Positions 1 to 64,000 of a stretch of DNA of 64,000 nt are shown here, piece by piece (position 1 is the stretch's first letter; each line of letters starts with the position of its first letter). The DNA is from Vitrella brassicaformis CCMP3155 (taxonomy: Eukaryota > Protista > Chromerida): assembly GCA_001179505.1 (NCBI GenBank), contig CDMY01000013.1:1-64000 (forward strand), in the 5' to 3' direction. The position numbers and the translations under genes were made by a program. Below the pieces are notes generated by a model, which did no database searches, had not been told where the DNA came from, and was given only the letters and a program-made list of their open reading frames with translations.

Positions 1-99
1 GGATTTTGGCATGTGTTTTACGAGTCATACCGCTCTACCTACTGTTTTGGCACACTTGAGCGTTGACTGACTTTGCTGCCTGTCTTCCTGCCTCTGCCT

Positions 100-827
100 T
101 CATGTAAGTGGGTCGCCGATAAGCCCAGCCAGCCTGCATGTCACCGTGGGTCGCCGATAGCCCAGTTCGCCAAGGCCACGTGCCTTTTCGTGTTCGCCTT
201 CGTGTTTGCCTGCCTGCTTGTTTATGTTGGACCTCTCTGCCGCTCTTTTATCAACGCTCGTGATCTGTGGGACTCTGCTATCCACACAACAACTTCAACA
301 TCTGTGACTGTGTGTCGAAGAGTCTTTGATGAACATGTTGATCTCTCCATTTTTCTTGGCCATTTGTTGTTCCATGTCGTAGATGGCCGTCGTGGCTTTG
401 ATGGCGTCAGCCTTCAGTTGCTCGAGATAGCAGAGTTGCTCGTCCACAGGCTTAGCAGAGAGAGCTTGAAGTCGGTCGCGATGGTCGTATTTGACCACGC
501 CAGGTAGCTGCTCCTCAGCTGCTTGCAGCTCTTTCCAAGCTCTGCACAGGCTGGCAAGTGCCTTGACGGTGGAAGGGACGGGCATCTTTGCAGAATTCAT
601 CATGCACAATCCTGAATGACGGGAAAGGTGGGGGCAAGCGAGCGGGCCCCCTGGAGAAAAGGCAGTCTCTATCGGAGTCTCAACCGTTTCTCACCGCCCC
701 GCCTTCGTTTGAATCCTCCCCCTTCGTCTGATCCTCCGTTGCCTGAGGTTGTCTCTTGCGTGTGCGCTTCCTTCCCATCGAGCAGAAGAGACGGAGAGGA
801 TAGCTCAGTTTGTTGTCGACCTCGCAT
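100..827 (-). CDS. Hypothetical coiled-coil protein (spliced; 3' end uncertain), divergent from the RepHel gene
   Basis: ATG at 827 (MRGRQQTELSSPSLL...GGFKRRRG). A GT-AG intron at 694-612 joins it in frame to ORF 295-609 (LCRAWKELQAAEEQL...LEQLKADAIKATTAIYDMEQQMAKK), which is helical and coiled-coil-like. The frame resumes after the TGA at 295-297, so it is either degenerate or has a further intron. Confidence 0.4.
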
Positions 828-945
828 CGTGCCACCCCGTTCGGCGTGTGTCTGCATCTGTATACGCTGCAGTCGACAGCCCAAGTACGTGTGACCATCT
901 TTGCACTGAGCGAATCGTTGTGCAGTATCGGCCTCGCAGGATATC
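784..945. repeat. Dispersed repeat, copy 1 (partner at 14800-15042)
   Basis: 784-881 aligns to 14800-14889 with 7 mismatches and one 9-nt indel (cagaagagacggag.ggatagct.agtt.gtt...gcatcgtgccaccccgt.cggcgtgtgtctgc.tctgt.tacgctg.agtcgacagcc). A second block, 894-945, aligns to 14996-15042. Confidence 0.95.
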
Positions 946-1427
946 GATGATGATTGAAGCCGTCAGGGAAGAACGTAATGCTGTCGTCACCTGTTGCCTT
1001 GCACACGGTAGGGATGCAATGTATGCATGCTCGTTAGTCTACGAGAGTGTCCTGCGCGTGTGGATGCGTGTGTGTCCCCCCTTCAGAGGCTCATTGATTG
1101 TTGAGCAAGGCAAGGGGTGGAGGACATCATACGAGTTGAACTTGGCTGAACAGAGCGAGACGTTTGTGCAGACTCATAGGGCGTCAGACTCATGGAGACC
1201 GAGGAGAGCGACAGCGACGATTTCATGGATTGTCTATCCGACTCGGATTTCGTCCCATCTCAAGAAGGTGGTATGCAGAGTGACAACGATTATGGTGGCT
1301 TCTCGTCGTCACTGTTGGGTGAGAACGTATCTGAGGCCGAGGGTGAGAGTACCGCCTCCGAGACAGAAGCTTCTGATGTCGAAGATGACATGGAAGGAGG
1401 CCAAGAGGGATCTGCCGTTCCTGTCCT

Positions 1428-1830
1428 GTGCAAACTGCAATGAGCCCGGCTACAACTGTCGGAGTTGCCCTCTCGTCTGCCGACTGTGCTTTCAGGAAGG
1501 ATGCGGTAGAGGCCGTCGATGCCCCGAGTATTCTCAATATGCGGTTTATCGTCGACGAGGCTATGCTGCTAGGAGACGTGAGCCACTTCTGGATGCAGAG
1601 AGCGCTGCACGTGTTTTTGGGAGGCACTGCTGTCACAACTGCGGCCGAGTGCCCATCACGGACCACCACATTCCCATGCAGCTCACGGCCGTGCCGTCGA
1701 CACGGCTGTCATCGCACATACGACTCTCTACTCGACGGGGCTTCATTGGCCGATTTCCACGGATGCGTGACATCGGCCGGCAAGAGTATGTCTTGTGTGA
1801 TGAGTGTCTTCACCATCTCACATCGTCGAC
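1428..1830 (+). other. Zinc knuckle and Cys clusters in the N-terminal part of RepHel
   Basis: CANCNEPGYNCRSC (CX2CX4[H>Y]X4C), CRLCFQEGCGRGRRC, CCHNCGR...LCDECLHH. Confidence 0.65.
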
Positions 1831-4800
1831 AAACGAAGGGCCGTTTCATGACGTCGACCGGAGCACGTGATGTGTCGCCTGGCCGGCGATCCTCGCCCAC
1901 AGCATCGGCACTGGATCCATCGTCAATGCGAAAAGATCTTGTCGATTCTTCCTCAGTCGGTGACCCTTTTCTGGGCGGGTGCAGGTCATTTTTTCGACGT
2001 GTACAGCAGCTATCATGGTGATGGAGTACTGCTGTCTGCAATTTTGCTGCTCCGTGGCGATTTCACGTAAGGCACCTTGCTTGACGGCGTATGCAGAGTT
2101 GATTTCATTGATATTTTCTGCAGGTCACCTAGTTCGCAAGCCTCAGCACTGTTGGACATTTCCGTAGAGCGAGAGGCTATCATTGAGGCGATTGACGGGC
2201 TGGTCGGTTCAAATGCAGTGGCAGCATTTGATAGACACGTACCTCCAGAGGTGAGCGAGCCATGCACACTTGATTGCATTGTGTCTCCGCGGCAAGTGCG
2301 CATTGCATTGTTTCAACGCGTAGGTCCGGTGTCCGTTTGGCTGCTGGGAGTTCATTGAGCTCTCTGTTCTCTATTCAATGGGGCAGATCTGGCACCTGCT
2401 CGACGATACCTATGAGTCGCCCAAGAAAGGCGAGGGGATCGCAACAGACGGCTTTCGGACGGACTGGCTGACGTTTGTGATAGAGGACTTCTTCGGATGG
2501 CGCATCGGTCCGTGTGTGGCGTGGCGACGAGACATAGGGCTTGCCTACTGTTCGTGTCTCGAGCACGATCCAAAGAAGAAGGGGCCCATGCGGTTCCTTC
2601 ACGTGCCCAGAAACCCCTTCACGCCAGATGCCGTCGTGCCGACTGATGGAGACCGGCTGGCTCGAATCGTCCCCAAGCCCCATTGGTATCGCTTGAGGCG
2701 CCTGGGCAGCAACTCTGCCGCCACCAGCATGCACTTTGTGAATGTGGCCTACGACGGCATGTCCGGCTTCAGCCTCGTAAACCGAGCGCGTTTTGACCGC
2801 CAAGATTGGCGGCTTTTCGCCCTCGAGGGGTCAATCCTCAGCTGCAACCGGCAGCTGCGTGAGTATCACCTAACTCACGAGGACCCGGCGCATGCCCAGT
2901 GGGCTGAGGAGCACCTGGAAGGCTACTCTCGCGAGTTCCCTTTCGAAGCAGCACGTGCAGAAGAGCAGCCGTTCCGTGGTGTGGAGTCGTGTGGAGCAAC
3001 GTATGTGTCGTCGACCGATGCGCTCGACGATTATACGGCTTTCATGGCCTCGGACTCTATCGATGTGGATCGACCGGGTGGAGTGGGAGCGGCGCAAGGG
3101 CAGACCGACCGAACGAGCCCCGCAGCCTCCGGCGGCGCAGATGGAGGAGACAACGACGATTCCAATGTCCGTCGGGCCAATCAACGGCCCATCATCTTGC
3201 GCCCGCTTTGTTTGGTCCATCCAACCACTTCGCACGGTGCGGCAATTTACGCGATCCCATGTCTCAACCACCAATTCGGCGACCTTTGGCTTTTCGCGCG
3301 GCTCATGACCATGTCTCTTCTCTCTGCCTGGCGTTTGATGGTGGGGCGGATCAAGGCCGTGCAGCCTGTCCAGCATCCTCCTGCAGCAGCTGCGCACGCC
3401 CCAGGGACACAGAACCCCCCGCCCCCCAACAACAGCAGCAACACCAGCAGTGGACACGCAAGCACCACTAACGGAGGCCGTGCGTTGGATCCTCACTTGA
3501 TGGAGCGCCTCTGGCTGACAGACGCCGTCAACTTTGCAGTGGGCATTGTGGAGGGGCGAAGCCTACGCAACGAGCAGAGACGTGGCCGCGGCCGACAGCC
3601 AGCGACAAGCTACTCACGTTTTACGTCGTGGTTCTCACGGGCGATTGGTCGTCAGCCGTTCTCTCCCAACATGCTGCTGAGCGGGTTCCTCTGCTGGGAG
3701 GGCGTGAGGTGTGTGCCGTGGCTGACACCCCGCAGCGAGGGGATCACTCAGGAGGCCATTCACCGCGTCCTGAGTGGAACCGTCTTTCGTCAGCAGGACA
3801 GCGTGCTTCCAGTGCCCGATGTGTTGCTGTTGATGAACAACCAGCTGCCTGCGCAGGGGGATGTCTCCCTTGGTAAGATGCATGGATGTGGGTGACGGGA
3901 TAAATGGGCGCGTGAGTGCATGTGTCTAGGTCTCTGTATGGCGCTGAGTCAATGTGCTTGGTGTCATTTTGAATGTGTGGTGCAGCTACGGTCCCCGATA
4001 TGGTTCATAGCTTCGTGTTCCGCGGGGAGGCGTTTGATATGGTCTGCATCGTCTCGGTTCTCCCACGGGATCCGGAGGCTCATCTGACTACCGTCGAACT
4101 TCGCCACGCCGCACCAAGCTACAAGACAGCGGCTCTGATGCGGTGGAGCCGAGACCATCCGGGCCTGTGGTTTGCTAATGATGGACATGTCCCTCAACGA
4201 GCGGACGCCCTACTGCAGCGGCCGGAGGCTAGACAATGTGCTGCTACAGTCGCCGCCTCATCGACTACAGCCATGCACGTTCGGTATGGTGCGGCGGTTC
4301 CTGAGGATGCGGTCCTTCGCCAGCGTGAGCTGATGAGTGGCCAGGCCGTTGCCAGGTGTCACGAGCACTCCAACTACTTCCTGTGCGTCGTGTCTCCGAT
4401 GTCGCCGGTCCAAGAGTCGGTGCATTGCTGCCACCCACCCTATGATCCGACTGAGGACGGCATGACAGTCCGGCCAGCAACGTGCCAAGCCAAGGTTGTA
4501 CGATTCACTTGTCCGTACAAGTCTCACTGCGGCAGTGCTGTGAGCTGGCAGTGTCCGGTCGGTCTCTGCAAGCAGCACTTCACAGACGTCAGCCGGCAGG
4601 TCGAAGAGGGATCTGTATCTATTTGTTTCCGTCCCCGGCCCCCGCCGTCCGGCCCTTCAGCAGCACCCCGCCCATCTGCAGCCGCGGCCCCTCCCCAGGA
4701 AAAGGAGGTTCGAAGGGACGACGACGAGAGGGAGGCGGCCGCTCAGCGTGACCGGCAGGAGTGGGAGGCAATCAATGCGGCACTGCAATCGGGGCCGCTT

Positions 4801-5601
4801 GACGAACAGCCAGTGTGTGACGAGAGCGAGAATCCGGACGAGCACCGGGAGCGTGCCGCATGGCGGGCGACAGTGGACGATGCAGTCACGAACGTGGGGC
4901 CTCCCGAGTTCGGCACCGATGATGCGGCGGCCGACGCCAGGCTGATGGACCCGGACAGCAGCGAGCTCCCCCTCTATTCGGTCAGCCCGCATGGCGACCG
5001 CGTGTGGGCGCACCTGGTTCTTAACCCGTGCCTTCGACTCTTGCGACGGCGCTCGAAGCACGATACGCGGATGACCCTGTCGGCCGAGCGCTTTCTGCAG
5101 ACGCTTGTGGCCAAGGACGGTGCTCGTCGGGCCAAGTTGGAGTCCCCGGAAGCCTTGCTGTTTCCGAGTGTCTTCTTTGCAGACAAGGACGACTATACGG
5201 CGCTTGGGGCCCTTCCGGCCTCCATGCTGGCCTCTTCAACGTGGAACAAACAACGGCGGATCGCCTCCGCTATGGACCATTTCCGAATACGTCTTTGCGA
5301 CCACTCGCTTGCGACGGCGCGCAGCGACAACTACATCGCCTTCATGTACAATATCAAGACCGACATGGAGCTGTCGCACACTCATTCGGCGCTGGTGCTC
5401 AACCGAGGCCCGGAGTTTCTGCAGACGCGTCGAGACGGCCAGGCTAGGGAGGCGACGGACACGGCACTACCGATGGATGCGACAGAGGCCCGGAGGCGAG
5501 TCCGCGAGGTGAATGCCTGGACCGAGGTCGGTAGCGGCATCACCAACGAGAAGATCTCTACGGAGGAGCTGCTGCGGCCACTGGTGACTGGCAGGGAGCT
5601 T

Positions 5602-6665
5602 CCCACATACTTCTACACTGTGACACTCAATATGTCTCAGCAATTCGGTATGTAATCGAAAACTAACCGTATCCATCAATCAGTGTGTCTCTGTACATGT
5701 GTGTGTCTGTGTATGTGTCTCTTCGTCGCATCTCGTGTCTATGTGCATCGACAGGCTTCGCCAGGCTCTACAATCGCATCGTCGATCTGTACACGGACAC
5801 CGCCGGCAACAGAGATGAGGACGCTATTCATTCCTTCATGCCGCTGTTGCTGCGCTGCTGGTATCGGGTCTTTAAGTGGATCATCCGCTACATTAACGAG
5901 AGCGGCATCGCTGGCGAAATCCTCAAACACTGGATACGGTAAGGCACTTTTTGACGGAGCAAGGGTGTCTTGGCTGCGTGCGTGTCGTGCAGGGTAGAGT
6001 TTCAGGCCCTCATGGGGCACTTCCCTCATCTGCACGGCCTGCTGGCCACCTTCGAGGACCGCCTATCGACGATCGTCACCGATCGGGTCATCGCATCGAC
6101 CGACTTCATGGCGGCCCGCCGATCGTCGGACGTCGGCAAGCAGCAGCAGTATCCCATGGAGCACTTCACTGAGGACCGGCGGCTGCTGCGTGACCCTAAG
6201 GATCTGCAGAACCTTGAGGATTTCATCAACGAGCACCACCGCCACAACTGCCACACTGCGGGAGGGCGGTGCCTGAAGGAGGTGCTGGACCGGGACGGCA
6301 ACGTGAAGAAAATCTGTCGCCGGACACGGAACCGTGTGACCAACCAGCACATCTACGAGCGCATCACCTCAAACCACTCCGCCGAGACACTGAAGATACT
6401 AAGGGAATGGGGGCTGACAGAGGAGTCGGTGGAGCGGGCCGTCTATGTGAGCGGCCTCGACGGTAGAAGCCCCACTGCTGATGGCAGTGAGTACCCGCTG
6501 GAGCGCCCAGTGGTGGAGCTGGAGGGCGGCAAGCATTTTGCGCCGTCCGTGAGAGGCGACGAGGACATGTCTCCCTTTTTTCCGCCCCTGGCTGCTCTAC
6601 TGAAAGCATCCATCAACGTGCAGATCGTTGATTTCTTCTTCAGCGGTGGATATTTGGACAAGTAC
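5602..6665 (+). other. HUH Rep (rolling-circle initiator) domain
   Basis: Motif 1 PTYFYTVTLN (5602). Motif 2 VEFQALMGHFPHLHGLL (5994-6045). HxCH...C segment. Motif 3 YLDKY (6651). Confidence 0.85.
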
Positions 6666-8499
6666 GTACATCAACAGGCGCTGCGTGTCTCCCCGGCATG
6701 TTCGTGGATCGATGGTGTGATGTCTCGACACACAAACAGATACGCAGCGGGCGCCGAGGAGAATGCCAAGGCGATATTGAGAGTGGACAAGGACTCTGAC
6801 AAGAATGTGCTGACCGACGTCCGTGTGGACGGCCAGAGCATGCAGAATCTCAAGATCAGCGGCGTGCAGATAGCGGCTTCTCAGAAAGCAGGCCAGCCAG
6901 GTGCGGAGGATGCTGAGACGGCACCGGCTCACCAGCGCAAGAAGCAGGCGAGGAAGACAGACAGCAAGGACAACAAAAAGAAGGGCCGCCACCGCGACGA
7001 GCGGCATCGAGAGGCACTCAAGGTGTGCATAGCCCAGATGCTCTGGGACCTGCACGACTATCCCTACGTCGTCTCGTCCGTCGAATTCGTCCACGTGAAC
7101 TCGTGCCCGCCCGAGCAGCGGTGCGGGTTCACCCCTAAAAACACCAGCTTGTCCGCGAATGCAGTGCAGAACGCGCCCTAACAGCCGCGGCCCGCCAACC
7201 CACAGGGGTTCCGATCTGGTACCTCGCCCATTCCCATAGAGACACGGCAGCGCGACCTCGCCAACGTGCCGTGGCGGCAGTTTACCGAGCCTCAGCATGG
7301 GATCCTGTACGACCTCTTTACTACCTGGAAGCCACTGGATAAACTGGCCGTCTTCGGCATTCGGCATCCCGAGCTGCTGTGGATCGACAGCCTCGAGGAG
7401 TACTTCAAGTGAGTTTTTCATGGATACACCTTCACCTCCTGGACTCTAACGTGAATGTAATGTGTGGGTGTCTCAGGTGGCTGGTCATCTCTGCACGGCC
7501 GCAACTCAGCAGCCGGCAAACATACAACTCCTCTGTCTCTGAGGACGTTGCCGCCGTGCGGTTCGTCGACGGCAGTTTGCAGACGATCAGATTTCGACAG
7601 CGGTACCTCGAGGAAGCCAGGCGGGCCTGCCGCACACGCTGCTGTTCTGACGTGCGCCACGCTTCTCACGCGCCCATGGTGGAGCTGCTGGATCGCCTAG
7701 TGCGCTCCGTGGTGGACCTGAGCACGGGAAAACCCGACGTGGACGTCGAGCTTATCGACCGCTTCGTCAGCCGTGAGCCGAGACACAATGATCGTCCCAT
7801 CGCGATCGTCTTCTCATCTATTCGGCCGAGCAACCCGCACAAGTTCCTCATCCACCTCCTGTACAGGTTCGGGCGCTTCACGTGCGACATGGACCTGTTC
7901 GAGGTGTCGAGTCTGCGCGAGAGCTTCATCCATGCGGGGCTGCTAAACGATCGACCCGACGACAACACGGAGGCTACGGCGAGAGACGCTGATCGGCTGC
8001 TGCGGCTCTGAGCGCGGCGGGAGCTGTTCAACGGGTCGTTCACCACCAAGGCGTTCGATGCCGCCCTCGAGATGGCAAAGGCTACCATCTTCGACCTGTT
8101 TCTCGGGCGGCCCATCCAGCTGCCCGGGGTGCCGCTGGTCGACATGGCATCCTTGCAGTGGGAGTTCGAGGAGTCTGTCAAGGAGGCATGGAAGGAGCGC
8201 CGCAAGCGCCTGAGTGTGGCCCTGGCGGGAGTGCTCGACGTGCCGGCAGCGCAGCGGCCACAGCTGCTGACGACACTGCAGGAGTCGACTCTGCGGCAGC
8301 CCTACCTCCCTCTCCGTCCGACACCTCTATCTGCGGGCCCCACACCATCAGCACAACAGCCGCGCTGGCAGCCTAACATCCAGCGGGCCGTGTCCATGGG
8401 GCAGACGACCGCATCATTCGACGAGCAAACGGAGGCCTACCACGTCGGCCAAGAGATTCTGGACGCTGCGAAGAGCGGGCTCCTCTCGTGGGTGCCCGG

Positions 8500-9830
8500 C
8501 CTGGTGCTCGTCGGACGGGCCGGCAGCGGGAAGACCCACGTGATGTGCGAGTTGGCCATGTACGCCATCGGGCTCGGGTTTGACATCGAGATCACGGCGC
8601 TATCCTCTAAACGCGCGCAGCAGTTCGGAGGCCTCCACGCTCACAAGCTCTTTGACCTCCCGGCGCACCAGAGCAACTTCCCGCCTCAGGTGCAGGCAAA
8701 GACGGCCATCGCCTCCCTCAGCCGCTCGCCGATCCGCTGGAACCTGCTCAAGGTCACTCACTGCTTTTTCATTGAGGAAGTGGGCCTGCTGAGTGCACAG
8801 ACCATCGCGGCAATCGACTGCATCCTTCGCTATGTCCTCAACAACCAGGTGCCCTTCGGTGGGGCCATCTTCGTCGGCACAGGAGCGGTCTGCCAGCTGT
8901 CTCAGCTGGGCGGAGACACCTTCTGGTCGTCCACCTATCTCATCACCTGCTTTCGCGTAGCGGTCCTCAAGCACGGCATCCGCTTTCTGGACCAGTGGCA
9001 GGAGGAGGTGGTGGATATCCTTGAGCGGCCACGCAACACTCCGCAGGAAATCGCCCGGGTCGTCCAGCTCGTCGCCCAAGAATGCAACTACGTCCAGCGA
9101 TGAGAGGACATTCCTGTAGCGGCCATCATAGTTTTCAGCAGGCACGAGGCGGAGAACGCCGCTGTCGACCGCTTCGTTCAGGGAGTGCAGCGAACCACCA
9201 ATGTTGTGATGCACACGGTGAATGCCATCGATGAGGTGTCAGACCTGCCTGGCAGGTACGCAGAGACACAAGGGTCTACATGTGATGTGAAGACGTGCGC
9301 GTGTCGCGTCAGGTGGAGGATAACTCGAGACACGCGAGTGAGCAAACGGCTGTCGAGCCACGTCGCCGAGGTGCAGCAACTTAAACTCTGGGATGGAGCC
9401 TACATGCGCTTCACCAGCAACGTCAACGACCGAGGCATCTCTAACGGACGTCTGTGCTATGTGGAGGACTCCTCACATGCCGGTGACCTCCAGACATCGC
9501 ATGTGGTTGTCCGTCTCTGCCCTCGGACGATCGACATCTCGTAGCTGCAGACAATCACACCAGCAGTCATCCAACAGTGCCCGCAGGTGCGAGTGCCCCG
9601 TGTCGCTACAGTTGGCATGCAGCTCGATCACCGCGGCACCATGGGCCGTCGCAACATGTTTCCGCTCGTCCATCATACCGCCTACACCATCCACAAGGCC
9701 ATCGGAGACACAGTCCCCCTGCTCGGCACCCGCATCATTTCAAGGCTCGTCGCTTCAAGACATCTGTATCACCTCTGGGAGAAAGCGCAGCTCCTGGTAC
9801 TCCTGTCTTGTACGATGCGCCTCAACCGTA
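8500..9830 (+). other. PIF1-family SF1B helicase domain
   Basis: Walker A GRAGSGKT (8513), Walker B FIEEVGLLS (8768), PFGG...G(A)VCQL, NGRLCYV, FPL...YTIHKAIGDT (9659-9712), and motif VI QLLVLLSC (normally Q.YVALSR). Confidence 0.92.
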
Positions 9831-10039
9831 TCTACTTCAACAACACCCAGGCTGAGGTTACCGCTGCCATCGAGCAGCTGATGCGGGAGAGGTCTGCCTG
9901 GCTGGCGCACTGCCTGGCCAAGGTCAGAGCGCTGGACTGTCTCTCTACGAGAGCTTCCACCACCGGACAGAGCAGGCCTCTTGTAGTCGACTACAGCCAG
10001 TTCCCGTTCTCTCGGCGGATGATCGACATCCCGAATGAC

Positions 10040-10290
10040 AATGTGGGATACGCTTACGCTCTGGGCAGCACGCGCGACGACTCCGAGTTCTACATCGGCT
10101 CGACCAACCGCCTGCAAGACCGCCTCGCCGAGCACAACAGCGGGCAGGGGCCGCCCTTTACACAGCGGCTGCATTTGCGCCCCTGGTATCTTATCGGGTA
10201 TGTGGCGGGGTTTGGCGACTCGGGCGACGTCGACAGCAACAAGGCCTCACGGCGAGACTTCGAAGCCCGCTGGGATCATCGCATGAAGCT
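10040..10290 (+). other. GIY-YIG endonuclease domain (SLX1/UPF0213-like), in frame at the helicase C-terminus
   Basis: VGYAYALGS...FYIGSTNRLQDRLAEHNSGQG..FT...RPWYLIGYVAGF...RRDFEARW, in the same ORF (9587-10330) as helicase motifs V and VI. Confidence 0.88.
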
Positions 10291-10349
10291 CGCCCCGTCG
10301 TGTATCCATCAGAGGAACAGCTGCGATTGACGACATTGTCGCCCACATG

Positions 10350-10401
10350 AATGATCTCGTCTCGCACTTTCTCGCAATGATCTCGTCTCGCACTTTCTCG
10401 C
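10350..10401. repeat. Perfect 26-bp tandem duplication
   Basis: aatgatctcgtctcgcactttctcgc x2 (10350-10375 and 10376-10401). Confidence 0.97.
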
Positions 10402-10859
10402 GAACGGCGCCAGACCTCATCAGTGCAGCGGGCTCACGGGCGTGGTATGTGTCGAGCCAGTGCAAGCGCCCTCTTCCCGTCCATCCGACTGAGGTTACGA
10501 GCTATGTGTATGCTTCTTTTGAGGCGTTCTCTATAGGATATCTGCGTAGAGTGCAGAGAGACATGGTCTGTTTGCCATTGTGGGACTTTCAGCTATTGTG
10601 ACACCAAGCAAATCAGGGTCTTTGCCCGTGTGAACCAAATCAAAGCACGGCGGCGCTGTGTGCTTTCTGTTCAGCAAATTCATGCACTCACATATATCAT
10701 ATATATCAGCAGCAGCAACCTGAGGTCTTTGCCCCTTGTCGAGCGACGAAAATACGGCATATCGGCTCATGTCTTTCTGTGGAATAGCCTATGAATCAAA
10801 AGGTATACTGTTAAAGCTTATATGTATATATTCCCACACAAACATACATAGATACATAC

Positions 10860-10885
10860 CTATCTATCTATCTATCTATCTATCT
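10860..10885. repeat. (CTAT)n microsatellite in the AT-rich spacer between convergent genes
   Basis: ctatctatctatctatctatctatct. Confidence 0.9.
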
Positions 10886-10939
10886 GCAGCAAACATACAT
10901 ACATACGTACATGTTTGATGTGTGTGTGTGCGCTTCGGT

Positions 10940-13900
10940 CAGTTCTCAGGGCTGAAACGCGTTGGGCGGCCTGCGTGGCGGCGCGGACGGTGAGCGAGGC
11001 TATCGGCACCATCCTCGGCGCCTGCATCCGCTGGTGTCTCCGTGGCGTCATCCTGCTGCTGGGCCGCTTGTGCTGCTTGGGCAGGCTCAGCAGTCTCCTT
11101 ACCACAGAGGCCGGCCTGAGCGGAGCCGGCTCAGCAGTCTCCTCTCTCGTCGTTAGCGGAGCCGGCCTGAGCGCAGAGCAATCCGATCAGAGCAAGTCCC
11201 TGAACCGTACCGGCCACGTCAGAGGGAGAGGCACGCTCGGCGTCGACCTCGGACTGGGGCTGGGGCTCGGTCTCAGGCTCGTGCTCAGGCTCAGGCTCGG
11301 GCTCAGCGACAGGCTCGACCTCACACTGTTCGACCGGACCGGCCACGGGAGCGGTCTCACGATCATCAACGGTAGCCCCCGGCTCGGCGGTGAGGTCGAG
11401 AATCAGTTCCAGCCCAAAATTATCGTCCATGGGCATGCGAGAACCTGGCAGATAGTCATTCATCATGCCACACCCCTGACAGTGTGGTCTCAACACTGAC
11501 CGTCATGTATCTGGGAGGGTGACACATACGGTGGGACGCAGACCTGCGGCATGTCAGTCGGCCCTGCACACACAGACATGGACAAACACACGCATATCTG
11601 CACGCACATACACTGTCAATAAGGGTGTGTTCACCTGCAGGAGGAGGCGGCGGGAGTGACGCCTCAACATCCATCGAGTCACTCTCAATTGTTGCATTGA
11701 GACGGGTGCGCTTCGGGATGGCTTCAACGGTGTGTGGTACTGTACACAGACACCATCAGAGAGAGACAGAGCAGAGACACAAGGAGAGAAAGGCACAAAG
11801 AGATAGAGACAGTATGAACTCCCATGTCTCTGTCTCTGTGTATCCTACAGCGTAGGTGTAATAATACTCACCTTCTCGACGCTGCGGCAACTGGGTCCCG
11901 GACCGCTGGGCTCCAGGCGGCGGGAGGTTAGGGAACACGTCCTTCATCGACAAATTGCCGCGACAGAGAGAGCAGCTACGAGAGGTGCAGGAGGGCTTCG
12001 CCGACCACGCGCAAGAGCGGCATGTTCCCTGCCCACAATGCGGACACTGCACCTACGTGTTTGGAGGACACTCCTTCATACACACGGGACGGTACTCGGC
12101 GGCGGAATTGGTGGTGGCTTGAGGGTTGGGGTTGGAGTTCTTATTGCCATTCCCATTAGCGTCGCACCGTTGGCCGTTAACAACTACACCAGGGGGACAG
12201 ACAAAGGGGCCTGTCGGAGATGCGGCATCCCGTAAAACACGGCCCTTTCCTCTGGTCTTCTCCTTAGCGGCGCTCTTCCTTTTGCGGGACGGCTTCGGCT
12301 TGGGCTTCGACCTTCCGGTGGTGGGAGCGCTGCTGGTGCCGGTGCGGTCAGCAGCTTCGCCAGAATTCGCTGTACAACGCTGCCCTCCTCGGAAAGCCTG
12401 CTGTTGCTGCTGCTGCTGAGTCACCATCTCCATACGGACAGCCTAACAGACGGACACACAAAAACTATGACAAACTAAGTAAAAGGACAGCAGACATAGA
12501 CATACTATGTTGTATCAAGACAAGAAACCAGTGCCGCGTGTTTCATCACATATTCTCAAACATGTATGTACACCCACATCGACAGCCTGATAGTGGCCGG
12601 GGCCGCCATTGGGCCCTGGCGTAAACAGCAGGTGGATCGTGCGAATCGTCCACGGGGATGGAAGGGGCGTGGTGGTGGCCATGTCGGGGTTGTACGGGTA
12701 GAATTGATAGTGCTGCACTCGGTCAATCCGCGTTAGCGCCGTCGGCAGCGAATACCACACATGAATGTTCACGCGCCGCTGCTGTGCGATCGTGCGCAGC
12801 TCCACCTCTCCTCCCTCGACTCCCGGCTGTCTCATCTGCTGAATGTACTCCTCGCGAGTCCCCGCAGCGCCGAACACCTCATCGTCCTCCTCGCCTCCCC
12901 CTTCAGCACCAGGGTTAGTTTGCCCACGATTGCGTGGCGCCTGCAGTACGAACCGTCCGAGGTGAGGCCTGCACACAAACGCAGCAATACAACACACATG
13001 AACAAGCCAAGAAGACATGCGATTTTCAGTGAAGACACACGTTTGCGTACCACAGCTCGTTAACGGCGGCTACAGTATTGCGATGGAAGTCATGGACGAC
13101 ATTCATGTCGACGACTTCCTCGCGGGGGACAATATTTAGGGCCTGAGCTGCTGCAATAAACAAGCAGTCGCCTTGGCTCGCGTTGTTTGTGCGTATGAAA
13201 CGGTATGTCGTGCCGTCCCCATATGTGCCCGTCAACTCTCGCTTCGAAAGGTAGACTGGACGCATGTTGACCGGCTTGAGATCACAAACGCAATGATAAA
13301 CAGCAAGCCCTTTGCGCGACAAGGTCACTCGCCTGTCCGCTGCGTCGCACTGCGTTGGGGGTGCCACAGAGCACCAGCAAGAGGAGGAGGAGGACACGTA
13401 GGCGTCCACTGCTTCGGCTGAAGACCCTGGGTCTGTGCTGACGAAAGGTGCGGGGCCGTGTACCTGTTCAGATCCACTTTTGGCCCGGCCTCTATAAAGG
13501 CCTCACGGCCATGCACAAGATAGATGGCCACCAGGTGGATGTTCCGAGCGTGGTCGTACTTGTGGGGCTGCCCGGAGTGTTTCACCTACCCACACACCAA
13601 CACGCGCGTCGTCTTGAGGAAGTTGTTGAACTCGACCTCAAACCAATCAAACACCTCCGGATCGACGTTGCCAGGCTGCAGGCTGTCAATGGCATTCGAG
13701 GCTATCACTGGATTACCATATCAGGAATCACACAAGTGGGTGATGTGCTGTCGGTTTCTTCTTCTGGCTGGTTGCGGCCAACCGTATTGGGTCAGAAACC
13801 GGCGGCTCTGAAAGTGCGTGAACCCGCCAAACTCGCTACACCCCACTTGTGCCGACACCACAGCAGAGCTGGCTATAGTTTGCGCCCGCTGAAGACAGAC

Positions 13901-14835
13901 GTTGCATCCGTCTCCGCGGTATTGCTTGTCGCACAGACTCCCACCGCACGCGGCGACCACTTGAACAACGGCAGAGACACACACATATACACACACACGC
14001 CCGCCCGCACCCACACACACCCATAAGCAGACAGACCCACAATCAGCCAGAGAGAGAGAAACGAGGTTCTTTCAGCTCTCTCTCTCTCTGCCGACCCCAG
14101 TGACAGCAGATCGTGCGTGTCATTGAAAAGGCAGACACACATACAAATTCACACGCATACAATGGCATTCCTGCCTGGTATGCTGTATGCTGTATTGTCT
14201 GGCTCATCCGGCGAGCTGACACACCCGTGCGGTGTCTTGCGGCGTGTAATTGATTAGGCCGAACATTCTTCGAGACCTCAACTCTCTGACACACACCGTT
14301 CTCACACAGTTGGCAGCACAACGAAGAGTTAGAGTAAATGATGGCCTCCTCATCTGTCCCCTCCTTTCGCTCACATGCAGAAGAAGAGGGTTGAGTATGT
14401 ACACACCTGGCCGGGAGCCTGACCGCCGCTGCCGCCCTGGCCTGCCTGCTGCTGCTGCCCCTGCTGCGCACCGGCTCCGCGGCCGCTTCGACGGTTCAGG
14501 GCCCTCTTTGTCAGCGTCAAAGGGGTCGTGCCGGTCTGCCCGGTGATGTGCATGATAATGCACTGCAGCTTCAACCCCATGCCGCAACGGGCCAGCCCGC
14601 CGGTCGCGCTGTCGGCCTCCACCAGGGCCTAGGGCGTGGTGGCCTGGATGCCCCGCCGGTCGCAGTAGGCGCGGGCCGACCGGATGCCCTCGTTGACGCC
14701 GTCCCTGGCGAAGAAGTGGGCCAGTTTCGACTCGGCCGCCGGGTCTCGGCCTTGGCCGTGCCCTCCAGGCACCACAAGAAGAAGAGCAAAGAGAAGCGAC
14801 AGAAGAGACGGAGGGGATAGCTTAGTTCGTTGCAT
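10940..14835 (-). pseudogene. Multi-exon OTU cysteine protease (deubiquitinase-like) plus RING finger gene, disrupted
   Basis: OTU catalytic SQGDCLFIAAAQAL (Cys at 13164-13166), EYIQQMRQPGVEGGEVELRTIAQ and IHLLF...GHYQAV (His at 12593-12595). RING-like CMKECPPNT*VQCPHCGQGTCRSC...CSLCR (11950-12085). Acidic EPEPE tail at 11131-11430. In-frame stops with the frame continuing at 14629, 13721, 13586, 12053 and 11131. Confidence 0.75.
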
Positions 14836-15042
14836 CGTGCCACCCCGTACGGCGTGTGTCTGCGTCTGTGTACGCTGGAGTCGACAGCCGAACGAAACAA
14901 GGAGGAACAGAAGGGGGCTGAGAGGAAGGGGGCCCCAGGAAAGGGCCCCGCAATGGGGACCGGAGACGCGTCTCAGCGTTTACATTTCCCACACAACCAT
15001 CTTTGCAGTGACCGACTCGCTGTACCGGCCTCGCAGGACATC
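14800..15042. repeat. Dispersed repeat, copy 2 (partner at 784-945), with a ~105-bp segment in place of the short spacer of copy 1
   Basis: Direct alignment as described for copy 1; same orientation. Confidence 0.95.
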
Positions 15043-15115
15043 ATTCATCCACCGCGGCTTAGGTCGACGCCTCTGTGTGTGTGTTTGGTTCGTGCAGTTT
15101 GGTTGGCGCATCACA

Positions 15116-15987
15116 ATGGCGGTCTCTGTTGGTGGTGTTAGTATACCGAAGTGCAGTCTGTGTCAGGATGACTATCTGGCGCATGGACCCAAGGCACCCA
15201 TTGTCCTCAGATGCGGTGATCAATACACACACACCGCACACAAGGCCAACACGTGAATCAATGTGGCTGTGTGTGTGGCTGTGTGCGTCGCTCTGTGTGT
15301 TCGGCGCTTTCTCTTTGCTCAGGTCATTCCTTCTGTGCGGCGGTGAGTGAGTGGGCACGGAAGAGGGTGTTGGTGACACTGCCATGCTATGTGTCTGTCT
15401 GCAGTGTGTGAGACAGTGCATCCGCCACCATCCCCACGAACATCGTGTTGCCAACTGCCCCGTGTGCAGGTAAAGCGACACACATATGGGTGTGAATGGG
15501 TCGTTCAACATGTCCCCCTGCATTCGGAAGTGCGTCGTGTTGATCAGGAGGGGGACTGCGGAGGCTGACATCCAGGCCAACCACGGCGTGAGAGAGGTCA
15601 TGGTTTCCCTCCTGGCGGTTCACATGCAAACGGTGAGACAAACAAACCGACACACACCGTGACTACGACAGCCATGCTCATATCGTGTGTGTGTGTGTGT
15701 ATGTGTGTGTGACTGTCTTCTTGGCAGGTGGATCTGCCGAGGGGCACTTCGCTAACCCGACAGCAGTACCACGGCCTGCTGGGACTGCTGGGCGACCACA
15801 CTATGAAGCTGCAGTCCGTCTACCGGTATGTGTGCAGCCGACAAACACAAGCAGAGGGAGAGGAACAAAGCATCGTCTGCGTGTGTACGTCAGGTCATTC
15901 CGTGACGGCACCTTTGTCGCCGATCTGAAAAAGTTCTATGCGGATGAGATAGAGGTGCTGCACGTGTGCACATTTGGCGTAGCATGA
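15116..15987 (+). CDS. RING-finger protein with a truncated TLDc-like C-terminus
   Basis: Spliced MAVSVGGVSIPKCSLCQDDY...PIVLRC|GHSFCAA|CVRQC...VANCPVCR (C3HC4 RING), then KLQSVYR|SFRDGT, which resembles the TLDc start LLYRASRDG. It stops about 25 codons later. Confidence 0.75.
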
Positions 15988-15999
15988 GCTGCTGCTTGA

Positions 16000-18641
16000 A
16001 TGTGAGTGTCGGGTGTGCGTGAGAGACATAACAGACCTATCAATGATTTCTTGTCTACATTCCGTCCGTCCAGTTGAATCCATCAGCCAACCACACATAA
16101 ACTCACCACCCAACAGGCAGACAAGCACGTAATCCATGGTGATGCGCTTGCTGCGGGGTGTCAGCCACAGACCTCTCAGCTGTTTGATCATGTCTGTCTG
16201 TGTTTGTCTGTTTGCTTGGTCATCTCTTTGACTGTTTATCTGTTTGTCTGTCTGTCTGTCTGTCTGTCGATTTGTTTGTCTGTTTGTCTGCTTGTTTGCT
16301 TGTCTGCTTGTCTGTCTGTCAATTTGTTCGTCTGTTTGTTTGTTTGTTTGCTTGTCTGCTTGTCTGTTTGTCTGCTTCTCGTCCAGGACGGTGTGCCGGA
16401 GAGTCAGTCTAAGGCCGCAACGGGACGCCTCGCTCTTCACCGCACGGGCAATCAGCTCACAGACGCCCATGCGGTGCCCCGGTGCCACGGTAAAGCACCG
16501 CATCGGGGGGTGCCCTCCCTTGCCCAGCACTCGAAAATTGCCAAGCATGGCCCGGCTGACCCCCTGCTGTGACGGGTGGGCGGTCTCTGGCTGCTTCTCC
16601 ATCTCCTCGCTGGGGGTGCAGATTATCCGCGCCGCCTCCGCCACATAGCGGCCCACTGCTGTGTTGATGCGGCCGCCGATCGGCGAGTCGCCGATGGGGA
16701 TGGGAGGGGGTGAGCTGTCTTTGGTGGGGTTCTTTTTGTTGATGCACACCAGGGCGTCCGGTGGGAGGATGGTGGGCTCCGTCCTGAAGGGGATGCGCTG
16801 GGTGAGGGAGGCCATGATGCCGCGTGAGGGCTCCAGGGCCTTGTTGATGGCGTCCATCGCAAGCTGCGGGATCGATTTGTTGAGGAAGTGGGAGTATGCG
16901 GCGATGAGGGTCTTCTCAGCCGTCTCGCTGTCGTCCGACCTCTCGTCATCGTAGGGTCGGTCAGGCCGATAGCCGCACACCCCCGGCAGGGTCTGCAAAC
17001 GCCTCCCGTGCCGGGGGGGGACCAGCCCAGCGGCCGACACTGACGCCCCACGCTCCAACAGTCGGACCAGCACATCCTTGGTCGCGTCTGTGCTGCCGGC
17101 GAGCTTGCGCAGCAGGGTCACGCCGTCGCTGTTGGGCGTGTCCAGGTGCTGGGCGCCGTGGTGGAGCAGCCGCGTCACCGTGGTGGAGTAATTCTGCTGG
17201 ATGGTGTTCATCTCGTCGAGATACGCGTGCCAGAGGGGCCGCTTGCCCTCCCCATCCACCACGTTCACGACATCCCGGCCCAGCTTGGCAACGAAGAAGT
17301 CGATGAGCAGCTCCTGGCACTCGGGGTCGGTCAGCGGGTGCTGGCAGAAGCGATGGATGGGCTGCATCCCATCCTCCACCTCCGTCAGCACAGATGCGTC
17401 ACGATCGGCGATGCTCTTGATGACGCTCAGCACCCCCTGCGGCTGTAGGGGACGGAACACGCGCCTGTCGTTGTCGTAGCCACCTGCTTGTGCGACGGCG
17501 TGTAGCAGCTTCTGTCCCCCTACTGCAGCGGCATGCTGCGGGACGAGCATGGCCTCCACCAAATCCCAGTCGCCCTTCTTGGCCGCACGGCTGAGGGCGA
17601 TGGCACACTGCCCATCCACAGCCGCAGGGCACCCCGCAGCGAGAAGCAGGCGCACGAGGTCGTCGGTGTCGTTGCCGCCATGGTACTCGGCGACCAAATC
17701 GATGAGCGTCCGGGCGGCACCGCCATTGGTCGCCGTGATGACCTTGGGGTCGGCTCCATACTGCTGTATCATGCATCTTGCCGCTGCCGCCTTGATGTCG
17801 CCGCACACAATGCTCTTGGCCAGCTGCCGTGTGGCCTGAGAGGCGCCGTTGAAGGCGATGGTTGTGGCGGAGTCGCGAGGGTTGCGGCCGAACGCTGAGG
17901 CGTTGTGGTCGAAACGGCGGATCTGCACCTGGTCGGGCCATGGGGCTGGGGGGCTCTGTGTTGTAGTGAGGGCGGTGAACGGCGCCGGGGGCTGGGGAGA
18001 GCTCCACACTGACGAGGAGGAAACCTGAAAGATGATTCCACACACGCACAGAAAGGCCATGTGTTGTGTATGTCCCGCATAATATCTTGTGTGTTCCGGC
18101 CACCGACCTGTGAGGTGTCTTGAGCGTGCCATACAGTGGTGTATCTGGAGGAGGGCATCGGGTCCCAGCCGCTGTCGCTGACCACCACGAACAATGTGTC
18201 TGCATCCACACAGACGCTGCGTCCCTCCTGACTGGTCGAGCAGATCATGGAGCCGCCGCCGAGTCCGAATCCAGAGTACTGCCGTCGGGCCCTCTTCTTC
18301 TCCCGCTGCTTGATCCTGCCGTCTGGGCCGACTATGGCGTAGCAGTACACATGGTCGCCCGTCGGCACAGCCGCGCTGAGGGTCCAGGTGTGCTGTCGCG
18401 CGACGTCTATGCCTGTCGGACGCGCCATCTTGAGCACCTTGCCTCCAATAATCAGCGCAACTGTGCCAAACACACACATGGTGGACATCACTCTGCCGCA
18501 TGCCTGCATTCCGTTTCCTTTGCTGTCCGTACCTGCGTCGCCGGGCTCCATCCGTGGTGCGCAGTAACCTGCGTCTTCTTTGAAGGTGACCGGCACCACA
18601 TGACTTGGTGCTTGAGGCTGCTCCGATGCCGACGAAGCCAT
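16000..18641 (-). CDS. Ankyrin-repeat protein of a lineage-expanded family (3' end approximate)
   Basis: ATG at 18641 (MASSASEQPQAPS). The large exon 18025-16385 has ankyrin-like units: LVRLLLAAGC, ALSRAAKKGDWDLVEAML, QPIHRFC, KRPLWHA...TRLLHHGA, DGVTLLRKLA...LVRLLERGASV. Confidence 0.75.
16190..16378. repeat. Degenerate TGTC/TGTT/TGCT tetranucleotide tract (intronic)
   Basis: About 190 bp of tgtctgtctgtttgcttgtc-type repeats; source of the spurious QTNRQ peptide repeats. Confidence 0.9.
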
Positions 18642-19094
18642 ACTACAAGTGATGGTCACTGTTTTCTGAACTAAAGCCTAAAGAGGCCCTCCCTCTCGGC
18701 CGCCCGCCTCCGCGTCATGCCGAAGGCTACAACCATGAGGGATCGAGAAAAGCAGAAAGAGCAGCAGTGAGGAGCACAAGACGACCAGCAGCATCAGCTG
18801 AAGCGAAAAGATCTGCGTGCGCATGAGTTACATTTGCTGTGTGATCGAGATGAATCACGATGGAACAATGAGACTCAAAAACACCGTCGCCGACATCATG
18901 ATGTGGCCGTGCCTGCATTCATGGTCCTCACACTGCATCGCACACAAGCTAGGGTGTCCCGTGTGTGTGCACACATGGCCACCACCGCATGAATGAACCA
19001 AAGCCACCACCAACTACTCTACCGCAACACCGAAACCAATCATGAGCTACACCTCAACACGCCCCCCACCGCCCGTGGGTGGCCGTCGTCCCCA

Positions 19095-20485
19095 CTACAG
19101 CACAAACTCGCTCTCCTCCACCCCCTTGACGTCGCTGAGCTTGATCATGAACAGTGACCCAGCGGAGGGGTATTTCTGCAGCTCCTCATCGGTCATCCGT
19201 CGGCGAGTAGTGGTGATGAAGAGGGTGTCCAGGTTCTTGCCACCGAACGCTACGCATGTCGGATTGGGAACCGGCAGTGCGATCTCGCGGTCAATCCTGG
19301 CCGAAAGGGAAGGAGAGGGGCATACATGGGCATGGTTTTCCCTGTGTGTCTGTGTGTGCGTGCGTGTGCATGGCGCTTACTCTCCCTTGGGTGAGATGCG
19401 GATGACCTTGCCCTGTCCGAACCATGCAGTCCACAGATAGCCCTCCGAGTCAACCGCACTGACGATGGACAGCAGATGGACACACAATGCAACATGATGC
19501 TTTCCGTCCCGTCCCTCTGCCTTGTCCCACTCACTCACCTGCCATCGGTGATGCCCTCCTTGTCTTGTGGCATCTTCCAGAACACCTCCATCTTGTCTTC
19601 CTTGACCGTGCCCGTGTCGGCGTCATACGCGTACGAGCGGATCTCCTTCGTCGGCGAGTCACAGAAAAACATCGTCGACCTGAGAAAGATACACGCAACC
19701 ACACACATGTGAGAGAGAGAGATCGAGATCGGATGGAGCGATTGATGAAATGTGTCAATTCTGACCCGTCGAGGCTGAAGGCGAGGCCATTGCCCACCTT
19801 GACGCCCTGCTGTACAAGCTTGGTGAGCTTGCGGGAGGCGTCCAGCCGCCAGATGCCGGCGCTGGCCTTGCCGTCCTCGCGGTAGTTCTCGTTGTAACCA
19901 CTGATGACGAACCTGATGGCAGCCAAAAAGGTAAGTCACACCATCCCACGTGAGTGCATGGCCGGCTGCCTTGTCTCCCTGGCCGCCTACCTCCCCTGTC
20001 TGTCTGCGCGTCCATCGTTGGCGCGAGTGTTGGAGATGTCGGCCTCGAAGTCGTCCAGCTTCTCGATGACCTTGTTCTCCTCCAAACTGTACAGCGACAC
20101 GCTATCTTCAAACGCTACCAGCAGCTTCTTCGTCGGCGACGCGCCCTTGACCAGTGCGAAGGATCCCGGCCGCTTGGGCACGTCCCACTTCTCCGCTGTG
20201 TTGCTCTCAGGATCATACGCCCTGCCAACATCCACCCACACGAGTCGAGTTAGTTGTGCCCGTGTGCTGCTGGTGGCACGAGAGAGAGGAGTTCGCCTCA
20301 CCAGATCTGTTTCCCTTGGATGTCAACCCACAAGAGATTCTGCAGCTCAGGAGACCAAATCGGGCACTCGCCTGCACAGGAAGATCAGCAGCCAGCCACA
20401 TCAGAGCAACGCATCTACCATTCCATCTTTCACCCTCACCGAGCACATTTCGGCTGTCGTAGGCCAGCTCTGCCGTGGCGACCAT
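19095..20485 (-). CDS. SMP-30/gluconolactonase/regucalcin family beta-propeller protein
   Basis: Spliced MVATAELAYDSRNVLGEG..., RANDGRAD..GRF, GNGLAFSLDG, FFCDS, DG..VDSEGYLWTA, PNPTCVAFGGKNLDTLFITT, AGSLF; stop TAG at 19095-19097. Confidence 0.92.
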
Positions 20486-20852
20486 CTGAGTCTTTCGAGC
20501 TTCGAATGCAGCGGGGCTGTTGGCGCACTTGCCCGGGGAGGCGCAGGTGGGGGAATGCGGGACAGCGGCTGCCAGGCGTGAGGCGGAATGCACTTGAAAT
20601 GCCTGGACAGTCCAGACGAAAAAAGTTGAGATATATGGGCGGGCAAGGCGATTGCAAGAACCCCTCAGCATGAGCTGCGAGCCATCAGACTGCGAGCTTT
20701 CGCGATCGGGAGAGATCTGCTCATCTCGCTTCTTTCGGCGAAAGGACCAGCTGCCAACAGCGCGGAAGGACCAGCAGCACCGACCCGTGTCGCCAAATCG
20801 ACAGATCTATCAAAACACTCACCTGGGAAGCCGAGCAAAGCGAGCAGTGACG

Positions 20853-22495
20853 ATGCAGAACGGCGTTGTGAAGCTCAAGAACCTGGTTGAGAAACTGATC
20901 GCCAGGTAAGCACCACGCCGCAGAGAGAAGCGTCCACATAATCATATGTGTCTTGCGCCCGTGTGTGTGTGGTTCTGTCTGTGGTCAGGGAGGATTTGGG
21001 CGAGAGCGAGACCGCGTTTGCCATCGATGAGCTGCTCACCTTTGACGTGTCCACCGTGTCCACTGATCCAGACATGCAGGCACTCGCCTTCCAAATCCCG
21101 GCCTTCCTCACTCTACTCAGGTACGACGACCGACCGACCGACGGAGGGAGGGAGCATTCTTCAGCACGCTCCACACACGTCTGATTGTGTTTGTTGTGGG
21201 CAGGTCCAAGGGCGAGACTGCCGAGGAGGTGTGGGGCATTGTCAAGGGGCTGAGGAGCAAGGGCGTGACCATCAGGTGCCAGAGGAGGGTGCTGGACATT
21301 GTGGGGACGGGCGGGGATGGAATGCACACCGTCAACATATCCACCGGGGCTTCCATACTCGCGGCCGCATGTGGCGTACCCATGGTAAGTAGGCAGACAT
21401 GGATACCATACCCCTTGAGTGTGTTCGAGTGGATCCATGCGGATCTGTCTGTGTTGGCGTCTGTGCAGGCCAAGCATGGGAACCGTTCTGTGTCATCGAT
21501 GTGCGGGTCAGCGGACGTCTTGGAGGAATTCGGGGTCAACCTGGACCTCTCGGCAGAAGGGGTCAAGAGGTGAGGTGACCATCATCAAGGCCAACAACAC
21601 TTCCGCAGAGGGCTGCCTCATTTATGTGTGTTGCCTTTTACATTACCCGCCCGAAGGTGCATCGATGAGCTGGGTATGGGTTTCTGTTTTGCCCAAAAGT
21701 TCCATCCGGCGATGCGGAAGGTGCGTGAGATCCGCAAGGGCCTCGGGGTGCCGACCGTCTTCAACCTGATCGGTCCGCTGCTCAACCCCGCCCTCTCTGA
21801 GCACCACCTCATTGGCGTCTACGACCCGGCATTCCTGGACCTCTTCGCCGGTGTTTTGGTCAAGGCTGGAGCCAAACACTCGATGGTCTTCCATGGGCAA
21901 GGTAGGTGAGCTGACGACTCAATGTACATCAATGATGTTGCTTACACACGAGTGGCTGGCTGTTTGCGCGTGTGTGTGTCAGCATTGGACGAGTTGAGTC
22001 CGTTGGGGCCTGCCCAAGTGGCTGAGGTGCTCGACGACGGAACCATCAAACACTGGACACTAGGTACACAGACGAGGGGGAACACAGATAATGAATGGCA
22101 CAGCTTGCCATGTGCTGCTGTGTGTGTGTGCTCAGACCCGAAGGACTACGACATCTCCTACTGCAAACTGGAAGACCTTAAGGTGACCACCGCACAGCCA
22201 CAGTCAACACACACTCTCCCAACACACATTGTCATCTCCTTTTTTGCCCTATTCCCTGCTCATCAATCAGGGCGGCCCGCCGAGTGAGAATGCGTCGCTG
22301 CTGATGCAGACCTTTGAGGGCAAGAAGGGCCCCATCGCAGACACACTCGCGCTCAATGCGGGGGTGGCACTGTGGTGCTACGGGTCGGCGCCATCCATCA
22401 AGGAGGGGGTGGAGGCTGCACGGGAGGCGCTGCAGGCCAAGAAAGCAAAAGACCTGCTCGCCAAGTGGGTGGCGCTGAGCAAGCAGCTCACGTAG
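20853..22495 (+). CDS. trpD: Anthranilate phosphoribosyltransferase
   Basis: Spliced [89 protein letters not shown]. Confidence 0.97.
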
Positions 22496-23243
22496 AGAGA
22501 TATGGATGGATGTGGGGCGGGGCGGGGCGAGATGATCTTATGATTTTTGGAAGGGCGAGTCAGTCAGATTCGCGGGCAGGCAGGTTCTTTGGTTGTGAGG
22601 TCGATGTGTCTGTCCATGTCCATGTCCATCCGCTGGATTCTTTGCGGATCGGATCGGATCGGTGCCTGCCGTGTGAAGTGAGTGAAGGAGTAGGGTAAGG
22701 GAGTGTGGACACACTTGATTGACTTGAAGACAGCCATCCCTTTTGCCTGAAGCCTTTTCACTCAAGTCACGAGCAGACAGACACACGATAGATATGATGC
22801 ATACGGGTCTTTTGGCGAGAATATCGAATGCGGTTTTTTGCTCACACACTCGCCCCCATCACACATCACACAGGCCATGCAGCTGACACGCCTCTCACAC
22901 ACGCACATCACACCACCTCACGCGCACATACAATCAATGCAAAGGACGCCGAAGCGCACAAACGTGAATAAATATTTGAGAAGCAGTAAGTAAGGCATAC
23001 ATAACACTGACTGACTTATATAGGTCGGCACACACACCTATCGCACACGGCACGGCACAGACAGCACACACAAGAGGCAGGCAGAGAGGGCCATCGACAG
23101 GAAAGACTTCACAGCGCACCAGGCAGCAACACCCATATGCACACAGCCAGCAGCACCAGCAGCAGAAAAGAATATTGACATTCTTCAACAGCAAAACATG
23201 CCAAACAAAGAGTGAGTGGTCTCTCTGATGCACCACTCATCAA

Positions 23244-24110
23244 TCACGCGCCCTTCTCGCCGCCGGGCTTGCTCAAAACCAGGGCGAAATTGGGCTCGAC
23301 CACCTGCACCGACCCATCGGCCTGCACCCACTCAGCCGCGAACCGCTGCAGCTGCTCGTCACCGATGTGGTCGACGGCGAAGACGCCGTGTGTGGTGGCC
23401 TCCCACCACACGAAGAAGTTCTCGAGTGTGTCGTAGGCGTGCATCCCGTCCTTGCGGCTGAGGGAGAGGGTCTCGAAGCCCACGGCCTCGCCCAGTGTGC
23501 GGAGTGTGTCTGCGTCGCGCCAGTAGAAGTCGGCGTGGATGGCGTCGCGGTCAGACGGGGGCAGGAGGGCCGTGGCCGCCACGATGGTATCGGGCAGCCG
23601 CTCAGTCGTCTGCAGGGCCAGACGGCCACCTGGCTTCAGCACCTGAGACCAAGACAACAGGGCAACACAATCACAAAGTCCCACGCCATCATCTTGGTTT
23701 CTGTCCTGTGGTCGGTGCCTGCCTTGTTTGCCCCCACCCACCTGATAAAGGCGTTTGAGGACGAGTAGGATGTCGTGGTCGGTGACCCACTGGATGACGT
23801 AGTTGGAGAAGACCACACTGAAGGGCCCCTCAGGCACATCCGCGTCCCGGCCCTGTACAAACGTCACCTCGGGGTGGCACAGCCGCGCCACCTGCAGCCG
23901 CCGCTCGTCGGGGTCCAGCCCCACCACCTCCCCGGCAAGCGACGCCATGTAGGCCGTGATATCCCCCGTGCCGCAGCCGAAATCCAGGCACCGGTCGGCG
24001 TCGGTGAGGGCGAGCTGCTTGACGAAGTTGATGCCTTGCTGGTACTGCCAGGAGGCGGTCTTCTGGTAGAGGGAACTCTGACACTCATTGCCGCCCTTCT
24101 TGCCACCCAT
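23244..24110 (-). CDS. Class I SAM-dependent small-molecule methyltransferase (Tam-like), one intron
   Basis: CLDFGCGTGDIT (motif I), VVGLDPD, FSVVFSNYVIQW, VLKPGGRLALQ. Confidence 0.9.
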   Translation of the reverse strand: MGGKKGGNECQSSLYQKTASWQYQQGINFVKQLALTDADRCLDFGCGTGDITAYMASLAGEVVGLDPDERRLQVARLCHPEVTFVQGRDADVPEGPFSVVFSNYVIQWVTDHDILLVLKRLYQVGGGKQGRHRPQDRNQDDGVGLCDCVALLSWSQVLKPGGRLALQTTERLPDTIVAATALLPPSDRDAIHADFYWRDADTLRTLGEAVGFETLSLSRKDGMHAYDTLENFFVWWEATTHGVFAVDHIGDEQLQRFAAEWVQADGSVQVVEPNFALVLSKPGGEKGA

Positions 24111-24229
24111 GGCGCATTCGGACAGCCTCTCCCACCGACCTCCGAGACTCAACGGTAACGGCTCCTCCGTCTGTTTACGGAAGGGCCATCGACACTGCGC
24201 CGCCTAGCCGCAGCCGTCACACGCTCAAG

Positions 24230-26817
24230 ATGCGGCTGATCGCATGTCTGTGGCTGCCCCTATTTGTCCAATCGCAAAACGTCACCATCAAAGGCCTATG
24301 GGTACGTCCGGCCTGCTGAGCTCTTGGGCTGAGTGGCTGTCTGTCTGTGACCTCTGTCCCTCCCTCTCTGTGTGTGTGGTTGTGTTGTGTCCACCAGAGT
24401 CAGTGGCACAAGATAACGTTCGACTTCATCGGCCCCTACACAGAGGAGCAGGCTGCCCCCAGCCCCTTCGCCACCTACCGACTCACCGTCACCTTCACAC
24501 ACAGCGGCTCCGACGGCGAAACCTCATACGACGTCCCGGGATTTTTCGCCGCGGACGGCAACGCCGCCCACACGGGCGCGACAGGCGGCAACGTGTGGCG
24601 GTGCCACTTCAGCCCACCCCATGTGGGCATGTACCACTACAGGGTGGCCTTTCTCACCGGCGATGGCATCATTTTGGACCCGTCGTTGGCTGGTGAGTCT
24701 GCTGGGTACATGGATGGCCTTGAGGGGGATTTTGTGGTGGGCTACTCTAACAAGACGGGCAGGGACGCACGTGCCATGGGGCTGCTGCAGTACGTCGACG
24801 AGAGATACCTCTGGCTGGCGGTGAGTCGAGTCGGGAGAACACATGGGCAAGCGGGAGGGAGGGAGGGAGGGAGGGAGGGAGGGGGTTGCTCGGATGCTGC
24901 CGCGTGCGTGCTCTGTGTCAGGGGAGCGAGGAGTATTTCCTGAAGATTGGCACGGACTCCCCTGAGAATCTGCTGGCTTACGCTGACTTTGACAACACTC
25001 CCAACACCTACGACCTGCGCAAGGAGTACATCCAGCACATCGCCGACTGGCGAGAGGTGAGTCAAGATAACACAGACACCAGCTTCCTGAAGAGCGTCCT
25101 CCTCTCCTCTCCTCCCCTCCCCGTGTCTTTGCTGCTTTCTTTCTTTCTTTCTTGACCATCGATCACCAGGGCGACCCCACCTGGGCGGACGGCAGGGGGA
25201 AAGGCCTCATTGGGGCTGTCAACTATTTGTCTTGGAAAGGCCTCAACATGTTGAGCTTCCTCACATTCAACGTCCAAGGTAGGTCAGTGAATGAGTGCAA
25301 GAAATGTCACCACAAGAGCTTCCCTCATTGTGGTTCGTCTGCTCGCCTCACCTCACCCAGGTGACGACATGAACGTCTTCCCCTACACGTCGGTGTGGGG
25401 GTACCGCATTGACGTGAGCAAGACGGACCAGTGGGAGATCGTCTTCGAGCACGCCAACAGCAAGGGCATCGGGCTGCACGTCAAGACACAGGAAACCGAG
25501 AACGAGCACCTCCATGGCAATAGCACCTTTGATGTCCGCCGGGCAATCTACTACCGTGAACTCATCGCTCGCTTCGGCCACCATCCTCTGCTCATCTGGA
25601 ACCTGGGTAAGGGCCTTCTGGTGGGCGAAGGCGCAGGGGATGGGATTGACGCGCTGTGTGTGCGCGCGCGCGTGTGCGTGTGCGTGTGTGTGATAGGGGA
25701 GGAGACGAAGATGCCCAGCTGGGTTTTGCTGGCGGCGGCTGAGTACATCCGAAAGGTCGATCCCTACGGCCACTCCATTGACGTGCACACCTACCCCGAC
25801 TGGAAGAACGATGTCTACCCCGCACTCATGTGGAACAACGCAAGCAAAGTGTAACAAGCAGATAGATCGGCAGGGCCCGGCCCGGCAGGGAATACGATAC
25901 GGCATCGCATTCTGTGTGTCGTTTGTGCCCATCCATCATCCATCTATCTGTGCAGGACCGGTGCTTCTCTGCAGTGTGTGCCCGAGACCATCAACGCCGA
26001 GATCAACGAGTGGATACAGAGATCAGCCGAGAGCCCACACCCTTTCGTCGTGTCCAATGATGAGCAGAACCCGTATTACTTAGGTACCTATGCTAGGCGT
26101 CCCCCCTCTCTCCCTTGTCAGTCAGTCATTGTTTTCCTTTCCGGTTTGCATTCAGGCGTTCAGATTGATGACATAGACCCTGATCATGACTTCATAAGGC
26201 GGCATGCGCTCTGGGGCAGCTTTCTCGCCGGCGGCGGCGGCGTGGAGTTTTATTTTGGGTGGGGATTTCGCTGGCACCAGACAGGCGAGCAAGGCCCGAT
26301 CATAGGCAACGACGACGAGGAGGACGTCCCGTACTCGACGTGCTCGGACATCACTTGCGAGGACTTCCACACCCGCGACAAGATGTTCTCGCAGGCCTTC
26401 CTGGCCTGGCGCTTCATGACGCAGAACGATATCCCCTTCTGGGAGATGAACGGCATGAACCACCTCACGCCGCAGCCGGATGACTTTGTCTTTGCCAAGC
26501 TGGGCGATATCTACCTCATCTACACGTTCACCAACACCACAGAAGTGCTTCTGGAGGTGGCGAGCGGGGTTAACTACTCCGTCCGCTATTGGAACCCCAA
26601 GACGGGCGGCGACATGATCGACAATGGGCAGATCATCCCGGCCGGGGAACCAGGTGGAAATACCACCAGCCGCACCGTGACCATGCCGATGCTTCAGGCG
26701 GCGCAGGTCGGCTCACCTGACGTCCTGATAATAGTCAGGAGAGTCGATTTCGCGGCGGCGAGGAGCCTGCTCAGAGAAAGAGAACAGCTGGAGGATTTGC
26801 AAGAACTAGTGTCATGA
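24230..26817 (+). CDS. Secreted DUF5060-type putative glycoside hydrolase with a C-terminal beta-sandwich (bacterial-like family)
   Basis: Signal peptide MRLIACLWLPLFVQSQ. Spliced QWHKITFDFIGP, VPGFFAADGNAA, WRCHFSP, FLKIGTDSPENLLAYADFD, RIDVSKTDQWEIVFEHA...GIGLHVKTQETEN, YYRELIARFGHH..LIWNLGEE, SNDEQ, GGGGVEFYFGW, IPFWEM, VRYWNPKTGG. Confidence 0.8.
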
Positions 26818-27525
26818 CGTTGCTTGGATCTGTGATGACCGACCGCACTTTGTTTTGGTCGTCGTGCACTGCAGCCGTCCGTCCCTGTCCTTTGCTGCCT
26901 GCCTCGGTTTTTTCCATCCAGTGCAGTGAGTGTGTCGTCTCGTCTTGCGATTCCTCGGTGGACGAGAGGAAGTTTGGTGTTTGATTGATTGAGCTCAAGT
27001 TTTGCCTGACTGACTGACTGAGTCGTATCGTATCTGCGTCGCCTCCTCTTGCGTGTGCGCCTTTCTCCTCCATGAGTGTATGTGTATCGCAAATTGGCCG
27101 TGTCACTTAGTTGACTTCAGGTAGGCGGTTGGCTGCCTGGTCGGTTGGTGTGGTTGGTGTGGGGGGTGCGGTGCATTCATGGACGGATTTGTTTGTACGT
27201 CGATGTCTGCAGCACAGCAGCAATGCTTTCGTGTTGGTGTGTGATGTGTGGGTTCCCTCCCCGCTGCTCAAAAGTGTATCTATTCATTCGTTCGGTGCAG
27301 TGCATGCAAACAGACACATTGAAGATCTTTGAGAGAGAATCCTTCCGTCGGAATCGGCATCTCTTGCTCCCTGCGGAGCCTTGTGCACTGCAGCTGAGCC
27401 GATTCTCATGCATTCAATCCCTGCCCTCTGTGCGAGCTTAAACAGCAGAGGCGCGTGTGCGAACAGCAGATCAGAACAGCAGATCTGCGGCTCTTACTTG
27501 CCACAGGAAGAACAGAGCCTGCGCC

Positions 27526-29036
27526 ATGAGTGGGGAAGGCGAATTAGGCCCTGGCTCTGCATCCAAGGGCAAGAGAAAGGGCGGATACCAGCAAGGCGGT
27601 GGCGGTGACCGAAAGGTGCGCGAACGACAAACAAGGACATCACGGAGTGAATGCCCCTCATCCCTGCCTATGATGTGATCTTGGTCAGCGCACGAGGCGT
27701 GACTTCCCGAGAGGCTCCAGAGGATGGCTGCTGACGGTGTCAACGCCCGGAAAGGGCCGAGAGGCGACCAAGGAACTCATCACACTGCTCCAAGACGTGA
27801 GCTGGACTCTCATGTGTCACTCACCCATCATCGTCTCGCTGCTGGCGCGTATTCTGAGTGCAGTTTCTGCCGCCTGCCGATGAGGAGGCGGCGGGCGGTG
27901 AGGCGGGTGGTGTGAGTGCAGCCCTGGCCAGTGAGCTGAGCGACATGCGGACGCAGATCAAGCAGTTCGTGCCCATATACGACGTTGTCAAGGTCAGGAA
28001 GTCACACACCGAGATTGACGCGATACGATACACCTTCATCGATCTTCCTCCTGTCTATGTTTCTCACATATATCAGAGTGCGCACTTTTTGCGTCTGGAC
28101 ACTCCGCAAACCGACAAGGAGAGCAAGGACCAGGCGGCCGAGATGCGCGATGAGGACGAGGACGAGATCATGGAGATACCAGACGAGGAGGACGACAGCC
28201 GCCCGTCAGAGCTGGCGTGGAAGCTCTTCGACCGCACTGTCAACACAAAAGTGGCCAACTCGAGGTGGGCAACGCGGCTGGGAGAGAGAGATGCGTCGCT
28301 GATCACCTTGTTTGTCTGCCTGGTTGCAGGTTCATCAATCGTCTGCTGCCGATCGACTACATCTGTCGTCCCCACATGGAGAACTTCACCCGACTGGCCC
28401 GGCAGCTGATCCCACGACACTTCACACCTGCACCAGCCAAGCCGCAAGCCGAGGAGGGGAAGGCCGACGGCGAGAGTGCCGCTGTGGCAGCTCCCCCCCC
28501 GCCGTCAGCACCTGAGTCGTTTTGCACGTGGAAGTGTGAGTTCAACGCCCGCAGCATGAAGACAATCGCGCGAAAGGACGTGTATGCCGCCATCGAGGAA
28601 CTCATCGACAAACGGCACAAGGTGGGCAGGTACATGCCGCAGGCAGGCAGCCAGGCACATGGTTTGGTGACGCATCGACAAATCGATCAGGTCAATCTGA
28701 CGAATCCTGACCGGACCATACTCGTCGAAGTCAACCCAGTTAGAGAATGACACGCAGGCGACACTACCAGTGCATATTCTCTGCCCCTCTCTCCCCCCGC
28801 TCTTGCTCTTCTTCTCCTGTGTGTGTGATTCCATCCAGCGTTTCTGCGGCGTGTCGGTTCTGCGTGAGTGGTCCCGGTTTGAGGGCTACAACCTGGGCAA
28901 GCTGCTGGGCACCGTGCCCAAGACACACCTTGGTAATGATGTTGACAAGAAGGGCGGTAAGGCCGAGAAGGGCGGCAGGATGGATGTGGAGACCGAAGAT
29001 GCTGCAGCACCTGTTCAGCAGCCAGGGGAGGGCTGA
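27526..29036 (+). CDS. THUMP-domain protein (Tan1/THUMPD1-like tRNA acetylation adaptor)
   Basis: Spliced RGWLLTVSTPGKGREATKELITLL, RFINRLLPIDYIC, TWKCEFNARSM, HKVNLTNPDRTILVEV, CGVSVL...FEGYNL. Confidence 0.88.
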
Positions 29037-29399
29037 TGGATCGATGGATGGCGATGGATGGATGGATGGACGGGACGATTGAATAGCAGTGGTTGAACGT
29101 CTGATCATTTTCTCGCTACGCTTGGCGAAATCGATACAGAGAGACAGGTAGTTAGTTTTATGAAGACTGAATGAATGGAGCTGTACATGGTATGGTCACC
29201 AGCCGATTCATTCTGTCTTGACAGACACATATACAAGAATGAATGAATGAAGGCACCCCACGTGGTTGCTGAGCTGGCTATACACGTCACGCGCCTCCCC
29301 CCACTCAGTCATGGTCATGCACACCGATAGACAGACAAATAGGTTGATAGATAAAGCAAACAAAACCCATCCACCACAACATGACTGTGTTGCATGAGG

Positions 29400-30473
29400 T
29401 ACCAACTCACGCACTCAGTCTCTGTCCCCCTCTCTCTCCCGTGCCCTCTCTTTGTCCTTCCGCCGCTTCTTCCTGGCCCTCTTCCTCTCAGATCGGCTGC
29501 TGTCGCTCGACCCCTCCTTCCGCCTCCTCCTGTGCTTCCTGCTGCTGTGCTTGGATCGCTTGCGCTTCTTCCGCCGCCGCTCGTCGTCGGAGTCGGACTC
29601 ACTGGAGCTGCTGCTGCTGGCAAACTCGTCATCCGAATCAGATAGCCTGAATCCGACACATACATACCGGCAAGCAGGGCAGGCAAGATTACGTCAAGGT
29701 GATCGATCCACGGCATTCATATGTATTCCCATCTCACACACCCAATGGGTCTTCCGCGGATCGCCTGGATATCCACATACGGCAAATTCTGATGTGCAGA
29801 ACAAACAGATCACGACGCAGACAGGTGGGTGCATGAGCAGGTTAGGTGGTTGTGCTGGCTGGCGTACCTCTCCCGTCACTTCCGTGTAGAACTTGTCAGG
29901 CCTCCACCTGTCAGGTTTGAGCGCCACCTCGGCCTTGGCTCTCGCCTCTTTCTCGCGGTCCTCCTCATGCACGTTGACGTTACGATCGGCCACATCCAAC
30001 GCATTCCGCACACCACCTGCTGCCACGGGCAGGCAAGGGCAACGCAAGAGGGAGGACACACACAGACAAACACCGCATAGCACACAGTCCAGTCGTGAAA
30101 TGGACGACTCTCCTCCCTCCCTTGGTGTGTCGGTTTCTCTCTCCTCTCTCTCGTGGTACCTTCCTTCCTTACCTTCTCTCCTGGGCACTGATGCCACCCG
30201 CCTGTGGGCCACCCGCCGCCGGTCAGCGGCGGCCTTGTCCTCCCTCTGTTTCTGCTCCCACATCTGCCTGGTCTCCAGCACCTTGTTCTGCGACTCGACG
30301 TGACGCAAGATGTCCTGGGCGTACTGGCTGGAGATGTGGCGGCCTCCTCTCCTGGCGGAGCGGGATGCGCTGCGGTCCTGAGGCATCTCGTCGCGGGGAG
30401 GCGAGTCGTCGTGGGCGTCGGGCAGCTCGGGAGGCCTCTCGGGGATGCTGAGCTCCTTGTCGCTCCCTGACAT
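29400..30473 (-). CDS. Basic RS/K-rich nuclear protein, NKAPD1 (C11orf57)-like; 3' end uncertain
   Basis: DILRHVESQNKVLETRQMWE and PDRWRPDKF resemble, from memory, NKAPD1 motifs (IRHTDAHNKIQEE..MW; DRWGH). SDSD/RRKKRKRSKH tail. Confidence 0.5.
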
Positions 30474-30676
30474 GGCCGGAGAGCAGACGGAATGCGACAT
30501 TGCCAACGAAAATAACATCGGACGCTATCTTGAACCAGCACACGGGTCAACAAACACTTGACACACCAAACTTCCCCTTCTCTCAGTTCTCTTTCCCTTT
30601 GCCAAGCTCGCGATCGGTGGAAGGTGCCGAAGAGAGCTCATCTGTGGAGGGCGTCGTCGTTTGCACGATACTGCGC

Positions 30677-30971
30677 ATGGCGGCCTCGAGAGGACTCAGT
30701 GGTCTGTCGGCACTTTTGGTTGTGGTGATAATCACGGCATCAGGCCTCCTGGCTGGTGCACGAAGAGGCGTGTTCTGGAAGCTCGTAGGCCCACGAAGGA
30801 GAGGCATCTGCCACAGACATGGCTTGGTTTGATCGCATGTTTGCTTTGCAGGATGCACGGGACTGTGGGTGCGAGTGCTGCTTGGTGGCTTCGCGGCTCG
30901 CTTCGGAGAAACTCGCAGGCATAGATAAGAAGGTGGGCGCATCGGAAATGTCATTCATGTGCTCGCCCTTT

Positions 30972-31006
<35 letters not shown>

Positions 31007-31100
31007 GTGTGTCATCCATGGGTTGCTTTGCAGTGCACTCCTCCCGTTCCCGATACGCTGCACCCCGATGGTGCGCTGAGCGAGTGCCATCATAGAGATC
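30677..31100 (+). CDS. Small putative secreted Cys-containing protein
   Basis: Signal-peptide-like MAASRGLSGLSALLVVVIITASGLLAG, followed by short Cys-rich segments between intron-like tracts; splicing not resolved. Confidence 0.3.
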
Positions 31101-31949
31101 CTTGCCGACTCACAGGCAACACCATACTCACAAACGCAGAGTTCGTTCCCCTCAAGGTCAGTCAGCACAGCCACGACACACACACACGTGTACTTGCTTC
31201 ACTCCCCATGCCACTTGTGTGTTTGTTTGTTTGTTTGTTGTGTGCAGCAATGGTGTTATTACGCGTGCGAGTTGCCATCGGCGTTTGCGGCCATCGGCAC
31301 GCCCTGCCAGGCAATCAGTGGCGAGAATGTTCTGCTGGCCCAGACGGGAGATGGCAATGGACGAGATGCAGCACACTACTCGGCATAATAAGCAAGGGTG
31401 TCGGATTGACACCTGGTGGCGATTGGGAAGGGGCGGACGTTTTCCAGTCTCCATGGTGAATGATGGGGTAGGTGGGTGCTCTTTGTGTAGCCTGTCTGTG
31501 TGCGTGTCGATAGCACGATAGATAGCTGTACAGCTGACTGACTGACTTGAGTCTCATCCATGGTGGGGTGGCATGTACGTACGTTGTGTGAAGGGCTGTG
31601 TGGATGGGATGTCGGTGGCATCGCATCGCATGCATAATTGAGTGAGGTTCGAGGGCCGGATACATACATCTGTCTGTCTGTCCATATGATATGAAGAACA
31701 TTGTGCTGCACAGGGAATGAATGAATGCAGTGCACGGGTTTTGCACCACCATTCATTCCATCACACACATCCAGCGAGCTGCTCCATGAGTGCTGAAGAA
31801 CACAATGAAGGATCAACAGAACACCGAGTGAAGCCAACATCCCATCTAAACCACAGACATCTCTCTCTCTCTCTCTCTCTTCCTCACACACGCACACACA
31901 CACTCACATAAGTGAGACCATCGATCGACATGTGTCTGTCTCCATGTGT

Positions 31950-32920
31950 CTGTCAGTCATCCGTTTGGCATGGGCGGCAGTGTGCCGCTCCGTCGGCAGT
32001 ACTGGCACACCTGGTCGGCCTTAGCACGCATCAACGACGAGAACTGCTCTATCATTGCCTTGCCTGAACCAAGAAACCAAGACACACACACACACACACG
32101 AGGGAGCTCCCAGAATGTGCGTCTTGGCATCCTTCTGGCACACCGCTTTCGATCTCTGTGGCCTGGAACTTATTGATCTTCTCGAGCCTGGCAAAGGAAG
32201 GCAGAAAGGCGAAAGCACGGGGGGATGTGAAAGAGCTTCATTCCTCGCTTCATCCATTTCTCGCTCACTTGGCAATGCGCTCCTGAAGCTCATGGAACTC
32301 CGCCTTCTGCAGACAAGACAGACAAGACACAAAACGCATACACGTGGAAAATTAGGGTGTTGCCACAAGGCGGCTTACAAGTCGTTGGTTTTCCTCCTTG
32401 GTGTCCTCAATCTGCCGCACCGTCGATCCCCTCATCTCACTAAACGCCTTGTCAAGCGCCTGTACACACACACACACATGGCTGGCAGGTGAGGACATGA
32501 TGCCTCACTCCCACCCTCCCCCCTCTCACATACGCACGCACGTCGATTTGCTTGACGACGTCCTTGTGGTCGCCGCGGAGCCGCATCGCACCTGACGACT
32601 GCTGCAGCAAATGCATGTGCTGAAACGCGCACACAGGACGACAGGGAAGGCACAGCTGTGTACCACAGCTGACCAATACCTCCCTTGATAATGAGAATCC
32701 TTCTAAGCATCCGTACGTGGACGACGCGATGCAGCTGCTGGTGCAGCTCGTCAGAGGACCGCCTGGACGAGACGCTGTCGGCAGACCTGCTGCTGGGGCT
32801 GGCGTCGCTGTGCTGTCGGCCCAGCTTCAGCCGCACCATCATCTCCTTGTCCATCCCGAGGGCAGGGTCATCACTGCGCCCATTGAGCGATATATCGGGA
32901 GCGGCAGCGGCATCATTCAT
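31950..32920 (-). CDS. Hypothetical multi-exon protein
   Basis: ORF 32432-32920 (MNDAAAAPDISL...) and downstream coding-like segments (FSEMRGSTVRQIEDTKEENQRLVS) separated by GT-AG introns; no recognisable family. Confidence 0.4.
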
Positions 32921-33448
32921 GAGGTCGATGAGCGGGGATGACGGAGCATCCGACCTGCCTCTGTATTAAAGCAAGAAGCACAAGCAAACAGTCACGATGG
33001 GGAGATGGATCATTGTATTGTGCCTTTATCCCCTCGCTGGTTTGCTTACGTGCCGGTGTTTGCCTCTACGACCAAATTGTCTACGACTGCTGGCCTGTCC
33101 TCTGGATTCTTCTTCATCGCTACGCCATGGAATGGAAGGCGAGCTGGGAAATGGCCTGTTTGCCACAAAGACGATGCTCTCACTGTAGCACGACGGTGGC
33201 AACGTCTCCCGATGATCCTCCCGAGAATAGCAGCGCAGTGGATCGGCGATCCACAGGAGATTTGAGAAGTGTGCTATCTCCCGGGCTGAGGACTACCGCG
33301 AAGGACAGAGAGGCTACCAGAATCCCTTTGGTCCGACTTTCACTGTCAGATCTAGAAGCGAACCGTCAGATTCTCAGCTTATTCGCCTCCCTCACTTACC
33401 GCCAGCTACTCAGGAGTCGCTGCTCGGTCACATCGTTTGTGGTCCATC

Positions 33449-36400
33449 ATGCCAGGCTCTCCCGACCAGAAGCGTCGCCGCATTGAGGCAAATGACATTG
33501 ATCTCAACTTCGCACCAGGACAGGTGAAGAGCCACACGCAAAGGACAGGGCGGTCAGGCAGATCACCGTGTGTCTGCCTCTCATCTCCTGCCTGTGTTTG
33601 TGCTGGCGCAGGCCTTTGCAATGGTCAATCGCGAGGACGGCGAAGGCACGATGATCCTCCGCGGCCGCATCTCTCACGTCGACAAGCTCGACGGCATTCC
33701 CAGACAGAAGGGCGGCGTGACGGTCAGCGGCCGCCGCTACAGCACCATCTCGATGATCCCCTTCAGCCAGATCCGCGAGCGGGGCTTCCGCGCCCACAAC
33801 GAGGGCGAGAAGATCATCTGCATGGAGATCGACGAGGCCGTCGAGGTGCCGACCACCGAGCTGACGGCCCGCCTGCCGCAGGAGGACATCGTGCTGGACG
33901 GAGAGTTCTCGTTCAACTACTCCAAGGACGAGTATGAGCGGATCGTCGAGGACGTCCTCAACAAGGAGATCTGCGGCGGGGAGGGCAGCTCGTTCGTCAC
34001 GCCCAGGAAGTGCACCGGCAAAATCCGGAACTTCGGCCTGCAAAAGGCCCTGTCCATCTATCGCCGGCTGCTCGTCAACGAATTCGGGTCCTACTGGTGA
34101 GCAGCGACCGCCCCACACGACATGACAACAGGCGGGGGGCAAGGCAAATTGTGTGTTTGCCTGTGTGTGGTCTGGTGTGTGCAGGAAGTTTCTGTATCAC
34201 GACGGTGATCAGTACTTCATGGGGGCGACGCCCGAGAAGCACCTGACAGTTGAGGGTGGGGAGGTCCGCATGAACCCCATCAGCGGCACATTCAGAAAGA
34301 ACGACACACACACCAAGGACACACTGCAGAAGGTAAGCGTGTCGGGAGGGAGGGAGGGAGGGAGGGAGAGGGGCCTGCGGAGAGAAACAATACGTACGGC
34401 CAGGGACTCATTTCAGTGTCTGTGTGTGTGTGTGTGTGTGTGTGTTTGCTGGTGCATATGTTGCAGGAGCTGTTGTCGTTCCTGTCCGACCCGAAGGAGA
34501 TCGACGAGCTGTTCATGGTGACTGACGAGGAGCTCAAAATGATGTGCAAGATATGCCCAGAGGTACACACACATACAGCACAGCCCCCCACCACTCCCCC
34601 CCCCAATAGGGCGCGCCCTCCTCCCCTCCACATCTGCCTATCTATCCGTGTGTGTCACGAGTGACCAGGGTGGTTCGATTGAGGGCCCCTTGTTGAAGGA
34701 GATGTCCCAGCTGGTGCACACCGAGTACCTGCTCAAGGGCGGTGCCCGCGGCAAGGACGTCATCGACTGCTTCAGGAAGTCCATGTTCGCACCCACCGTC
34801 ACCGGCAGCCCCATGGGCAACGCCTGCCTGCGGCTCTTTGACTACGAGAAGGAGTCGCGGCGGTACTACAGCAGCGCCTGCATGCTCCTGGGCAACGAGG
34901 TGACGGGCGACGGACAGATGGGCGAGGAATTCCTCGACTCGTGCATCACCATCCGAACACAGGTCGGTGCGGTGGGTGTGCGGTGCCTATGGTATGGACG
35001 AGTGTGTGTGTGGAGTGGATGAGATGGGAATGTGTGTATGTGTGTGTGTGTGTTGTGCTGTGCTGTGCAGGAGGTGGCCAACGACGGCACGTTTGCCATT
35101 CGCGTGGGAGCGACCTTGGTGAAGGACTCGGTGCCGTCTGAGGAGGTCAAGGAGTGCGAGTGGAAGCTCAAGGCATCCATGAGGAGCCTCGAAGGCAAAC
35201 ACATATGCAGCAAGGTGGGAAGGGAGGAAGGGAGGCAGGTACTCATGCAGCTATACTGCAAACCAATCGGCTCTCCCTCCCTCCCTCCCTCTGTGGACGG
35301 ACGGACCCATATATTCTCTTCTCATGTCATGTGTCTTGTGTGTTCAGCGTCCGTTGATGGTGCAGCAGGATGTGTTTGTCACCCCTGAGGAGCGCGCAGA
35401 GCTGCAGCGAAGACTCGAACACAGGTGTGTCAGTCGAGTGGCTGAGATGCACACACACGGGTTGCTGACCGATCAAATCACATGATGACGCCTGTCGGTC
35501 CGGTGTGGTGTGCAGGAACGCCACTGTGTCTGAGTTCTGGCTCAAGGTCTCACCCTCAGAGAGCGTCGTCGTAAGAAACAAAGAAATAAAGACAGACACC
35601 CAAAACTGACAGACAGACAGAGAAACAGAGATGTGGTCTTGCTCGTTCTTGTGTGCGTGCATGTGTATGGTATGGCAGGATCCGCACTTCAGCGGTCTGC
35701 GGATTCTGATGATGAACAACGAGGACGACTTCGCACACATGGTCGGTCAGCCAGTCAGCCAAACAGCCAAACAGCCACGCAGTTAGCCCAGCCATTCAGT
35801 GAGTGATAGATACACCACATCCTCCCCTGTCTGTGTGTCCTCTCCTCCCTGTCTGTCTGTGTGTTTCGATAAACAGCTGGAGCACATCCTGTATCGCCTG
35901 GGCCTCAAGCCCGTCACATGCAGCTGGAGGGGTACGCCACACACACACACACGTGTGCCATTCACACACTCCCTCCATCCCTCCCTCCCTCCTTCCCTGC
36001 CCCTCCTCCCTCTTGTCCATCCATCAGAGTTCGAGTCAGCGTACGAGTCTGGTGCCACTGGCGAGAGGTCCCATTGGGACTTGGTGCTGGTGGGCCCCGG
36101 CCCAGGCGACCCCAACAGCGACACCGACAAGATGACCACCGTCCGGCGAATCGTCAAGAACCTTCTCGACACACAACAGAAATTCCTCGCCGTCTGCCTC
36201 GGACACCAATGCACCGGTCAGTCAGTCAGCTGGTTTGTCTGTCAGTCAGCAGAACACACAGACAGGCACAGAAACCATGCCCGCCCATGAGGATCATATC
36301 TATGTGTCTGTCCGTGTATGCCCACAGGTAAGGTGTTGGGTCTGACAGTGCCCCGTAAGTCGAAGCCTCTGCAGGGCGTGCAGAAGGTGGTTGAGCTGGC

Positions 36401-36856
36401 GGGGCGGGCCGAGCGAGTGGGCTTCTACAACTCGTTCTACGTCCAGCACGACCCACACATCCTCAAGGTCAGGCAGCAGGGGAGAGCACCTGACTGACCT
36501 GCAATAAACGTCGCCGTGCTGCCGTCTTATGTGGCGTGTGCTGTGCGTGTGTGTGTTTAGGATGCGGAGGTGAGTGTGGACGCCGAGACGAATGAGTGTT
36601 ATGCGGTGCGTGCCAAGACGTTCGTGAGCTACCAGTTCCACCCTGAGTCAATGCTGACTCAGAACGGGCTCGAAATCATCCGGGACACTATCAAGTACAC
36701 ACACACACACACGAGCAATGTGGGTGAGCATGGGTGTGCTCTTCTCTGTGTGTCTGTCTGTGTGTCTGTCTGTCTGTGTGTCTGTCTGTCTGTGGGTGCA
36801 GGTATCTGGTTCCCCTGCCGCAGGCCAATGGGTGCGCGGCGGCAAATGGCAATTAG
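33449..36856 (+). CDS. Fused chorismate-binding plus glutamine amidotransferase enzyme, PhzE-type anthranilate/ADIC synthase (TrpEG)
   Basis: Spliced GEGSSFV, EFGSYWKF, GATPEKH, MNPISGT, KEIDELFMVTDEELKMM, HTEY, SMFAPTVTGSPMGNAC, RRYYS, DSCITIRT, VGATLVKDS. GATase part: NNEDDFAHML, GPGPGDP, AVCLGHQ (Cys), ERVGFYNSF, QFHPES (His-Glu). Confidence 0.93.
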
Positions 36857-37418
36857 CTAGCTGATGCGATCGATGCGTCGGGCAAGCAGAGCGTGTGTGT
36901 GCTGATGATTAGTGCACACGTGCCCCATCTGGTGTGGTGTGTGCGATTTTTCATGACTGATCGACTGACCGACTCGACAGACCAGTCGGACCGGCAGATT
37001 TGCATTAAGGAAGGCAAGGCGGGTCTGTGTTTCTTTCAAGTCAAGTGCATCTCTCCATCTCTCCAACTCATCTGTTGTATGGTGCCTGGCCATCTGTGTG
37101 TGTGTGTGTGTGAGCTCGTGTTGTGAGTGAGTGCTGACTGATTTATTCAATCAACGGCTTGACCTGACCAACACGACAATGGCGCAGCGCAGCGCACCAC
37201 AGTAACTTCATTCAAGTCTCATAGACTGACTGAGACAACTAACTGACTAGTGGATGGTACTCAGTTCCACAACCAACCAGCCAATAACCACACATGAGCT
37301 CTCACATCTGTCTGTCTGCACACCGAGGGGGTCCTCAAGTAAGTCACGTAAAAGGTCACGTCGGCCAGACGGCCAGCCAGCCAGGCATGATGCAATATTA
37401 CATGGGTCCATCCGTCAA

Positions 37419-38938
37419 TCAATTGTCATCCTTCTCGTCTTCGTCTGACGATGCATAGAAGTCCCTCTTGCCTTGCCGAGGTCCCACGATGGTGCCGGCC
37501 GGCCGCTGGGCCAAACCAAGCGTGTCCGTCCTCAAAGAACAGATCCTGCACACCACACACCACACACCACACCACACACAATCAATAAACCATGCAGGCA
37601 ACCAGTAGGCAGTCGATCGTCTACCTCTTCCTCGATATCCTTTTCCGGCCCTCTCTCCCGCGACCGCGACCGTGAGCGTGACCTCATGCCTGCCCGCATA
37701 CCCCCCCTCGCGAAACCGCCAGGGGGCGCTGCCTGCAGCGACACATCCACTGCGGGCCGGGTGGACTGCATCAGCGACTTGAGCTCGGAGTACGCCTTGG
37801 CCGAGAGATGGAGGGGGAGGAAAGCCGCCACCTCTGGCTGGTGGTGCAGTGCAGGGCGGACGTGTCCTTGTCGAACGCATCTCTGAGGGTAGGTGGGTGG
37901 GGCGATCTGGTGGACGACACAAACACATGTATGGCTGGCTGGCTGAGTGGCGCGCGTGATTCACTTACCGTCTTGTCGTTTCCGCAGTCTTGGATGCGGC
38001 GCTTGAATGCCTGGACGAAGAGCTGCAGCCACAGCTGAAGCGCTTCAAGGCCAAAGCCGGCCCCCCTCCCTTGAATGGGATCTGCACTGCAGAGGACACA
38101 CACATCATATGCCGCAAACGGACCAAGGATGCACAGCACAGCCACTTCAACACGCGTGTCGTGTCCCCTCAATGCATACACACACGGTGTGTGCAATCAG
38201 TCAGTCACCCAGTCGAAATGCTATGCGCACATTACATTGCTCTGGCGGCTGTGAATGGGCCGGGCGGTGGTTGTGGTGGTGGTGGGCGAGTCAGCTTCCC
38301 ATGCAGACCCTCCCACGGAGCCCTATCTTCCTCCGGCAGACAGCGCGACTCGAGCATGGCCCCAGCCTGACACAGCCACATGCACGGCTCCTCTGGCCAA
38401 CCGTGGCAGACAGCACTGATTGCCCCTCCCTTGAATGCTGGCGATGTTCTTCCACTCCTCTGCCCTATAGCTCTCGAGCTCCTGCACGCAACCGCAGCCC
38501 ATACGTACACACAGCCCATGGCACGCTAGGCAAGAAGACACACACCCCAGAGGACACCTGGGAATGATCGGGTTGCAGACTGCCCTGGTGTGCTGCTCTG
38601 CTCACTCATGGCGGGCACATCTGCAAAGGAAACAACCACACACGCCCTTGTCGCTGCACAGACAGCATCAGTGAACAAATCCTTACCAAATCAATAATGA
38701 GCTCATTGATCTGCAGATCTGCCACAGTGATCTGCCACACACGTGGCAGATCAGACGGGACGGTTTCGAATTTCGCCCTCCCCTCTGCTCCTCCGATCGC
38801 GAGCTTCGACGGCGAGCTAAACTGGATTTGGGACTTCGTTGGCCGTTCCAGCCTGTGGACGGCCAGCATCCTCAGGTGCAGGTGCCTGTTCTGCGCTGTG
38901 TAGCTCTCAAAACACCACCTGAGCGTCGATGACTCCAA
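37419..38938 (-). CDS. Hypothetical multi-exon protein with an RS-rich C-terminal part
   Basis: Coding-like exons (LPRVWQITVADLQINELIIDLVR; ELESYRAEEWKNIASIQG; RSRSRSRSRERGPEKD) separated by canonical introns; start uncertain. Confidence 0.45.
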
Positions 38939-41511
38939 GCCTCTTTGCCGTCGCCCTTGGGCGAGGCGACCTCAGCTCCCTGGCTGCCTCGCCTCACAGC
39001 CCTTCGGTGGCCTTCATTAGGACCCTACTGCTGCACAGAAGTGGCGGCCTGCAGGTGCGTTGCGTTGCACATGGGGGGGAGGGAGGGAGAGAGGAACACC
39101 CAAGAGGCGCTCGATGGTGCTCATTTGTCCATCTGCCCCTTCTGCTTGTGTGCCTTGCTCCGTCTCAGGTGCTTGGCCGGCTGATCAGAGAGGAGCGTTC
39201 GAGTGTGCTGAACGCGGGGTTCATCGTGATAATCCAGCACAGCCTCTCCGCTGACGGCACGGCCATCCTCCTCCTCTCCACCCCAGCCGCCGGACGAGTG
39301 CGCGTGCAGCCAGCTGGGCCGGTCCCCGTTGATGTGGTGCAGGCGTTGCGGTCGACCTACTGCGGTCACGAGCAGGAGGTGCCCGACGCCATAGCGCGGT
39401 GTCTTGCCGGGGTGGGTCTGAGTGAGGGCGGGCTGATCGAGTGTAGCGAGAGACAGGAGAGGGCCATCGAGCAGTGGCTGCAGCAGAGGCAGCGGGAGGT
39501 CGGCGGCCACCACCCGCACGACCTCAACCACCCATTGCTGGCGAAGAAGGGCTCGTCCAAGCGGCTCATGGCGTGCCCACTCCCCCCCTACCACCCCCAC
39601 TCCCACCCCCATTCCCACCCGCCTCGCATAGCTTTCCTCGCTGAGCACGGCAAGGACACCACCAAGGAGGAGAACTTCAGCCCCAAGTCGATTTCCACTC
39701 ACGTCTCGTCATCTGCCTCGTCCATCCCCTCGTTCCGGCGTCTGTCGCCCCACCCGCTCAACGCCCACCTGTCGCCGTTCAACGCCTCTTCCCCCGACTT
39801 CCTGCGGTCTGCCGCGTCCATGTCTGACGTCACTGGCGACTTCCTCAGCGACGAGTTTCCACCCATCAGCCCTACGCCCCCTCCCAGGACCCCCCTCGCC
39901 ATGCGAGGAGGGGCCTTCACCATCCCCCACCCAGAGAAGATCAAGAAGGGTGCGGCAGATGCCTACTTCATCGACGAGAGGGAGGGCGTGGCCGCCGTGG
40001 CCGACGGTGTGGGCGAGTGGGTGCAGCTCGGGATCGACCCCAAGTTGTTTGCGCAGCAGCTCATGGACGGTGCCAGGGTGGCGGTGCGGTCGTTGTCGCA
40101 GCATAGCGACACGGATGACGACTTCGACGTGGTGCGTCAGGCGTCGGGCATGAGCACTGCCACCACCCACTACCAGTCCTACCCGTCCGGCAGCCCCGCC
40201 TCCGGCAAGCACCGCACGACGGTCGATCGCCGCCCCAGCCTCCCGCCCCCCTGTGCGTCTGACCAGCCCCTCCTCCCCCCTCTGGCTGACGCACCCAGCA
40301 AGGCGGCCGCACGCGCACTCCACGCCATCAAGGGAGGGCTCGAGGCGACCAAAGAGAACAAGGCGTGGGGCTCCAGCACGGCCATCATCGCCTGTCTGGA
40401 CCCACTCGGCCACTCGCTCGGCGTGGCCAATCTGGGCGACTCCAAGGCGCTGGTGTTGCGTCGCCTGAAGCCCTCTGACGGCGATAGCAGCAGCGGCGGG
40501 TCTGCGGCGGCCGAGGCCGACCGGCCTGTGAGTGCGGGTAGCGAGATGAGCGTGGCGGACCCTGCGCCGATGGTCATGTGTGAGGGGGTGCGTGTGGGTG
40601 CGGTGCCGCACTACAAGAGCATGCCGCCCAAGAGGGAGGACGGCGGCATGGAGAGATGGAGGCGGGCGGTGGCAGGGGTCGACAGCAAGGGCCAGGGCCC
40701 GTGCGGCCACCAGTGGACGGTCGTGCATCGCACCACGGAGCAGCAGCACTCATTCAATTGTCCTTACCAGGTACAGGACAGCCAACACCCAGCTAGGTGG
40801 CACCCACATGCACACATCGTCCATTCCATGTGTGTGTGTGTGTGTGTCGGTGATATATATATGTCAGTTGGCGAATCTGCCCGGGGCGCCCGACTGGCCC
40901 CAGCTGCAGAAGGAGGGCAAGGGCAAGCTTGTGCGTCTACTGCGCAACGCTTTGATCAAGAAGCAGCCCAACCTGTCAGACGACCCTGACAAGAGCGACC
41001 TCTACACCTTTGACGTGCACGAGGGCGACCTCCTACTCATGGGCTCGGACGGGCTGTTCGACAACCTCTTCGATGACGAGATAATGGAGCATTTGAAGAC
41101 CGCCGTGCCGCCTAGCGGCCCCGAACCATACACGCCGCCACATGTAAGAGAGAGCAGAGGGGAGAGGGATTCTCATTCAAATCATGTGATTGTCTGTGTG
41201 TGTGGTGTGGTGTGGCATGTCAGGTGGTGGCTCAGTCGTTGGCTCGTCGTGCGCATCAGCGGAGTTTCGACCGCAAGGCCCTCACGCCATACGGGGTGGG
41301 GGCGCAGAGGAACGGAGAGCGACACAGGGGCGGCAAACCTGACGACAGTAAGCTGACACACACACACCGACAGACACACTTAGGGGGGGAAGGGAAGGGG
41401 TCGGAGGAGGAGGACGCACGGCGAAATGCTCATCCTCTGTGCCGTGTTGGTGCATGTGATGATGCAGTCACGGTGGTCGCCTGTTGGGTCATGCGCGCAC
41501 ACGACGACTGA
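38929..41511 (+). CDS. PTC7-type PP2C protein phosphatase with a long N-terminal extension (start uncertain)
   Basis: IPHPEK...DAYF, AVADGVGEW...GIDP, GSSTA, ANLGDS, QQHSFNCPYQL, GDLLLMGSDGLFDNLFD, TPY...GGKPDD|ITVV. Confidence 0.92.
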
Positions 41512-42161
41512 GGACACAAGACAGACAGACACAAGACACCCACGGACCTGTGTGTCCGTCCGTCCATACGTACCGTATGTACGTTTGTTTTCTCTTTCTC
41601 TCTCTACCTGTCCCTGCCTGCCGCCTTGCCACGTATGCCGCCTCCCGGTATGATGTATAATTTTCGGCGCGCCACGTATGCCAGCCATCCATCCATCGTC
41701 ACACACGTGCCTGACAAGTGCATCCATCCACGGTTTTTTCCCGGGGTCATGTAGGGTGTGCGTACTTACTTACGGGGAGGGAGAGAGGGTCGGCTCACAT
41801 CACACGCAGAGGTCGGCTTTTCTTGGCCGCTTCATTCGTTGTGATCAGAACAAACACGCCGTGATGCACGTCAGTCACGGTGCCCTCCCTCCTTGCTGGC
41901 TCGTGAACTCTGTGTGTCGTCCCGTCTCATTCTCATACTTGCTTTCCGTGTCTGTGTCTCTGCGTGTGCACGCCCTCTTTCTTCCTCTGCGCAGTGAGTC
42001 GGGAACATATGTATGAGAAGTTTCGATGTATGGGGCGGGGTGGCCTGGCGTGGCATGAGACGGACGATGCTTTTCCATCCAGTTTGTTTGCTCTCTTGCC
42101 TGAGCCCGGGTGGGTGGACATGGCGGCGTTTTCTTTCAAGCAGCTTGTTGTGGGAGGGAAG

Positions 42162-42199
<38 letters not shown>

Positions 42200-44249
42200 T
42201 GGTGGTGCATTGGTCCACCCACTGACTTGGTTGCTCAGTGGCTGGGGGGGTGGGGATGTGTATTGGTTCATTCGTCTGTACGTCTGTACCAGTATCTATC
42301 TTTCTTCTGGCTGATTGATTGGCCACATAACTGACTGACTGACCGACAAACGACCGACCGATGAGGGATCCCCGCCTCCCTGTTCGGAAGTTCGTTCGGA
42401 TGCATGTGATGTGTGTGATGCGTCTCGTCTGTGTGATGTGTGATGTGTGTGTATCCGTGTGTGCGTGTGTGTGACCCTATCGATCTATTTGCCTTCCTAA
42501 TTGCTGACGTGGCCTGTACATAACACACACATGACAGATAGGAGAGAGAGTTGAGAGATCAGATCAGATGAGATGAGATGAGATCAGACCAGTACCAGAC
42601 CATTCGAGCGCTTTGACTGACTGACTGACCCGCCCATGCATCGATCTGTCCTCCGTACCGCGAATTGTCGTGTCGGTTGGTGCAGGACAGACAGATGAGA
42701 GAACAGAACAGAGCACAGACTGCAGACGGAAGTGCCTCTCTCCTTCCTCTATTGCTGCCTAGTCTGTGATTGCACGGATCAGATAGTCCCCTCACTCACT
42801 CACTCACTGACTCACTTCACTCACTGACTGACTGAGTCTTTTTCTCTCTCGTCCGGTGCACAGCACACGACACCACACCACACCACATCACATCACACCG
42901 TACCGCACCAGACAGCAACCATGATGGCCGATCGATTCAATCGATGTAGAGAGAGGAAATGGCCGCTGGCTTGATGGATGGAGAGGAAGGGAGCAACGAT
43001 ATGGGGTGGTGGTGGTGGTTTTATTATTGCCGACCGAACCTGGGACCTTGGGTGGATCTTTTCTCTCTCAAAGGCGCTTGTGATAGTTGTGCTGCGGACC
43101 GCTGTGGAAAGATTCACTCAGAAGGACGCTTACTCGCCTCTGTCATGGGCTTGGTTTGTTGTCTCTCTCACTGACGCGAATTGCACCTGGCTTTGCAGCT
43201 CAGGTGATGTTTGCGTCAGTACAGGAGATCGACATAGCCGAGCCCATAGATAGAAGAGGTGCTGTACCCACCCGTGATGACTGGGATTATTTGTGACCTT
43301 GATTGATTGGCGACACGCACTACACACATGATCTATCTGTTGAGTATTGGTCACTGGCTACTGGCAGGCTATGTATGAGTGCTCACTCGCCACACCGACC
43401 GACCGACGAAGTGCTGCCCTTCTTCTTCCCGACTTGGTCTGATTATTTTTGTCCCCCACTCTGCTGTCTGTCTGCTGTGCTGCTCTCACTTCCGCACTTG
43501 GGCCCTACCATTCTCCCTCCGTGTGTCTTACTGCCTGACTGCCTGACTGTCCCTTCATGGAGGGGGTTTTGCCAGCTAGATGTGATGTGTGTGACAGTGT
43601 GCCTCATTGTTGAAGTGTTTGCCGCACTCCTCTCTCCTCCCCTCTCGTCTCCTCTCCTCGCTGCCCTGCCCACACCCTGCTGTATGCCATGCCGCTGTGT
43701 GTAAGTTTCTGCTGTGCACATAATATGCACAGACATGGACAGGACACCGTCGTTGTGCACCCGTGTTGTGCCTGCCACTGCCTGCGTATTGGTTGCATTG
43801 CATCGATGATGGCTGGGTTGGTTGGTTGGGTGGATGCCGACGAGTGAAGTAAGTGGCTGGGTGGCGTTTTGTAGGGTGGCGGGCGGGTGCTGTTGACGTA
43901 TGTTGGCCGGGCGGGGTGAGGTGAGGTGAGAGGTGGGTGACCCATGCATCTAGCGACAGACACATCAATCAGTTGGCGTGTGCAAAGACTGTAATTATCG
44001 TGGACGAGTCCCAAAACAAAATGCAAGAATTAGTAGCGCGTGGCCTGGATCTTGCGAATTCAATTAAAACAGGCCAGGATGCACACATCGTAACGGCATT
44101 CATCCAACGGCATTTGCCAACGCCTCCCTCCCTTGTCTAGCGCCAGAAACGTCGACACCGCAGGCCGGCCCAGCAGCAGCATCAAGGTGACCAAGTCGCT
44201 GTCCTACAAGTACTGTACATCGGGCAACGTGTGCGTCTGTGTGCGTAAG

Positions 44250-45492
44250 ATGGACGTCGGGAGCCTCAAGCAGCAGAAACCTCAGTCAACTCGCCGCAGC
44301 GTGCTGGCCGCTGTCGGCGGCGTGGCCGCCTACCTCGCCACGATGGCCGCCGTCTTCGGCCTCTGCTTTGCCGCAGTGCAACGTAAGCCACCCACCGCAC
44401 AAACAGAACGAGACACACCAGGCCTTTGGTTTGGACCCACCTCTCTGTCTCTCTTGGCCGGCAGTGTCGAAGGACGTGGTGGTGTCTGAGGACGATATGC
44501 TCGTGAGCAACAAGGACCAAGTGCCGCTGAGGTTCAACGAGGACCTCCAGTTCGTGCCTGTCGAGGGCTTGGCCTTCCTGCCGCTCGCCGAGATCCAGAA
44601 GCTGGAATCGCTGCACATCCTCGTGGGTCGACACACACAGAGAGAGACACACACACAGACAGACAGACAGACAGACGGACGAACGGAGACAGACGATGCA
44701 GACGCACACTCGATCATCTGTGTGTGTGTGTGTGTGTGTGTGGTTGGTGTGTGTTGTGTGCGTTTGTGTCCGTGTGCAGGTTGGCGAGGACGGCGAGCGT
44801 GTGTACAACATCCAGGCGGTGTTCCGCGACTTCAAATCAAACACCACGGAGGCCCACCTCTCACTCGGACACAAGCTCGTGTCCACACCTGGTCAGCAGG
44901 AGCCCTGACTGACACACAGTCATCCATCGCTGTGTCTGTCTACGATGTGTGTTTGTGTGGGGCATTCAGGCAAGTTCTCCCTCATCGACGAGAAGGGCGA
45001 GGTGGTGTTCCAAGATGAGTACGACTACGAGCTGACGACGCCAGAGGAGGCCGCCAAGGTCAACAGAGAGGAGGCCGAGGAGCTGTCCAGTAGTGAGGGC
45101 GGCGGCATGAGACGGAGATTGGACCCCCGCGTTGCTGGCGCGATACTCGGAGCGAGTGAGCGAAGTCGACAGCAATTCTTACATGACGCATCGTGTTGAC
45201 TCATTTTGCTGTCTGTCTCAGTTTTTGGCCGCAGGGGAGGCTTCAATTACGGCTACAGGCCGCCGAGGAGGACAGGTATGTCTGTCTGCAATGACGAAGA
45301 TTGCTTGCACCCTCATCATATATGTCCTCACAAGGATGGGATGGACGCCCACGTGTGTGTATCTCTGTGCTGTGTGGTGTGCGTGTGTGCTCAGGAGGCT
45401 CCAGGTCCACAACCTACCATGCAGACGGGTCAGTAACCCACCATCATAGCTGGGAAGTACATCACCGGCGGTTGTCGAGCCGCATTGTGTGA
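44250..45492 (+). CDS. Hypothetical membrane-anchored protein
   Basis: N-terminal TM-like VLAAVGGVAAYLATMAAVFGLCFAAV. Spliced exons (DQVPLRFNEDLQF..., GKFSLIDEKGEVVFQDEY..., RRRLD). Confidence 0.55.
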
Positions 45493-46914
45493 ACAACAAA
45501 CCAGCTGAGCTGATCTGATGGCGGTCATCCTGGTTGCCATCAGCGGCTGATGTAGATAGAGGGAGGGCACACACCGTGATTGGGCCCTCGTTTTTTCAAC
45601 TTGCGGTTCGTGTGCACACGAGAGAGAGAGAGAGAGAGAGAGCACGGAAAGAGATCGGAGAGAGAGGCTGGGTTGTGGCATGTGACGTGGCAACAAGGGA
45701 ACGAGCACTCGAGCGAGAGAGAGAGCAGCATCGAAGAGTGAGTATGCGTGTGTATGGTATTGCTGTGTGTGCTGTGCTGTAACTATTTGAGCAAGAGAAG
45801 AGAAAAGATCATGTCCAGCGACCGACTTACTTGGTCTACTTGGTCACAATCTGACCAAGTTGGTGAGTCTCGTTCGTACATCCCTTTGTACGTGGCTTTG
45901 CGTCCCTTGGTACGGTGGCCTGGGTAGAGTACAGCGCGCACTTCTCTCAACAGCAGCGATGTGCGTACGGTGTGTCGGTCTGTCTGTCTGTCTGTCCGTC
46001 CGTCTGTACAGTGGGCGTGGCGTGCGTTCTGTGGTGGTGGGTCGTTCTCGCCACCTGTTGTCATCCGTCTGCGCGGTAGGTGTCTGTCTATACCTTTAAA
46101 GAGCAGCATTTGATGCACGAGAAACAAAGTCTTTGGTCGATCGAGATAAGTGAGTGCCGCATGCAGCGACCGGCACGTCAGCCGGTCGGTGGCTCGTTGA
46201 TGGCGAGCGCGCGCGCGTGTGTGTGTGTGTGTGTGGAAGACATGTGTCTCCGATGTGTTCACACCGCAGTGAATGAGTATAAGGCGTATCCCTCTCTCCT
46301 ACAAGCACTTGCACATCCAAATTGCAGGATCAGGATAATCGGTGCCATCACGCATCACCTCATCATCTTACATATTGCAGTTGGTGTCTCTCCAACACGC
46401 CCAAACCGCCGCCATGAACAAGGACACCTGTGCCGCGTCATTCCATGGCTTCTCTCTATGCCCATCTTCGTCTGTGTGTGTGTGTGTGTGCGTGTTTGTG
46501 CGCGTGTCAGTCTGTTGTATGTTGGTCGAGTGAGTGGGGAGACGTCACCGCCACATATATGGGGATGTGGGAGTGGGTATGGTGTGCGTAATTGGGCTCG
46601 AGTTGTGGTTGAGCAACGTCAGCAAGAGACGCATTGCATTGAACTTATACAGACATCCATATCGTCCACAGACGAACAGAGTCCGCCACTCAACCCTCAC
46701 CAATTCTCGTCTTTTCGGCAGGCGCCTTCCCCCAGACACCCACAACCCACTCAGCCGTGAATGCATCCACAGAACATCCATCCATCCATCCATCTATCCG
46801 TCCATGCCTCCTCCCCCCTCCCCCTCCCTCCCCCCCCTGCCCCTGCCCCTACCGAGCGGGGCACCCTAGGCCCTCTCTTCCCCACTATGGCTCACCTGTG
46901 TTGTGTGCTCTCCT

Positions 46915-48638
46915 CTAGTGCGGGATGAGGTGGGCGAGGCCGTTTTTGGTCAACAGTGGGCGGGCCAAGGACATCGCGATGGGATATCGGTCAGCCAGCC
47001 GCTCCTGGCCCTCGATCTTCGCCTCGGTCGTGTACAGGTTGATGTTGCAATCGATCAGGTACAGATGGGCAGCAATGGCGTCACCTTCCTTCATGCCCTT
47101 GAGGATGATGAGTCGCAGCCGCTCATCCTCCCCCTCCTCCTCGCAGATGAAGTCGATGGTTGTGTGCCCGTTGATGGGCTCGGTCAGCAGTCGCTGATAG
47201 CGCTCATCGCCATCGGCCACTGTCGCGTGGATTGCCCGCTTCTCGTCCACCCCCTCTTGGCTATACCAGTCCACCAACACCATCCTCTTCATGAAGGCCG
47301 TGAATGAGGGGAAGAGGGAGTCACCAACGTCCCCGTACCGGATGGGTGGGTTGTGGGGGTCGTATGTGCGGCGGTAGGGGTGCCCGGCAGGGAGGTCAGA
47401 CAGCGACACCGTCTCGAAGTCCCACGCATAATCCCCGCTTCCGATGAGATACCGCCGCCCGCCGTCACCTTCGTCGCCATCGGCATCATCCACCTTTGTG
47501 AGTGCGAGGCTGGTCCCCTGGTAGTTGAGGAGGTGGCCGAATGTGCTGTACTGGCGGAGGGCGAGGGGCATGGTGTGGAAGTCGCCCTTGGTGGGCAGGT
47601 GGGCCGCCATCCACTCGGCCGACATGACCAGCGGTAGGCCAGTTGACGGCGTCAGGTTGTAGATGTCAGCCAGCCGGATGAAGTCGGGCCACTCACACCA
47701 CACCGCCCCGCCATGCTCGAGTGCATAGCAGCATCGGCACAGATAACCGAAGTGCGACTGATGACCACCATCGCCACAACCAGCATCTCCACCTAAGGTC
47801 GGTGCGTCACTGCTGCTGCTGGTGGGAGGGGCAGGGGTGGGTGCCGCAGCATCGGTGGTGTCTGCTGCTGTCCGGTCTACGTCGATGAGGCCCGTCAGCG
47901 AGTGGCGGCTGAGGTGCTTGGCGATGCGGCGCAGCACGAAGGCCTCATCGACGAGTTGGCTGCCATGTGCCCTGCTGATTGGGCGGGCCGAGCCGACGGC
48001 CTCATCGATGCGCAGGCACGGGTAGATGACGTCACGGCAGACATCCGGCGGCAGGCCGTCAGCCGAGTCGTCGGGGGGTTGTTTGGGCGTGGCCAAGCCG
48101 ATGGGCGAATGGTGCCCTTGACGCCATCCCCGACGTCGCGCAGCGCATCGGATGCCGACGAGAGAGCGGCGAAGACGTGCACCCACTTGTTGGCGAGAAA
48201 GGGCGTCTGCACCAAACACACACACACAGACAACCAGGGAGAGAGTGATGGCTGCAGTTCTCTCGTGTGTGTGTGTGTATGCGTGTGTGTGTGGTTGACC
48301 TGTGCCGCGACTGTGGTGTTGAAGAGCTGCTGCACACCGGCAGCCTCTCGTGTGACCTGCAGGCATCGCACACACACACACACATGAAAGAGCGCACCAG
48401 CAGTGATGCCATTGGGCCTCTCATGCGCCACTTGCCTGATCCATGTGTGTGTGCAGCGATGCGATGCGCTCCTCCAGACGCACCAAACCCTCACTGGTGG
48501 ACTGCAGCACACACACAGACAGACAGATCAGTGAAGGACATGCTGCGTTGCTTGTCGGTTGCCCACCGGTGTGCCACCAGCACCAGCAGGGGCGCCGCCC
48601 TGTGTGCGGGGACAATTCGGCTCTCCTTCGCCGCTCAT
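46915..48638 (-). CDS. Lineage-specific expanded-family protein with an F-box-like helical segment
   Basis: Long final exon 48200-46915 (GLPPDVCRDVIYPCLRIDEAV is F-box-like; YALEHGGAVWCEWPDFIRLA); short 5' exons from ATG 48638. Confidence 0.55.
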
Positions 48639-48752
48639 GCTTGACAATCAGAGCTACTCTCACTCAGAGAGCCAATGAATGCAAGGAGCGGGGAGCCAGC
48701 GCGCGATCGCATCAATCCGTAAACGTGGGGACCAAAAGGGAAAGAATTGGAG

Positions 48753-51700
48753 ATGTTTGCCGAGGGGCTTGAGAGTCGCAGCCTGACGCCTCCCCCCGAC
48801 CTGAGGAGCGGCGTTCGTGAGGTCCCCAGCCCCATTCCACGGTCCCTCACTCCGCCAGCCGTTCATCTCGTTCCGGTGGCCTTCGCAGCCGCCCAAGGGT
48901 ACCAAGGTGAGCAGCGCAACGAGGCTCGAGGGCAGATCTGCTCACACACACGGATGGATGGATGGTCTCCATTTTTCTCCTTGTCATCAGGAACGTCGTA
49001 TCTCAAATCGCAGTCGGTGAGCAGACCCGTGCGTGCGAATTGGTCCTCCCCCCAAGTTTTCTTGTCTGTCAGAGCGCTCCATATGCGTCGACGTACGTGG
49101 TTCAGTCGTCCTCCTCCCCCCGCCCGCAGTACACGAGCAGCTCGTACCAGTCCCCCCTGTATGGCGCCGCCCGGGGGGTGGGCTACTCCTCCCCATCGAG
49201 AGCCATGCCACTACACCTGGGGCTGGGGCTGGGGCTGTCGCCGCGCAGCCCCATGCAACAGGTATGGAATGACACACACAGATTCATCGGTTGTGGGGCG
49301 AGTCGAAGAGGGGGCAATCGGTAGTGTGGTTTTGTGTTGTGTTGTGGTGTGTTGTGGTGTGTTGTGGTGCAGGAGGGGTCTTTTTTGACGATCACTAAGA
49401 TATTGGACATCAAGAAGACAGAAAACGTATGGGGGAAACTCGACAACTCCAGGTAAAGAGGAGAGGAGGGGACGGAGGGGATTGGGGAAGACGACATGCC
49501 TTGCATCTGCATGTGGTGTGGTCAGCTATGTGCTCAAGGTCAGTCCCATGACGGAGTCGTGGGAGATGTCAGACATGGTCATGCCCTACATCGTCGGCTC
49601 ATTCCCAGCCACCGACAGCCCCACCACAGCCACCGCCCCTCCCCCGCCTGGCGGCACCCCGTCGCCCCTCGAGTGTGTGCTGTTTGAGGGCAAGGGCAAC
49701 ATGCTGAAGGTACCCATACACTTCGACGAACCGGCATTCGAGCTAGAGCTGTTGCGCGAAGGTCAGAACGGAAAGACAGAGACCATAAGTGGCTGTGGTG
49801 TGTATTGGGGTGGTCTGTTTGTGGTCAGATTTGCTGCATCGCACGGCGATCGGCAGTGCCCGTCTCCTCCGTCGCGATCCGCAGCTGCAGGTGCCGGCGA
49901 CCCACGTGCTGAGCAAGGGCGGCAGCTACGCCGCGTCCATCAGCATGCACATCACCGAGGCCGCCAAGCAGCCCGCCAAGGCCTACGTGCGGCCCCAGCA
50001 GGTGACGAGCGGTGCTGGTGGGCTCGTCAGAGCCATCAGCTACGAACACAGACCCATCGCCCCACAAACGGTGCGGTGCCTCCACGCTCACATGGCACCC
50101 TCCTCGCCTCTTTCCCTCCTCATGTGCTCCGCCTTGTATTTGTGTTGTCTTTGTCATTCACGTCAGGGTGTGGGTCTTTCTGCGATGGGCCGAGCGTCCG
50201 TGCCGGAGGGTGTGCCGCTGAAGGGTGTGGGTTGTCGCGTGTTGGTGGACGGGCTGCTGGACCTGGCGCCGCTGCAGGGCGGGCCAGCCATGTATGCCGT
50301 GCAGCTCATGGGGGAGAGGGACGAGGTCCAGAGTGACGTCCTGGGCTTCACCCCCGCTCAGCAAGGGCCAAAGGGGGAGGCCCTCGTGCGATTCGATCAG
50401 GTAGCCGGGCAGCCACTCAGGTACGTACGTGCCCAAGATCAGCAGACGCGTGGTTTTGCGTGTTGGTTGAGACGCTTGTGCGTGTTTCTGTGTGGTAAGG
50501 TTGATGTACCACGGGCCCAATATCAAGGTGAAGGCGTACCGCGAGGCGATGAAGGCCCGCACGACGCTCGGTGTGGCGCTCATCCCCCGCGGGCAGCCCA
50601 AGAGCCCCCAGCTGACGCCATACCACCTCACAGACGAGCAGGGGAAACATGTTGGGACCATCGCACTCAAGGTGGGTAACTGAGACGAGGCCTGATGATA
50701 GAGGGCTCTGGAAGAGACTTCTGTTTTCTCCTCCCCCCTCTCCGTTCTTGTCAGATCATAGAGGATACCGATTCGCCATATGCGCCCGGGCAGATGGGCG
50801 GCGTGCGTGCGGTGACCATCCATCTGGAGCGGCTACTCGCCATACCTATGCATCAGGGCATCCTGGGTGGGTGGGCATCAAGGCAGAACCAACAAGAAGG
50901 ACAAGGAGGGAGGGAGGGAGGGAGGGATGGAGGGATGGAGGGAGGGAATGGTGCCGTGTATGTTTGCCAGGTGGTCAGTCGCTGAGCGACTACGTGGTGC
51001 AGGTCTCGTCCGCGAGCGGCCAACAGATCACGCGCAAACTCGGACCGACCAAGGGCAAAACCAAGGTATGGCTGTCCAGAAGCTTGGAACGGGTCGTCAC
51101 ATCCTTCCGCAGCATGCACGTGTCTATGCATGTGTGTGTGTGTGCAGGATGGCCGCACGGAGGACGTCATGTTCAACCTGAGTGATCTTCGCGCCACACC
51201 AATGCGGCTCGACACACCGGAGTAACCGACAAAGAAAACCGTCACACGACAGGACAGCATCTTTCATGCCTTCCTGCATGTCTCATCTCTGGTTTTGTGT
51301 TCTTTTCAGTCAGCAGTTGGTGGTGCGTGTGTACCGTTTGGACAGCTCGAGGATGGAGCACCTGCTCGCCGAGGTGGCCCTCGACCGCACAGACCAGCGC
51401 CTGGGCGAGCTGGGCACCTACAAGCTCATGCCACCGAAGAGCACCACACAGCAGCCACCCACAGCGCCGCAGGAGCTCGGGGGCATCTCCCTCTTCATCC
51501 GAGAGGAGACACAGTCGCCATGGTATTGGGGGGCGGGTTCTGAGGAAGGGAAGGCCGATTCACTCAGGCTGCACTGCACTGCACTGCTGTCTGTGCGTGC
51601 ATGCCATGCATGGCAGGTATGGCCGTCAGACGGCTTCGCGTGACGCCGGCGCCATGCTCATTCCGTACCGCGACCGCCGGCCAATCCAAGACCAACCGGT

Positions 51701-54254
51701 AGGTGTCCTATTCACCCACCCCCCACCCGTCCATGTCATGTCATGTGTGTGTCCCTCTCTCTTTCCCTCTGTGCGCGTCGCGTGTGGGTGTGGTGTGGTG
51801 TTGCCGGCGTCAGCTACGTGACGACGGCATGTTGGGTTTGAGTTCGGTGGTGTCGTCGTTCCTGCAGGGCCTGGAGGCCACGGCCTCGTTCGGCCTGGGC
51901 ATCGGCCGCTCCCAGCACAACCTTCACCCGCACTCGGGCGTCGCCACAGCCATCTTCATCCACTCCATACACGACCTGCCATACCATTCCGGCGGTCAGC
52001 AACACACACCGGACCACACGACCCACCGACAGACACAACACAATGGATGGATGGATGGATAGATCCCGTCTGTCCGTTTGCAGGGCTGATGCGTTCAAGC
52101 GTAGACATAGAGGTGGGCAACGAGGAGGTGCTGCTGGACCTCTACCAGCCAGTGCAGGACGCCGGGCTGTCCGGCCCGCCACCCGGGGTCGCACGGAGGA
52201 CCGACGCAGAGGCCATGGACGCGGTTCAGAAGGAGTTCCTATTCCAGAGAGACGACTTCACAGTGCAAGAAACGGGCAACGTGAGTTGGCAACACACACA
52301 CATACACACACAGGGGGCATCTCTCTCTTGGTGTGTATGGCCATGTGTGTCTGGATGGCTGCAGGGTTTGTGCAGCTGCGACGTGCGCCAGCGGTGTGTG
52401 ATTGCGGGCCCGCTGAGGTGTGTGTGCTATTGTTGTATGTGTAACCAACATGCCCTGACTGACTGACTGCATCCCGCATCAATCTGCGTGTCTGTGCATG
52501 GGTGTTCTGTAGGTATCAGACCAAGATGGGTTTCCGTGTGCGCGTCTACAAGCCGGCCGGCCTCATGGGGCTGGCCAGCGGGTAACACACCACATCATAC
52601 CCATACGCACGCACACGGCATGGCATCATGTGTACTTGTCTCTTGTGATGAATGCATTCGTCAGTGGTGAGTTGATAGGCGAGACCAACCTGATCGAGGC
52701 CACGGTGGAGACGTCCACCCACACAACGCGGCAGGAGGCCCTCACCAGCCCCCGCGGCAAACACGCGGGCTTCGTACGAATCTCATACTTCTTGTCAACC
52801 GTCCAAGTGACCAGCGACACACACAACACAACAGCACCGCGACCCACACCACACACATCTGTATGTGTGGCTGCAGGTTGGCCGCACGTATGACTGGTCC
52901 ACCGTAGCGGATGAGGTGCAAGGTAGGTAGGTAGGATGCCCTCGAGCCATTCCTTCCTGACCGACACGCACCGTACCGTACCGTGTGCCCATCCATTCAG
53001 CGGGTGAGCGTCGTTTGGTTCTGCCGCGAGGCGACCTGGTGCAGCTGCCGCAGCCGACACCACAGATGGACACACACCCGCAGCAAAAACAGCGGTACCC
53101 AGGCAGGCAGGCAGACCCTCCCAGCAAATCACTCACTGCGTCCGTTCCGTGCGCGTCTGTCTGGTCTGCAGTGACAGCCAGGCGTACCAGCTGGAGTGGC
53201 AGCTGCTCAGCCTCAAGCGAGAACTCGACAGCACCAAGAAAGGTAAGGAAGGTGCTCATACCCATGGTATAGCATGGGATGCATCTTAAGTTGCATTCAT
53301 TGTGTGTATCTATCGACTCAACTGATGGGCTGGTTGGTTGCAGCTGCGGGTGCAGCTGCGGTGCCGGGCGTGCAGCCCACCCGGGGGGCCATGCCACACG
53401 ACAACCGGTGAGTGAGAGAAACAGGGAGATGGAGACAGACCACCACCGGCATAAATCACGGTGGTGGGGCTTATCTTATGCACCGCTGTCTCGATGTGTG
53501 TGTGTGTGTGTGTGTGTGTTGGTAAGCAGTGCGTTTGAGGGTGTCTCAGCGGGGGCGTTGCGGTTCGGCGACATCGGGTCGGACCCCATCACACACAGCG
53601 CACCATACACCAAGATATACCAGATGCAGCAGCAATACCAATCCTCCGTCAAAGAGGTTACTTACTGACGGGGGGACAGCACAACCCAACCCACCCCTAC
53701 CCTCTTCATGTGTGTGTGTGTGTGTGTGTGTGCTGATGGTTACAGCATCCGTTGAGTCAGCGCGAGTCTGTGGCCACGGCGCCCGACGGCACGCCGCTGT
53801 ACCCCGTCACGATGCACCGCAGCCTCAGATTCCTAGACGTCAATCCCAGATACCGAATCGAAGGCAGGCAACTTACTTATAAGAGACAGACACCCATACA
53901 TAAGACACACGTCTGTCTCATGGTGGGTGGACGTGATTCGTGTGCAATTGCAGATGATGTTGGTCAGTATTTCCACCGCCAGGCCTTCACACAGAGCGGC
54001 AAACTGGGCAGCCGAGTCACACAAGGTCGGTCGGTCGGCGGCATTCACACACGAGACAATGGAATGCATGGATGGATGGATGGATGCCATTTGGCCCCCT
54101 ATCTATTACCTCTTTCTGTGGGCGTCGCGTCTGTCTCTCCATTAATGCTTTCTGTGCAGGCACGTTGCGTGAGTCGTTGCCGCATCCGCTCAAGACCATC
54201 CAGGCGGACCGTGATGGCAAGAGGGTAGACGACACACGGTGCCCCATCTCATGA
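48753..54254 (+). CDS. Large multi-exon protein with a Ser/Pro-rich N-terminus and several beta-rich, possibly C2-like modules
   Basis: About 20 spliceable exons. Segments such as IKVKAYREA...LGVALIP...PYHLTDEQGKHVGTIALKV and FRVRVYK...IGETNLI...GFVRISY resemble the ends of C2 domains. Function not assignable. Confidence 0.5.
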
Positions 54255-54599
54255 CATCACATCACACCACACTACATCTCATGCATGGTGAATTAATGAG
54301 TTGCCTACAATCGCAGTGCATGCGTGTGTGTGTGTGTGTGCGTATGTGCATGAGTGCATTCACGTATGTCATGGGTGTGTCGGTCGGTTGATGTGATGGA
54401 CGCGCCGTGCCGTGCCGTGTCGGTAGAATGAGATGAGCACTCTGTACGGTCGGTGAGTGCGTTGAATGAATGCCCTGACTGGTGTGAAGGAGATATCAGT
54501 GTGTCAGTCAGTCAAACAGCCCCCCACTGTACACTGCACAACGCACACTCATCCCTCCATCCATCCACGTGTGTGTGTATGTGGGTTGGTTGGCACAGG

Positions 54600-55974
54600 C
54601 TACGTCCGCCCCGTCCTCTGCCTCACTCCTGCCGCACCCCCACCCGAATCGGTCGTCACTGCCGAGCTCTCACTGCTCTTCTCACCCACACGCACCTCTC
54701 CATCCTCTTTCTTGCCCTCCGCTGCCCTCTCCTTCCCCCTCTCGGCCACCTTGATCTGTCCGTACCAGAAACTCCCCGCCAGGGTGAGCATGATGCCCAT
54801 GGTCGACTTGGCCGTCACCTTGTCGCCCAGCACCACAATGCCGCCGAGGGACTGCAGACAGGCCTTGCCGTACCCCACTACGTTGAAGGTCAGTGGTGAA
54901 GTCACCCGCACGCACCAGAAGGACGTCACGTTGAAGAAGGAGCTGAGCAGCCCCGACAGCAGCAGCCACCCCCACACGTGATAGTCGGCCGCCAGCAGCT
55001 CTCGCCACACGTGAGCCTCACCAGCCGCGTAGATCGCCGGCAGGAAGAGCACGGAGGCCAGCAGAAAGTTGTAGCCGCTGACAACATTCTGGTCGTTGTT
55101 GCAGGCAATGATGGCCCTCTTGATGAACACCATGTAGATGGCCTGGAACACCGAGCTACATGCCCCAGTTATCACGCCGAGTAGCTGCAAGGTTGATGGG
55201 TCAAAGGAGCCAACCAAAAACCCACTCACCACCAGCACACACGCCAGCCGCACCTTGACCGAGCTGACGTGGCCCAGCACCAGATACGACAGCACCAGGT
55301 TGAAAAGCAGTGTCAGCGAGCGGGCCACTTGGTAGGTGGACACTTGGACGAAGAGCAGGCACGTGTTGGAGAAGGATATCATGCCCACGAAGGACAGGGT
55401 CAGGGGGAGGATCGCCTTTGCCGTCCTCCAGGAGGGCCTGAAGCGGGGCACGATGGGTGGCATCGATGGAGGAAACACTGCTCCAAGCTCCCCCAAGCCA
55501 ACGTAGAGCAACAGCCCGACCACCTGACAGCATTCGCAACGCAAGGAGAGGTGGAACGTTTCGTGCCGTGGACCAACGCGTGTGTGGCCCCCGGCGCATC
55601 GTTGCACATCAATCATATCATTCATCAGGAGAGGTGGGACTGTCGGCATACAATGACTGGCTCCCCTCACCTGCTGGAACCATGATACGAAGACTGGGTA
55701 TTTGAACGTGTCAGTGAAGATCCGCCTGCATGCGCCATACCATTCACACCCCCGCACACACAGAGAAGAGAAAGCAGTGAGTGAATCATCGTCAGTCAGA
55801 GCACGAGTGCGCTTCTCCCATATATCCGTGAAATCATCCATCGTTGCTAGCATCACACCTGTTGACGAAGACGATGCTGAGGGATACGAGAGAGTACGAG
55901 ACAATGGAGGCGCCCACCTCCACTGCATGATGGTGCTCCCCTCGAAAATGCTGCCTTTCCTTTGACGAATGCAT
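54600..55974 (-). CDS. Nucleotide-sugar transporter, GDP-fucose transporter (SLC35C1)-like
   Basis: Spliced MHSSKE...ASIVSYSLVSLSIVFVNR|RIFTDTFKYPVFVSWFQQ|VVG, LPLTLSFVGMISFSNTCL..VQVSTYQVARSLTLLFN, TSPLTFNVVGYGKACLQ. Confidence 0.88.
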
Positions 55975-56310
55975 CCACCAGCACCGAAGGCATCCCAAGC
56001 ACCTCACTCCTCACAGCGTGTTGAAGGGCAGGCTTCAGAAAGCTCGCAAGTGCGATCGGTGCCAAGAGGCTTCCTGGATAGCTATAGAGGACGTGCAGGA
56101 ACGTGTCTGAACCCTGTCAAGCAGGGGAACTCATCGGTGTGTGTGTTCCCCTTTTTACCGCTGAGATCTCGACGTACCTTCTCACCGCCGTGATTCAGGA
56201 GCACTGCTGAGGGCAGATAGGCGGCGTCAGCAACAAATCATGGACCCTCTGTGGCTGTGCGTTCTCAACTAACACTGGCGAGCGAGATTCACCCATCCAC
56301 CGCCTGATCA

Positions 56311-59300
56311 ATGTCATCGTCTGGCGATGCCAACCCACCTGACTCATCGGAGGCCCCTCCCTCTGATCCCACTGAGCAGCCCTCATCCTCCGCAGCTGCC
56401 GCAGCGGCCAAGCACACCCATAGCTATCGCGGCTCGCGGGAGCTCAAGCGACTCCTGGACGATGTGAAGCCGATCATCAGGAAACCAAGAGCAACAGAGC
56501 GAGGACCAGCTTCTCGGCGTCGACAGGACGCATCTGGTGGAGGCGAGCCGGCCAAGAGAGCTGCTAAGTCATCAGCAGGAGATGGCCTTGCAGCAGCTGC
56601 AGCAACAGCAACAGAGGCCAAGGGCGAATCGCAAGTCGCGGCGAAACTCGCGGCAGCGGCAGCGGCAGCAGCAGCAGCAGCTACTGCGGGGGATGAGGTC
56701 CCTCCCACCCCTCCATCTCGGCAGCGGAAGAGGACGGACGACAGCAAAAGCAGAGGCGGCAGCAAAGACGAGGGCGCGGGCGACCCGTCGAGCGCCGCCG
56801 CCGCAGCTGCCGCGGCCAAACCTGCAGACCGCGGCACAGGCGAGCCGGCAGCGGCAGCGGCAGCAGCAGCAGCTACTGCGGGGGATGGCGGAGCTCAGCA
56901 AGGTCAGTCGGGGTCAGGCGAGTCGGCAGAGGCGAGGGGTGAGGCGGAGGGCACTCAGACCGATGCAGTGGAGAAGAAGGGTGACGGAGCACCAGACAGT
57001 GGCGGCGATTGTCGCTCAGGTGCCGGCGAGGGTGGTGCCAAGAAGGCGGTCGGTCACACCCTTCGGGAGCTTCAGGCGCTGATGCGTGACGCATCCCGTC
57101 GCAAGACTGACCGGCTGCTGTCTTACGAGGACTTCCAGGGTCCCTACCCCATTCGCGGACGGAGGGGAAAGAAGGCAGCCGACGACGAAGCCGAGCCGCC
57201 CACCGGGCCCGCAGAGCACAAGACAGACATGGAGGGCGCGGTAGAGGACAGCCGCAAAGACGACGGCGTGGGCGAGCCATCGAGCGCCGCTGCTGCAGCC
57301 GCAGCTGCCGCGGCCAAACCTGCCGGCCGCAAGTCATCCAAAAAGGGCTCCAGGGGCGCCTCTCAGCCGCCAGCTGCGCCCCGCCGGAACCGTCTGTTGC
57401 AGGAGCTGGAGATCGACATGAGGGGCGTCGAGCTCGAGCCCAACGCTGCAGCCGTGTCGAGTGGGGCCGATCAGCAGGAGGCGGGCAATGGCGGCGAGGC
57501 ATCCCCCGAGGGAGGCATCATTCGTCGCAGTGAGCGGCACAAGGGCGAGCAGCCGCCTGTCTACTTGGAGAGGAGGAAAGCCAAGAAACCAAAGGAGGAG
57601 CCCAAAGAAGAGCCTGCCGCCGATGGTGACGGCGGTGACGTGCAGCCCCAGCACGGCGATCAGGGTGGGGTCGGCGAGGGCGATCGCACGGGTGATGTAG
57701 TGGCCAAGACGGAGGACGTCAAGATGGAGGATGCGCAGGAGCACGAGTCCGACTCGCCCCTCAAGATCGACAAGATGAAGAGGGAGAGGGCCGCTAGTGA
57801 GGAGGGTGAGCCCCGCCCCGGGCGGCAAAACAAGAGGAAGGCGCCTAGCCAAGGGCCGGTGTCGGACGACATTGCGGCTGGCGGCCGCACCCCGAGAGGG
57901 GCTCGTGAGCCCGGGGAGCCGGACTCCGCCAAGCCCCTCGCGCGACCGAGGTCAAGGGCGGCCAAAGTGCCACTGTAAGCAGGGCAGCAGGAAGCACAGG
58001 CGACGGAACGCAGTGGGATGGTGTGTGTGTGTGTGTGTTCAGAGCATCTGATGATGAGTTGGCTGAGCTGATGGCGTTTGTCGAGTCGACTGACATGAGG
58101 GGCTTCGCTGCATGGGTGCAGATGAACCCTGACGAGGTGGGCAAGGCAAGGCAGATACACAACCGCAGACAACTTGCTTCAATGGGCGAGTAACTTGACT
58201 TGGCGTCAATCCATCCCTGTGTCGTGTCGTGTCGGCCTCTGCACGTGTCGTGTTTGTAGGATTTGAGTTTGGTCATCATTCACAAGAAGTTGCCCAACGG
58301 CCTCTTCCGTGTCTTCTTCGAGGCATCAGAGGTACACCAACACATAGGCACCCACACCCTGCACTTACTCACACCCACATGCTGCACTGCACTCATCCTG
58401 TCCCTGTGGCATCTTTATCTGGTGCAGCGCGACATGTTCGTTGGCCTCAATGACATCGACTTCACTGGCGACCACGTCTCGGTAAGCGAAGGAATGCGCC
58501 GAGCAACCACCATTCTACGCTATGATGGCTGATCTCTCCCCCTTTCTGCACGAGCTGCTTGTCATGCAGGCGACAGTGTACGGCCCAGCGGTGTGGATGA
58601 AGTGGAACAAGGCCCCGTGGCCCGCGCGGCTGCTGCGGCTCTTCGGCCGGGCCCGGCAGGAGGCGGCAGAGAGCCTGGGGGTGGCGGGCAAGAAGGTGGA
58701 TGAGGCTCTGTGGGTGGAGTTTTTCGACCCCAAATGCTCCAAGACCTTCTGCATGAAGGCCGACGTGCGCACACACATCGCCACACTCGACAAACACCCA
58801 CACCTGGGCAAAGACTCTACCACCGACAGTATTTAAGTGCACTCACTGCCCAGGCGGGGACAGCCACACACCCCGTCAGTCAGTCACACCCTTCCTCTTT
58901 GTGCAGGGCACCGCAGCGGCATGTCCAAGGCATCTCGTTACGCCGAGGGAGCGGCGCCGCCCCGTCCGCCCCACCGGTCCCTCGAGCTGCTCCAGACGTG
59001 GATCGAGAAATGCAAGACGGACTTCAACATCGATGTGGAGACCATCGACGAGATACCGAGGTCAGTTTTCCACCGAGGTGGATCGAGATGTGCAGGTCAG
59101 ATGTGTGTCATTTGTGTCCACCGCAGTGACTTGCGTGTTGCGGGGAGTCGCCGAGCCACTGGGGCCGGTGCTGCAAAGCGTGTTGGGGGCGCCAAGGGAC
59201 GAAAGAAGGCCACACCCAAGCGGGCCAAGACGGAGGTGAGCGATCAACGACACGTGGCGAGACTTGTGAGTCTTCATTCCCAGTCCGTGTGCATGTTTGA

Positions 59301-62300
59301 ATGCCGTTCGTTCAGGCGGCAGCATCCTCTGCCCGCCGTGGGTCTGGTGGCAGCCCCCACCGGCCCCTTATTCCTCCGAGCCTACTCAGACACTCCAGCC
59401 GTAAGTGCAGGCCAGGCACAAGGAGATGGACGAGGGATATATATGAGATACTTCTTTCCATTTTCTCTCATTTCTGTGTCTGTCTGTCTGTCTGTCTGTG
59501 TCTGCAGGTCAGCGCAAGGAGAAGCGCCTGCATCCGGATGAGGTCAGCGATATGTACGCCGCCAGACACCTCGTCGACAGCGACAACCAGCAGCAGCAGC
59601 AGCAGCTCAAGAAGGAGGCCCCGCGGCCCCGGCCCAAGAAGGCCAAACAGAAGAAGACCCCCAAATCAGCCTTGGCGCCATCCTCCGCCCCCGAGGCGCC
59701 ACTGCCTGGTGCAGGCCCACCTGACGCCCTGATGGACGACAGCGGTGCCATCAAGCTGGCCAACATCGATGAGGGGTTCAGCTATGTGGGCTACAAGGTG
59801 TCGCTGTCGGTGCCTGCTTTGCGGGAGCGACATCCCCAGGTGGCCGCGACGCTGCTGGGCCACAGCGGTCGGAAGGATCGGCAGACGGTGGAGGCCGTCA
59901 TCAAGTTCTACTACCCCAAGTTCCGCAAGTTCTTCCTCCATTTTCTCGTCCCCGAGACCCCCACGTCAGCCGCAGCATCGGCAGGCACCACCAAGAGGGG
60001 CGGCGGCAAGGCAGCGGGGAAGAAGGGCGGAGCCGACAAGAAGGACGGCGACATCGATGCCCCTCGCGATGATGACGACGACGGCGAGTTCCGCTTCTCG
60101 CGCCGCATCTCCCAGCGCATGTGGATGAACCCCAGCGTGTTCAGCATCAAGCCAGTCTCCGACTCCCCGGTGTGGCTGCGGCCCGATGAGCCGCTGCTCG
60201 AGGCCAAGAGGGGCGCCTCGATGCTGCTGGGAGGCGATGGGGCCATGTTCACCCCCGACGTCCGGTCACCGGCACCGCAATCGCGCCACCTCAGTTCGCC
60301 GCCGCCCAGTGGGAGCCCCTCACGGCCCAAGGAAGAAGACGTCAAGATGGAGCCGGGAGGCGCCAGGGCACCCGCACCACCAGCCACGGTGGCCACATCC
60401 GCCGCTGCAGCAGCTGCAGCGGCTGGGGGAGATGAGGCCGTGCAGGAGGACCTACCGGCCGAGAAGCCCAGGACGCCCCGAGCCCGCTCCCCTGAGCGTC
60501 GTCCCCGCCGGCCGCCTGGTGTGCTGGGAACTCCATCTGGCCACTCGGGTCAGTCGGGGAGCTCCACCAGGGGCTGGAAGCCATGCCAGACATGTGGCCA
60601 GCGCGTCGATCACATCCGCGGCCATGGAGAGGCCAAGGACGTGCTGGACCGTGACGGCGAGAGGGACACGGAGGGCGAGAATGGTGGTGGTGAGGGTCGT
60701 GGCGTCAAGAGGAAGCGGAGGCATGCGGGTGATGATGGCGGCTTGGCGTGGGGGCTGCAGTGCTGTCGGTGCGGCGAGACGTACCACGGACACTGCCTGC
60801 TGCCGCACCAGCGGAAGGTCCCACCGAGGTAGGTGCGTGGGTTTGGTAGCAATATGACTGACACATCACATCCTCGTGAGTTCGTTCGGTGTCCTTTTCT
60901 GTATCTGCCTGTCATGTGTGTACTGTACGTCTGTCTACAGGGCTGAGGAGGCGCAGTTGATGGCTGTGAATCGCATCCACGAGGACTACCTCAAGAAGGT
61001 CGAGCTGGAGCGGCAGCGACTGGTAAGCAAGGAAGGAAGAGAAAACCACACACTGACTGACTGACAATTGAATTAAGACGCATATATATCACATCCATCT
61101 GATCTGGTGCCCTGCCCGTGTGTCTACTGTACGTGTCATCAGGAGCGTGAGCACGCGGAACTTCTGGAGCAGGAGCGGCAGGCCAGGGAGGCCGGCCGCC
61201 TTAGACGCCTCAAGAAACTGCAGGAGGAGGAGGAGGCACTGGCCATACAAACCGCCGCCCAGAACGCCTCCGACGGTGCAGCCTCAGCCTCAGCTGCGGC
61301 CGGCCCCCTCCCTCCGCGCAAGGCGAAGGCTGGTCGGCCCTCCAAGCGGCAGAAGATCGACCCAATGGAGGTGTTGCGTGCCGTGGACGCGGGTGACGTG
61401 CCGGACGACGTGGCGCTGCTCATCCACAAGCACTGCGGGCTGCCCAGCTCCCTGGTCCTCAACAAGGTGCGTCTGATGGCCGGCCCCAAGGCGGCCGGCG
61501 TGTCGGACGCCACCATCGAGCGGCTGGCCAACGAGTACAAGAAGCACCGCAGGCGGGCCAGGGGCGCAGCCGCCGACGAGGAGTCCAAGCAGCAGCAGCA
61601 GCAGCAGCAGCTCGCCAAGAGTGACCAGGGCAGCAAGGCTAGCGAATCAGACCATGGGGGAGAGGGCAGCGAGGTCAGCGGCGCCGCACCAATGGCTGCC
61701 GAGGCACAGGCACCGACCGAGCCATCAGCGGAGGGCAACGGCGAGGAGGCCAAGAGTGAGGCGGAGAGTGGGGCCAAGGAGGGGGCGCAGTCTTCGGAAG
61801 CCCCACCTCCTGTTGCTGCTGCAGATGGGGCAGACAAGGGAGCAGATGCAGCTGAGATGACGACTGGGGAGAAGCAGGCCCCCGATGAGCCGATGGAGGA
61901 CGCCCACAAGGCCGACGATGCCCCCAATGAGCAGCAGCAGCAGCAAGAGCCACCAGCAGCGGCAGCCAACGGCCCCGCGTCGATGGAGGTCGACCAGCAA
62001 CCATCTCAGCAGGACGCCGCACCGAAGCAGGAGACTGATAACGGCCCCATGGAAGCGCCGCCATCGGGTCACCAGGATGCCGCCGCAACCGCAGTGGTCG
62101 ACGAGGGCAGTGGCGAGGCCGCCAAGGAAGAGAAGGACGATGAGGTCATGGTGGCCGAAGAGGAGGAAGCGTCGCCAGCAGCACAAAAGGAACCAAAGGA
62201 CCAGAGCATCGCACCGCCGTCACCTGACGCACCCGCAAGCGCTGCCACAGGTGCGGCGGACCACCACGGCGGCGCCGTGAAGGAGGAGAAGCCATCTGAT

Positions 62301-64000
62301 GGGGCGCAGGCAGGGCCGGGAGAAGCGTCGGCTGCGGCCATCGACCTCGAGCCCCCCACCCATCCCGCTGGTGCCGATGAGGAGTGCGAGGATGTGGAGG
62401 ATGAGGACGAGTACGATGACGGTCCGTATGGCGCGGATGCGCTGCGGTGGGTGTGCCCCCACTGCCACATCTGCCGCTACTGCTGCGAACCACTGGAAGA
62501 CGTTCCCGGACTAGAGCTGGCGGTATGCATGTATCCTAAGCAAGAGAGGCAAGGCAGTGGGGCGTCACATTCACATTCACATCACACGCGCATCACATCA
62601 TCCGTGTGTCTGTGTGTCGTGTGTGTCATCCACCGTGGTTCGGTTTGAACAGACGTCTGGCGGCAAGGGCAAGAAGAAGCAGGAGAGCAAGAAGGTGGAC
62701 GAGATCGAGAAGCATGTGGTGTGTTTCGGCTGCAACATGGCCGCTCACGGCGCATGCTGCCCCGGGACGGTTCCTGCGCTCACCGAGGGCTCGCAGTGGC
62801 GGTGCGACGCGTGCCTCAAGTGCTCGTCGTGCGGCCGGCGTGAGAAGGATGAGACAAACTACGCCGCATGGGTCAACGACTTCAACGTCTGCGCGCCGTA
62901 AGTCGAGTTGACACACATGCACTCACTGCACACAGCCAGGTCCCTTTCTGTCTGTCTGTCTGTCTGTCTGTTGTGTATCTATGCTTGTGTTGGCTGGTTT
63001 GGCGGCTGCATTCGTGACGTGAATGGAATACATTGCAGGTGTTTCAACAACAAGCGTGTGGGCAACTACTGCCTCATCTGCAACCGCATCTGGGTCGACG
63101 AGAGCGAGCCCGGCATCAGATGTGACGCCTGCAAGTGAGCCGAGCCGACACACACAGAGGGACGGGAGGGGCCCACAAGACAAGCCCCGCATCAATCCAA
63201 TCCGTTGCTGGCTGGCTGTCCATTGTCCATCAGGGGGTGGATCCACGCAGCATGTGGTGGCATCGATGCGGCTCAGCTGGCCGAGTACGAGCGCAACAAG
63301 AAGGCCGTCTACCGCTGCCCCGTGTGCAGCAGCAACGAGGACAGCGGCCGGTACCAGCGCATCGTCGAGGGCCTCCTGGACTTCGACAAGCTGGAGCTGT
63401 TTACCTCCCCTGTGGGCGGCGAGGTCCTCTCACTCTATGCCAGGGTCGTCCAGAACCCCATGGACCTGCTCACCATGAAGAAGCGGGTATCATATCAAGG
63501 GGAAGGAAGGAAGGCACCATCACGGACGATGGATGGGTATGGGACGGCCGCCTTTCTGTATGCTATGTGCAGGCGAAGAGCGGTCATTACAAGACGCTGA
63601 TGGATTTCCTGAACGACTTCGACCTCATCATCGGAAACGCTAAGGTCAATGCAATGCCTCACTCACACACAGCCAGGTTGCCGGTGCCACTCGTGTGTGT
63701 GTGATGTGATGTGATGTCTTGTGTGTTTCTGACCACCTGTCCTCTCGTCTTGCAGATCTTCAACATGCCCAACAGCCGGCCGTACAAGGAGGCGGAGCGG
63801 CTCGAGAAGCACGGCATCGCACTCATGCACGATATCCTGGGCGTCAAGGAGAAGGAGACCAAGCGCATGCTCGCCGCTAAGCGGGCCGCACCACCGGAGG
63901 TAGTCAACGGCAGCCAGCCCTCAGGCGCCAGCATCCATGAAGACGCTCTCCATGACGACACACCGGCATCCGCATGCGCGTAGGCAACACACAAGACACG
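56311..64000 (+). CDS. Chromatin reader protein: PWWP, Tudor-like, multiple PHD fingers and a bromodomain; probable SET1/trithorax-like methyltransferase (3' partial)
   Basis: VWMKWNKAPWPAR...LWVEFFD (PWWP). CQTCG...CCRCGETYHGHC, CPHCHICRYC, CFGCNMAAHGAC...WRCDACLKCSSC and YCLICNR...CDACK|GWIHAACGG...YRCPVC (PHDs). FTSPV...YARVVQNPMDLLTMK...FLNDFDLIIGNAK|IFN (bromodomain). No SET domain is visible within the window. Confidence 0.85.
56651..57325 (+). repeat. Internal coding duplications in the low-complexity N-terminus
   Basis: gcggcagcggcagcagcagcagctactgcgggggatg at ~56657 and ~56851. SKDEGAGDPSSAAAAAAAAKPA (~56761-56826) vs RKDDGVGEPSSAAAAAAAAAKPA (~57253-57323). Confidence 0.85.

Follow-up and report, generated by a model that had tools for sequence, protein, structure and literature searches.

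Positions 669-10649 (+ strand) of the window, a 64,000-nt stretch of Vitrella brassicaformis CCMP3155 (contig CDMY01000013.1, positions 1 to 64,000), are the transcribed unit of a RepHel-GIY-YIG pseudogene. We are confident that this is an inactivated copy, still transcribed and correctly spliced, of a transposase gene from a Helitron-like rolling-circle transposon. The same confidence extends, as one joint judgement, to its membership of a clade that is old, diverse and all but undescribed; the transposase of this clade, ~2,300-2,800 aa long, has fixed parts in a fixed order and ends in a GIY-YIG nuclease.

Transcript and reading frame

Transcript contig L008 (JGI 3300017297, 9.3 kb) comes from the same locus; it aligns to the window in ten blocks and is 100% identical to it except for a 10-N scaffold gap. 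L008 and the RNA contigs of run X1, which independently confirm five exon joints, define nine introns, all GT..AG, rather than the seven proposed in the initial annotation. When these are removed, 2131-10294 becomes one reading frame that is broken by stops only, with no frameshift. Against the family HMM, built from 18 full-length relatives, this frame gives one domain match over HMM positions 212-2434, with a score of 1200 and an E-value returned as 0. Such a match is not due to chance. The proposal that ten ORFs make up one protein holds for 2131-10294; upstream, the stretch at 1613-1918 lies in another frame. Comparison of the spliced frame with the family HMM revealed five in-frame stops where four had been counted (Table 1). 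Three frameshifts had also been claimed. We found at least one, between 1918 and 2131, which separates the conserved Cys4 module from the rest of the protein; a second one near 1440 would be needed only if the acidic ORF at 1192-1443 is part of the protein, which is uncertain.

Table 1. Features of the transcribed unit and of the neighbouring OTU-like gene (window positions)
Feature	Position	Strand	Basis or remark
Repeated block, ~100 nt	783-884	+	Within exon 1 (5' UTR)
Exons 1-5	669-1007, 1087-2066, 2124-2250, 2324-3872, 3986-5647	+	L008 alignment
Exons 6-10	5755-5938, 5993-6661, 6740-7408, 7477-9255, 9313-10649	+	L008 alignment
Acidic-tract ORF, 83 aa	1192-1443	+	ORF reading; same mRNA frame as main body, intervening stretch in another frame
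Degenerate CCHC-like knuckle CANCNEPGYNCRSCP, Tyr replacing His	1427-1471	+	Direct reading
Cys4 module (CHNC ... LCDEC), family-conserved	1613-1918 (module at 1631-1819)	+	HMM positions 91-174
In-frame TGA	1868-1870	+	Inside Cys4 module, upstream of main frame
N-terminal modules, family-specific	2131-5526	+	HMM 212-1109
CPxGC block	2324-2353	+	Within N-terminal modules
Cys/His-rich module	~4300-4620	+	Within N-terminal modules
HUH Rep catalytic core	5608-6764	+	Motifs read directly, aligned to family profile
Rep motif 1, YFYTVTLN	5608-5631	+	Direct reading
HUH motif, VEFQ..HFPHLHG	5994-6044	+	Direct reading
Two-tyrosine motif, YLDK/YAAG	6645-6661 and 6740-6764	+	Joined on splicing of intron 6662-6739
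In-frame TAA	7179-7181	+	Kept in mRNA
In-frame TGA	8009-8011	+	L008 and spliced-frame comparison
Pif1-like helicase	8012-9900	+	Pfam PIF1/AAA_30
Walker A, GRAGSGKT	8513-8536	+	Helicase
Walker B-like, FFIEEVG	8765-8785	+	Helicase
In-frame TGA	9101-9103	+	Kept in mRNA
In-frame TAG	9542-9544	+	Kept in mRNA
SLX1/UPF0213-type GIY-YIG domain, catalytic residues intact	10040-10294	+	Pfam; PDB 6seh (SLX1), 1ywl (UPF0213)
GIY-YIG motif YAY	10046-10069	+	Column conservation
GIY-YIG motif FYIG..R..HN	10088-10144	+	Column conservation
GIY-YIG motif FE	10256-10273	+	Column conservation
OTU-like cysteine-protease gene, two frames	12515-13409	-	Motifs read directly
OTU Cys box, GDCLF	13146-13172	-	Direct reading
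OTU His box, GHYQAV	12581-12598	-	Direct reading

Domains of the transposase

The spliced frame fits the family HMM in the domain order that had been read from the letters: N-terminal modules, Rep, Pif1-like helicase and GIY-YIG. At the extreme N terminus, the acidic tract and the zinc knuckle of the initial annotation are both readable; the acidic ORF gave no family HMM match, and the knuckle had neither a Pfam match nor family support. The reading frame of the conserved Cys4 module differs from that of the remaining protein. The N-terminal region (~900-1,200 aa) would consist of this module, a ~450-aa module with no detectable fold relatives and the Cys/His-rich module. The predicted structure of the orthologous part of relative P0003 (pLDDT 88) gave no fold match.

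All three HUH Rep motifs were located as proposed and aligned to the family profile. The residues that are invariant across the family, namely the HUH histidines, the two tyrosines and the Walker A motif, are all present in the window. Pfam did not call the Rep in the window copy; among the relatives, Helitron_like_N was found in 7 of 18 full-length proteins. For the helicase, Pfam PIF1 was detected in the ORF at 8072-9100 (E 2e-6) and in 15 of the 18 full-length relatives, and the family profile matched Pif1 structures at E 1e-25.

Pfam GIY-YIG was detected in the ORF at 9587-10327 (E 7e-8). The stop-to-stop frame 9545-10327 runs unbroken from the final helicase motifs through the GIY-YIG domain, confirming that motifs V/VI and the nuclease share one ORF. 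SLX1 structures were matched by the family profile with E 8e-14, and UPF0213 with E 7e-7, in agreement with an SLX1-like assignment. The catalytic residues are kept in most relatives: Y in 182/186, Y in 172/186, R in 170/186, H in 183/186, N in 176/186 and E in 163/179.

Element boundaries and passenger gene

The only sign of element boundaries found in the window is the ~100-nt block in exon 1, which recurs at 14800-14892 with 83-92% identity. The pair brackets a 14-kb unit, and no significant hairpin was found in the repeat. The OTU-like gene on the opposite strand is probably a passenger of the element; its Pfam OTU match (E 0.0024) is below the cut-off.

Relatives of the transposase

At E<=1e-3, the ORF containing the helicase end and GIY-YIG matched 603 database cluster representatives, of which 295 remained at E<=1e-10. 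Of 195 retrieved proteins, 179 align without a break from helicase to GIY-YIG, and 55 long proteins (1,900-3,137 aa) match the family profile end to end as one domain. GIY-YIG was present in 18/18 scanned full-length proteins and Exo_endo_phos in 0/18, in a set retrieved with a GIY-YIG-containing query, by which members without GIY-YIG would be under-sampled. None of 117 HLE2-type matches carried GIY-YIG. These counts bear out, at the level of the family, the suggestion of a rolling-circle lineage with a GIY-YIG nuclease. Three matches in the Rep-Hel search had no Pfam call for GIY-YIG, two of them being C-terminally truncated in the HMM mapping. Protease fusions (OTU, Ulp1 and UCH-type) recur in the family.

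The relatives are nearly all metagenomic and without taxon. Two leads carry names: a protein from hagfish, and an Atlas cluster for which the few taxa on record are diatoms. One metagenome assembly contains four loci of a 25.8-kb element on separate contigs, 98.7-99.5% identical and with sharp homology ends. Near-identical copies (about 99%) in one metagenome indicate that the relatives are mobile. All of these copies abut related elements head to tail at a common junction, ...CGCTAGGTGGTC / GGGGCGC....

A second copy in V. brassicaformis has 68% nucleotide identity to the window copy and an identical domain order. It is broken at different sites, including two frameshifts, one of them within the GIY-YIG domain. 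Both copies seen in this alga are broken yet transcribed, and here the family is a fossil. This second copy bears on two other explanations of the locus. One of them, to which we give almost no credence, is a local accident in which a host SLX1-like gene or fragment lies beside this Helitron copy or was captured by it once. Helitrons are known gene capturers (PMC11417382), and the GIY-YIG of HelenSM92 was itself called 'captured' in the HELIANO study. A single accident is nevertheless contradicted by the one ORF common to helicase end and GIY-YIG, by the same order in a copy this diverged, and by continuous alignments in database proteins from many assemblies, whose uninterrupted ORFs of 2,300-2,800 codons exclude chimeric gene calls. 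It is also very unlikely that the locus still functions, either by stop read-through to the full protein or as a domesticated 1,615-aa protein plus a separate 237-aa GIY-YIG protein, which is how the locus is annotated at present. The locus is transcribed with all nine introns spliced out, an ORF kept in its mRNA (1852-7178) encodes 1,615 aa with the N-terminal modules and Rep, no mutation affects the catalytic motifs of Rep, helicase or GIY-YIG, and a 237-aa product is annotated in public protein sets. However, the model for that product begins midway through the helicase, three types of stop codon occur at five sites, the frameshift detaches the Cys4 module, the second copy is disrupted elsewhere, and full-length relatives are single ORFs.

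Placement among Helitron-like elements

Comparison by hhalign of the family with a profile of DUF6570/EN-type HLE2 proteins gave a probability of 100% (E 8.5e-51) over 1,065 columns spanning Rep and helicase. DUF6570, a marker of HLE2 according to HELIANO (PMC11417382), was absent from 18/18 scanned family members, and the ~900-aa N-terminal region of the family showed no alignment to HLE2. In a helicase tree whose references were 23 HLE2 sequences, the window helicase nests within the family (SH-aLRT 97). A branch with full support (100) divides the family from the HLE2 references. With 1.6 substitutions per site, it is longer than any other internal branch in the tree. Helraiser (HLE1) was matched by the HLE2 profile at E 6e-85 over Rep and helicase, and by the GIY-YIG family profile at E 5.5e-20 over part of the helicase only. 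By these profile matches, Helraiser is far more remote from the GIY-YIG family than from HLE2.

In five of five Helentron references, Exo_endo_phos begins 75-105 aa after the helicase, as expected from the placement of an AP endonuclease at this point in the initial annotation. Sequence comparison thus supports the view that GIY-YIG stands where Helentrons carry the AP endonuclease; the correspondence is one of position and is not a claim of replacement.

Proposed mechanism

By analogy with Helraiser, for which the steps are experimental in HLE1 only, the Rep of intact relatives would nick one strand at the element end and remain tyrosine-linked. The helicase would then unwind 5'->3', and the second tyrosine would terminate and transfer the strand. 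GIY-YIG may supply a cut beyond the reach of the HUH enzyme, whose action is confined to single strands. One candidate is nicking of duplex DNA, in the target or the donor, to give helicase entry or a primer for second-strand synthesis; the other is cleavage of a flap or branch remaining at termination. Duplex nicking is what has usually been proposed for the AP endonuclease of Helentrons.

Two further readings concern the nuclease and the rank of its clade. GIY-YIG homing endonucleases are well known, and the domain might aid spread outside the transposition chemistry, as a homing-type or site-specific nuclease that steers insertion beside resident copies. The single junction sequence of the head-to-tail metagenomic copies and the repeated block around the window unit are in its favour. 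We consider it unlikely, since such arrays also fit HUH-mediated end recognition or read-through, SLX1-type domains are structure-selective rather than sequence-specific, and the domain has no recognisable DNA-binding extension. A weightier alternative, which we regard as a real possibility while leaning somewhat against it, is that the family is an ordinary HLE2 subclade, the branch within Helitron2/Helentron diversity to which HelenSM92 belongs, in which GIY-YIG was swapped in or added at the AP-endonuclease spot. It would then be a known kind with an exchanged accessory domain and no separate lineage. The HELIANO classifier files HelenSM92 as HLE2, with terminal inverted repeats and TT insertion sites. 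HLE2-typical OTU, Ulp1 and UCH-type protease passengers recur in the family and beside the window copy, the sole non-family match in the Rep-helicase search is an HLE2-type protein, and one Helentron (P0278) also matches the Cys4 block of the family N terminus. Against a subclade stand the lack of DUF6570, the unalignable N terminus, the long branch that sets off the HLE2 references and the disparity in the Helraiser matches.

Comparison with known systems

The architecture is not entirely new to the literature. In one sentence, HELIANO (PMC11417382) describes a GIY-YIG domain as 'captured' in HelenSM92, an HLE2 family from Sphagnum magellanicum, and it does not include GIY-YIG among its 20 stably associated domains. 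In our literature search this was the only published Helitron-like family found with GIY-YIG besides RepHel. Compared by description alone, HelenSM92 shares RepHel plus GIY-YIG with the present family and differs in that the capture is described for one HLE2 family only.

Helentron/HLE2 elements with a C-terminal AP (Exo_endo_phos) endonuclease likewise encode, in one polypeptide, an HUH Rep, a Pif1-like helicase and a nuclease that begins no more than about 100 aa after the helicase; the core is homologous and cysteine-protease passengers such as OTU are shared. In contrast, the nuclease of our family has an unrelated fold (GIY-YIG, not AP/L1-type), and the family, across a long branch, is without DUF6570 and has its own N terminus of ~900-1,200 aa. 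Helraiser and canonical Helitrons (HLE1; PDB 7lcc) have the two-tyrosine HUH and a Pif1-family helicase, and presumably the same rolling-circle chemistry, but no nuclease domain. 'HLE Paramecium' (PMC13085455) is a third Helitron clade, reportedly further from HLE1 and HLE2 than those are from each other. By its description alone, it resembles our family as a divergent Helitron-like clade with an alveolate host and long transposase ORFs, whereas GIY-YIG has 0 occurrences in PMC13085455.

The nuclease is of the same GIY-YIG subtype as SLX1 and UPF0213 (YhbQ-type), with the motifs YxY, YIG(E/S)T, RLxxHN, (R)PW and FE..W. Unlike SLX1, it is without the SLX1-type C-terminal zinc-finger domain, and we found no evidence of an SLX4-like partner; unlike both, it is fused to a transposase. 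Penelope-like retroelements are also mobile elements that end in a GIY-YIG endonuclease at the C terminus, for which target nicking has been proposed (PMC6431247), but they are reverse-transcriptase-based and have no Rep or helicase.

Transcript structure and coding capacity of the window locus

The plus strand between 700 and 10,600 carries long ORFs chained in alternating frames, in a window of 55-61% GC. Contigs from a public RNA run (X1) on 4600-10500 revealed four GT..AG joints and a loose end that resolves to a fifth intron. Look-up of a near-identical 245-aa product yielded a 9,308-nt transcript contig of the locus (L008, from the transcriptome-type JGI sample 3300017297), which aligns to the window in ten blocks from 669 to 10649 at 99.9-100% identity. 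Exon borders were fixed by taking the GT..AG split at every block junction. A 13-nt insertion with a frameshift in L008 was dismissed as an artefact corresponding to a 10-N scaffold gap. The intron at 6662-6739 interrupts the two-tyrosine motif, and the spliced product, YLDKYAAG, agrees with the consensus YLxKYaaG of the RepHel-GIY-YIG family described below.

After splicing, 2131-10294 forms one frame that gives a one-domain match to positions 212-2434 of the family HMM with a score of 1200. Four in-frame stops lie within it, three of which are covered by X1 contigs; the stop at 8009 falls inside an L008-aligned exon block (99.9% identity, one mismatch somewhere in the block). The family-conserved Cys4 module lies in a different frame, so at least one frameshift must occur between 1918 and 2131. 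From position 91 to 2434 of the family HMM, the window pieces follow in collinear order. RNA and frame count together give nine introns, five stops and one or two frameshifts. The initial annotation, which had read seven introns, four stops and three frameshifts from sequence, came close to these numbers and had the domain order right; its observation is confirmed. The longest ORF remaining in the mRNA is 1,615 aa (1852-7178, spliced) and stops just past the Rep; it comprises the N-terminal modules and the whole Rep, without the helicase. In the public protein set of the alga, a 'GIY-YIG' protein of 237 aa stands for the locus. The window copy is an ordinary fossil.

Pfam detected PIF1/AAA_30 in ORF 8072-9100 (E 2e-6) and GIY-YIG in ORF 9587-10327 (E 7e-8). 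At E<=10 it found nothing else in the window ORFs, including the Rep exons, and thus no Helitron_like_N; phmmer of the window Rep exon against the PDB gave no match either. Since both methods were blank on the Rep exons, support for the Rep is taken from the family profile. The Rep motifs named in the initial annotation are all recognizable by eye. The HUH motif and the two tyrosines lie upstream of the helicase in one protein, as expected of a Y2 Rep, and the Pif1-family helicase is C-terminal to them. The GIY-YIG motifs follow the canonical order of SLX1/UPF0213 proteins (YAY, FYIG, R..HN, FE). Neither a second RepHel copy nor a tRNA gene was found within the 64-kb window.

Features of the window locus and its neighbourhood
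Feature	Position	Strand	Basis or remark
Exon 1	669-1007	+	L008
Exon 2	1087-2066	+	L008
Exon 3	2124-2250	+	L008
Exon 4	2324-3872	+	L008
Exon 5	3986-5647	+	L008
Exon 6	5755-5938	+	L008
Exon 7	5993-6661	+	L008
Exon 8	6740-7408	+	L008
Exon 9	7477-9255	+	L008
Exon 10	9313-10649	+	L008
Cys4 module, family-conserved	1613-1918	+	HMM positions 91-174; other frame; contains TGA 1868
Rep motif 1, YFYTVTLN	5608-5631	+	By eye
HUH motif, VEFQALMGHFPHLHGLL (HFPHLH)	5994-6044	+	By eye
Two-tyrosine motif, GGYLDK/YAAGAEEN	6645-6764	+	By eye; split by intron
In-frame stop TAA	7179	+	Spliced frame 2131-10294
In-frame stop TGA	8009	+	Spliced frame 2131-10294
In-frame stop TGA	9101	+	Spliced frame 2131-10294
In-frame stop TAG	9542	+	Spliced frame 2131-10294
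OTU-like cysteine-protease gene	12515-13409, perhaps to ~11131	-	GDCLF Cys box, WGG-like GGEVEL, GHYQAV His box

A large family with the same architecture

The stop-to-stop frame 9545-10327 holds both the helicase end and the GIY-YIG, which had been said to share one uninterrupted ORF. Used as a HMMER query against 1.84 billion cluster representatives, this frame gave 603 matches at E<=1e-3, of which 295 reach E<=1e-10. Among the top 150 of the 603, almost all run as one stretch over helicase end and GIY-YIG, and many of these 150 are the C-terminus of proteins of 2,300-2,800 aa. Eighteen long relatives align over their full length (the alignment and HMM A1). Pfam finds GIY-YIG in 18/18 of them, PIF1 in 15/18, Helitron_like_N in 7/18 (best E 1.1e-7; 29.9 bits in the member P0003, the cut-off being 28.9) and Exo_endo_phos, the AP endonuclease domain of Helentrons, in none. 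Pfam-based pipelines miss or split the family because Helitron_like_N matches only those seven members. The HUH residues H1108/H1110 and the tyrosines Y1283/Y1287 are invariant or nearly so among the 18 relatives.

Of the retrieved proteins, 55 are 1,900 aa or longer, and every one of them matches the A1 HMM from end to end as one domain. Among 195 retrieved relatives, which were recruited by a GIY-YIG-containing query so that members lacking this domain are under-sampled, one alignment runs from the helicase into the GIY-YIG in 179, from the HUH motif in 64 and from the N-terminal module in 43. Those 179 alignments, and the presence of GIY-YIG in all 18 full-length relatives scanned, support at family level the GIY-YIG-bearing rolling-circle lineage that was initially proposed from the window. 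The catalytic columns of the nuclease are kept as well (Y 182/186, Y 172/186, R 170/186, H 183/186, N 176/186 and E 163/179).

The family amounts to hundreds of 50%-identity clusters. Its range takes in the chromerid alga, marine metagenomes, one hagfish protein record and, probably, diatoms. The hagfish record (P0181) is a 2,190-aa UniRef protein assigned to Myxine glutinosa; it is a family member with 44% identity to P0003, and its sequence stops short of the GIY-YIG. Contamination, an incomplete gene model and a genuine vertebrate copy are all possible explanations.

Copies, ends and mobility

An ENA assembly (ERZ25074608) contains six near-identical versions of one 2,455-aa member. At least four loci of this assembly (L001-L004) have 25.8 kb in common at 98.7-99.5% identity with sharp homology ends; the contigs that carry them are 120 kb to 1.4 Mb long and have 38% GC. 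Mobility is evident for this relative and not for the window copy. Each of the four copies directly adjoins, in head-to-tail order, other elements of this type that are more diverged; the junction reads ...CGCTAGGTGGTC at the right end followed by GGGGCGCTATTCCC... at the left start. The target site is unreadable because the flanks are themselves elements. Canonical Helitrons (HLE1) begin with 5'-TC, end with CTRR-3', carry a 3' hairpin and insert between A and T; HLE2 elements (Helitron2/Helentron) have short terminal inverted repeats and terminal hairpins and insert between T and T. The 25.8-kb element has a GC-rich hairpin ~55 nt inside its left end, near the 5' and not the 3' end, and no clear inverted repeat was seen at its ends. 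Its other ORFs have no Pfam match except a weak one to GDSL-lipase. With its intact RepHel-GIY-YIG protein, this element is possibly an active member.

In the window, a ~100-nt direct repeat at 783-884 (inside exon 1, in the 5' UTR) and 14800-14892 (83-92% identity) brackets a 14-kb unit that holds the RepHel gene and the opposite-strand OTU-like gene. The repeat block has no secondary structure better than shuffled sequence. The repeat would fit a head-to-tail arrangement but does not prove where the element ends. In the alga only two copies were seen, both old and broken. The second (L006/L007), also transcribed, has 65-69% nucleotide identity to the window copy and the same Rep-helicase-GIY-YIG order; it carries stops of its own and is frameshifted twice, once within the GIY-YIG. 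Since both copies are broken and transcribed, the family looks extinct in the alga and is still expressed.

N-terminal modules and associated proteases

The N-terminal 492 aa of P0003 (residues 28-519, ~ window 1613-3349) are predicted to fold with a pLDDT of 88 and a pTM of 0.83. Searched as one piece, this region had no match in Foldseek against the PDB (best E 0.86), in VIA wide (best Z 3.8) or in the ESM Atlas (TM <=0.30). A beta-rich module follows just before the Cys/His cluster (P0003 590-680, ~ window 4050-4330). Two aligners find that it weakly resembles USP deubiquitinases in their palm subdomain (USP7, Z 5.5), and the Foldseek top 50 are almost all USPs with E values of 0.2-1. As a lead only, the module may be a degenerate pseudo-protease.

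Cysteine proteases recur in the family: an OTU domain stands at the N-terminus of P0041, P0050 and P0052 and at the C-terminus of P0073, after the GIY-YIG, and P0172 has a Ulp1/C48 domain past the GIY-YIG. These varied positions point to repeated independent acquisition. Because of this recurrence the OTU-like gene of the window is a plausible passenger. Its two OTU halves lie in different frames, the two contigs that carry the ORF (L009 and L010) align collinearly to the genome, and phmmer found no similarity between the window OTU ORFs and the OTU parts of family proteins. After the gene come a RING-like ORF rich in Cys (11756-12052) and an acidic repeat ORF. Elsewhere in the window, imperfect (TGTC/TGTT)n-type tracts of low complexity with an 8-nt period occur at 16185-16404 and 36719-36806; the former lies inside a long minus-strand ORF (15895-18501) and encodes a QTNR/QTDK repeat.

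Relationship to HLE1 and HLE2

A search seeded with a distant match returned 117 proteins, all of the DUF6570/EN type of HLE2; they carry DUF6570, Herpes_teg_N and in some cases Exo_endo_phos, and several come from oysters, fish and amphioxus. In a profile-to-profile comparison, A1 matched a profile of 16 HLE2 proteins with a probability of 100% (E 8.5e-51) over 1,065 columns; the match begins with a block just upstream of Rep motif 1, takes in the HUH and the tyrosines, and closes where the helicase ends. HMM support for a Rep is missing from the window by Pfam and present in the relatives, in this profile match and in the seven members with Helitron_like_N. The A1 profile also matched Pif1 structures (E 1e-25), the helicase of the HLE1 element Helraiser (PDB 7lcc; E 5.5e-20) and SLX1 structures (E 8e-14 to 4e-11), with UPF0213 next. 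Together these matches support Rep, helicase and an SLX1-type GIY-YIG, and the label 'SLX1-like' given to the nuclease at first sight was well chosen.

The HLE2 profile matched Helraiser over Rep and helicase with an E value of 6e-85 and cellular Pif1 with 5e-80. Set against the much weaker values of the family profile, this rough yardstick suggests that the family is an outlier relative to HLE2 and Helraiser. We also built a quick maximum-likelihood tree of Rep and helicase cores; it covered the window helicase and 46 family members, had 23 HLE2 proteins as its only references, and left near-identical duplicates aside. In this unrooted tree, the family falls entirely on one side of a branch with an SH-aLRT of 100 and a total length of 1.6, and the window helicase nests within the family with a support of 97, nearest to P0183.

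DUF6570 (PF20209), located N-terminal to the Rep, is the HLE2 marker according to HELIANO (PMC11417382). It was found in 0/18 family members and, at E<=1, in none of four N-terminal regions. The first ~900 aa of the family do not align to the HLE2 profile. We considered whether the N-terminal region might be DUF6570 in diverged form and rejected this, as there is no DUF6570 match and the HLE2 alignment starts only at the Rep-proximal block.

Discussion

A single chain holds the catalytic equipment of this family, namely a Y2 HUH Rep, a Pif1-type helicase and an SLX1-type GIY-YIG, which is conserved across a deep family with at least one recently mobile member. Whether the architecture had already been catalogued was left open initially. 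In the literature searched, the sole link between a Helitron-like element and GIY-YIG is one sentence in HELIANO, on a GIY-YIG described as captured in the HLE2 family HelenSM92 of Sphagnum magellanicum; the 20 stably associated domains listed in HELIANO do not include GIY-YIG (PMC11417382); searches on Helitron with SLX1 and on Helitron with Vitrella found nothing relevant. The architecture has therefore been noticed and not described as a clade.

Helitron-like elements are sorted into HLE1, HLE2 and a Paramecium clade reported in 2026, which is reported to be more distant from HLE1 and HLE2 than those two are from one another (PMC13085455). There is a real chance that the family is a separate Helitron-like lineage. 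In the most far-reaching reading, which we consider less likely than not, RepHel-GIY-YIG elements would form a further major rolling-circle lineage outside HLE1 and HLE2, comparable to the Paramecium clade, with their own N-terminal apparatus of ~1,000 aa (part of it a confidently predicted fold without detectable relatives), giant head-to-tail elements of 14-26 kb and a nickase recruited independently of Helentrons. If so, such convergence would mean that Helitron-like transposition poses a general mechanistic problem to which an additional duplex-DNA nuclease is the answer.

By analogy with Helraiser, the Rep would nick at the end of the element, the helicase would unwind 5'->3', and the tyrosines would end the reaction and transfer the strand. 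The GIY-YIG, judged by its position and conservation, would cut duplex DNA where the HUH domain cannot. We favour nicking of the target or the donor as its job and give this about an even chance. On the same grounds of position and conservation, it might instead cleave a flap or branched intermediate in the manner of SLX1, which we consider the less probable role. A role in targeting or homing is also conceivable, though of low probability. The young 25.8-kb copies, which lie in a public assembly and possibly represent a still active member, would be suitable for reconstitution.

SLX1 proper has a C-terminal zinc-finger domain of the RING/PHD type and depends on SLX4. The zinc finger is absent from the family proteins, most of which end ~10-40 aa past the GIY-YIG, and the alignments to SLX1 reach only chain residues ~13-94. 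In Helentrons an AP (Exo_endo_phos) endonuclease lies C-terminal to the helicase; the window locus has the GIY-YIG at that place. This placement, as the initial annotation had it, holds in all five Helentron references, where Exo_endo_phos starts 75-105 aa past the helicase. To our knowledge, the AP endonuclease is the only accessory nuclease known from Helitron-like elements, and its role has never been established. Here a large, old family has an entirely different nickase fold at the same place, conserved to its catalytic residues. That two unrelated nucleases are fixed at one position argues that the extra cut is functionally required and that the nuclease is not a passenger. The GIY-YIG family offers a second, very compact system (~90 aa) for testing the purpose of this cut, and the job proposed for the Helentron AP endonuclease corresponds to both the nicking and the flap or branch readings of the GIY-YIG.
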